This document shows, piece by piece, positions 1-64,000 of a stretch of 64,000 nucleotides of DNA. Origin of the DNA: Yuukianura sp. NJ FZ-2021. Its lineage: Eukaryota. The stretch is from the NCBI GenBank assembly GCA_046563655.1, contig CM102290.1, positions 682,001 through 746,000 of the forward strand. Reading direction: 5' to 3'. How positions within the stretch are numbered: the stretch's first letter is position 1; each line of letters begins with the position of its first letter. A program made the translations under genes and the position numbers. Below the pieces are notes generated by a model, which was not told where the DNA came from, made no database searches, and saw only the letters and a list, made by a program, of their open reading frames with translations.

Positions 1-612
1 GTGTCGAAAAGGCACAGTCATTTTCATCGTGGTTACTAAACTTTGCATTTGTGTGTGGTACTAAACTCAGTCGGATGGGCAGAAACTGTTCAACTTCAAG
101 CCAACTTGTCAAGGGCGCCATTAGAACCGGCCAGCCCCTATAGTCAGTCAACGACTATACATTTAGCATACTCTTGGTGCTATGTAGCGGATGATGACGA
201 CGAGTCCCTGCCTGCATCCATCAGTACCGGCGCAATTGTGTGCCGCGATCGCCTAGTTTACCAAGTCTTGTTCTTGTATTCACTCTCTACTGATCTCCTC
301 GGAGTACCCATTCGTTTCGACTCCTCTTCGGGCAGAGAGAGAGAGAGGCTGATCGTGTCGATCTTGACTACTAATTTTCCTTTTCCAAATTGTATTTAGT
401 GTTCAAGTAGATTGGAACAACGTTGAGAGGGTAAGGATTTTGGCTATATTGACATTGGAGCGATTCTTGTAAATTAATTTCGTGCCGACCTGTTTCGTTT
501 TAGGTAAATCATCTGATCCGTGTTCACAGTTTTAAGCTTGGAGATCATACAGAAAGGATAACTGTCACTGCTGAGATTCGTACTGGTTTTTTTTTAAAAC
601 GAAAATATCAAC

Positions 613-2113
<1,501 letters not shown>

Positions 2114-2412
2114 TGTCACTCTTCCACTAACTTCTCTAGCCATCACCAGCATCTACAAGCTTTGACAGTGTTAGGTACACAGTAAGAGGTAAATCCTTAA
2201 GTATGATTTCCATTTATCAAACCATTGTTTTCTCACTGACGTTCATAAACGATAGAAAACTCTAACTGTAGCCTTTCCAAGCAAATATGCATGCCGTGAT
2301 TGACGAAATAATAATAATATTATTGATACCTATATTAGATAAACCTTATTAAGTGTACAGAGTTGTCGCCTACTCCCTCTCTCTCCGTTTGTCATAGACG
2401 ATTTCCTATTTT

Positions 2413-2578
2413 GGTCGAGGTAAGGATTAACGACCGTCATTGTACTCGCACAGTGTAGCCAGTGCGCTATTTTCAGTGGCTACACCTCAGTGGCAACTTA
2501 AGTAGCCACAAAGTGGCAACATAAGGTGCCGCGCAGCGTAGCCACCTACAATGACGGCTATTAAACCTTACCCTAACC
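2413..2578. mobile_element. MITE family A copy 1
   Basis: Inverted ends GTAAGGATTAACGACCGTCATTGTA ... TACAATGACGGCTATTAAACCTTAC; internal GTGGCTAC/GTGGCAAC/GTAGCCAC subrepeats; 5 related copies in window; no clear TSD. Confidence 0.8.
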
Positions 2579-2765
2579 CCTTTTTTTCAATCCAGAAGGA
2601 CATTCTTTCTTTTTCTTGTGAAAAACTAATTATTTATAAAGGTTTCCTGGCAAAAAATAATAAGAAAATTCTAAATTCCTGTGCCAGTCCTTTCCCTGTT
2701 TGGAGGTAGACGAAACACATTAAAAATTTACATTAAAAAAATCTTTGGTTACATTTTGTTCGTAT

Positions 2766-2963
2766 GGTTGGAGTAAGGTTTAACGAGTCATTGTAACCAC
2801 AATGTCACCACTTCTTCATTTGTAGTGGCTACATTGTGGATTGTGGCTACACTTATATTTCTAGTGTAAGTTAGGTAAAAGTGGCTACGTAAGTTGCCAC
2901 TAAAAATGGCAGAATGGCTACACTGTGCTGTTACAATGATGGTCGTTAAACCTTATCTTGGCC
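2766..2963. mobile_element. MITE family A copy 2
   Basis: GGTTGGAGTAAGGTTTAACGAGTCATTGTAAC ... GTTACAATGATGGTCGTTAAACCTTAT; same subrepeats. Confidence 0.8.
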
Positions 2964-3168
2964 TTTCAGATTTGTTTCTGATTTACTACACTTGTACTGG
3001 ACGTAGCCACCATTTCCAATAGCAATCTAAAAACATCACAGGGAAGAGAGAAAGTAATGATTAAAATATAATAACTTAACTAGCTTTGACTTTCCATTCT
3101 GGAACAAAATAATTTGGGTTTTGAAACAAAAGCGAATTTTTGAGCAAGTTGGATTCAGTTTCTTTAGT

Positions 3169-4822
3169 TCAGTCTTCACCCGAATCGGAGTCCGGCAACA
3201 CACGGTACGAACTCTGAATCGGTATTTTGGCAGGAGTAGGTGATGGTTTCATGGTTGAGTTTGGGAAGAGCAAAGGAGTTGTGATTGGACGCTTGCGAGG
3301 TGACCCCACATTCACAACCGGGCCAGACGAGGCCCCATTCGAACTTTGGCGCCGCGGACCGAGTCGACGTTGAGATGTCGGAGGTTCTGGAACTTCGTGG
3401 CCTTGAGGTTGGTTGGCGGGAACTTGTGGAATTGGTCCTTCGTTTTCCACTTGTACTTCATCGTCCATTGGCACGTTTTCTCCAAAATCAAAAGTAGGAG
3501 AATCAGGCGGATCGAGAACTGAAGGTGAGCCTTGAGGTCCCCGCTGTCTCCTATGTCTCTCATTAGCTACTGACGATGCTTCCCTGCTACTTGGTACATT
3601 GGATGTTGAAGCTCGAGGGACCACCACTGGCGGTGGCGGCTGAGCAACCGTGATAGGATTGGTGCGGTTTGCCAGGACCAACTTAGCATTGCAGCCACGA
3701 AGGTCACTTGAAATGACAACGATGACAGGCCTGTGTTTGAAAAATGAAGAATAAATATACAAAACACGAGAATCAACTAAGCAAAAAAATTTTTCATACA
3801 AAATTACTGGGTTTCATCTTCAAAGTGAATCATCACCGGTAATTTCAACGTCTCTGCAAACGTCACGAAAGTCTTAAAGTCTCGGAGCGGAAAAGTGAGT
3901 TGACAATCGGTATGGATGTTGTAATTCAAGAAGTCAACGTCATTCAAGTTCAGTTCTGTGTACATTTTCCCCTCTACAAAAGAAAATCATAGGCATAGAA
4001 TTTAAATTGTTTCATCTTTGTTTAAAAACGACTGAGATTTGATTATGTATGTTTTTTATACCTTTCTTTACAAGGTCGGTTGCAGAGTTCCGTAAGCTAA
4101 CCTGAGATCCTGATACCTTCAACGTCAAATCACCGGTACCTTTGATGTGGTGGAAATTTGTTAGCGTGGATAGAAGAAACTTTGCATCGCAAGTAATTTT
4201 GCTAGTCAATGTATCCGTATCTAGATCAACTTCCAGGAGGTCTGATTCGAACAGAAGCCGAAGTTGATATCCAACCTGGGCCCCGAACTTTGTAAACATG
4301 GTCACGTTCAATGTATCTGATCCGTTAGCAAATTGAATTCGACACTCTGAAACACACTTTGTCATGAACCGCGTAGAACGAAACGGCTTCAGAACACATT
4401 TTACTGGAACTTTACATTCCAACGATTCGATTCCTTCGTCTAGTTCGAAACTAACGCAAAACAAGAGCTAATCACTTTAAGTCCCAACTTAAGATCTTCA
4501 TACTTTGAATTTTGAAACTTTACCAGCAGGGTTACCTAGTAAAGAAGCTACCATTGAGGGCAATAGTTGCATGACATGTAACGGCAGCATCGTATGTTGT
4601 CAAAGACAAGGAAGACTCGCGAAATAAGAAATGGATATCCGTCCCTCCAAACGATGCCAATGAAGTGATTGCTTTACTCCATACTGTAAGAGGCACAAAT
4701 ACAGTTCGATTAGATTTAAAACTCTAGGATTTCAAACACAAAATTCAAGATCAATTTGCATTACTTTTAAGTTCTTCCTCGCGAAGAGTGCACTTTACTC
4801 CCGGCTCCACTGTTGATTGCAT
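3169..4822 (-). CDS. Rad9: Checkpoint clamp subunit Rad9, 440 aa; exons 4822-4765, 4683-4536, 4450-4062, 3973-3808, 3730-3169
   Basis: Segments CKVPVKCVLKPFRS, TFPLRDFKTFVTFAE and AKLVLAN match remembered Rad9 blocks; long disordered tail ending VLPDSDSGED (cf. human VLAEDSEGEG); exons sum to 1323 nt in frame. Confidence 0.88.
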
Positions 4823-5835
4823 AATCAGCAGATCTTGTCACTATCCGGGTCCCTTGTTCACACTATAACAAAAGCAGTGCATCATTTAAATTTAATTTAG
4901 GTTAAAAATGATTCTGATACCGATTACATACGTTTTTGCAACGTCCTGATGAAACCTACCTACAACCTAAGTTCAGTGACTGAACGTCAGTCGCAGGCAT
5001 GCGCTGTCGGTCACTTCCATTATTTCGGCTTCTACATATCATGGGGACGGGAAGACAAAATGGCTGGTGTTAACTGCCCAATCAAGGTAGGACAACGATA
5101 CAAAGAGACAATAATTCCGAAATCAGCGTTGACCAGTTGACCTCTCGGGTGGTTTTTTTAAGGTTTGACCACTATCCGCCTTTGTTTTCGCCTTTGCTGG
5201 TTTTCATTTCATTTTTTTTTCTTGTATTCTTTCTTTTATCTTTTGATTTTGATTTCGCGGGTTATAAATTTAAACTAAGCACTTTTACCGCAAATTGATG
5301 CATAAACTTTCCCAAATTGACTAACTTAACTTAAAATAATAAATATGCTCCGTTGTATGATTAATTGTTACTTCAGTAGCGCAACAATAGAACCAGAATT
5401 GTATCAAAATGTTTTCTAGGAGGGTTTAGTTGTTAACATTTTGGTTTAATTTTTGAAGCGGTCTTTGTACGTCTCATTTTTCTCCTTCAGAATTTAATCC
5501 AAATTTCTAGCGGGAAATCGAACTTCAACAAACGTGTTCAAAAAAAAAATCAACAATGCTGTAAACCGCATGCTGGTTTTTTGTTTTTCTTTCGAATTTT
5601 GCAAACGTCAATTAAGAGTTCAATCAATTAGTGAACTCAACGACACTGGATTTTGGTAGCTGAAATCAGGGATTGAGAGGCCATTGGCGTAAGTAAGAGA
5701 CAGATTACCAAGAAGCTCTGTACGTTCAATATTTTGGAAAGGTTTGTGTTAGTAAAACGACATGATTTCGATTTCAGTAGAACTGTCGATGTACTAATGT
5801 ATCGATCCTTTTTATATAAACATAGATTAAGAACC

Positions 5836-6768
5836 ATGGGACGGAAAAGAAAGCTAGTGGATCCGGAAGAACAAGAGGAAAGGAACGAAGTGGATTTACC
5901 ATCCAAGCATTTGTCATCGTTAAGTCAGAAGGAGGAACGGCGTCTAATTGTGATTCTGGAGAATGCACAGTTAGAAAGCGTAAAGGTAACGTTGGTTTGA
6001 ATGCTTGCTTAGCTGATGACGTAGTTAATCCAATTCTGTTTCACTAGGTTGGTCAAAACTTTGAGTTACTCAATGGAGATGACCACGGGCAGTTTTTGAG
6101 GAAATATAATCGTGACCCAGCCCTTTGCCGTCCTGACATAACTCATCAATGTCTCTTGATGCTGCTTGACTCGCCTTTGAACAGAGCTGGTCGACTGCAA
6201 GTCTATGTCCATACAGCGAAGGGTGTTCTGATAGAAATCAACCCACAAACTAGGATACCGCGAACATATAAGCGATTTGCTGGGCTAATGGGTAAAAATG
6301 AACTTTAACAACAAAAATTAACACGCGTTTTGTCACACTGTTGATTGTACCATATTTTTCCAGTTCAACTCCTTCACAAATTTTCTGTTCGTGCAAGTGA
6401 CGGTCCAATGAAACTATTGAAAGTGATTAAAAATCCAATCACTGACCATCTTCCGCTAGATTGTATCAAGTATGGAACTAGTTTCTCATCTGAATCACTA
6501 ATCAAACCAGAAGAACTCGTACATCCAGACAAACATGTCGTTGTTGTGGTTGGCGCTATGGCTCATGGAAAAGTAAGCAAAAAACATTCATTCATTGTAG
6601 TAATTGAATGTTAGTTAATGATTTCAATTTTAATTTCAATCACTTATTCCTAAGATCTCAGTCGACTACACAGAGAAGACCGTGTCAATCAGTGGGTATC
6701 CGTTGAGTGGCGCTTTGGCATGCGCCAAAATCACTTCCGGATTCGAGGCTACATGGGGAATTCATTGA
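5836..6768 (+). CDS. Emg1: rRNA small-subunit pseudouridine methyltransferase Nep1/Emg1, 238 aa; exons 5836-5985, 6048-6291, 6364-6572, 6655-6768
   Basis: [44 protein letters not shown] and [11 protein letters not shown] motifs; GT-AG introns, 717 nt. Confidence 0.96.
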
Positions 6769-7965
6769 TGGAATTCGAAGTGATCGATCGAATTGAATTG
6801 CAACATGCTAAAAGAATATTTTTCAGTTAAAGTTTAAAGACCTTCCGCAAATGCTGTGTAAAGGTTTCCAATATAATATAAGTTTTACCTTTATTTGCTA
6901 GTAGACCGTGTCATACTGTTTACCTCAAAACATTGAATAATACTGGATACCTCTGTTTGTAGACTTTTTGAGAGCATTTAAAATTATTAAACTAAAATAG
7001 TTTTTAACGTTTTAACTACGAAATATTCAAACAAAAATTAGTTTTTCAACAGGTTTCCAGTTTCTATATCTTCTGTTTCCTCCAATTCACATTTTACTTT
7101 GGAATTGGGTTTAAACCTAAAGTACCACCAAGGTGTATAGTCCAAGTAAAATGAAAATTAATCTGAGAAATATAATACAAAATGTTTCAACGACTAATCC
7201 TAATTACCTTTAAGTGAACATTAAATAAGGTGTGGGGGTAGTAAAACATTTTGTAAACTATCAAGTAGTGACTTTGTGATCGCGGCTGGGAAAATCCAAA
7301 CTAATTTTCCCAAAATGCAAAAGTGTCCAATTAGTAATTAGTTGACTGTGTGTACATTAAATTTATGATATCGTTGTTTGCAATTAAAGCATTAAACAAA
7401 CTATAATTTAATCATGTTAAAATTAAGTTTACATTGTAAGAACTCGCCTTTCCTAAATTCTTTTCTAATATTTTTGTCCTACTTTCCCAGTTTCCGCTAA
7501 AATAAAACTGCACTCACAAAAGGTATAAACGACTTAGTTTAAAAAACTGAAGAGACGCTACTCGTCAACATTACAACTTTGAACTCAGAGAGAGTGAAAA
7601 TGACGTAGAGTTAGGCATAACTCGGACTCTCTATCTAAATTAAGTTGATTGCAGCAAGATTAAAATCATCTTAAAAGAAAAACTCATGATTCAGTTTTAG
7701 AGGACAGTAATACTAAAAACTGTTGCTGTCACGAGGTGTGAAAAAAAGTGTGGATCACATTTAAGGTGGTCTCACCTCATTATTGATGAATTAGCAGAAT
7801 AAAACTCTCATAACTTCGTGATTTCCATTGTGTTTGAAGAAACCGATTGTTGGCTACGATCGAATTGGGGTGCAAAATTCCCTCAAGACAGAGTGGAAGT
7901 AAATGTTATCTGCTTATTGTATGAGAACCACCTAGTTTCCAAAACTTCCAGACGTATACTTCCGT

Positions 7966-9694
7966 TTATCCAGAACATGACTCGGCGTGATCGTCCCAAG
8001 CATCCACCTACAATAACAGACAAGTCACAGTTTGGTTAAAGTTTGTCACTAAAAAGTGAATTACTAATTGTAACTTGATTTACCTGACATTCTCTGGAAC
8101 AGTACCACTGACTTCCGCATCCCGCGCAAACAAATTGAGCTTGGTTTCTATTGCAGCCCTGACAAATTGGAATCGATTCTGCTTTCTGGGACGAGTCATT
8201 CCGACCCTTGAACAAAAAATAAGTAATTTGATAAACTAATGTTCATAAATAAATACCAGACAAGTTAGGTTTGGTTGTACCTTGTTGTTAGAAGCCAGTA
8301 AATTAGAGAGGGAAATACTTGTATCAGGATTGGAGCCAGAATTGTTGAAATGCCTCGATTTGTAGTCATCCCCTGCCGGCTTATTGTCATCTGAACGATG
8401 TGATCCGGAAGTCCCTGTTGCTCCGGAGGTGCTAAGGAGTTTGGCCAATGTGATGTTGGACTTGGCTGTAGCCACCGAAGCGTTTCCTCCGCGCGAAATG
8501 GCTTTAGGTGTACTTGTAGGTGTTGAGGTCGAATTGACAGGAATATCTGGAGCCTTATTTTCACTTGAAGATATCTTAGCCAGTGACACAAGAACATCGG
8601 AGTAGCTTATACTTGAAGAGGGCTGGCTGATCGGCTTAGCGATTCGGGTTCTTTTCCTTGTTACTAATGGAGATTCCTGCTTTCGTTTTGCCCTGCAAAA
8701 GCAAAATTAGAGAATGATTTTGTTCCTTGTAATAATAAGAGAACTTCTAAAATGAAATTGTTACCGGTAATCAGCAATCAGAGTTGTAACTGGCACAATT
8801 GGTCCGTTACGACCTTGTCTTAACTCGGCAGAATTCTTTTCCGACAGTTGTCTTAACGCTAGTGAAGCATTCCGATGTTCCAGTGACAGCGGAAGTGTTG
8901 GTTTCTGACCGACTCGCTGGTAACGATTCCCTCGGATTTCTGTTATTTCTACTTCCATCTTAGATATTTCGTTTTTGATGTTTGTGGTGAAGGACTTTGT
9001 CTCATGGTCTAATTTTTCAATACTTTTATCGTCCAGCATCATGCACTCTTTTGCCAAAGAATTCAAGTCCTTCCCTTCGCTTGGACTCATTATGTTAGAA
9101 ATGTCGCCTTCTCGTCTCAACTGCTCCATAAGTAGTTCCTTCAACTTTTTAAGTCGAAGAATAGCATTCCATTCCATCTCCTTTGACATTAGAAGGCACT
9201 CGAGACTAGTGACCTCTTTCTCCAGTTGATTCATTCGAATTGTAATGTCCGGGGATTGGCCATCTACGGTTCCCACCGATTCAATTCTCAAATTAAAGTC
9301 ACCTAAAAATGAAATCAACAGAAGTACATCAATGTGTGAGTCAGCTGATCTTGCCCTGCACCGACAGTTACAAAACTCTAACCTAATGACCACAGGCATT
9401 ACGTTAGTTTTGATTGACTTAATCCAATGACTTACCCGAACTCTCATTATCGTCAGCATCTCCGTTCTTTGGAGAATGTTGGTGACCATTTGCAGAATCT
9501 GGAAACGCCGGTTCGTCCAGGCCATCGTCTTCTTCATCTTTCTCTACCTTGATTCCCTTGGATTCAGACGAGTCTTCTTCCGGTTCATGAGAGAAAGATT
9601 CACTTCCACTTTCATTTTCATTGCTATTCGTTAGTTGCTGTTCCAGCGTGTCAACGTCTGGCTTCTGCTCGGTAGGGTCATCTTGAAACAACAT
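7966..9694 (-). CDS. Uncharacterised protein with acidic N-terminus, coiled coil and C-terminal MYND zinc finger, about 457 aa; exons 9694-9436, 9302-8765, 8692-8281, 8206-8084, 8007-7966 (start uncertain)
   Basis: The last two exons (not in the ORF track) splice to CQGCNRNQAQFVCAGCGSQWYCSRECQVDAWDDHAESCSG*, a complete MYND pattern; exons sum to 1374 nt in frame. Confidence 0.8.
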
Positions 9695-11076
9695 GACTCG
9701 CTGTCACTTTTAACAAATCGCTGCACTTTTTGATTAACAAAGGTGGCTCAATTGGAGAACAGTGGTGACAATGAGGTCATCGGCAGGATAGGCCGTTGCC
9801 CTTTGCCTGTGTGGTCGGAGACAGTAGAGATGACGAAGGGAAGTGTGAAAAGAAGGGGAAGTCAAAGTGGAAAGTGCAAGCCAAGGAAATGACGACTCCG
9901 ACTTCCATCGATGGGAACATTCGTGAAGCTCAGCTTTTTGTTGTCTTCTCTTGTCCTCGTTTGTTTTCAAAGGCAAAACTTATGAACAACAGCTTCTGAT
10001 TCACGTCCATTTTCAGCCAACTTCAATTCAATCTGGTTAAGTCGATTCAGAACTTCAATCTTTAGAAAAAAAATAAGCAAATCAAATCAAACAACCCACT
10101 AGCATGAATACTAGCGAATCACATCTCAGTTATTTATATTTTTCGACCTTGAAAATAAAGTGATCACACATTTTATACTTTATTTGTATAATTAATTACT
10201 CACAATCATTGACGTAAAGTACACTGAAAGCAACATTTCTGCTACATTTAGCATTATGTAAGCTGGTAATTAAAGCCTATTTAAAGTCGTTTGTTTGAAG
10301 AGATTTTTTATGCAATTTACAAATCTACATACCACCGTATGGTCATTTGCTAACTTTAAAAATTTTTTCCTGACATTTATTGAGTTAAAACTACAAAAAA
10401 GCGGGAGGGTAAAATTCTTTCAGCAAGGATGACTTTGGAACACTTTCAAAGGTGTCGTAAACAATTTTCAACTTTATTTGATTTAAAAAATGTTTAGTGC
10501 CATATTTCTGACTTATTATGACATTTTATTATTGGTAGTAGTAACCGTATTGTTTTGTCGACGAAAACTGATTAACAAGGCACAAATTGTTGGGATGTCC
10601 GTGACGGCCAATAGGTTTTGGAGACTTTACGATGGACTGAATGTGTTTTGAACGCAGTAAGCGGCAGCAGCGGGAAGTTTTCTAGAGGCGCCAAATGTAA
10701 TATTTTGAATTTCACAACTTTTTTTTTTTACAAAAGGAGAAGGATTAAAAAAACGGTACGGGCAAGGACTGCAATAGCAAAAGCGCGGTAGACTGTACCG
10801 CAGCAGGGAGCTTTTAGTCGCAGGCATGCATGCATGTGAATGGTGTTGCTGTCGGATTTATTTACTTGAATAATTTCTTCGTCCATTTATCATTCAGTTG
10901 AACTTTTAAATACTTTAGAAACTGCGACTGGAGAGACCACTCTGGAGTTACGAAGGACCATCGATTCATATCACCTAGTCGCCCTAGTTTAATTGTAAGT
11001 TAGTATTAACAAAAACGTTGAAGTCATTTAAGTACATGTTTTTTATTAATCTTTAGGCATTTTATCATTTGGAGAG

Positions 11077-14000
11077 ATGTCAGGGAAAGGAAAGGGGTCA
11101 AGCGCAAATGATCAAGTGATACAGGAACGCCGGTTGCGCCCTGCCTACGATTTTCTGGACAGAGGAAATAATAAACGTGTTATCCAAGAAACTGATCGTT
11201 TATTGAAGAAGCAGCCGGACTTTCAATGTGCTAAAGCCCTCAAAGCTTTAGCACTTTTACGCAGTGGACATGTAGCAGAATGTAAAACCATTGTAGATGC
11301 TCTTGTGGCTGAAGTTCCAACGGAAGACAATACAATCCAGGCACTCACAATTTGCTTTCGAGAACTGGGTGAACCCAAAATGGTATGTACAATCTTGGAG
11401 AATGCAAGCAAAGTGGACAAGTCCGAAGAGATGCTTTCTTCCTGTTTCATGGCTCATGTTCGTGTATCGGACTTTCAAAAACAGTATCAAGTGGCTCTAA
11501 ACCTCTACAAGTTACATCCTAAGTCTCCATATTTTACATGGGCGGTGATGAGTCTTTTTGTTAAGGCCGAATTTGATCCAGATCCATCGTCTCGGATAAG
11601 TCTACCACTCGCAGAAAAAATGATGGGAAAATTTTTTGAGGAGAAGAATCATATCGACTCTGAGCATGAAATCACTCTTCATATTCTTCTTCTCCAGAGA
11701 CTAAAGAACTACAAGAAGATATTGACAATTATTGACAAGCTGGCAGACTACAAGACTCCAGTTCTTACCGGGCTCTACCATAAATTGAAAGGAGAATGTA
11801 TTCAAATGACGGAAGACTCAAAAACTACGGCAGCATACCTCGAGGATACAATACTGAAAAATTTAGGAGAGTGGTCCTACTACGAAAGTTATATCAAGCA
11901 TGTTGGACTGTCGGATCACACCAGAGCTCTAGAATTTTTAGATTCATTGGACAAGTTCCTTCCTGGGCCGCCAGTCACTTCTCGTGCCATTCTTTTGGCT
12001 CCACTTCATCTCTTCAGCTTCTTGGTCAAAAACAACTTTACTGAAGTCTTCGACCCACTCGGGTATTTTCGGAAGTATCTTTTCTACTATGGTCGGTTGC
12101 CGTCGTACTTTGCCGATATTGAGTCATTTCTCGGTTCTGCAACCGATCCGATAATGCGGCACAGAATACTGATGGTCGTCCAGGACGATTTGACTAAGCA
12201 TAGGGAAGAATTTAAGGTTAGTGGCTATCTAATATGTGGCGAAGTATGTCGTTTATGTACCGTTCTGCACAGAAGTAGTTACCGGGTTCTGAAAAGACCG
12301 CCACTGAAACTTCCTCGAACAAAAGCAGTTTCCTTGGCGGTATTTTCAAAAGTCAGGAACTACTTCTGTGCAGAACGATAATACTAAGTTTCTATCTGTT
12401 TTTTTTAGGTTTATGCAATGCTACAACCTCAGCATGCGAACGATACACAGGGTCTAGTTAACTCCTTTTTGACTGACCGATACTTTGAGTCTGTTTGGCT
12501 GACAGAAAAGAGTAATAGGCAACAACAAGACTCAACTGTAATGTCCAATGTCATTTATTACGTCACTCAATATCTGAAAGTTGCTGAAGAACAACCAGAA
12601 CTCCGACTCAAAGAGGATCCATCCGATTTCTTTATCAACATTGCTTGCTTGACACTAATTGACAAGTTCTGGTCATTGGACTCCGACTGGACGTGGAAGT
12701 TAACTCCTCCTGACCTTGTAGATTATCGCTTTGCTCCTCCTGGATATGTCAACCCGAATGAACCCACTGCCAAATTCACAAACGTTTCTCATTCAGAATC
12801 GGACGAAGTAAAAACCGAACTCAAGGACTCAACTGCATGTGATCAACTTATCAACGGAGGCATATCTATTCTGAACATAGAAAATGAACCACCATTTGTT
12901 CCAAATCAACGAGACGTGGCTCCTCTCTTAGTCCTGTCGCTTCTACACTACTGCTTACATAAATCACCCAAAAATTATCAAACTCGTCTTCTGCTCGGGA
13001 AAATGTACATGCGTTGCGGAGCTGTTGCTGCTGGAACGACAGTTTTGGAACCACTGGATTTCAAGCATCTGATGCTCATGTCCACGAGCTACTTGTATAC
13101 TTTCAAACTCATTGCTAGTGCCAACTACGAAGAAGCCTTTCGCTCATTGACGTCCATCGAGCTGTTCCTGTCAACATTTGAAAAGGAGGTATAAAGCTAC
13201 TAAAATCTTGTCATGTCACCTTGTTCAATCTTCTTGATCGTATTTTTATTTAGGGAATGGAGCATGTTTTGTCTGCTTACAAATACGGATCGTGGGAAAA
13301 AATCTTAGAATTTATTAAATTCCATGATCACTTACTCAAATCTTTACTTCGTCCCTTAGTCAACGTTGAGCGGATGCTGCTGGAGTACAATACTGAGGGT
13401 GCAACTGGCCATTTTTCTCCATATCCTAAGACTCAGCAGGTAAAGCATTCAAATTTGGACTTTTGTTAAAAATTTAGTCATTCCTAACTACGACGTAGTT
13501 AAATTATTAATCTTATTTCGTTGGTATGATTTGTTTAGGTGACACGGAAAATGGAAATTGAACCTGAAATACTCAATAATTTGAATCAACTTACGGACAG
13601 CAGAGATTTTGAATTAATTGACACTTACGTTGTACGACCAAAGAAGGAACATTGGAAACAAAAGTCATTTGAAGCAGAGAAATTGAAACTCCGAGTGCGA
13701 TACTTGTTGCTGACCTTACTAAATAACGCCAGTCTTATGTCAGAGCGCGCAAAGGCTCAAGAGCCCTACGACGAACAACTGGCCAAAATGGATACATTTT
13801 TAAACCTAATCGAAGAAGCAATGGAAGAAGACACTTCAGGATTAGAAATGAATGATGTAAGTGCCATTTTGGAACTGGAAAGTACATAATGCTTAAAGGT
13901 TAATTCAACGTCATTTGATGTTTTAAGGCTACTATTGATGTCATGTGGCCATCCGAGATTTCGCAATACGTAAAAGGACCATGCTTGAAGTATTTGGTCG

Positions 14001-14817
14001 CTCTGTTTAGAGTTATAATTCAACTTGGCAAGAATCAAACAAACGTGGACTTCCCACAAGCGATTTCACAACTTCAGGAATGTGTTGACGCAGTAATTGG
14101 AAGTCCGAAATTCGCTAACTTTGAACAAACCGTGACGATCCTGGATGTCGGTTATATTTTAGAAACACTAACTCAGCTGATGGAGGTGAGCTGAACCTTA
14201 TATATTATAAAAGTTCTAAAAATGTAAATTCTTAAAATTTTTTGATTTCAAACAATCAAAGTTAGTTGAATTCAATTATATTTTCAGACCTTGTCTTTCT
14301 CGTGCTTATTGCTGGACTTGATTAGCGTTGTAGTCAGAAACATAGCAGCAAAGAAGTCAAAGAAGAAGCGCTCCAAACCACCGGTAATTTCTGATATTAT
14401 CTCGTGATGTTAATAAAAAGACTTTGTTTAAAGGTTGTGATTTTTGTTTGTATGCTTTGATAGGCTGAGGGGGAATATGCTGGAGAAGCACAAGTACTGG
14501 CCCTGTTGAACAGTACATGCAAGGGTTTCAAGTCAATTGAATCTTTTCTACAAACTTTTCATGGAACGATGAAGGACAAGTATCCAACCAACTGGGGAAA
14601 GATGGCTGCTTCCTGGAAGGCCCAAATTCAAATACCAAATGCTCCCGCCCTCCACGACAAAGTCCTCCCATACTCACTTCCATTGTGTATCTCTATCCTA
14701 CGATCCAGCTACGGTAAAACCACGTCGACCTTGTCGTACCAACTCCATTCTAAAGTCTGCTACTTGGAGAAGGTTATTAGCACTTTTGATACACCCGGAA
14801 CAGCGGACACTTTGTAA
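11077..14817 (+). CDS. Naa25: NatB auxiliary subunit Naa25/Mdm20 (psidin-like), about 1043 aa; exons 11077-12216, 12409-13188, 13254-13439, 13539-13856, 13928-14185, 14288-14383, 14464-14817
   Basis: N-terminal ERRLRPAYDFLDRGNNK...KALKALALLR, PYFTWAVMS, SPKNYQTRLLL...LDFKH and AYKYGSWEKILEF motifs; all junctions phase-0 GT-AG. Confidence 0.92.
12260..12378. mobile_element. Fold-back MITE with TA flanks (Tc1/mariner-pogo-like) in Naa25 intron
   Basis: Perfect 20-bp inverted ends CGTTCTGCACAGAAGTAGTT / AACTACTTCTGTGCAGAACG, about 43 bp with mismatches; TA at 12258-12259 and 12379-12380. Confidence 0.75.
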
Positions 14818-15171
14818 ATTGTACTTAACAGATACAAACAACGTCCCAATATTATTTTGACTTGAACAGCATTTCGTGTGGCTTGCATTTCTCTAACAAC
14901 TTTTGTATACTAAACGTAAGTTAAGGTCACCTCAAGTCCCAGTCAGAGTGCTACTTTACTAGTAGGTGAAGCTCGATAAGAAATAACTAATTAATTGGAG
15001 CGTTGTTGAGCTCATTAACATCACAACACACTTATTTATACAGTGAGGTCGTAACGTCCCAGGTTTTATGAAATGTTTGTTTTCAAAGTGCCAATTGTTA
15101 ATTGACTACACTTAACTTGTCCTCTCTGTAATTTCCTGTAACTGTTTTCAAATAAAAGACTATATGACAGA

Positions 15172-15347
15172 CAGTGTTGCTGGATATCCACTTTTTTTGA
15201 CGTTTCGTCCAGTGGATATCCAGTGGAGAATAAATTTCATCCGGTTTTGTCCGGAAGAAATGGCTGGGTAAAATGGATATAAGTGGATACTTCCACCTAT
15301 TTTGATGTAGGTGGAAGAATATTTTATCCATCCAGCAAAAAGTACTG
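15172..15347. mobile_element. hAT-like MITE
   Basis: Starts CAGTGTTGCTGGATA, ends TCCAGCAAAAAGTACTG; internal TGGATA/TATCCA subrepeats; 8-bp flanks ATGACAGA / ATGGCAGA (7/8). Confidence 0.7.
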
Positions 15348-15358
15348 ATGGCAGACAA

Positions 15359-15556
15359 GGGCGAAGTAAGGATTAACGACCGTCTGTGTACCCACGAAGT
15401 GTCGCCACTCCGGCCGTCTTGTGGCAACAATAGGCGACTACACTATGGTGGTTACTTTTGTTGCCACTCTAACCTGAGTTAAGGTGGCAACATAAGTAGC
15501 CGTAGAGTGTAGCCACCGAGTGGCTACAGTGACGGTCGTTAAACCTTACCCCAACT
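15359..15556. mobile_element. MITE family A copy 3
   Basis: GTAAGGATTAACGACCGTC ... GACGGTCGTTAAACCTTAC with GTGGCAAC subrepeats. Confidence 0.8.
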
Positions 15557-17242
15557 GCGTACAACGTTAGCTGGGAATCCATGGTCGGCCTGGGAATAAG
15601 GGTCAGGGGGCCCTTGACTGACTAAAACTCTGTGGGTAGATGATGGGGCAGACCAGTTTGGGGAGGCGACCAAGTTTTAGTGTGTCATGAGGTCTTGGTT
15701 AACGTTGGACGTGGGAATTTGTGTCCGGGTAAGAGGCCATGAGTGAGTTAAGACTAAACCTGCTCCGTAAGGTCAACAAACTACTTCTTAAAAACCTTAG
15801 TACGAAGACTCATTTTGGTCAGTCAGTGAGCAGGGTCACACCGAGGAGCACACGTTGTGTGATTGGCCGTCAGAACTTCCGTTTTCCGTGTCACGACTTT
15901 TCCTTTGTAGAAACTCCTTCCAGCGGAGTCTTAATTTAAGGTAATCAACCACCTTGCATTCCTATTGCAAACGTTTTCAAAACGTTTGAAACAGTTCACA
16001 CAAGCATTTCAAAATAGTTTGAAGTTAGACCGGCTTCGATCAACGAATAAATTACGTCAGTCGGCTATTGCATAACGCGATTGTTAACCTTACAAGTTTC
16101 AGGATACTAATCTTATTCTCAGGATAGCATTTTACCGTGAGATTTTTTATACAAGAAAAAATAAACCACAACTTAATTAAGATAATTTCGTTTTTTTAAG
16201 GAAGAAAGTTTTCTTTTTTGCAAGAAAATGTCAAGTTTTCTTTTTTAGAAGAAAATTTCAAGTTTAAATTTCATGTTTCAAAAAATTTTACAATATTACG
16301 TACTAAAAACCATCCTCATGTTTCACATTATGCTTTTGCGAGTGTGGCGCTTACGTGGTGTGTGTAAGATGTGAATACTAAATGCAATTTTTTTTAAATT
16401 AAAGTTAGGTTTAGCTTACTAAAACAGAATTTTCATTCTTTTGATTAAAAAATTTTTTATTCAAAATTAGATTGAAATGTCACAATTAGTGTCACATTAA
16501 GTGTCACAACTTAAAAAAAAAGTTTGAGCCAACCAGTGAAATGGTCATAGATTTTTCAACCTGCAAATTCTGAACAGAAAATCTCTTTTGATTTTGCAAA
16601 ACAAAAAGATCGGAGCGCTTGTAAACTTAACTGTTAATGTTGATGGTCTGAATTGGAAACTGATTAAAAGGATTTCAAAGTTGTGAAACCGGTTTTTTCG
16701 GAATACTTGTTTCAAATGCAGGAGAGGAAGTTGTTGACCACTGCAGCAGTTTACACCCTGACCTTTTTAGGCTATCCACCGTAGATTCACTGCTCCAAAC
16801 CATGTTTTTTTTATTCTGTTTCACAAACTCAGTTTAAAAAGACAAGTTTTGAGTAACTGTGAATCAGTTGGAATAAGTAAACCAGCAGGAACTTTAGTTT
16901 GAACGGAGTTTTTAGTTGTTTGAGAGCAGTGCTCGAGGTCACTTGCCCCAATTCAAACTAAAAACCAACCTCAATTCACTTCTTTTACTACTTCAAAACC
17001 TTGTTTTTGAAAGGTACACTCAAAATTACGGGTCAATTCAATTGACCAATTACAAATTTGCTTACTATAACGAAAAAGATATGTAAAGTTTGATAGAAAG
17101 TGACAGAAGCTGGCGTCTCTCTTGTGCGCATGTGTTGAGAATCACTCAGTTTCTTGTGAAATCCTATTTTCAAAAACTGAATGTTTTCAAAAACAAAAAC
17201 TAAAATTGGTATATTTTTTGGATTTGGTTTTCTTTTTAGAAA

Positions 17243-18645
17243 ATGCGATTCCACTCGGCTTTGGTCGTGCTGCTCGCCGCTTTGGCATGCGTTTCCTGTG
17301 CTCCAGTAGAAGAAGCTGCTCCGGTCGTTCCGACATCAGCGGCCGTCGAAGCTCCAGTTGAAGTCGAATCCGTTCCGGTTGTTCCGGTAGTGCAAGAACC
17401 GAAAGAAGTCGTAGAGCCGGTATCTCCAGTAGTATCGGAGGTTGTTAATGAACAAAGTGGAGAAGTTCCGGTAGTCACGGCTGTTGAACCAGGTCAGTTC
17501 CTCATGCCACGGTGCCCTTGAATTAGTTTGTATAAAAGCTAATTAAATATATAAAATATAAACACTTTAGATTATTTCAATTAAATTTTTTTAGAAACGG
17601 TCGTGGAGGAACCTGAGAAACAGGAGAAGCAAGGACGTCAACTAGAGGACGACGATGACGATGAAGAGGGAGAGGGAGACCATGACGAAGAAGATGACGA
17701 CGACGAAGATGAAGACGAGAATGAAGATGAGGAGGAAGAGCGGAAGTTGCCTGCCAAGGGAGCGAAGGGAATCCAGAAAAAGAAGGCTGTCGTTCCAGGA
17801 AAGCCAGTTCCGAGTCTAGCCGAGGGTGTTGAGGACGATGAAGCCGAAGATCTTGGAATTTTTGAACGCGAGGAGCCAAAGTCGGACGAGGCAGAGCCAG
17901 CGGAGAAGTCTTCAGATGAAAAGTCTGATGAGGACAAGGATGATGATGATGAGAGCAACGAGGATGAGGAACGAGACGATCCAATTGGTAAGCTACTGAA
18001 CCTGAAATTGGTTAAGTTAATTAAAGTTAAGTCGAAAAGTGAACGTTTTGTTATACTAAGGTCCAAGTGGACTAGTAGCTGAACCTGGATCCAGCGAGCG
18101 TGGAGATGTTGATGAAGTAGTTGCTTCTAGTCCAGTACAAAACGAAGTTGGTGGCGTAGAGAAACCACTGGCAGTGGCCGTTGTCCAACCAGAAGAGAAC
18201 AGTGATCCAGGCAAGTCCAGTAGTTGATAAGCCCAAACATAAAAATATAGTATAATAATATATTTGTATGAAATTATAATATATAATTTGCATATATATA
18301 TTTGCAGTGGTACCAATCATTGTTGAAGAGTCTGTTCCAGTAGCTCAGGAGAGTACGGTGTCCGAAAAAGTAGACAGTGCTGTGAGGAAGCAAGCTCCAA
18401 AGACCGTCCAAGATGATGATGACGACGATGATGACGATGACGACGACGAAGAAGATGATGACGACGATGAAGCTAGATCTGACAAAGTATGTTACATTTG
18501 ACCTTTACTTGAAACTTGGACCTACGTTCACTCTAATTTTGATGTTTAGGTTCACCGACGTCACCGAGCGGCCTACAACCCCTCTCCAGTACTCTACTAC
18601 TATCCATTTCCGGACGCTCCAGCAGAAACCCCAGCAGCACAGTAG
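17243..18645 (+). CDS. Secreted low-complexity Asp/Glu-rich and Val/Pro-rich protein, 355 aa; exons 17243-17492, 17595-17987, 18061-18210, 18308-18486, 18550-18645
   Basis: Signal-peptide-like MRFHSALVVLLAALACVSCAP; poly-D/E tracts; exons join in frame (1068 nt) if intron 3 uses a GC donor. Confidence 0.8.
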
Positions 18646-18890
18646 CCTAAACTAGACACTAATTCTAAGAAAGTAGCCGAGTTAGCATCATCCAATTGCC
18701 AATTTTCAAAAATTTGCCAAACATTCCTAACTTATTTCCCTCCCAAAACGACTCTATATGACCAATTCGAGACCATAGTCCAAAAATAAAGTGGCGGTAA
18801 ACAAATTATGTACAAAGAATTGAACCTTCTACAAGAAAGAATGTCGATTTCAAACAAGTACTGGAAATGGAGCGCGAATTCTGAACTTAT

Positions 18891-19129
18891 GGTCAACGTA
18901 AGGATTAACGACCATCATTGTAGCCACTCTACCAATTTTAGTGGTAACAATGGGTGATTAGGTTGAATAGTTGCCAGTAGAGTGGCAACCTAAGTAGCCA
19001 CGCTAGCTTAGCCTCACCTAAAATGGCAACATAAGTTGCCGCACAGTGTAGCCACGTCGCCATCTCTAGTGGTTACAATTTGGCTACGCTGTACAGCTAC
19101 AACGACGGTCGTTAAACCTTACCCCAACC
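18891..19129. mobile_element. MITE family A copy 4
   Basis: GTAAGGATTAACGACCATCATTGTAGC ... GCTACAACGACGGTCGTTAAACCTTAC. Confidence 0.8.
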
Positions 19130-19533
19130 AAATTTTTGACTTAATTGTATTGCACTTTTATTTCCACGGTTAACGGTTTGTCGTTCTCCATTACAAACAA
19201 TTTACGGATTTTTTTTTATCAGAAAAAATAAATTGTCAATCTGTGGATACTTTTGTGATTCTACGCCCGCGTTTTGAAAGTTAGTTTGTTTGTCGCCCAA
19301 CTTAAAACAACGACAATTCAATACCAGAAGTAAAGTTAATTATTACTGTTATAAAAAACGGGAACAAAAAGTGAACTGATTTTTAACTTATGAAACAAAT
19401 GTGAGCACAGAGCACACAACAATAAAGTAGTTGAAATCAAAACTAACAAAAAAGATGAAGGGTTAGCGAGTACCTTGATTGACAGTTTTGAAACGCTACT
19501 TCTTGCAAATAAACTTAAAACTTGAAAAAAGTT

Positions 19534-20996
19534 CTAAGCGGGGTCCTTGTTGTCATCACTTTTGGATTCTAGTGAAAATGGTGGAATTCTACAGTCGAAG
19601 GCATGCCCATCTTCTCGCTCCATTTTGAATGTACCCCTAAACATTCAAAAATCAGAATGGTTCTGGAATCGCTTTGAATTCATGAGAAACAAGTATGGTC
19701 CAACTTAATATTATATTTTAGTACATACCACATGTGACCAGACGGAGCTTGAAGTGAAACATGTGAAGAGTACTGAAAGGCTGGACTTAGCTTGGTTAAA
19801 ATGGGTTCTTGACCAACGATTCCTCGGCCCCGCACCTTTTGTTTGAAAAAACAATGAATCATGTGTAATTAGAAAACTTTGACTTGATTTATCTACTTTT
19901 GACAACTTACGGTTTCAAGAGTTCCGGAAAGACTAAAAATTCTCCAGTGACGTTCACGCAGCTGAGTGTTGATGTCACCAACGTTTTCAATACGAATGCA
20001 ATACCGCCACTAACATTATGAAAAAATGAGTAAGAAGATCCATAACAGATGTAATTTGGTTGAATCGCAGGTCTTACCCAGTAGACGTTGTTATTGTGTG
20101 ACTCACGACATCCCATGTAAAACGGAATAACTGTAACACGGATATTCTCTGTCGTTTCTTTGTGAACATCAGATAGTTCCAGCCATGGATGATTCTTTTC
20201 CTGCCATGCCTTAAGAGTATCTCGAGCAACAAAAGGTGGATCAGCAGTTGCGTTGTATTGTAAAAACTTGTCAAATAGTTCATGATGTAAAGCATTCTTC
20301 TCCGTAGGGATGTACGGAATAATGTCTTCGTGTGAGACATAGTCGAGACCAGGAATAGCATAAAGACCTGAAATAACATAGTTGTAGGTTCAATCAAGTT
20401 CATGAGGTAAATGACTTACTTCGGCTATTTTCAACAGTGCCTAAGAATGTGACAGCCTCTGTTTGAGCTCTAATGTAAGGACAGTCTCTGGAATCTATCA
20501 ATACTTGGTAGTAAGGATGCTGCTTGGATTTGACTTCTCGGCCAATATGACTGAATGTCGTGGCCTCGTCCATGTCAGAGGACGGACTAGGTCTGGAATA
20601 AACAAAAGGTTACAATCACAGTCACGTCTCCAGTCCATACCTATGGTGGAAGTTTCTTACTTTTCTCGTGTTTTGTTACTAGCTATGTCCCGGTCATAAA
20701 CTTTTGCCAGCCATGGAAATAGGATGACACCACGGTAGCCAAAAACTCGGTGTAGAAATATCTGCCCGACTTCATAGTTTCCTTCATGTTTCAAGGCTTC
20801 TAGCCTTCCCACTTCTGCTAACCTAAAAATTAGTGACAATTGAGAAATTAAATCGTATTTACTCAAAAATAACAATGATATGGACCAAATGGAGTCACCT
20901 AGTGTAGCGTCGTACAGCAACACACAATAACGGTGGGTAATACTGGTTCAATTTGCCGCCCTTTCCAAAAATGGCTTTCAACATTCCTGCCCTCAT
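19534..20996 (-). CDS. Poldip2: Polymerase delta-interacting protein 2 (YccV-like + ApaG domains), 343 aa; exons 20996-20899, 20822-20661, 20592-20420, 20367-20078, 20009-19911, 19835-19729, 19636-19534
   Basis: GQIFLHRVFGYRGVILFPW, YYQVLIDSRDCPYI, VRGRGIVGQEP and FQYSSHVSLQAPSGHMWGTF motifs; 1032 nt in frame. Confidence 0.96.
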
Positions 20997-23900
20997 GTTG
21001 AGAGACTGCAGAATTCTTCTATGCCAGTCGCTTTATCGAAAATCCTGTTTGCACTCCTCGTCCACTACCTATATAAAAACAGTTTGATTATCGCATGCCA
21101 TAGTTCCACTACCCACAATAATGTAGCTGCGTAATTGAATGTTAATGAATATTTATACTCACTCTTTCCCTAAACGATTACCAAAATTAGAACCACTAAA
21201 GCATAATTTATCAAAACGGCTTCGTTTTACTGACGAGCGACGACTGACTAGCTTTGTCCAGTAGCCAATTTCAACTTCTTCCGTCGGCAGTTTTTGCAAA
21301 TTACGACTTCCAGGAAGCAAAAATGTAAAAAAATACTTGCTTCACAATGCTTTTGCATGGTGTTTTGTTTTTTGCACAGAGTTTCAAAATTAGCATATAA
21401 TTTGCGACTGTTTTGGATTTAAAAATCGCGGGTATTTTTTAATGTGGCTCACGCTGGCAAGGCGCTGTTCCAAATTGTTAAGACAATATCAAAAAACGTT
21501 AGTGGAGATTACAAAAAAAAAACTTTAAAATTAAAAAATTAGTTCGTAAAATGGCCCAAACATTGAATTTTAATTATTAATTATGTGGGTTAGTAGGAAT
21601 TGGACGGCATTCCTTTAATTAGTCTAGGTGGATCCACAAAATAAGAATTTCAAATGAACAGAATAAAGTGCATTTCAAATGTCCGATTTCGGGAGCGAGA
21701 GGATGTTATGTTGTTGGTTATATTTTTGGAGTTCAGTTTTTAATTTTAGCAAACAAATTTTTTTTTGGAATCGGAAGTATGTTTATGCCAAAATTTCTTA
21801 TATTTGTTGCCGTTTTTAGGTGGGTTGAGTGCTTTTGATTCTATTTATAGTTGTTTGGGTAAACCAAAACTTCATCATACAACTTATGTTAAAAATGTTA
21901 AAATGTTACATGACAAATTTGGAGTCGAACGTTTGATTTTGTTTTTAATATAACAAAAATCTATGCCAAAAGTACAAAACTTTCCAATTTATTTTCTTAA
22001 ACTGAATAGGGAATGATGTCACTTGGTTTTTAGTTCAGCGTTTCGGATCTCGCTAGTCTTCAGCGGCCCACTTAAGAATCAGTTGTCCTGGACTCGTCAT
22101 CTTGCGATGAGTCACTCTTCTGAACTTAATCTTAGCAAATGAAACTTAATTAACATCTTAACACAAGTTGTGTAAGTTAAGGAAAACAAAAACCCTTCAC
22201 CCATACCGTTAACGCTAATAGGAAACCAAAACGACGCTACAACAGTCTTTGACGTACAAGCTTATTTTGTGTACCACGGACAACAGATTACAAATGGTCG
22301 TCCGGATTTTTTTTAACCAAAATTTAAATTCTCAACTACAAAAAACTGTGCAAGTTTATAGTAGTCACACAAAATAAAAGATGCACACATTTCATTTGTA
22401 TTAAAACCAATATTTTAAGACAACGGCATGGCACTTCGCAATTCATTAATAGGCGCGGTTTCAGCAACTGGGAGGATTTTGCGACCATAGTTTTAGTGTT
22501 CTGGAGACTCATGTCGCCTACGACATGCTGAAGAAGACTATTTTTATTACAACGTTAAACTTTTTGAACCGTGAATTAAAAACGCTTTAGTTCCCAGGAG
22601 AGAAATAAATTTATAGCAAAAACCTTTTACAAGACATGTAACAATAGTAGTACGTGGCACAAAAATGTTTTTTTGAGTTCTTCTCTAGCGGTTGTAACAA
22701 GTACGAGTATAGTCGGATAATCCGACTCGGATTTAGAGTTCGAGATGTTAAATTAAAAAAAAACACCGTTGGGATTGAACCGGTTAAAACAATTGGTAAG
22801 TCGATTGGAAGGAGATGATAAGCATCAACAATTGATGCTTATATCAATTAACCCTACAGCACTTAGGTTAACAATTATTGTTAACTTAAGTGTGGTAGGG
22901 TTAATTGATGGTACGCGTATGGACATTATTAAGCACAGGCGGTACACACTGGCGAAACTGCTGCGCTGTGGTATACATCAGTTGTGTGTAATCGGGATCA
23001 AAGTGGCAACATGGGGTGGATTTGGGTCTGGATGTTACCTTATATGGATTTGCCTCCTCATTCCGTAGCCCACTGTTGTCAAATCTTGTTCTCCTCAATT
23101 AGTCACTGACACTTCAACTTACTTCAGTCTTCCTCTTCCCAAGAGTTCATAGACTTTCTTCTCTGCCTCAACTTAATTAAATTAGTTTGTGAGGGGTCAC
23201 GGAAGCCGGCTGTAGGTCATCTACCTCTCACCTTAGGTCAGTCATATCACCACTTTTACTTGATAAGTATTATTTATCCTGTCTGATCTCGTGTCATCTA
23301 CATCTGTATACTACCTATCAATTAATCCGTCTCTTCGTCCGTCCGTGGATCAACAGCAAAACTTTCCTGGAAACTGGACTCACGTCTTCCTGCTCAACTG
23401 CCGATTGCTGTTGTTACCAATACTTGTAGAGGTCATTCTTTTCAATTCTGGGTGAGTATCATCTTTTATAAATTCAAGCGAAATGAATTAAGCTATGAAT
23501 TAAGAATTGTTAGTACAAGTTAGTACGACCTCGGTGGGTCGCTGTTCTTTTCCGGTGGGCGGGTTACAGCCAACCCACTGGCCAAGTACTAGACAAATTA
23601 ATAGAAGGCTGCTAGGTATCTTAAGACTTAAGTACTTCAGTTTACATATAACATCGGCTCGGTTTGTATAAACTGTATGGCAGGAACGATTAGACATTTA
23701 TTGTGGTTTTGACAGTAGTGGTTAAGTTTTTTTTTTACTTCCCTTCTTCCACTGTTTATGTGTCAAGTTCTCTTCTGAGTATCTTGGAAGCACTGGAATT
23801 CCTAATAACTAACAACCATCATCAGGTTTTGTCGCAATCGTTTAGCGTGAAGGAAAACCTTGTGGATTTTTTCAAGCGGAACTTTTTTTTTTCAATTTAA

Positions 23901-24136
23901 TTACCGTATCTACCGATTTCGTTTTGAACAAGGAAACGAAACTTTTGTTGCAAGTATCACGGGTAGGTCATTCCTCCATGCTTCTTTACTGACTTGTCCG
24001 TCAATATCGATTTCGATAGTAAATCAATTTGGATAGTGAGCAATGCTAACTGCAATCGCCTAGAAACGAACTGTACTAATTGCAAATTGTGTATTAATTT
24101 CGAATTTTGTTGTATTTTTCAGAAGGAGTTCATTAG

Positions 24137-26762
<2,626 letters not shown>

Positions 26763-27152
26763 AATAATCCGAAACCAACATAAACAAAAAGTTACAAAGC
26801 CCTCACAAAACACATCAAACTGAACAAAGAAAAATGTCAAATCAACGTTTCAATTCTCTCTTTTTGAGCTTACAACTTCAAGATTACTTTGTCTACAAAT
26901 TACATTACTCAGAAAGGGGGATTCGATTTCCGAGAGATTATGAAAAACAATGGAAATAATAAAGGCAACATCATTACGACGGTCTTTTAACAAAAAAAAA
27001 AGTGTGACTCACGTTGTCGATTTAAACTAATCGTAAGTTAGGAAGCGAAATTAGCTTTGGAATCACGAGAATCCAAGTAATCAATCAAGTTTTTAGGAAA
27101 GACAGTCACATTAAAAGATTTTTATTCTTTTCGTGGGCTGAAAAAACAAAAC

Positions 27153-28285
27153 TTAAAACTTCATCTTATGCGGGAATTGGCCACTTCCGAGTGAGAAAGG
27201 AGATCCCAAGTACTTGAACAAGGTCTTCTTCTCTGGATGGGCTTTTACGATCTCGACGAGGGCTTTGTCTGCAGCAACCTGATGAATTAGAACAAAAAAG
27301 TAATCAGTAATCAATCAAGTAAGAAACAGTTAATTCTAAGAGTTGAGTTCGAACTTCGAATTAGGGAGTGTAAATCCGGATTTTTGTCGGATTCGGAGTC
27401 TTCCAAATCTGGAATTCTTCATCAAAATCCGAAATCCGGATTTACACCCCCTAGTTCCAATGTATCACATACCTGATCATTCTTCCGAGTTTCACTGACG
27501 GTATAACCAGACTTGGGAGCAGCGAAGATATCACCTTCCTGTTCCTGCCTTTCCTTTCGAACAGCGCTCTTGTTTCGTCGGAAGTAGGTGTCATTTAGGG
27601 TTTCTGGAACAGCGTATTTTGACAAGTCCAGCCGCGTGGAAGTAGCAATAACGTATTGTTGATTGACACGACGGAGTGGAACACCGTTAATCTTGAATGG
27701 TCCTACAAAACGTCACACCAACGATTATAACACCTACTACACAACTATTTTGGCGGAAATATTCGAGACGATGAGAAGCTATGCTTAGAATCCAGCACTA
27801 ACCGTTAACAAGCAAAAGTCCAGAGGTCAATTGCTTCAAAAAGACAACACGTTTTCCTGCATGACGTCCAGCCAACAGAATACAAATAGTGCCCGGTTTG
27901 AGTGACCCTCGAAGTCTGGTCTTGGTTTCAAAGACACGCTTCTGCACCGTCTTCTTTCCTTGTGCAGTAGGATGATGTCTCTTTGACTTGAGAATAACAA
28001 CACGGCGTACTTTTCCGTTCTTCTCTCCGCCGATTGGCTTCTCACGAGTCAATTGCTTCTTTTCTACCGCCTGTTCATAACAATGACAAAAACTACGTTA
28101 AAATGTGAATTCGTTTGTCATTCCAGAATATTGATACAGTTTGCAGAATTTACTTGTTTCTTGGCCGGGTGATTCCTCTTGATCCAAATTCCCTTCTTGT
28201 GATAGGAAGTGGATCTTCCGAATCGGTGAACGCCAGGAGCTAGTACTGGGTTCTTGTGTGTGCTCTTCTTGGTCTCCCCAGCCAT
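27153..28285 (-). CDS. RpL6: 60S ribosomal protein L6 (eL6), 251 aa; exons 28285-28154, 28070-27803, 27702-27473, 27278-27153
   Basis: [47 protein letters not shown]-terminal FPHKMKF; 756 nt in frame. Confidence 0.97.
27362..27453. mobile_element. hAT-like MITE (family B, short copy) in RpL6 last intron
   Basis: TAGGGAGTGTAAATCCGGATTT ... AAATCCGGATTTACACCCCCTA; flanks CTTCGAAT / GTTCCAAT (6/8); related to 55548-56010. Confidence 0.75.
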
Positions 28286-28603
28286 TTTTTAGCCTTTTAA
28301 AATAAACCGAATCGGTTAATCTTATGATACTTGAATTTGGATTTAGTTTCGAACTGGAGATAAAAGTACACAATTTAGCCGGAATTGAAGTCAGCCGGAA
28401 TACGTTTCAAATCAACACTTATGACAAGTCAATGGATTTGCCGTGCTCAATTGCTAATCTCCAGGTAAATCCTGCATCTTACAACTAATTAAGTTACATC
28501 CTTACCTTAAATTAATCGACGTTAACTTAATTGAAGTTCAAATACGCTCTTCCAATGACCGTACTGCAGAAGGGAATCAAAATAGCACGAGACAGTGGAC
28601 ACA

Positions 28604-28611
28604 TGAAAGAA
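28604..28611 (-). promoter_or_regulatory. Candidate TCT/5'-TOP start of RpL6
   Basis: TTCTTTCA on the minus strand about 100 nt upstream of a strong donor (AAG|GTAAGG at 28505) that can splice to the acceptor at 28294 just before the ATG; TCT motifs are typical of ribosomal protein genes. Confidence 0.45.
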
Positions 28612-29370
28612 CTATCCGGTAAATTTCAAGCAAGAACTAAAGGGGGCCTTTCCTTACCCATGCCGAACTTATGCACAAGACGGACTTCCTAACCACACGC
28701 GTTTCAACGCCATGCTTGCTTTATAATACTAAGCATATAGATGGCAGAGCACCGCCTTTTGAAGTAAGTGCATGTTAGAATTTATAGGGTAGATAGTTCT
28801 ACGATCCTTGTAATCAACCTCAACTTCCTCTAATGATTTTATGTCCGATTAAACTATACTTAACTCTAATTAATCACGTAATTAATTTTTATATTATTTA
28901 TATTTACTCAAAAACAATCTCATTTGCGAAATGTTCAGCCAACATCGTGCATTTTACCGTTTATTGCATACAGAGAGCAGAGTAGTTTTAAAATTAATAA
29001 ATTGAGGCCCGATTTCTTTAGGGTTTTCTCTAACCAAAGAATGGTAATCACACTTTGTTTAACGCCGTATGCATATAATTTAATAAGTAATACAAAGATT
29101 ACGGCTTTTAGGTTTCGAACTGGGTGTGATTTAGAATTTACTATTGGCAGAAAGGCGGAAAATTCAAAACGAAAAAAAAAATTAGATTTGTTTTTGGACA
29201 AATCACACATGATTTAAAATCATGCGCTCAAATTACTTTCGTTGTTTGTTGGAGAATAATTTGTGAGAATTTTAACATTAGTAAAGGTCTATGAATTAAT
29301 TAATTTGATTAATCAAGTTTCAGAAGTGTTTTAATTCTTTTCGTACTTGTTAGTGATTATATGGTGTCTT

Positions 29371-29530
29371 TAGATTTGGTGACCATGACAACCGTCAGGG
29401 TTAATAGATTGATTGCAGATTGGTGACCGTAGCAACAATAATGACTGTGATTTCGCTAGATTTGAACAATGATAATGACTGTATGGTTTCTCTAGATTTT
29501 GTTACCCTGACAACAATAATGCATGTGGTT
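29371..29530 (+). repeat. Degenerate tandem repeat (units about 35-45 bp) carrying three RFX X-box-like motifs
   Basis: Units of AGATT(T)GGTGACCNNNNCAACAATAATGACTGT type; boxes GTGACCATGACAAC (29379), GTGACCGTAGCAAC (29423), GTTACCCTGACAAC (29501). Confidence 0.65.
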
Positions 29531-29879
29531 AGCGTAGGGTGCGGCAAATATCGGCGCACCTTCAAATCTCTGTTGTTTTTCTCGCTTCCTGTTTCTCCCT
29601 TTTTTCTCTGTCATCTCTCTCTCATCATATGTCATCTTATTTTTTCTTTTTTCTAAGAATTGTAGTCTTTCACTTTCACTAATCGGGTGTTTTTTTCCAG
29701 TTTTTGTTATCTAAGTTCGCATTTTAAACTACATTTGGCTAGTTAATGCAAAATTGAAACATTCCTTGTGCCCTGCAGTCATGTCAGCTGGACATTAGTC
29801 GTGTGAGAATCCTTCAGGTCAAATCAAATTACACATTCCATTTGTATATCCCAACTTTTCGCATTTAATTTCATCAATA

Positions 29880-30974
29880 ATGGCGAGACGCCCTGGACCT
29901 CCGGGCGGAGGTCAATATATCACAGTTAGCAAGGAATATGATCATCTTTTTAAACTACTAATCATTGGAGACAGTGGTAAGTACAGAACTTAATGTTTGG
30001 GCGAAATAAAGTAACGTTTGTATTTTATTAGAGAGAGCAATATTATGTGGATCGTGACGGGTTCCGCTTTCGAATTTCATGCGGGCCAAAGCAAAAATAC
30101 AGAATCTTTATTTTCCTTATGAAAATAACCTGAAATGTCATTTTATACTGTTTTCTAGGCGTTGGCAAGAGCTCTCTCCTAGTCCGATTTGCAGATAACA
30201 TGTTTTCACCAAATTACATAACTACCATTGGGGTGGATTTCAAGATCCGAACACTAGTAATTCGAGGAGAACGAGTCAAGTTACAAATTTGGGACACTGC
30301 TGGTAATTTAAATTGATTCCAGAATCCAAACTGAAATTTGTATCCATCGCTAGTTGAATTTGAAACATGTCTATCTTATTGCAGGCCAGGAACGTTTTCG
30401 CACAATCACATCGACGTAAGCTCTCTTTCCAGTACATGTAGTATTTCATCTTCTCATTACAAAATCGTTAATGGCTTTTTTGAAAAATGTTTTTCTAGGT
30501 ATTACCGCGGTACGCATGGAGTAATTGTAGTTTATGATGTTACAAACGGAGATTCGTTTGCCAACGTAAAACGCTGGCTACATGAGATTGAACAAAACTG
30601 TGACCACGTCTGCAAAATTCTTGTGGGAAACAAGAATGATGATCCGTCACGCAAAGTAGTCCTTACCTCAGACGCCCAAAGATTTGCTAATCAAATCGAC
30701 ATCCCCCTATTTGAAACCAGTGCAAAAGATAATATCAACGTTCATGAAGTAAGTTTTTCTTAGGAATTAGCATGTCATGAATTATACTAAACTAACATAG
30801 TCTCGTGTTGCAATCATCTCAATGAGTGTGTTTGTTGCACAGATTTTCCAAGAAATCACAGAACAGGTTCTGAGGACTAAGCAAAAGCAACAAGAGTCAG
30901 AGCAAGAACGAGAGACTGTCAAGTTAGCTGAAACGGCGCACGGGAAATCTAATAAATCTAAAAAATGTTGCTAG
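29880..30974 (+). CDS. Rab35: Ras-related GTPase Rab35, 217 aa; exons 29880-29976, 30159-30302, 30385-30415, 30499-30748, 30843-30974
   Basis: [51 protein letters not shown]-terminal KKCC; 654 nt in frame. Confidence 0.95.
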
Positions 30975-31407
30975 GAAATACCTAACTATTACTAAAATGA
31001 AGCGTTTAAAAACACAAAGTATATTCGTTTTTATCAAATAATAAAGTTCCAAATCGTTTTTGTTAAAAACTTTTACAACGTTGTAATAACTCGAAATAAT
31101 AACTCATACTACACATTTGTTTTACAAACAAGTCCAAATTAACTTTTTGATGTAGTACTACAAAAACATTTTTTTAAATCTAGATTCTGTATTTTAATTG
31201 TAAACATAACCTAAGTAATGGTTTAAAAAAACAGTTGCTGATTGCCTTTTGGTGCGCTTGCGCCCGAGGAAGGAACAACTAGCCCGTCTTTCATTTTTTT
31301 ACAGTTGAAGTAAGATATTATTTTCTAAACATGTTTTGTTTTAAAATATTTTTTAAATTTGAGGTCCAGCAACAAGAGACTTTTGAGATCACTTGAATGG
31401 CCCTTTA

Positions 31408-34400
31408 CTATTGTGCTTTAGCACGTCGGGCTCGATTTGCCTTAGCTTTGAGCCACATTTGATGAATTGTTTTGTAGCACAGGTCGGACATGTAGTTTGG
31501 AAAGAAGAATTGACCCCAACTGACCCCGAACAACTGCAACACAACGAAATTGGTGAGATACAAAATACATTTTTTAAAATTTCAAACAAAAATGAATGCT
31601 GACTTTCCATTTTTGTTTTAGAAGAACCGGTTACAGTAAGGATTAGCGACCGTCATTGTGCCCTCACAGTGTAGTTACTCCGGTAATCTTTGGTGGCATG
31701 TTGCCATTGGCAACACTAGGCAGTTCCACTTGAGTGGCACCTTGCCCAGGCACTTGAACCTAACTTAAAGTGGCTACATGTTGCCACACGGTGTTGCCAT
31801 CAAAGATTGTCGGAGTGGGTACACTGTGCGGGTACAATGCCGGTCGTTAAGCCTTACGCCAACTGAAAAAATACTTACCATGATCCTATGTGGCGGATAT
31901 GCTGCTGACCTAGTCTGAAGTCCAATTGTTTTGAGTGCCACTTTTGTGTATTCCGTAGCCGATGGAGCCGTATAAGAAGAAACGCGAATTCGACTCATCT
32001 TTGTGGCCACGTAGCCTGGAAGGACGCTTTGGACAATGATGCCCTTTTCAGCATACTCAGTCGCCAGGTCACGTGAGATCTTGTCCATGAAGGCCTGAAA
32101 AAATGTCACCAATTTCACCAAGTGTTAAATTTGTATGGCTTGATGTCAATTTCATGAAAACTTCTTGAAATTCAGCAATACGCTGCAAGGTTCCTTGACA
32201 GCCAAATGGTAATTCCTACAACAGGTTGCCCAATAATTCAGCGTTCCCAAAAAATTTACTTCAAACAATTTTTCCACCAATCTCATTTACATTATTACAT
32301 GCAAAAAATAACGATAGAAAGGCAGATTTGCTATTTTCAAACAAATTTTAAAATTTCCAGTTATTGGACAACCTGGAGTAAAAAAGTTCTGTTCTTTTTT
32401 TTTTTTTTTTTGTACGCTGTTTTCTTATTCCGTAATGCATTTTGCACATGAGTCAGTTTCCAAAAATTTCAAACTTTTTTGGAAAGTTTTAATGGACTTG
32501 TACCAACCATCAAGTACCTTAACCAAATTAACTTTTTAACAAGACGTTAAGACGTTGCAGAAGAGCTTCACAAGAAGGAAACAAGGTGACTCATAACTTC
32601 ACGTGAATGACAATGACGCAACTCCAATTGAATTGGCCTACTTATCATCCCTATTTTTTGGTACTACCATTTAATTAGTTAATTAACTAAAAACTCAATT
32701 ATTAATTACCTTTGTAGCACCGTAGAGGCACATGAGCGGTGTCGGGGCAACGGCAGCCAATGACGCCATGTTCACAACGACTCCCCGTCCACGCTCAGCC
32801 ATTTGAGCCATACAAATCCTCATCATCATAGTAACGGAGACGACGTTACAATTGATCATCTCTTGACATAACTTGTCACCGTTCGGCATGTCCAGAAAGT
32901 ACTCTGGATATGGATAAGCCATTCCTACGTTGTTAATTAAAATCCCAACCTCCAGTCCTTCAATCTCTGTCCGAATTTTGTCATAAATTTCTATTCCTTG
33001 AGTAAAGTCAATTGGAATAACTTTCGTCTTTACTTTGAATTCTTCCGCTGTAAAATTTCAAAAAAGTGAGTTTCAAATTCAAATTCCTTCAATCCATTAT
33101 TGTTTTAGTTAATTTGAAAAGGAGTTTCAAAATTTCAAAAATTACCAATTTCTTGAGCTACTCTGTTCAGATTATCCAGCGAGCGACTTATCAGAATCAC
33201 ATTTATGCCTAATCTGGCCAACTGTAAGTAAACAACGAAAATAACTTTAATTGTAGTTAATTAATTAATCAAGTAATCATTTTTGCTGTCCTTTTTTAGA
33301 TTACCTCTTCTGCATATGCTTTTCCAATTCCATCTGTAGCGCCAGTAATAACTGCAAAGAAAAAAAAAGCTTCGTTTTTAAAATTTTGGGATAAAATTCA
33401 TTTCAGAAGTTTTTCTTTTAAAGATCTGCGAATTTTTGGTTTGAAATTTTATAGATAATTTCGGACTTGGAAAGCTACTTAAATAAAAGGAGTTTTACGT
33501 ATAAGGCATTAATTGTTTAGCATCATCTTCTTTTGATTAGCGAATTTTACTATTCCGTTACTATTCCGTTTAACCTAACCTTATGTACTTTGTGTACTTT
33601 ATGGATGATCATTGAAATTCTTAACAAGACGTTTTAATCCTGTTGCGCATTGCGACAGAAGGAAGCAACAAGAATTTGCAAATCCTTAAGTTTTGCAATT
33701 GAAGACGCGGATTGCGGTATTCCTTTTCTGATGTATTAATGACTGGTGTGTTACGTGTAAATTGTTGCGTCTATTCATTTGAAGTTAGAAGGACAACCAG
33801 AGGGGAACTCAAAAGTACTTTCAAATACTCTTCACTCGCAAATTCCCATTTTTTCTGCTCATCATTGTGCGAAAAGGAAATTTTCAATGCCAACAAATGC
33901 TAATTAAGTTGTACTTAAATACGGAGATTTAGTAAAAGTTTTAAGCTGGAGTTAACTTAGAGTCATTATAATAATTTTTTGCATGTTCTGTACAGGAAGG
34001 AATTGACAAATTTAAAAAATGGTGTTAGGAAAAGGAATGGCGGAAATTGCCGCCAAAAATTTTGAGGAAAAAAAAATGTTACACAGCGTGTGACAATGAA
34101 GTTTGGAAAAGAATCAAGAATTTTCTGTCTATGTACTTGTCCCTTGATTTTGTCTCACATTTACAATTCAAATTAAAAAAAAAAGTTGTGTAAAAAATTG
34201 TGGCAATAGTTATAAGCTTCTTAAAATTAATTCTGTAGAAATCTCTGTTAAACCTTTGCAGTTTTTGGAAAATTACTTTTCCAAAAAGTTAAATTCAAGT
34301 TCAAAGACAAAAAATCATGACGGCTTTTAAGGTTTCAAAAGAATTTTAAAATTGAATGCTTTAATTGTCAAAATTTTCGATTGGACTTGGTTTATTTTTA

Positions 34401-34992
34401 TTTTTTTGTTTTACTAAAAATTGAATTTTGATAGTTAAAATTTGCTGAAACGCTTGAGAAATAGTTTGGAAATATTCAAAAAAAATTTAGAGTTTTTGAA
34501 TTTTAGGTTTTTCACAACTTTGAATTTTAGAATTTTTCTCTTCTTGTGATGCTATCCGAAGGTCATCTAAATTTTTTGATGGGTTTGGGCAAATATGATA
34601 CTGATACTGTGGGAAACAATTACACAATTTTTGCATTGTGAGAACGTAGGAAATAAACGATAGGCAAGAAATGAAAATTTTTTAAATTTCATTCGTCTTT
34701 CTTTTTAATCTGTTTGGCCTTTAAGACATTTTTTTTAGTTTTTGTTTTAAAGAAAAGCTGGTTTGGATAGTTTTTTTTGTGTTGAAATTTTCTCACCTGC
34801 CCACTGTCCCATTTTTTTGAGGTCAACATTATGACCCAGTGCTTGGCCCAACCATGTATTGTGAACGACCTTGACCAACTCCAGTCCAAAGTAGAAAACA
34901 ATGAACGTTGTAATGGCCAGTCCAGCCCACTCCAACGTATTGAGGTTAAGGAACGTAAACTCCTTGATCAGCGCTCCCCATGACAGAATCAT
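31408..34992 (-). CDS. Hsd17b12: Very-long-chain 3-oxoacyl-CoA reductase (KAR/Hsd17b12-type SDR), 332 aa; exons 34992-34797, 33351-33305, 33221-33146, 33047-32710, 32094-31879, 31533-31408
   Basis: N-terminal TM segment, WAVITGATDGIGKAYA, LINNVGM, YGATK catalytic motif, PGYVATKMS; 999 nt in frame. Confidence 0.9.
31629..31864. mobile_element. MITE family A copy 5, in last intron of the reductase gene
   Basis: About 65-bp inverted arms starting GTAAGGATTAGCGACCGTCATTGT and ending ACAATGCCGGTCGTTAAGCCTTAC. Confidence 0.82.
32186..32412. mobile_element. CAAGG-MITE (family C), right end decayed to poly-T
   Basis: CAAGGTTCCTTGACA...CCTACAACAGGTTG, closely similar to the 61130 copy; TACGCTG on both flanks. 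Confidence 0.8.
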
Positions 34993-35652
34993 TCTGATTG
35001 GTCCGCTTTACAACTACTCCGCACTACAACGTAAGGTCACTTCTACTTTTTCACAACAGTTTGGACCTTAACCAACTTTTCCCGTTGTACACTTCAATCC
35101 ACCTCTGTTAGTTCCAAACTAACTTTTGAGTTCCGTTTTCCAAGGTTCACACTTCCAGCCGAAACGAAGGCGGCAGATTTCGATTTCACTTTAACTTGTG
35201 TGGGTTTCTGGGCCCTTAGAATTCCTTTTCCCTGTTATTTTAAAAACGTTGTAACAAAATTTTGAGAAAGTGGAGCACACGAAGGCCCTTTTGCCTCGTT
35301 TCCTTTGCTTTTAAGAGAAAAGGGAAATGACAATAGATGGACGTGGACCAAAGGAGGCTACTGCACAGACCAGAATACTTGACAAATCTTGGGATGATGG
35401 AAGATGCTGTGCAGAATTGAGACACACTGGCTCTTAAAGTGGAGAGTCCACGGGGGATGATATGCATGAGGTATTTGAGAATGAGAGGGTTGAAGTGCCG
35501 GTGGCAGAATTCCATTTGATTTAACTTTTTCAAATTAACCACCCCCTATCCCCATAACCTTAACACTTCTACACGTTACTAGCCTAACAAAACCTAACGT
35601 CAACGGCACCTCCTCCTTCCTTTTGTACAGTCTTTCATCCCTGGTTGCACCA

Positions 35653-35836
35653 TTCCCGGACTCTGATGCACGGTCACTTATGGACGGTCATTAATGTACC
35701 GGCACTCTGATGGACGATCACTTTTATGGACGGTCGCTTGTCGAAAGGTCAAGTATTGACCACAATTCTTATGGACGGTACGGTCCGTTATGGACATTTG
35801 CGTCCATAATTGACCGTCCACAAGTGTCGGGTTACG
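35653..35836. repeat. Subrepeat-rich element (ATGGACGGTC units with inverted end), probable MITE remnant
   Basis: Several ATGGACGGT(C) units followed by inverted GACCGTCCA...GTGTCGG. Confidence 0.55.
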
Positions 35837-37829
35837 TTGTGGACTAAGAATAGGTATACTAAAGTAAGTGCTGTTAACAAAACCATTGTTCTCTCCGTTC
35901 TTATCTACTAAACAGGTGAAACACGCTCTTTCAAGTACGTTCTTTGAGTGCGTCCATAACGTTTAATTTTGATTTTGTGTATCGTCCTCTCCCCAGGTCG
36001 AGAGGTTCAGTCCAAACCTAAATTTAGTCGGGAATTCCAACTCTTTCAAACAAAAATTCTTTTCAATTTTGAAAAAGTTTGCGTCAATCAGGCAAAGAAA
36101 ACTTCTTTTGACTTTCACAAAAGTTTGCATCAAATGTTGCTGACGTGCGGCACTAAAATCGTGGAAGTCTATTTTATATAAGTTTGTCTTTAGAAATTTT
36201 TCACAAAAGAACTGGAAATCTTGGGATAAAAATTAAACAAAATTTGACAAAGTTTGTTTACTCAGAACGAATTAAAAAGAGAAGTAAATGAGCACAAAGG
36301 CTTTTTGTTTTACTTTCAAGGAGAAAAATGTACTAAAAATGTTTATAATACAAATGACTAAAGAATACTAACAAAAAGTACTAAAAGTTTTCAGAATTGC
36401 TTTCACGTGTATTCTTCTCAGGCTGATTATCATCCGATTACTTTTGGCCTTAAGAACAAAAAAAATGCTATCCTTAAAAAATTTTTTTAGACTTGGGAAA
36501 ATTTCTGTTTTTTTTTTTCATTCAAAACTTATATGTTAAAACTCTACAAAATTTAACAGTTGAGCTTTAACGCTTCGGTTAACAAAATGATTGCAGTTTA
36601 GCATGACTTATTATAACGTGGTAAAAGCGCTTACTTCGCAAAAAATTTCCCGTTTTGCACTTCTTCTGTCGCAGTTTCCAAAAGTACTAAACTATGAATC
36701 TAGTTTGCAAATTTTATTCATACGTTTTATGTTTACGGTTATGTTTTCACATTATATTTTTAGAACATCAAATTTCTCCAATCTGTCCAAACGACCTTCA
36801 TATCCATTTTGATACTTTATGCTCAACGTAGTCTTTTTTTGAAAACAGAAAAGATGCATCATCACACGACTGTTTTTGGTAGTTTGCACATGCGACGTGT
36901 GGTTTTGAGTGAAGGAAGGCCTGGGAGAAAGGTGCTTTCAGCATGCTTTCTCCAAATGACACGTCAGGGAGCCCCTTCGTCCAGGGACTGGATCAGCCAG
37001 CGCTTAGTCATCCACCGCCTCTGCTTCATCATACTCTTATTCATCACAGCACCAGCACACAGCACTTCCTTTTTACTAATTCTACCACTGGAAATATTGG
37101 CACTAACACTCACACTCACCATTATTCAATACAACTCACAGTTCAGTGCCAACTACTTTGCTCAACCACAAAAACAACCCGCAGTTTGCATACTTTTTAG
37201 TTGCAATTTGACATTTAGACAGTTTTAGTTCCAATTTGATTCTAAAGTAACTTCAGCTAATCGTGTTTCAAATTGTCCTATCAAAGTGTGCATGAAGTTA
37301 TGGAGTGAAAATAAAATTGGCCAAATTTGGTAAAATTTTAAGTTAACTTGCGGAGACAAGAAACCAATCAACAATTTCATCACGTAAGAATTTTTTCCAA
37401 ATTCCCTTAATTTTTTTATGTTTCATAGTTTTGAGTTTTGAGTAAAACAAAAAAGGTGAGTTTAGACTAATGTTAGGGCGGTGGATTTTGAACGACCACT
37501 TTTTCAGAATGTTTTTTAGAAATGTTATTTTTTTTTTAATTTTAATTTTGAATTTGCAGTTTGTTCTAAAAAGTCATTTAGGGAACAGAAACAAAGATAA
37601 TTGTGAAATGACTAATTTGAAATAATTGGAAATTACTAGGAGCATAATGAGGTTAATGAAATTGGGATTGAAGCTGTTTATGGCCATGTCTCACGGAACT
37701 GATCATGGCGCTTCGCACTACGTTAACATCGCTTCCAAACACGAAAACTTGGTTCCAACCGCCTCGAATCTTCTTCAACCGCTGAAACAGTAATCAGCAG
37801 TTTCAGGAGGAGACAAGTTCTAGCCCAAA

Positions 37830-39938
37830 ATGGCTCGTAAGAGGTACGAAACTGCATTTATTCCGTCGACAACTACACAACTACCGTCATCATCCCAGTA
37901 TCCAGATGTAGACTCCCTTCTGTTGTCAATTGACTGCATCACGCTTGGTCCCGGTGACATGGAACGTCGACGGCGTTCAAGTGGACGCCGCGGCGGTGCG
38001 ACTGGACACCACCGCTGGCGTTCTAGAAGCATGACACCGCAGGAACCGGCCACTACTGACTCTATTAGTCGCACTTCTACTAATACTACTGGACCATCCA
38101 TATCATCCGCCTCAGCAGCTGCTCCAGCGAACGCTCCAGCGATTCGTCATCCACGAGCTCCTTCAATCGACAGTGTCAGTTGGAGCAGCGACAAGGAACA
38201 GCAGGGTAGCACTCAAAATATACGTACTTACTTTCTCAATTCTTCATTGAAGACAATAGCCCCTCGGGATCAGTCTAGAAAACAGAGTCGAAATTTTGAA
38301 AATTTTGAAAAATTTGAAAATTTGGAAACAGTGGATTTTGATGGTGGCCAAAAGTCAAAGGTTACCAGTGCTCCACTGTCCCTGTCAGAACCTCTACGTC
38401 CAAAACACTTTCTACTCAAAAGTTACGTATCAATTCAGAGTAGCAGTGGGTGTAGTACTAACACTAGTTCACCAGTTCCAGCAGAACTTCAACTGAGACA
38501 CAAAGGTCACCAGAGGTCAATCATGTCCGGTTTAAAACCAAAACGAAGTGGTCAAGCTAACCTTGTCAAGGTCACCTCGACGAGTTCTCTGGAGTCAATT
38601 GACTCAGGACGAAGCGAAGATTCCAAAATATTGGACAAGCAAAGTCAAACTGTACAGCTTCCGCCAAATTCCAAACTTCTGTCACCCATTTCTGATAAAA
38701 GTCCAATTGAATCTACCACAATGACCTCGGCTGAAAAGGAGAGGTCAGAGGTCACGGAAGAGTTGCGTGGCGAGGTCAAATCTCTCTTGGCAACCGCTGA
38801 ACAACTAACAAACCTTCCATGGGAAATGCCCAAGTTGAAGCGGAAATTGGCTCTTCTAGTAGATTCAGGCATTTCCCTTGACACGGGTAGCAGTAGTCGA
38901 GAGGCAGAATGCTATTCATGGAGTGACCTCAAAGGTCACACAGGTCAATTCTGTGAAAATCCACAATTTGAGGGCCGTCGAACTACTCTTGGATTGGAAT
39001 TTCCGGCGAAAGATGAAAGTCAAGTGACAGCAACAACCCAAGGTTTGTAAATAGTTTTTTTTCTTTAACAGGTTAGGCAATAAGGCGTATTTATCTTTTC
39101 CTTTTCCAAATTTCAAAAATTAAAACCCATATCGGCAACTCTCGTTCCCCGCGATATTTTTCCTCTGCACTTTTTTTCTCTTCATTTCGAACGTTCCGGT
39201 TGCTCCAACCTTTTAAATTTTAGAACTTTAAATTTTTGCAAAAACTTTTAAATTTTTGAACAAAAAAAGTGATAAACAAGTTCTGGCGAAAAATGTTGGT
39301 AGAAATTTTTCCGGAAAAGCGACTTATTGCCTAACCTGTTAAAGGGAAACTATTTCGTTGCTATAGGAATCTTGGCAACAACCAATGAACTTATGGATCC
39401 ACTTCCGCTGACAGAAGCTCCACCTCCGCCGCCTCCTGAAGCCTCACAACCCGTGACCTTGTCCAAACCGGATAGATTTAAAATGAAGTTGGATTTTGGG
39501 GAGAGGTCACGTGCTGCAGAATGTGACCTGGTCAAGGTCAATGTTCATCTAGAAAAACAAGATTGGTTTCATGGAGCCATCACAAGGATTGAAGCTGAGG
39601 AAATCCTGAGACTTAGGAAAGCTGGGTCCTTTCTTGTGCGCAACTGTGAAAGTTCAGTTTTCAATCGCTACTCACTTAGTCTAAAGTAAGTTTTCAAAAA
39701 AAAAAATTCAAAATTCAAAATTTTTATATTCTTTTTAAAACTCTCCAGAAGCTCCCGCGGTTTCATCCATGTCCGAATCGAGTCAAAGTTAGACTCTGGC
39801 AAATTTTTGCTTGGCGCAGAAGCAGAAGAATTTGACTGCGTGCCATCTCTGGTGCTTCACTTCATGTCACATCGTTTGCCCATCAAGGGAGCTGAGCACG
39901 TCCTACTCAAGTACCCCGTCATAACGAATCTGCTTTAA
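37830..39938 (+). CDS. SH2-domain adaptor of the Shb/Shd/She/Shf type, about 573 aa; exons 37830-39042, 39367-39685, 39749-39938 (start uncertain)
   Basis: C-terminal SH2: LEKQDWFHGAITRIEAE...FLVRNCES...YSLSLKSSRGFIHVRI...LPIKGAEHVLLKYPV; Ser-rich disordered N-terminus; 1722 nt in frame. Confidence 0.88.
39039..39374. mobile_element. CAAGG-MITE (family C) forming the first coding intron (39043-39366) of the SH2 gene
   Basis: CAAGGTTTGT...CTTTAACAGGTTAGGCAATAAG / CTTATTGCCTAACCTGTTAAAG...GGAATCTTG; GCAACAACC repeated at 39030-39038 and 39375-39383. Confidence 0.88.
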
Positions 39939-39954
39939 CATCATGAATGGTAGG

Positions 39955-40193
39955 CAAGGTTCTAAGAAAAAAAATGTGTTTTTTTTCTACATTAGGTTGT
40001 CCACTAACTCGATGTTTTTCATTTAAAAAAAATTGAATTTTTTTTCTATGGTAGTAGTTATTTTTTATGTAAAGCAAATGGAATTGGAGGAAAATTGGGG
40101 GGGGGGGGGATTATTTGAAGCAAAATTTTTGTAAACCCCGAGTTATTGAACAACCTGTTGTAGGAAATACAATTGGGTTGTCAAGGAACCTTG
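39955..40193. mobile_element. CAAGG-MITE (family C) 16 bp after the SH2 stop codon
   Basis: CAAGGTTC...CAACCTGTTGTAGGAAATACAATTGGGTTGTCAAGGAACCTTG; close to the 46346 copy; TSD not recognisable. Confidence 0.8.
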
Positions 40194-41308
40194 TCAAGAT
40201 GTCAAGGTGCGTCGAAGCCAACTCCTAGACTAACCAAAACTTATTTAGTTAACTTTTGAATTTAGAAGCATATCTAATACTGCGCAATGGCAACTGGCCT
40301 TTTCACTGCAGTCAACTGTAAAAGCCTAAAAGGTGTATCAAAATACTCGTATACTAAAACGTTTGTCGTAATTTGCGACGCGTTAACTTTTAAAATATTC
40401 AGTCCAAATGGTTGTGTCCATGTCCAGAAAAATTAGAAACTTGAAAATTGTTTTCGAGATTAGAAAACGGAAATTAGAACTTTAAAAATTTATTTTTCAT
40501 AAAGAAAAACCTTCTTCCTTCAAAAAAAATAGGAAACGATGATGCTCGAGATTTTACGTAGTTTAAATTTTAGAACGTAAAAAAATCGTGTCAAACTTGT
40601 AAGCCAAAAAACCATTTCAAAAATCATGTACTAAACACATGGACTAATCGATTTAAAAATTGTGAAATTACTAAGAAAAAATAAAGAAATCGTTTTGATC
40701 GTTTGTTTTTCCAAAAGACAAAAAAAAGAATTTTCAACAATTATGTAAAATATTTATTTTCACGCCGTTTTTCCAAAAAAAAATCCATATTTTCCTTCAT
40801 TTTTTTTTGGCAAAACCTAAACCCAAATAATTAAACTAAAATAAAAATTACCTAACATTAAGCTACTAAAACTTTGTTTTCATATTTTAGAAAACAAAAC
40901 GAGAAAAATAAATTTCAATGAAGTTTCTCTTTTTTTTCGGAAATTACTATAAAGATTGGAGCTTAGCTGGGTAAGAAAAGCTAAAAATTTTGAAACAAGT
41001 TTTAAGAAAACTTGTAGTTTTTTACCAGCGTGTACAAGAATACTACTTTTCATAAAATTTGATTTTTGTTTACAAAAAGCACATTCTTCAGTACAAAAAG
41101 TACCATTTTTACATGTTTCCGCTTTACCACAATCCTCAACGTTCCTAAAAATATATCTAACACAATTTTAAATTTTAATTAGAACATTTAGGAAGTTTCA
41201 ACTTGATTTGTGGTCGTTTTTCACGCTTCTGCTGTTTGTTGGGGGTATTTAATTTAAGAAAGGTTAGGCTAACCGAGTTAACTTTTTTTAAATTTGAAAT
41301 TTGAAAAA

Positions 41309-43480
41309 CTATCGTTTCCAAGCCGGTTCTTGAGTTGGTGGTACTTCATCATTGACTCCATATTTGATTCCCTCGAGCAGCCCTGTGCCGAATCCCTTCG
41401 TCCCTTCCACAATTCCAGCAAAGAGGTTTCCTTTTGTCTTGGCAGCTTGAACTATTCCAGAGCTGAGGATTTCTTTGGTTCCAGAAACCCAGTCAACTGC
41501 TGTTCCCACCGTCGTTGCCACCCGACCACTAACGTCTCCGAGAATGTCAAAAGCAAACGGAAGAGTTCCCGAGAGACTCGTCTTTGCTGCTGCTAAAGAC
41601 GCTACTAAATTGGAGGTGACATGCAGAAGACCACCAGCAACGTCGCCAAATGTCTCCAGGAGACGCTTCAGGACTAGAGCTCCAGATCTAACGGCCTGTA
41701 ACACAAAAGAATCCGTGTAAATTACACCAACCATAACATCAAAGGGACTAGGCAGACAAAAGAACAAAAACTGAAAAGCATGAGAACAAAAGTATCATAT
41801 TTTTTGGAAAAAAAAAACTTTGTCGAAATAAGGCAATTAGCAACAAATTACAACTATAAATATTTCGTAACTTGAGAAATTAAGTTTTGCAAACAACTTT
41901 TTTCCAGTTTTCCAAGCTGATATTAATCAAAGATGAAACTTTTTGTTTGGAAAAACTTTTTCTTTTTTGAAAATGTTGTGAAACCCTTCTTATGAAAAAC
42001 TTATTAAAAACTTGTAGTGTTCGTTTTACCTTGATTAAAAACATTTTTTTTAAATTGAACTTACGATAGGAACACTTTTTGCAGCTTGTTGCGTGACTCC
42101 AGCGGCAGCGTCTGTCGTTTGTGCAAACGTATCTGCTGCCCCTACGATTAGTGGTTTGAGGAGTGACAGAGCCAAGTTCGGAAGTCCCAGAATGAGCCGA
42201 ATGACTTGTCCAAAGACGTTTCCCGTCGTCCCACCAACACTTTTGAGGTTACTGGCGATGATGTCTCCTGGTCCAAGAGCATTGGGGCCATAAGGAGGTT
42301 CACGGTAGATGGCAGGATTTGGAAGATTCGAGTACTCTATGCCCTTGACTCCAACGGCACTCAGTTGGTCCTTCTGACATGGACAGTTCATGATTTTGTC
42401 CAGCATGGCATTCCCTGTCATGTACTGTCGAGCAATTCTAGAGGAGCTGGAGGCTACAGCGGAAGATTCAGAAGAGGCGGCCGTTATCGGTGACGACGCG
42501 GTAGTTTTAACGTTGGAAGTTTTAGATGTGGCTGGAGTTGATGCAAAGTCACCAAGATTTAAAGATCGCAAAACGTCAGACATCTCTTGGTCCTAAAACA
42601 TCGAAAAAATGTCAGAGAAAGTGGAACTGAAACGTTTTGAAAAGCCCGGAAATTTTGAATTAGTGCGCCAAAAATGTTTTTTTTTGTACATGTATACATC
42701 ATACACCACAAAAGTAATAAGTTGAATACAAAAGAATTTTTTGAAACAGAAGAAAAAACGAATGTTGGTCAAATCAAAAGTTCAACAAATTTTTTTAAAA
42801 ATGGTCACAAAGTCTCCATCACCGTTGTTGGTCTTTGAGTAGGAAAAAATTGAGTAGGAAAGATGTCTATTTAACAAATGTCACAAAATGGTCTTCAACA
42901 TAAGTTTAGTGTCCATTTGATTTCCAACGCATGCGTACACAGCGTTTGTCAATGTCGGCCTGATTCATACGCAATCTTCAGTTTTTGCAAGTCACGTTGT
43001 TGACTTTTAGTAGTCAGCGTTTCAGCGTTCCAGCATTTGCAATGGGCTCCACGTATGGTCCACACAGTGTCGTGGTGTAACATAGTAAAATTAGGAAATA
43101 GTAAAACTACAATACGGTAAATGTATGCAGTAAAAGTCAACGTGCACAATTTGGTTTTGGTTTCAATACTTACGAAAGTTTGAACGCGTTTTTTTAAATT
43201 TTTGTCAAAAACTTACGATCCTGGATTGCGCTACTTTGTTGTCAACATTTGGTTTGACGGATGAACTGGATTCAGTTTTGGCTGCTTTTGTTGTTGTCGT
43301 TGATGAAGTCGATACTGTTGGATTTGCTCTGGGCAGTCTCGGTGAAGATTCTGAATTTTGAGAAATATCATTTTCAATTTTGGGAATAACAGCAGAAGAG
43401 TCTTCTAATGGCACAGGAACGGTTTGAACAGACAGGATTAAAAAAACGACAAAGAATGAAATTGGCTTCAAGGACTGCAT
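41309..43480 (-). CDS. Secreted orphan protein, 392 aa; exons 43480-43217, 42592-42065, 41695-41309
   Basis: Signal-peptide-like MQSLKPISFFVVFLILSVQT; three phase-0 exons with GTAAGT donors; Ser/Thr-rich N-half and Gly/Ala/Leu-rich C-half. Confidence 0.78.
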
Positions 43481-46345
43481 TTTGAACCGGAAGCTGCAAA
43501 AAACAAAATTTCAAAACAATGATTATTATGACATTGACAATTAACTTAAAAGTGAAAAAGTTAAACAATTTCCCTGGGAAATCATCGGTTTCATTCCCAA
43601 GGGCTGAGAACACTCTCAGCGATGCCTTGAAAAAAAAACTTTCAATTCATGACCTGCTTAAGCAATATCATCAAAAATGTCGTTAAACAAAAAAGGGAAT
43701 GGGCCAATCACAACTTCAGAAATTCTCAAGGACGCCGTGTACTAAAAGTTGCTTTGAAATTAACTTTTACCCCAAATATAAACAAAAAAGTTTCAAAAGC
43801 TCTTTGGGCTACTTAATTTGGCGCCATTTTGAGTTTTTTCGTAAAACAACTTTGCTTTTAACCGTTTTCTCAACAAATATTAGTTCAACATAGTTTTCAC
43901 CATTTCCGAAATAACATCAGCAATTTTCTCCTTCTGTGATGATTGTCTGGTAGTGTTGTAAGTTGATAGTTTGAAAAACGATCGAAATTTTAAAACTTGC
44001 ACATCCACGTATCGAAATTGAGCATTTTTGCACTTTCGTCTTTCCATTTCCGCCAATTCCTTTTTGAACTGATTTCAGTCCTTGTCCTCAATTTGAAATT
44101 TGCAAATTGCACTTTTTGGTTCCTCGTAGCCGCCATTTTTTTTTTTGTTAAAAAATGAACTCCTACCGCCTCTAATAAAAAATCTTGAATTCAGAAGGCG
44201 TTGCTCACTTGTGAGATGTTAAAATTAATAAAAGTGAAAAGTGAACCAGTTTTTGTCTCCTGAAGGAATACAACGTGTTAATTTGTATGTAGTTTAACAT
44301 TTGCCATTTGAGAAATAATGAGGTGACCAAACAGATTGGGAACAAAAAGAGTATAACAAACGAGGAGTATCACAAAAATATAACATTAATAGTGTTGTGA
44401 TGATCATCGTGCTGTTGCTGATGATGATGATGATGATGATGACGGTGGTAACCAAGTTACAGCAGTTGGTTCTTATTGCATAACGCTCCAAATAATAATT
44501 AAATGGAACAATCACACCTCACGTACTAACGTTAACAAAACTCATCACACTTTTACCCAACCCCTTTTAATTTTTTGTTCAAAATTCTGAAAAAAAATTT
44601 CACCCCAAAAAGCCAGTGAAGATGTTACGTCGAAATTACAACTTACTATTTCTACATTATATTTCATGTTTCCAACTAAATCGCTCAGAGAACGTTTTTG
44701 TACAACTAAAACGTTGAGAGAACGTTTTTTATGAGCGTGTTCCGTCGTATCTTAGGATTAGTCACTTGCCATACGAAAAAAAAAAAGAAGAGAGCCAGTT
44801 AATCACAAACGTGAAAAGCATAAACAATTAATGTGACTTGACACCTTTTCGTTTTTAGTAATGTGCAAACGCATTGTGCAAATTAACTTCAACATGTGAA
44901 AAAGTGTTATAAAAACGAGACTTATTTCCATTTCAAAATCCGAAATGTAACCAAAAGTTTCACATTAGCGTTAAACGTATCATCTCAAAGCGCATCTTCC
45001 TAAAAAACCACTCTGTACAGTAACATAGCCTACACTTTGACTATAAAAACAGAATTTGAGCTTTCGAGGTTAAAGTTAGCATTACTTTTAGTAATTATTT
45101 TCATGTTGACGTAACTGTAGTGTATTTTTTTTTCAATTTAGGTGCGTAACGATAGCAGAATTACAACTACCATATGAGTGAAACTGTGAAAAGTTAATGT
45201 TCCCTGATCACTTTTATGCATGTAATATAGCTAATACATAATTGAAAGTGAATGTAACAAAAGGAGGTAAATTCGTAATTGTTGTAGTCGACTGACCTAG
45301 TTTATTCACAGTTTTTTTTGTGTAGTACATGCAACTCGAAATTCCAAAAATTGCACAAAAAATAATTTCGAAAAAAGTGGATCTCAAGTTGCTAATTGCT
45401 TTGTTAAGAAAAGTGGAAGGTGCCAATAAGTTAGTCAGGTACCTTTTGGAGGAATTCCCTTGAACGGCGCACATCTCTTCGTTCTTTGTTCCCTTCCGCT
45501 CATAAGTCTTTTCAAAAAGTCTTTTCAAAGCAACACAAAACCGGAATTTTTAACACAAAAGCTATATGTTTTTTTTTCACTTTTTACTAAAACAATTAGT
45601 TACTGTGCACTTTTTTTGAGTTTGTTTTGTGGGTGCAACACCCTAAACTTAACTGTTTGTGATTGAGGGAATTGTACCAGAAAAGTTTAGGAAGTGAACA
45701 GTATGAGCAGCACATGCACATTTGGTGGCTCAGGCCCAAAAAATAGAGTTACGTGATTGTTGTAGTGGACCCCTTAAGTTAACATTAAGTGGTGGGTCAG
45801 ATTTGGTGGACTTTGGTTAGTTTTGTAAAGGTGCAGCACCTAAGGAAGCCTCAGCAGCAGTTGCTACAGGATCTGTGTAGCTACAACCCTCTCTTTAGCA
45901 GATCATATTTTAATAACTTACAAATTTCACTTTCTAACTTCGTTTTTTTACTTAAGGTAGGATGTTGTTGTGTAGGTTGATGAGCTCATCCGGGACCTGA
46001 GTCGAAGTCACTTTTAAGGTCTCGCAAGTCTATCGTCAAGTGCTTTGGCAAACAGCCGAGGGCCCCACCCCTTGGCGCCTCATCTACACTAACCTAACAC
46101 CACCACTGGTGTTGTCTCTCTTCATTACACTCAATTCATCCCCACCAGGGGTTGCATAATCCCCAATTTCCCCAATTAACAAACTAATTGCCTCTCTACT
46201 ACTTCAATTCTCAAATTTCAAAGTTATGCACCGCGCAGGGCAAACCAGACCACAGCATTGGTTTGTCTTCTTTGTGTACAAGGGCCCTTAAAAAGCGAAT
46301 TTGATACAAAAGGGAACAAAATTCAAATGCAAACGAAATAATTGT

Positions 46346-46552
46346 CAAGGTTCGTCAACAAAAAGAAAACTTTTTCTACACCGGGTTATCCAATAACTCC
46401 AAGTTTTTTGTTTGAAAGTAGTCTGTCTTCCTATAGCAATTTTTTGCATATAATCTAAATGGGATTGGTGTTGTTTGAAGCAAATTTTTGAAAACCCAGA
46501 GTTATTGGACAACCTGTTGTAGGAAACACAATTCGGTTGTCAAGGAACCTTG
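46346..46552. mobile_element. CAAGG-MITE (family C)
   Basis: CAAGGTTCGT...TGTCAAGGAACCTTG; flanks ATAATTGT / ATATTTGT (7/8). Confidence 0.85.
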
Positions 46553-48076
46553 ATATTTGTCAATTACTTACTGACAGTAATTTGTCACGATGACAAAAGA
46601 TGAATTAATTGAAAAGAAAAGAAAAACTTCGGAATTTTTTTTTGTAAACATGTTAAAGTTTTATCCGAAAAACAAAAATGTTACACACAAATCTGCGATA
46701 CAGCAAAAAAAAAGAAGAAAAAAGAAAACTTTTAAAAATTCAACGTTTTTTTTTCTTTACTTTTCTAAATTCCTACGTGTGCAAAATTTTGAAAAGTTCC
46801 TGCTAAATTACTACCAACGAAAAAAATGACAAAAAATATCACATTGGTTACAATGTTTGACAATTCAGAATTTTTGCAAAAAGTTTCAACAGAAAGCTGA
46901 ATGAGGTGTATGGAAATCCCAAAAAATTTCGCAAACTTAATTTGCAACACAAAAACTTACTTTGGTAAACTTCCAAGGAGTTGCAAAAAGTTGTTCGTCT
47001 TGTATACCAAGATGATCCAAAACGAAGTCCAAAACACTCCAGAACACGTCCAAATCCACACTTTTTTAAACTGACAATTTTTTCAAAAATTTGACTTTCT
47101 TGACAATTCAAAATTTTGAAATTGAATTTCGTTTTTTTTAGCAAAAAATGTCCAGCGCTCCTTTGAATACTTTTATCCAAATTTGGCACCTAACGCGTGT
47201 AAATTTTTGTTTCGTTTTTTAAAAAGTGCAAAGGACACGAACTTTTGTTGTTGTAGCTTAAAAACGCCGGTAATTTTTGAAATGCTGAGACTTTGATCCG
47301 TTCAGGAGCTCTTAACTTTTAGAAGTAAAACAATTAAATTAGATTCCATGTTATAATAATACGATGAGAGAGTGACGTTGGCCTTGCCTTTAAAGCCACC
47401 AAGGGACACTCCAAGGGGTGCATTCGGCACCCAAGGGACGAAAACAGAGGGAAATTCAAAATTGAGATGGAAAGTTCGATGTTGTCAAAAGATACTCTCT
47501 CCGTACCTTCTTTGTCGTCTAGTATGCGCATAAACCAAAAACAAAACCTATGCGCACAAACAAAAAAAGTTGGTTAGGCGCATACGTTTCAAACAGCTTA
47601 GTCAGAGCCACCACCGCCCCCTTAATTAGAATCTTCTTTTGTCGGTTTACATTCAACACGAAACAACAAAAAAGCATGAGTTTCGGTATCAATCAAAGCC
47701 CTCAGCACAACCCTGATGTTAATTACTGTTAATCAGCATTTTGCAAAACTAATTCTAAAGCACAATTGCACAGTCGGAGATTGCACTAGTGTTTCCTTTT
47801 CTTAAACTTTCCCACCTTTAGAATTGAAGTAAGATGGAAGTTGTTACTCAATTAAAACCCTTTCTCACCCCTTATCTATTCAAAAACCAAAAAATATTGA
47901 GTCACTTTTACAACTTCAAAAATTTGTTAGGTCACAGTGCGATGCAATAGGAGACAGGATGTCGTGACCTCTAACACAAACTTCAAACGAAAAAAGAGTG
48001 GCAAGTCGTATCACTCGTAACAAACAGTTGTCATCTCAAAAAAAGTGCGACATGTCACACGTCTTACAGAACCGAC

Positions 48077-48346
48077 CAAGGTTTCTTGACAACAAAAAGT
48101 TAATTTTTTTTAACAGGTTGGGTACTACCTCGCTTCTTGACAAAAACGAAAATACCAAAAATTAGTTACCAATTTAGTACAGATCCACAAAATTTGTACC
48201 AATTCGTATGCAAAATTTAAAAAAAAATTGGCTGAATTGTTATGACTAAGATGCCCCGAAATGAAAAGAACTTTTTGTTTTGCAAAATCGAAAAGCAGGA
48301 GGTATTATCCAACCTGTTAAAGAAAATCAGAAGTCAACACACCTTG
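48077..48346. mobile_element. CAAGG-MITE (family C, long subfamily)
   Basis: CAAGGTTTCTTGACAAC...AACAGGTTGGGTACTACCTCGC ... CCAACCTGTTAAAG...ACCTTG; flanks GAACCGAC / GAACTGAC (7/8). Confidence 0.85.
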
Positions 48347-50269
48347 GAACTGACGGAACTTGACAACATTTTCGAAAACATTTTTTGAAAACGAAACATG
48401 ATGTGTAAGTGGGCGTATTGGATGGCCATGACACGGACAGCGTCGTGTCAACTTTTTTGGATTAAGATTTATAGATAAAATCCAAAAAGTTTCACAATAC
48501 CTGTCAACACTTTAAAAAATTTTTGAAAAAGTCTCACTTTTTTTTAGGTTCATCTTGTACAAATATGAGTCCAAAATTTATTAAAAGCTAATCACGAACA
48601 GCACAGAATCAATTTAGCTTAGAAATTTACAAACTTTCTTTCTGCCAACAACAATTTTCGTCACGACATAGCTTGGAAGTGTGAATTACTATGAAAAAAA
48701 ATGTAAGCTAATTTAACATGGTCAACTACCTCATCATCTTTAACAACTTGCAAAAAAAAATTGAACAAAACGAGCAGAACCACAAAAGTAATCGTGTTTT
48801 GATTTTTTACGAAAACCAACGTGTTGAATAACACCTTTACACTCATATTTCTTAATATTCATAAAAATTGATATTCATTTCATATAATTTTGAAACATTT
48901 TTTTTGTGTAAAAGTGAAAACGGAAGTTAACGGAAGTAAGTGATCAGTTCGAAAGAAGAAATTGAGTAGAAAGACCGGTCAGACAAAAATTGATCTGCAT
49001 TTAATTAATTACTATTCAGCGTTAGTTACAGGAAGTACACAGGAAACGAAACGACTTTTTGGTAGAGTAACATTTGAGATGGTTTTTACAATCGCAGAAT
49101 CAAATGACGCCCATTTTCAAAAAGAAATCAATGCACAAGTCACGTTTACATTTTAGAGTCATGCGCATTTGCAGACTATGCAAAACGAAGAATGGATCTT
49201 CACAAATGGACAAAAAACTGAAAATGAAAAGCGAAATGAAAATGTTGATGATGCGCCGGCAAATTAGATAAGCCAAATATTGACAAAGTTAAAACGATTA
49301 GACAGACTCATCCATTTGACATGTTAATTACTGATATGTAAAAGGTGTAGTAAAAACTAATCATTCAGTTCAATTAACAAAATACAATTCAAAACTTCCA
49401 TATTTTTATACTGAATATGACTAATTAATTACAGTAAGAACAGAAATATTGGTCAGATAAAATGTAAAAATGGCGGTAGAATTTTTCTGAATTTTCCCCC
49501 CAATATTTCCCAGGGAAATATTACGGGAAATTTTCCCGCAACCTTTGGCACCAAACCTGAAATTTGCTTTGTTTCATGGACGTGGCAGAGGAAAAAAACC
49601 ACCTTGGACAACATTTCACTGATTGAGCAGGTAAAGACCGTCGATAAACTTTAAAAATGAAAGTGGCATTAAATTTTTCCGTGTCATTGTTTAAAACCTT
49701 GGTAAATTCTCCATATTTAGGTTAAATATTGTTCCATTTTAAACTAAAAATTGGCCATTGCGTTTAGGTAATTGGAATTTTTGGGTTTAAGGGAGTTTCC
49801 TCTTAAACTTTTTAATTTTGCATTTTTGCACAACAGTTTAAAGGAAAAAAGGAGGTTAGTGAATAATCCTTATACAGGGAAATAATCACCTGAAAAAAAG
49901 AGTTCAGTTTCTTATTTGGTGAGTTTGTGTTGTTACATTACGTAATCATAAATAAATCAGGATCATGGGTAATCGACACAAAAAAAAGGAGTTATTACGA
50001 ATGCCTATGTAACACAAGTTGTAATGCCTAACGTAGACAATATTGACCTAGTTCACACGCTTCTCACCACCACCATCACTTATAGTACTTAACGTGTACT
50101 AACTATAGTAAAGCTCCAATTAATAATCAAAATCATTATGACCTTACCAGAGTCTAAACGAGTTAACCACAATTGGAAACCAAACAAGGGACAGTTCACG
50201 TTTTGCGGTAATTTCTCAACATTGAGCCATATTCAGACAATTCCAATGGAAAACGCCTACTGCCATGTC

Positions 50270-50545
50270 CAAGGATCCTTGACAACGGAAAATAAATTTT
50301 CTTCAACAGGTTGGGTACTACCTCGCTTGTTCACAAGAAAAAAACGAAAAAAAAAACAACATCAAGAATTGGAACGAATTTTAGTACCAATCCAAAAAAA
50401 ATTGTACCAATTCGTAAGCAAAATTTTAAAAATTCGGATTCGGAAAACTGCGATGCCCTGAAAGTAAGAGATTTTTTTTTGCGAAATCAAAGAAAGAAGA
50501 CATATTACCCAACCTGTTAAAGACAATCAAAGTTAACAAACCTTG
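50270..50545. mobile_element. CAAGG-MITE (family C, long subfamily)
   Basis: Colinear with the 48077 copy; perfect 8-bp TSD GCCATGTC at 50262-50269 and 50546-50553. Confidence 0.9.
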
Positions 50546-51216
50546 GCCATGTCAGTACTTGAAAACTTCTTTCAAATCTGGAAATAAAATAAAATCACAA
50601 TGGTTAAAAAACGACAACAACATATTTTTGAGGTGAAATTTTGGTTAAAAGTGAATTTGTAAAGTTACCTTAAGGTGAGTACCGTCGTTACATCTTAATG
50701 ACACAAAAAAGTGAAATGATGGCGGTGACCACTTTTTGATCATTCTGAATTCTACGCTTTTTTTTTGTTCATAAGCCTCGATAATTGTTTACAACAAAGG
50801 TCAAAACAAGTGATGTTCAATGTGACCTCATTCTTGGCCTGAATTATTTTTTTCAAAAAATGAATTTTTGTGACTGAGAACTTCAAAAAACACTCTTTTT
50901 TCTTTCTAAAACTGTGTGAAAACTAAACTTTTTGTAAATATATAGAAATATTTTATTTATAACATGCTGATTAGAACAACAATTAGTATTAAATTCGACA
51001 TAAAGTCAAGTCAAAGTATATGTAACGTAACCTGGGAATTAATAATATGCCCTACCAGTTAATACTTTTTGAATGTCAAAAAATGTGTAGTATATCGTCT
51101 AACCTTAACCTAAAAAAAACTTGTCAAAGATTTCTTCCAAAGTCTTGTGTCATAGAAATTTCCTTTCCCCGGGTTAAAACAGCAAGTCGCTTCACTTTCA
51201 AATTTCCTTTGGTTCT

Positions 51217-54200
51217 TTACTGTTCTTCGTCTGTCAATGGCTCATAGTTTGGATGGGTTTTGGCTGAAGGTCGCGAGTCTGCCGCACTTCCCCCGGTGGG
51301 TGACGCGTCCTTGTCCCGTCCACCTTCAGCCCCGCCTGACTCATCAATCACCATTGGAATCGGACTCTCTGTTCCTGATCTTCCTCGTCCAAGGTCATCC
51401 TGAAACCAAGTCAAACACTTTAGAACATATCATCATGCGGAGTTGTCATAGTTTCAATAGTTTTACCTTATCTGACTGTCGCTGATTTTCTGAATGTGGA
51501 TCATGGGAGGTAAGAGGGAGACTACTGGCTGACGATCCACTTGGAGGAGATGCCCTAGCACTTCCGCTTGATTTGGCCGTCGTTCCAGCCTGCGAGGTGA
51601 CAGGAAGAGGGAGGGCAGGCGGCGGTGAGGTCAAGTCCGTCCCTTGCTCTTCCCCTGCTTTATCCTCCTTGTTCTCCGTTCTCATCACTTCCATTATCCT
51701 GTTCTTAACATAGTCAAGAGGGGAGATGCCCTCTCGTGGTTTGTTTTTGTTCGGATCCAAGGTCACCGGTTCCCTCAACTCAGTCGCCGATTCACCGGAA
51801 CTGTAACAGTTAGCATATGACATTGAATGCTTCGTGGAGGTTGTTGGATAGGGACAGAATAGGAAGCAGCACTACGGTTTACACTACAAGAGATCAGAGG
51901 TTGGCACAGGGCTCAACCCAGAGTAAGTTCCAGCACTAACTTTTAAGTAAAACGTTCAGTTACTCTTAGTTTTATTATTCACTTTGAAGGACGACTGAGA
52001 TCAACTCTAGCTGAGTCTCTCATCATCTCATAAAAGCTCTTTCAAATAGTTATTTTTCGTTTCTTTTTGTTTATAATCAAACAATCAGCCTTTACCTTAA
52101 CTTTTTATACTGAGTAAAAGTTTTAAAAAAAACGAATGCATTGTTATTAGCGTGTTGCTTGGAGGTCAAATCATATTTTGTCGTCAAAAATTTAAAAAAA
52201 TAAAACAAAAAAGAAGATGAACGTTTTCGTCTTGAGTTGAATTAAAAAAATCAGGAAATGTGGAGAGGAACCAAAAGAAAAATGAAAAAAGAAAACCAAA
52301 AGAAAAAATGCGTTGCTTGCTAAGAAAAAAAAAGTCAAAAATAAAAATCTCACTAGCTGAAGTTGGACTCTTTGGTAGGTGCTGACGGAGGGCGGGAGTG
52401 TTGTTGTTGTTGTTGCTGATGATGTTGCTGTTGTTGTTGTTGATGTTGTTGCTGTTGATCAACTTGAACAACACGGATAATATGTCTCTCATCAGACATA
52501 TGATGAACTTGCTGTTGTTGTTGCTCCTTTTCATGCTGCAAAGCTCGTCGTAGTTTCCAGCTAATGTAAGGACCAACATCTTCTTGAGTCTTTGGATGCG
52601 ACGAAATATACTGTTGCTGCTGCTGCTGTTGGATTTGATGGGGCTGTGACACCACTGGCATGGACACTTTCTGAGCGCTGCTCGTCGTTGGATTTGAGTG
52701 TCCCATTGATGAACCTTTCCGAGAAGCATAATCTTTGGAGATTATCAAGTCAATATGATCACCCCAAGTCCCACCTACGTCATAAATCCCAACCAACATC
52801 ACACATTAAGCGACTATCCCAACAACGCATGCTCTCTCATAGAGACACGACATCTAAAGCAAAACTTTTGCTTTTCTTCACGTTTTCATAGAAAAAAGTT
52901 ACTTTCACTTAAAAAACTACGCCGGGTTTTTTCAAAATTAGGTTACGAGCGGCAGAGATGATGTTCCTCTCGCACGTAACCAAACTAGTACTGTGACTGG
53001 GAAAAGGTCAGCATGCGCGTGTGATAGAGCTTCTAAGTGTTTAAGAAACTTACTTCGTACAGCATGTCAGAAACATATTCGCCACTAATACGTTTACAGT
53101 GAGTTTCGACATTGAAAACGAAATTAGAACGACGAAACTGTTCTCTATTCTGACATGCTGTACTTAATGCGAAGGAAGCCAAACACAACAGGCGTAACAC
53201 TATGTCATAATTTTTATTACCTTGAGGATTCCGGTGGTCCAGGGCGTGTCCTTCGTCCATTCGCATATCCTCAGCATGGTGTTGCTGCTGGTGATGTTGC
53301 GGAGGAGGTGGATGTGGCGGTCTCTCCATTTGTGTGAGTCGATTTGGGGATAAGTGAGACTGTGCCTGTTGGTGCGGTGGTTGAACACATCGTTGAAAGG
53401 AGGCAAAGAGCCGATCCCCAGTTCTGGACGAAGGGATTGGAGACTGGCGGTCATGTACTGAGGGCTGATTGATTTGATGCGTAATAATAGCATCGATAAG
53501 TGAGGCAGCAGTTAGTGTCGCATCCTGGGCTCCATCTCGCACATACCGTGCCTCAGCTTCCTTTCGGTTTCTAATTTACAAAAAAAAAATCACCTTTGAA
53601 CAATTAGTTTCTGGAATTTCACTGTTATGGAACATACTACTCCTAGCAACCTAACCTTGCGAAAACAGTGGAGTTTTTCTACCGAGCAAAAATCAACGTT
53701 TTTGCAAAAATCTCACATCGCCCCAACACCATTCCAAATTCTGTGAACAATAAAAAAAAGGTAAATAACTAAAACCCTATAAAATGTTTAAAACAAATTT
53801 AAAGATGAATTTTAAAAAAGCATCAAGCGTACATAATTGACTTTTCAGTTTTTTAAAATGTCATTTCTTAAATTAATTTGAAACATTTTATACGTTGGTA
53901 ATTATATTGTTCACAGAATTTGGAATGGCGTTGGGGCGATGTGAGATTTTTGCAAAAACGTTGATTTTTTCGCTAATTGCTCGGTAGAAAAACTCCACTG
54001 TTTTCGCAAGGTTAGGTTGCTAGGAGTAGTACCGTGAGGGATCGTGCATATTTTGAATCATAGACGGCTGATGACTTGGTCCGCGTAAGAGTTGAGCCTG
54101 TTGATGGGGTTGAATGTTCAAACGACTTCGTTCCATATCCACCATACTTTTACCTAGACCTTCCCGAACTACATCCACTGAATTACAATAAATATAGTTT

Positions 54201-57200
54201 ATAATTAGATTAATTAATTAAAAACGTTAAGTAATAACTTTTCTTACCTCTGGGTAGTCCAAGACGAGGCCTCGGATCATCTTTTGGAACAGGTAGACTT
54301 GGTTGTGCTGCCGCAATATCAACTAGGGACGCAAATGCGTCGTGCTGTTGCGAATACCTTCCTGGCTCTTGTTTGATTACAGGACCTCAAATTCACAAAA
54401 ATTGTCCAATATTGAAAAGTGACTTTTTCAGTTCTCAACACTAAGGTAGCCTTGGTAGTTTTCTACTAAGCGATCACCAAAAACGAACGTTCTTTCAAAA
54501 ATCTCATATTACCCCAGCGTCATTGGAATTTTTTTTTTGAAAATTATACTTAGCAAGGTATAAAATAATCAAAACGAATCTAAGAAATATGAATTGAGGT
54601 TTTACAAAAGGTGAAAAGTGAACCATGATGAAAGTTTTGACTTCCCGTCTTTGAAAAAAAGCCTTTAACTTTTTTTAGATGATTTTCTCTTCCTATTGTT
54701 CAAAAAAATTCAAATGCAGTTGGGGTCACATGAGATTTCTCCAAAAACGTTCGATTTTCGATCGCTGACGCTCAGTAGGATAAACACCAAGGTTTTTTTT
54801 TCACGTTAGATTGGTAGGAGTACTAATTTAAGGTTGGATTGAAAGAAGTAAAGTGATACATGGTAACATACGGTTTTGATTAGTTCGGTGAATGACACCT
54901 TGGCGCTGTTGTTGATGATGCTGGGCAGGCGGCGGTGACTGTCTGTAAGGAACTTCATTTCTCGGTGGTAAGATGTACACTGGATGCCCATGATGTCCGG
55001 ATACTGGAGATGGCGGAGGTCCACGCTTACTCATATCCACCCTCAACTGTGACTGATTTTGAAGGGAGGTTTGCATATGTGGTGGTGGCGGTGGGGCTTG
55101 CTGCATCTGCTGAGACGTGTAGTAGTCATTAATAATGATTTGTCTGGAAGTGTTGTGCTGCTCAGCTGAATAGTTGGATGCATGGGCTCCTGCTAGTGGC
55201 GGAGATCGATGTCCGGACGGTGATTTTTGGTTGTAAAATTGTTGTGGATGAGTTCCTAAAATAGTTTAAACAAATCACAATTTCCAATCTTGTAAGCACA
55301 ATTCAGTTGTAGTTTTATATGACAATACCGTGATAACTGTAGGATGCTGGAGACAGTCTCTTGTAGTTATCTGGTGACCGGTCATACATGTATGGACTCG
55401 ATGATTGTTCTTTGCCCCTCACTTTATCCAACGGCGTTCCATGCGTGATGGAGCCTTCCTTCATCGGTTTTAAAAGCCCCTCGTATTTAGATGGCTGCAT
55501 TTGATGTTGCTGTTCAAAATACAAAGAAAACACTTTTATGATTCTTTTAGGGGTTGTACATCCGTGTAAATCCGGATTTCGGATTTTTACTTCTGAAATC
55601 CGGATTTAAATCCAGACTTCATATACTTCTGAAGTCCGGATTTCATATCCGGATTTTTCAAGTAAATGCATATGAATTTTGTTTTGTTGGTTTTTCAAAA
55701 CTACGAACAAGGTTGGTTTTATACTCCAAAAAACTTGCACAACAAACATCAGGAATATTCTGTTTTCATAAAAATTTGTCTCAAGAAACATTTTTTAAAA
55801 CTCAATTTTTCGATTTGTGATGTCAATTTTCTAATTGTCCATACCCTCAAACGGGATTAAAAATCCGCCAAAATCCGGATTCACTTTTTTCACACTTCGG
55901 ATTTGGAAGAATCCGAATCCGGATTTGAATCCGGAACAAAAATTCGGATTTGAATCAGGAACAAAAACCCGGGCTTGAATCCGGAACAAAAATCCGAATT
56001 TACACCTCTACATTCTTTCCACTTCATAACACTTGATTCATAATTAAACTTAAAAATGTTACCTGATGCGACATTTGGAGTGGCGTGCCATGCGTTATGG
56101 ACCCATCCTTAAGATTGCCATGCGGAGATACTGCTGGTGGCTTTGTAAGAAGTGGTGGTGGGGGTAGCACTTTGGTTGTTTTCATTCCTGGCATTTGCTG
56201 TGCCATTTGAGGTGGACGGGATCGGCCCATACTAGGATACTTTGGATAGTAGACTTCTTGCCGATTCGTGTATTCCATTGACTGATGAGCTGGAGGGGGA
56301 TGACCACCGCTCGACGGAGGGCGCTGTACAGTCACTTGAGGTGACGGTGTTCGTTTCTTCATGCTCAAATCCAACGTTTCATATTCGTCTCTGGGAGGCT
56401 GCTGTTGCTGTTGTTGTTGTGGCTGAACAGCAGTATGTTGGATATGGACTACCGGTACATTGTCTCGAACGTCTCGAACAATCATGTGCTGCTGAGGTTG
56501 GGGTACTCCTGCTCTCATGTCCTTAACACTGCTACTGTAGTAGATCGGATGATGCTGAAAGTGTTGAGGAGAAGAATGCGGCATTGTTGACGCATGATGA
56601 TTGAGTGATTGTGTTTGTCCACTTGAAATGACGACTGGTGGAGGTGGTGGGAGATGGAGACGATCTTGACTTTTCAGTATTGATTGAATGGTGGGTGATA
56701 CACTCGGAGGCGGTTGACCTGATTGGTGTGAATTTTGACTATGATTTGGAGGTTGGTTCGGCATTGGATTCTTTCTCAATTGTCTCTCAATCGTAGCCAA
56801 CATCAAATCCTTCACCGTCATTGGTTCATGTGTCTCATTGACTTCAGGGCTCGGATGTCTCATGCTTGGATGATGTCCATGCTGGTCAACATGAAGTTGT
56901 TGTTGCTGTTGATGAAGAAGTTGTTGCTGCTGTTGATGATGCTGGGACATCATTTGCTCCTGTTGAATCGAATATGCTTGCTGATGAGACGACGGTGAAG
57001 AATGCAGTTGAAATGCCGTTGTAGTCGACGGTCTTGTTGGAACATGGTAAGCACCTTGCTTTTGTTGTTCCTGAGCCTGACGATACATTGCATTTTGTGC
57101 AATAATCGTTTGAACAAGTGGATTTGAATGCAGACCAACTTGAGAATCTTGTGCATGCTGAACTTGGATTCTTGCTACATCGTTTCCATCATTCGAAATC

Positions 57201-58074
57201 TGGCTCTCTGGAGTCCTTATTGTCAATTGTAAAGGACCTTCTAAATTCGGATTATTCGGAAGCGTCTTAAGCTTTTCAACTTTACCGCTAGCCTGGACTG
57301 TCTTGTCAGTTTCAATTTCTTCAGCACTCACAGTTGCCGAAGTATCATCATAGTCATCCTTCTTCTGATCTCGTCCACTACGACTCTCTTGTGCATGAGC
57401 CACTCCCTCGTCACAACTTGACGTAGTAGAACCCGACTCTTCTTCATCTGTTAAAATCGGTGGTCCATCCACACCTTTACTTTTTCGAAATTCTTGAACG
57501 AGAGCATCCAGTCCATGTTTCTTACGAAAATTAAAATAGAAATTCCGGCACTGGAGATCCGATTTAGAATTGATTCTGTCAGAAAGTTGTCTCCAATCTG
57601 TTCCAAATTCAGTAAGGGCTTTTTTCATTGTATCAATTTCTTCATCAGACCATCTAGTAGTATCTGAACTAGGATCATCCGGTGTGTCCAGTGATGCATT
57701 TGGCATTAAGCGCCGATTGATCCGATTGAAACAGGCCGTACAACATTTTGTGACATTGGGTGGGATTTGATACTTGGAGCAAATGGCTTCTTTGGTTTCT
57801 TCTGCTAAATCAGCCCACTTCGGTGGAAAGGGGCGGAGCCTCTTGATCCGAGCTCTTCGTGCTGGACACGTTGGAATAGGACAGTGACTGGGTTTGAATC
57901 GTCTTCGTACTGCTTTGCAACGACACGACGTACAAACTCGGTCTGAACCCTGATGAATGTCTTCCTCTCCAAGTCCATACTGTTGAGCCTGAGAGCGTAG
58001 GATCGGTCGTGACTGCAGGTACGAATCTAAACGTGTTTTACACACGACACAGTTGTGCGGAATCCCCTTATCAC
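51217..58074 (-). CDS. Smr: Nuclear receptor corepressor NCoR/SMRT (SMRTER-like), 3' portion; exons 58074-56063, 55509-55329, 55255-54872, about 54385-54248, 54177-54033, 53570-53221, 52774-52354, 51800-51467, 51399-51217; 5' exons not seen in window
   Basis: SANT domain (RWSDEEI...QCRNFYFNFRKK), two GSITHGTP motifs, RQIIINDYYTSQQM, AASLIDAIITHQI, CoRNR-like DHIDLIISKDY and YVKNRIMEVMR, terminal YEPLTDEEQ (cf. YETLSD), poly-Q tracts. Confidence 0.92.
53637..54029. mobile_element. Long-TIR MITE (family D) with TA duplication, at an NCoR splice donor
   Basis: About 115-bp near-perfect inverted arms CTACTCCTAGCAACCTAACCTTGCGAAAACAGTGGAG...; TA at 53635-53636 and 54030-54031. Confidence 0.9.
54450..54792. 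mobile_element. Diverged relative of family D in another NCoR intron
   Basis: Inverted arms with TTTTCTACT...AACGTT...AAAAATCTCA...CCCCA, similar to the 53637 arms. Confidence 0.65.
55548..56010. mobile_element. hAT-like MITE (family B, long copy) in NCoR intron
   Basis: TAGGGG...GTGTAAATCCGGATTT / AAATCCGAATTTACACCTCTA; many ATCCGGAT subrepeats; flanks GATTCTTT / CATTCTTT (7/8). Confidence 0.85.
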
Positions 58075-58631
58075 CTGCAATTCACAACAAAAACAAAACA
58101 TTAGTAACTTTTATCACAATTATGCCTACTGTGTGTTTCCGCTTTTCTGTCAGAGCTTAAAATCGTTGACACTACGAACCATTACGAACTGACGACTTTG
58201 AAAGTTTAGTATTAGATGACAGAGACGTTGTGCTGGATGACATGTTGAGATGTGATGACACAAAATGTGGAGGAATGGACAGACAGATACCCGTCGTCCG
58301 ATCACACTCAACCTCTACTATAGAAATGGACAGGTGACCAACTCATCACAGCCATAACTCCAAACACCATAAATTAATTCTCTAAAAACTCATTTAAGTT
58401 CCACTAAACAAACCAACACGGAAGGAAAAAAAAACAGTTCTAGATACTAAACACGGACGAGAAATCATGCAATACAAGAAATTAGTTAAAACCATTTCAC
58501 TAGACAACAGTAGATACAATATTGATATCCAAACTATTGAACAACTTAGATGATTAATGATTAATTCCTATCCCTTTGTAAAGTTTAGCTCAACTGTCAT
58601 TCTCACACAAGATCTATAGGTTCCCTCGTTC

Positions 58632-58776
58632 CATGCCATTTCGCCGAATGAATTCCTCCGAACCGTATTACTTCGAATGAGTTACTGCGAAACGATTTAC
58701 TCGCAAACTAATCGGTTCGCCGTAACTCATTCGGAGTAATGCGCTTCGGAGAAATTCATTCGACAAAACGGGCGTG
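58632..58776. repeat. Fold-back element with about 15-bp subrepeats (MITE-like)
   Basis: About 60-bp inverted arms TTTCGCCGAATGAATTCCTCCGAA... / ...TTCGGAGAAATTCATTCGACAAAA around a short loop. Confidence 0.75.
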
Positions 58777-60740
58777 CTACCGTTTCGAACTTATTCTCAC
58801 CCTATAACAAACAGACGCTTACTAACCTACTGTGTCCTTGAAGTCTAACACTAAACTTGATCGTTAAACCTTAAAATTACCGTTGTAAAACAAACTACAA
58901 TCTACAATTGACATTTTACTATCAATTTGTCAGCAACTTGTCGTTCGTTGACGCTCTACAGTTACTGACTCACTCTCTAGCATTGCTAACAAGCACGTAT
59001 GCCCCATAAAATCCTTTGATTTTCCTGTATTGACCGAAGATAAAGTTCAGCAGTTTGGCTTCTAAATTTCACAGAATCAAAAAAAAAAGTTCTGACGCAC
59101 ACTCAAAATCTGAAAATTCAAACGAACTTTCACCTCTTCAAGGCCTTTCTTTGTGAATCATGCTGCGTAACACAAAAGACAAAAGTCTGGAACGGATCCA
59201 AGTCACGTTCAACATTTCGCAGCAGTAACAAAAAAAAATCCGCTTGAAAAATTGTTTCCAAACAATTTTTTTAAAAAGTTATGCCCCAACCTTATGTTTT
59301 TACGAAAAGAGACTTCAAAATAGAAGAGTCAATTAATAAGTTGTAATTTGGAGTTGAATCAAATGATGAAAAGTGTTCTGTGCCAGTGGAGGGCCCTTGA
59401 GTCCCTCACTGTTAGAGTCCCATGGACATTACCATAATGATATTTCTAAGTAAATATTGACATATCCTTTTCCCCCACAAGAAAAACCCGAGAATCAGAA
59501 CACTAACCAAAGGAACCCACTTAGCTTAATTACAATCTCCTTCTAAAACAAACATTTAACCAAATCAATAAGCTACAAATTCAGCTTTACGTATTTAGAA
59601 ATCATACAACAAGCAAATAATTGCCACAAACAAAAGTTAAATTCAAATTTAACATGCTTAATGTTCAACTTTAAACTTAACGTTTAACTTCTCTTCCGAA
59701 GCGACCTAATGTCAAAACAGCCAAATCTACGACAAATCCTTTTCATAAAGTCTAAATTTCCTAATCCAAAACACCCCACAAATATCAATTTTTAATTTGC
59801 AAATGTGTACTTATAAATTCCAAATTGAAATTTGTGTCTTCCGTCCTGCTCTTAAGTTGAAAATGAAATTTTTCAAATTTCTTTGCATGCACTAAAGACA
59901 GAAGACAAGGTAAAATTAAAAATTGAGAGAGAGTACAGGAGAAAGCGGGGACTTTTGAATGAGAAAGTGAAGGAAAGTCAACAAAGAGTCTTCGTCTGAG
60001 GCTCGCATGCGGTTGAAGGGAACTGTGCTGGAATCCTCAAGGGACCCATGTCAATCTCCTATATGAAGAGTTATCTCTCACTTATTAAAACCCATTCAAC
60101 TGCAATATCATCAACAACCAACCAGAGTACACCGCACTCCGCTCTTCCCAAACTACTCGAATACTATACAAAATATTCGATTTTTACCGCTTTTCATCTC
60201 CCCCGACCTGTTTTATTCAATCACGCTCCGTATCACACAACTTTAGTCACAACTTTAAGCAATTTTGAATTTCAATATAAAGTGAACACTTCAAATCGAC
60301 GATTTTTATGAGAATTGCAATCCAATTACCAATCCAAAGAAAAGAAAAGAAAGTTAAGAATTGCTCAAAACACCAAAAATTAACAATTTCTTAAAACTAA
60401 ATTTTGAAACTAACCGTACTCGGCATTCCCCCGAACACCGAATTCGGTTTAGTGAATAAAATTCTTGACAAATTTCAAGCCCATCCATGTTTCTGGAACT
60501 AACAAGAAGAGACATCAGCCAAGCTGGAACGAAACCACGGAACTCCCGGTCCCGACACCGCTCACAGTACAAAACCTCGGTTTTCGTCAAGTTCCCGCAC
60601 TCCAGAACACTTTAATATAAAATCAAAGGCTCCCTCCGTTCCAGCTCCCTATTTCAACCAGAGCCCGCTTCCAGGAACAAACTCCGGCCCAGGGCCCATG
60701 GACCCTTAACTCTTAGCCTAACGTACCCTTGACCTTGGTC

Positions 60741-62298
60741 ATGAAGTCAGGTCATTCACTCCAGGCCATTGACCTCTCACTCAAGCACCACCACTACGTT
60801 CCTCCACCAAGTACTCCTCCACATTCAAGTACCCCTCCCCCTACAGTGCTTTTACTCAAACCGGAACCCAGACCAGCATGGTCCATCCTGTGGTACAGAA
60901 GTATTTGGCCAAAAATACCTCTACCTAGCCCCAACTGCAGTTTGTCACCTCAGTTGACCTTTGACGTAAGTTGTCCTCCAAGGTCAAACTTCAACGTTCA
61001 TACTGGCAGCATTCTAGTACAACATGAAGACTCAGATCAAGAGCAGCTCCAGCGTCAGCCTTCCACGGTTGACACAGAACCCATTGGAGTTGACCTTAGC
61101 GTCAGGTAACGTAAAAACTACACTAAAATCAAGGTTCCTTGACACCCGAATTGTAATTCCTACAACAGGTTGTCCGATAACTCTGGGTTCCCAAAAAATT
61201 TATTTCAAACAAATTTCTGCACCAATCCCAGTTATATTACATGCGAAAGGCAGATTTCTTTTTTCAAACAAACTTTGAAACTTCCAGTTATTGGACAACT
61301 GGTGTAGAAAAAGTTTTTTTTTTGTTTACGAACCTTGAGTAAAATCGTCCTAACAAAAATTATTTAAAAATAAATCAACTTTATAAAAAAAAGTGTAAAA
61401 AGTGGGTTCATTCACTTCCCACTTTTTTCGAAATCTCATTTCAATCTTTTAACCTTCTTGACATGAATAATTCACAAGTAAATAAATATCCGCTTCTCAA
61501 GTGTCGAAGTTTAGCATTTTAAAAATAACGACGTCTGACATCATACCGCCAAATTCCAAACTTTATTTAGTAGCTATTGTTACTGGTGAAATTGCGAAAT
61601 TTGATCCACCCAGATTATGTTCTGTGTATCACAAAACCTACAAACATTTACCAACTCCATTCGTTTTCCTTTTGTCAACAATTCTCAAGTTAATGATGTC
61701 AACACCTTACATATTTCCTTATGTTATACTATTTCAAATTGTCCAAAGTAATCAAATTTCATTCATTTCCAGGAAAGACGAAACGGAGGAACTTGACCCA
61801 ACCGACGTCAAATCCACAAAACCCGCAGCAACCATTGTAGATGTCGCCACTTGCGACGGCCCAGTCCATTTTCAGCGCATTTCCAACCCCAACTTTGCTC
61901 TCACCGTGGAACACCGTGAACGAACCGTGAAACACCGTGAACGCACTGTGGAGCACCGCGATCAAACTACTTCCGGTGACCCACCACTCGTGTCACCTCC
62001 ATCAAAAACCTACCTATGTATCTACTGTAACCAAAGTTTCAAAAGTCTTTTCTGTTACCAAAAACATAAAAAAAGACATTTGAATCCCGTGTCAGTCGAC
62101 ATTCCGCCAAATCCGAATCCCGACCTTACTCACTCTCTGTCCCAAAATACTTTACGAACAACGGATCTCAACGTCCAGTTCTTCCCATGCAAAAAATGTG
62201 GATCCAAATTCCCTAGTTACTACTTTGTACATAAACACAAGAGGATTTGCGACATGACGGGAGCAAGAGAGGAGGGGCAACCAGTGGAGCAAGTCTAA
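60741..62298 (+). CDS. Two-finger zinc-finger protein, about 296 aa, nested antisense in an NCoR intron; exons 60741-61105, 61773-62298 (start uncertain)
   Basis: CIYCNQSFKSLFCYQKHKKRH (C2H2) and CKKCGSKFPSYYFVHKHKRIC (C2HC-like); AG|GTAACG donor and TTTCCAG acceptor join in frame (891 nt); AIDLS and GVDLS motifs. Confidence 0.8.
61130..61337. mobile_element. CAAGG-MITE (family C) in the zinc-finger gene intron
   Basis: CAAGGTTCCTTGACA...ACGAACCTTG; flanks ACTAAAAT / AGTAAAAT (7/8). Confidence 0.85.
61903..61965 (+). repeat. Coding 21-bp tandem repeat x3 (TVEHRER TVKHRER TVEHRDQ)
   Basis: ACCGTGGAACACCGTGAACGA / ACCGTGAAACACCGTGAACGC / ACTGTGGAGCACCGCGATCAA. Confidence 0.85.
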
Positions 62299-62849
62299 TC
62301 ATGAGAACTTCATCAATTTATACAAAGTTCATCTTTTTCTTGCCAGCATAAAAAAAATTGCAAGTTTTTCTTCGTAATTAAACCTAGAACTAAACAACCT
62401 TCAAACGTTTTTAAAGTTAAAAAAAATCAGGACAAAGTTCTTTTGCATTGTTCCGTTTCCATTGTCTTTTTTCCTTTCTAAATAACTAATTGTTTGTCTC
62501 AATAAAAAGCTATTACTTTCCAACACTAAAAAAATGACACAATTGATCCAAGTTGGACTTCAACAGAAATTAAGTTTCTATTAATTACTTTTAGGTTGCA
62601 AAAACTAAAAGTTTATAGCATGGAAGCGTCAAATTGTAATTTCAAATTTTTAGTACTTGGATACTCCATGTCTTACATCGCCTGTTGACGCACAATATTC
62701 GGAGTAGTAAAAATGTAATAAACCGAACACAATTGATTTTAAATTTCACATTCTAAACAATCCATTCATATACAATTACCAAAAATAAGTACTAACAAAA
62801 AAAGAAAGAAACGAAAAGTACTAACTTCGGGGGGTTCCAGGCCAATGGA

Positions 62850-63009
62850 GCGAAAACAATAAGCGCGAATTCCACAACCTGGCAACACTGAATCTACATT
62901 ACCAATGAAACCTGACACCCCATTTAAAAAAAATTAACCCACACCCCAACAATGTTCAGTTCCCCTGACTATTGCCAACTTGCTAAAAATTCGCTCTTAT
63001 TGTTTTCGC
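62850..63009. repeat. Inverted repeat pair resembling hAT-MITE end fragments
   Basis: GCGAAAACAATAAGCGCGAATT...TGGCAACACTG versus TTGCCAAC...AATTCGCTCTTATTGTTTTCGC. Confidence 0.55.
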
Positions 63010-63144
63010 GCTAATGACTTCATACGATTTCGTGCCATGATGTCCAAACTATAATAACTAATTTGTACTAAAATTGTACGCCCACACATAAAACACAGAT
63101 ATAGCACTAATGGAAAACCATTTTAGGATAAATTGTGTAGTAAA

Positions 63145-63299
63145 TTTTTACCTGTAAAGTGAGCGAGACCTGGTAAATTTACCAGTAAATTAAATCAGGA
63201 ACAATAAATTGTTGTTACTGGTAAATTTACTGGTAATTGTACTGTACCTGGTAAATTTACTGGTAAATTTATCAGGTTTCGCTCATTTACAAGTAAAAA
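63145..63299. repeat. Fold-back element with CTGGTAAATTTA subrepeats (MITE-like)
   Basis: TTTTTACCTGTAAAGTGAGCGAGACCTGGTAAATTTACCAG / CTGGTAAATTTATCAGGTTTCGCTCATTTACAAGTAAAAA. Confidence 0.7.
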
Positions 63300-64000
63300 C
63301 GTAGTCAGTCCCAGAAAATTGGAATGCATAATGCAAAAAAAAAGTGTTCGTAACACGTTATGCCTATGACGAAGCGTTCCAAATGCAAACTTTTACATAG
63401 TAGTCAAGGAAGGACGTGTTCGTAAGCCATCTTGGCCTCGTTTCCTTCACTTTGAACTTAAACAGGAAAACCTCAACCATGCCCCTCACCTCCCCCTTGT
63501 GCCATTCTGCTTCACATTAAATGAGACGTGTTAATGGATCAAATCCTCGAGGTCAATTATCTTCATCATAACAATAAAAAAACAAAGTTACTATTTTCAT
63601 AACTCAAGTTCAAGTACTTTTTTGTGCGTTATGTCATCAACATGAATGATTAAACCAAAAAAAGTGGAAGAAACCAATTCATTCAAAAAGACTATAAACT
63701 GCAGCCTAATCTTATACTTTTTCATAAACAATCTGCCTATCTGCCGATCGTCACTCGGACTTCGGAATTTAGCATTATCGGAAAGTTAGGACTAGAACTA
63801 ATCAAAATAGACTCATTCAAGGGCTTTACACAGTCAGTCTCACCAATGCGTAGTTCCAAATAATAACACAACACTTTCAATTAAGATTAATCATCAACTT
63901 TCACCACACATTCTCAATTTTATGGTTAGAGATAAAAGACTATAACTAAATCAGGAATTTACGACAATGGTAACCCAAACAGACTATCGCTATAATAGCG

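What the first reader, a model, noticed from the sequence alone, without database searches (positions are those of the whole stretch)
39030..39383. Transposon turned intron: introner-like MITE in the SH2 coding sequence with an in-frame scar
Seen: a family C element (39039-39374) is flanked by duplicated GCAACAACC. The donor CAAG|GTTTGT lies 4 nt inside its left end and the acceptor GCTATAG|GAATCTTG 8 nt inside its right end, so the intron (39043-39366) is entirely element. The mRNA keeps 4+8+9=21 nt: ...VT-ATT-QGIL-ATT-NELM..., with the duplication visible in the protein. Unspliced, the frame stops at 39048-39050 and the SH2 domain is lost. Sister copies have 8-bp TSDs, which would frameshift; here 9 bp (or 8+1) restores the frame. 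Established: DNA-transposon introners are known from algae and other eukaryotes. Inference: intron gain from this P/hAT-like family in an arthropod, with both splice sites supplied by the element ends; I know of no description of this family doing so.
Basis: partly seen in the sequence, partly recalled or inferred. Interest (0 to 1): 0.85.

Follow-up and report, generated by a model that had tools for sequence, protein, structure and literature searches.

The report
Transposon insertion that probably became an intron
A small hAT-like transposon sits in the middle of a coding exon of an arthropod signalling-adaptor gene and carries signals that would let it be spliced out in frame, a known way of gaining introns that is still unproven here because no RNA data exist.

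Summary
A 336-bp element with inverted ends (39039-39374) lies between two abutting copies of GCAACAACC. GT at 39043 and AG at 39365-66 lie 4 and 8 nt inside its ends. They define a 324-nt intron and leave 21 nt in frame. Unspliced, the frame stops at 39048-50.

Ten of ten fetched ORF-called relatives run through this region without a break. The DNA of three relatives shows one uninterrupted exon and the next intron at the same place and phase. The interruption is therefore lineage-specific. The best named relatives are springtail and insect SH2 adapter proteins, including Drosophila heavyweight, so "arthropod" is supported.

Splicing itself could not be tested. The "introner family" reading is weak:
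- Only 1 of 6 window copies sits in a coding exon.
- The four sister copies with a recognisable duplication have 8 bp, which would leave a frameshifting 20 nt.

The kind is already in print: Aureococcus introners that carry both splice sites and add 12 bp, copepod introners, and the maize hAT element Ds1 spliced from exons. Verdict: a real insertion, probably a single-locus intron gain, and a new member of a known kind. Interest is moderate.

The parts
37830..39042 (+). Exon A of the SH2-adaptor gene, from the conserved MARKRYETAF start to the predicted donor. It is the first part of what is one long exon in relatives.
   Evidence: Open frame 37824..39050. 44-45% identity to P0001 and P0002 over 90% of its length. 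No Pfam family.
39030..39038 (.). Left copy of the 9-bp duplication GCAACAACC. It is coding (Ala-Thr-Thr).
   Evidence: family D5.
39039..39374 (+). 336-bp non-autonomous hAT-like element (MITE), termini CAAGG...TCTTG. Its donor-like end is at the left, so its sense matches the gene strand.
   Evidence: The right boundary is confirmed by contigs of sister copies that stop matching at 39374/39375.
39043..39366 (+). Predicted 324-nt GT-AG intron lying wholly inside the element. Splicing is not shown.
   Evidence: Best of the two in-frame, stop-free pairs inside the element. The spliced frame is open for 573 residues.
39043..39048 (+). Candidate 5' splice site AAG|GTTTGT. The in-frame TAA at 39048-50 follows if the element is not spliced.
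   Evidence: A GTTYGT-type end is present in 5 of 6 window copies.
39058..39092 (.). Left inverted-repeat arm.
   Evidence: I1. It forms part of the long hairpin in the RNA fold.
39315..39349 (.). Right inverted-repeat arm.
   Evidence: (I1).
39331..39335 (+). CTAAC, a candidate branch point 32 nt upstream of the AG, inside the right arm.
   Evidence: Read. Its role is inferred.
39352..39366 (+). Candidate 3' splice site, a pyrimidine-rich stretch ending TATAG|G.
   Evidence: An AG 8 nt from the terminus occurs in all 6 window copies and in a sister copy seen in run X4 (table 7).
39375..39383 (.). Right copy of the 9-bp duplication. It is coding.
39367..39685 (+). Exon B: 8 nt of element, the duplication, a Pro-rich linker, the conserved KPDR.KMKLDF motif and the first half of the SH2 domain.
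   Evidence: Pfam SH2 E = 2.1e-9. 67% identity to P0001.
39686..39748 (+). Ancestral 63-nt intron (AA|GTAAGT...CCAG), at the same place and phase in three relatives.
39749..39938 (+). Exon C, the second half of the SH2 domain and the stop codon.
   Evidence: It matches the C-termini of Orchesella P0010 and P0011.

Best explanation
A roughly 336-bp non-autonomous DNA transposon of hAT type inserted into the long coding exon of the orthologue of the SHB-family adapter (Drosophila heavyweight). The host is a springtail-like arthropod, and the insertion made a 9-bp target duplication.

The element lies in the orientation where its conserved asymmetric ends read AAG|GTTTGT on the left and CTAAC...TATAG|G on the right. 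The spliceosome most likely removes 39043-39366 as an ordinary U2-type intron.

The mRNA would keep 4 nt and 8 nt of element plus the extra duplication copy. That is 21 nt, or seven residues, in a length-variable linker upstream of the SH2 domain, so the adaptor stays functional.

Shown: the insertion, its duplication, its absence from relatives, the in-frame sites, and the intact SH2 exons downstream. Inferred: that splicing happens and uses these sites.

The event looks like a lucky single-locus case, not the product of a transposon adapted to make introns. The family's usual 8-bp duplication would leave a frameshifting 20 nt.
For: - Structure and frame.
- The restored empty site reopens a frame of at least 401 codons across the junction. 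The other five copies give 45-65 codons, or 184 codons that lie almost wholly to the left of the site (180 to the left, only 4 beyond it).
- Relatives: all 10 metagenome-derived ORF-called proteins fetched (P0001-P0009, P0012) pass through the equivalent linker unbroken, and 9 of the 10 run on to SLSLK. In DNA loci L001-L003 the exon has 0 stops and is followed by the same phase-2 GTAAG intron.
- The site lies in a linker where relatives differ by indels of tens of residues, so seven extra residues should be tolerated.
- Signals: the donor matches the consensus at -3 to +2 and at +5/+6. The acceptor has a pyrimidine-rich run and a CTAAC 32 nt upstream. The other in-frame pair has a much weaker donor context and a purine-rich acceptor.
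- Heuristically placed window introns are 63-615 nt long and include GTTAGT donors.
- All 6 window copies have one end that gives an AG 8 nt in. In 5 of them (not 26288-26506) the other end is GTTYGT-type, so the signals are inherited family features.
- The RNA folds into a long hairpin that brings the two sites together (-88.9 kcal/mol, z = -5.1).
- The right junction also stands in a run from a second study whose single-copy pieces differ at 3 of 849 positions, so this is not a private assembly feature.
Against: - There is no transcript evidence of any kind.
- The donor has T at +3 and +4, which is suboptimal by recalled consensus.
- The candidate branch point sits inside the strong hairpin, which could hinder its recognition.
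- Being in frame has roughly a 1-in-3 chance; 2 of 8 internal pairs qualify.
- The perfect duplication and intact downstream exons fit a recent, still undecayed null insertion equally well.
- The nearest relatives are only 44-45% identical in exon A, so the time of insertion is not bracketed.
- Run X2 holds a second, diverged version of exon A at about a quarter of the depth. Whether that version carries the element is unknown.
Confidence: 0.55

Rival explanations
1. This is a recent disruptive insertion, a null or hypomorphic allele. The element is not removed, or only inefficiently, translation stops at 39048-50 and the SH2 domain is lost. The gene looks intact only because too little time has passed for decay.
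For: The 9/9 duplication is perfect. No RNA evidence exists. The donor is suboptimal. The family's normal 8-bp duplication gives no in-frame outcome, so the family shows no adaptation to exons.
Against: The same right junction stands in contigs of a second study at about 0.35% divergence. The right terminus carries a change relative to all five sister copies (TCTTG against CCTTG), which suggests some time since insertion. The gene is conserved from springtails to flies, so a fixed null would be costly.
Confidence: 0.25
2. The element is removed, but through other sites. Candidates are the second internal in-frame pair (TTT|GTAAAT at 39047 with the AG before 39320, keeping 72 nt) or exonic donors such as 39019 or 39024 with AGs in or beyond the element, perhaps as several isoforms as for maize Ds1.
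For: Fifteen stop-free in-frame donor/acceptor combinations exist within the stretch scanned. Exonic Ds1 is reported to be alternatively spliced through several donors and acceptors near its ends (passages of PMC5432752 citing Wessler 1991).
Against: The alternative donors lack the AG| exon context or G at +5. The alternative internal acceptor is purine-rich.
Confidence: 0.12
3. The two halves are expressed separately. The element or its flank supplies a promoter, and an SH2-only product starts at the ATG in exon B (39393-95), while exon A yields a truncated protein.
For: An in-frame ATG follows the duplication. Nothing tested here supports it directly.
Against: No promoter evidence. The conserved KPDR.KMKLDF motif and SH2 domain are fused to the N-terminal motifs in every relative.
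Confidence: 0.05
4. This is an assembly artefact: a repeat wrongly placed into the exon.
For: The element belongs to an abundant repeat family. Summed contig depth over its ends is about 80-210 times that of flanking bins.
Against: Independent contigs bridge both junctions in runs X1, X2 and X5 (table 8). The precise 9-bp duplication is the signature of real transposition.
Confidence: 0.02

Closest known systems
Introners that carry both splice sites, e.g. the Aureococcus family in Gozashti et al. 2022 (PMC9860276, Fig. 2F legend, passages read)
   Same: A short DNA-transposon-like element with an 8-bp duplication forms the whole intron and supplies both splice sites. Splicing leaves a few element bases plus the duplication, which adds codons relative to an orthologue without it.
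   Different: In Aureococcus the residue is 4+8 = 12 nt, in frame by design, and the family makes many introns. Here the normal residue would be 20 nt, only the 9-bp variant is in frame, only 1 of 6 window copies is exonic, and splicing is unproven.
Maize Ds1, a roughly 400-bp non-autonomous hAT element (passages of PMC5432752 citing Wessler 1991; the 1991 paper itself is not held)
   Same: A small hAT-type element with an 8-bp duplication that, inserted in an exon, provides donor and acceptor sites within about 35 bp of its termini and is spliced from the pre-mRNA.
   Different: Ds1 cases are mutant alleles in a plant with several alternative, mostly imperfect splice products. Here the insertion is in an animal, may be fixed, and one pair of sites predicts a clean in-frame product.
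Copepod introner families, the only arthropod cases in Gozashti et al. 2022 (supplementary table rows labelled Arthropoda)
   Same: Arthropod hosts and intron-forming repeat families, some about 275-330 nt long.
   Different: Those are aquatic copepod genomes with many genic copies, and their TSD and TIR status is marked '?'. Here TSD and TIR are clear but only one locus is known. The two springtails in that survey, Folsomia candida and Orchesella cincta, read 0 in every column of that table (the header was not read), against 1 for the copepod Eurytemora carolleeae.
Noncanonical MITE-derived introns of the tunicate Fritillaria borealis and of euglenids (review PMC11282704, passages read)
   Same: Introns derived from inverted-repeat elements whose paired ends bring the intron ends together.
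   Different: Those have noncanonical junctions. This one has canonical GT-AG with a branch-point motif.

Membership tests
Introner (transposon family that generates spliceosomal introns) | The element makes up the whole intron, and the splice sites come from the element and/or its target duplication | tested here: met
   At sequence level only. GT is 4 nt and AG 8 nt inside the element ends, and the result is in frame.
Introner (transposon family that generates spliceosomal introns) | The intron is actually removed from mRNA | not testable with these tools
   No RNA run is listed for this organism. No protein of this species is in the collection.
Introner (transposon family that generates spliceosomal introns) | Many related copies serve as introns in different genes | tested here: not met
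   In this window, 1 of 6 copies interrupts an open frame. One lies antisense inside a larger coronin intron. Four restore no long frame. A genome-wide test was not possible because no genome is held.
Introner (transposon family that generates spliceosomal introns) | Insertion plus splicing normally leaves the reading frame intact | tested here: not met
   With the family's 8-bp duplication (4 of 6 copies) the residue would be 4+8+8 = 20 nt. Only this 9-bp case gives 21.
Introner (transposon family that generates spliceosomal introns) | The intron is absent at the orthologous site in relatives | tested here: met
   10 of 10 fetched ORF-called relatives and 3 of 3 DNA loci are uninterrupted. 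The relatives are distant.
hAT superfamily, non-autonomous element (MITE) | 8-bp target-site duplication (PMC3942097 passage) | tested here: met
   Four sister copies have 8 bp, one perfect and three with one mismatch. This copy has 9 bp. P elements also make 8 bp (recalled), so this does not exclude P.
hAT superfamily, non-autonomous element (MITE) | Terminal inverted repeats with the hAT terminal motif | tested here: inconclusive
   Imperfect inverted ends of about 45-50 nt are shared by 12 aligned ends. CAAGG fits the YARNG motif, which is recalled and not taken from a call. Autonomous hATs have 10-25-bp repeats.
hAT superfamily, non-autonomous element (MITE) | A related autonomous element encoding a hAT transposase | not testable with these tools
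   No genome is held. None of the 35 window ORFs scanned hit a transposase family.
SHB/SHD/SHE/SHF-heavyweight SH2 adapter family (host gene) | C-terminal SH2 domain after a long disordered region, with named orthologues | tested here: met
   Pfam SH2. Named hits are SH2 domain-containing adapter protein F [Orchesella cincta], adapter protein D in flies and beetles, and heavyweight isoform C [Drosophila melanogaster].

The most novel reading that the evidence does not exclude
The family is a true introner of a terrestrial hexapod. Its conserved polar ends (AAG|GTTYGT ... AG|GAACCTTG in 5 of 6 window copies; the sixth keeps only the AG end) would act as splice sites genome-wide. Its many copies would include numerous recently gained introns, with rare 9-bp duplications or alternative sites rescuing the frame. 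That would be the first introner with clear TSDs and TIRs in a land animal, in a group (springtails) that read 0 in the 2022 survey table.
Probability: 0.1. Interest if true: 0.8.

Novelty: new member of a known kind. Interest (0 to 1): 0.45.

Why it matters
Well-documented intron gains in animals are rare. The 2022 survey of 3,325 genomes found introners in only two animal groups.

This locus preserves the whole history of a candidate gain: the target duplication, the inverted repeats, the splice signals in the element ends, and an ancestral uninterrupted exon in relatives. If RNA confirms splicing, it would be a clean animal example of a cut-and-paste transposon becoming an intron and adding seven residues to a protein. 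It would also show that a 9-bp duplication in place of the family's usual 8 bp decides whether such an insertion can survive in a coding exon.

Without RNA it remains a well-formed hypothesis about one locus.

Tried and rejected
- RNA evidence: the look-up of sequencing runs listed no RNA holder, only DNA runs of two studies. This says nothing about expression.
- Empty-site allele: none of the 15 joints listed by read laying skips 39039-39383, but 15 more joints were not shown and all runs are contigs. No conclusion is drawn. Depth differences between contigs were too noisy to tell whether the second exon-A version in X2 carries the element.
- Own genome: not held, so no genome-wide census of the family was possible.
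- Family in metagenomes: a pattern for the family's right end found 0 matches in metagenome contigs. The element has no copy in the relatives' loci L001-L003.
I then used single exons.
- Fragment search: exon B against proteins of 57-184 residues gave nothing at E <= 1e-10, so no transcript-derived fragments of this species were found.
- Protein atlas: exon A gave only scores of 0.80 or less, which is uninformative.
- Earlier scan notes: nothing relevant.
- Age of the insertion: dating it from divergence to sister copies was rejected. Cut-and-paste elements need not leave a twin, so divergence among copies does not date this insertion.
- Coronin copy: the copy at 26288-26506 was considered as a second element-made intron and rejected. 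The likely donor (GCG|GTAAAT) and acceptor (TTTTGCAG|) lie outside the element, and the element is antisense.
- Window intron survey: it used a consensus-weighted heuristic, so it gives only a rough picture of local intron sizes and donors, not a calibrated score.
- Wessler 1991 is not held.
- Supplements: the main data supplement of PMC9860276 was read only in part (cut when stored). Its SI Appendix tables on TSDs and TIRs were not seen.

Full report
**What is in the sequence.**

GCAACAACC occurs at 39030-39038 and again at 39375-39383. The two copies abut a 336-bp element (39039-39374). Its internal arms, 39058-39092 and 39315-39349, are 35 nt long and 86% complementary. The 21-nt core of those arms occurs once on each strand here, against none expected in 100 shuffles.

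The gene frame (codons starting at positions divisible by 3) is open from 37824 and ends at TAA 39048-50, ten bases into the element. It reopens at 39303 and runs to 39686.

Removing 39043-39366 joins the two parts in frame. That is 324 nt, from AAG|GTTTGT to TATAG|G. Together with the next exon, the result is a 573-residue product. Seven extra residues come from 4 nt and 8 nt of element plus the second duplication copy.

**Is the element real, and where does it end?**

Five more copies with CAAGG...CCTTG termini lie in the window:
- 50270-50545 has a perfect 8-bp duplication.
- 46346-46552, 48077-48346 and 61130-61337 each have an 8-bp duplication with one mismatch.
- 26288-26506 has a decayed duplication.

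I laid public contigs on the region. Summed contig depth over the element's ends is about 80-210 times that over flanking bins. This is a rough sign of many related ends, not a copy count. Many sister-copy contigs stop matching at 39374/39375, which fixes the right boundary independently. One sister copy in run X4 ends ...GCTATAGGAACCTTG, so the AG 8 nt from the end is a family feature.

Contigs bridge both junctions of this insertion:
- X1 record 1 covers 37800-39343.
- X1 record 8, X2 record 16 and X5 record 31 cross the right junction.

X5 comes from a second study. Its single-copy pieces differ from the window at 3 of 849 positions. The insertion is therefore not an assembly artefact and not confined to one data set.

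**A family-level detail.**

I aligned the 12 ends of the 6 copies.
- Every copy has one end that reads CT at positions 9-10. On the other strand this gives AG|GAACCTTG, 8 nt from the terminus.
- In 5 of the 6, the opposite end reads CAAG|GTTYGT. The exception is the decayed copy at 26288-26506.

The ends therefore have a conserved polarity, and the splice-like signals are inherited, not created at this locus. The SH2 copy lies with that polarity on the gene's strand. Its right terminus reads TCTTG where all the other copies read CCTTG.

**Superfamily.**

An 8-bp duplication and short inverted termini are the hAT hallmarks (passage of PMC3942097). CAAGG fits the hAT terminal motif as I recall it. 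P elements also make 8-bp duplications (recalled). No transposase was available to test, so "hAT-like" is the appropriate label.

**Host gene and organism.**

Exon B carries the first half of an SH2 domain (Pfam E = 2.1e-9; generic SH2 hits in the PDB).

Searching exon B against longer proteins gave named relatives:
- SH2 domain-containing adapter protein F [Orchesella cincta]
- proteins of Orchesella dallaii and Allacma fusca, which are springtails
- beetle and fly proteins, including heavyweight isoform C [Drosophila melanogaster]

The best PDB matches of the window's ribosomal protein L6 exon are two entries that I recall as Drosophila ribosomes. "Arthropod" is supported, and a springtail-like hexapod is the best guess.

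The rest of the window is ordinary gene-dense animal DNA. It holds PP1, Rad9, a NatB subunit, coronin, RPL6, a Ras-family GTPase, a short-chain dehydrogenase and a Myb/SANT protein.

**Orthologue test.**

Exon A found nine relatives at 36-46% identity.
- All nine pass through the region equivalent to the insertion site as one open frame.
- Eight run from MARKRYETAF to SLSLK.
- A tenth protein, P0012, does the same.

For three relatives I fetched the DNA. In each, the long exon has no stop and is followed by AA|GTAAG at the same codon phase as window 39686. The second SH2 exon follows after a short intron in L001 and L002; it was not found within the 600 bases translated downstream in L003.

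The ancestral gene therefore had one long exon here, and the interruption at 39043-39366 is lineage-specific.

There are limits. The nearest relatives are only 44-45% identical in exon A. The insertion site lies in a linker between the conserved LALLVDSGISLD and KPDR.KMKLDF motifs, where relatives differ by large indels. The predicted empty-site peptide cannot be checked for that reason. The same variability does suggest that seven added residues would be tolerated.

**Would it be spliced?**

No RNA data could be found, so the judgement rests on sequence alone.

Inside the element there are 2 candidate donors and 4 candidate acceptors. Two of the 8 pairs are in frame and stop-free. Frame preservation alone is therefore about what chance gives.
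- The proposed pair is clearly the better one. It has an AAG| exon context with G and T at +5/+6, a pyrimidine-rich run before TATAG, and a CTAAC 32 nt upstream of the AG.
- The other pair has a TTT| exon context and a purine-rich acceptor.

Heuristically placed introns elsewhere in the window are 63-615 nt long and include GTTAGT donors. These were chosen with a consensus-weighted score and give only a rough guide.

As RNA, the element folds into a long hairpin (-88.9 kcal/mol, z = -5.1). The hairpin brings the two sites within a few nucleotides of its base, but it also buries the candidate branch point.

**Introner or lucky accident?**

Restoring the empty site reopens a frame of at least 401 codons only for the SH2 copy. 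The other five copies give 45-65 codons or, for the coronin copy, a frame that ends 4 codons past the site. The coronin copy lies antisense inside a larger intron whose likely splice sites are outside the element.

With the family's usual 8-bp duplication, the same splice sites would leave 20 nt and shift the frame. Only the 9-bp duplication of this copy gives 21. A 9-bp staggered cut is the simplest reading, since 8 bp plus one inserted base needs a further coincidence.

So the family does not look adapted to making introns. This locus is best read as a rare insertion that happened to be tolerable.

**Comparison with what is known.**

- Gozashti et al. 2022 (PMC9860276; abstract, passages and part of the data supplement read) found introners in 175 of 3,325 genomes, and among animals in only two groups.
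- Their supplement lists copepod-labelled (Arthropoda) families with TSD and TIR status marked "?". The springtails Folsomia candida and Orchesella cincta read 0 in all four columns of another of its tables, where the copepod Eurytemora carolleeae reads 1. I did not read the column headers.
- Their Fig. 2F legend describes an Aureococcus introner that carries both splice sites and adds 12 bp (4 + an 8-bp TSD), or four residues. That is the same design as here, but in frame by construction.
- Maize Ds1, a small hAT element, provides donors and acceptors within about 35 bp of its termini when it sits in an exon (passages of PMC5432752 citing Wessler 1991).
- My searches for transposon-made introns in springtails, and for hAT or MITE intron gain more generally, listed no paper on this family or on such introns in springtails.

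**Verdict.**

This is a genuine, lineage-specific hAT-like insertion in a formerly continuous coding exon. It has credible, inherited, in-frame splice signals, but no proof of splicing and no sign of a specialised intron-making family. It is a new member of a known kind and of moderate interest until RNA or population data are available.

Noticed in passing
window 38491-38671 and 38912-39030 (run X2): A second version of exon A is present in run X2 only, at about a quarter of the depth. It has 13 substitutions plus deletions of 3, 1 and 2 nt (6 in all, so in frame) in one piece, and 4 substitutions in another. It could be a diverged allele, a paralogue or a second species in the sample. Whether it carries the element is unknown.
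   Followed up: partly
window 26288-26506: A family copy lies antisense inside the last intron of a coronin gene. The likely donor GCG|GTAAAT is near 26274 and the acceptor TTTTGCAG| near 26577, both outside the element.
   Followed up: yes
window 15366-15549 and 2413-2963: Another inverted-repeat family has termini that begin GGTAAGGATTAACGACCGTC. This resembles a strong 5' splice site (G|GTAAGG) at the element end.
   Followed up: no
window 12258-12380: A near-palindrome with 54-nt arms (83% complementary, 15 nt apart) fills most of an intron of the NatB-subunit gene, between open frames 11050-12378 and 12409-13191.
   Followed up: partly
window 53635-54031: A nested inverted repeat has a perfect 55-nt outer arm pair and a 68-nt inner pair at 97%. 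It looks like a very young MITE, just beyond the open frame 53036-53575 (minus strand).
   Followed up: no
P0009: One relative's open frame leaves the SH2 domain right after WFHG. All the others run on to SLSLK. This may be a lineage-specific intron or a contig problem at that point.
   Followed up: no
window 39374/39375 (table 7): A good third to over half of the sister-copy contigs that break here match one base further (G at 39375): 16 of 43 in X1, 22 of 48 in X2, 4 of 7 in X4 and 15 of 26 in X5. That is more than base composition predicts and hints at a G or purine preference at the first duplicated base.
   Followed up: partly
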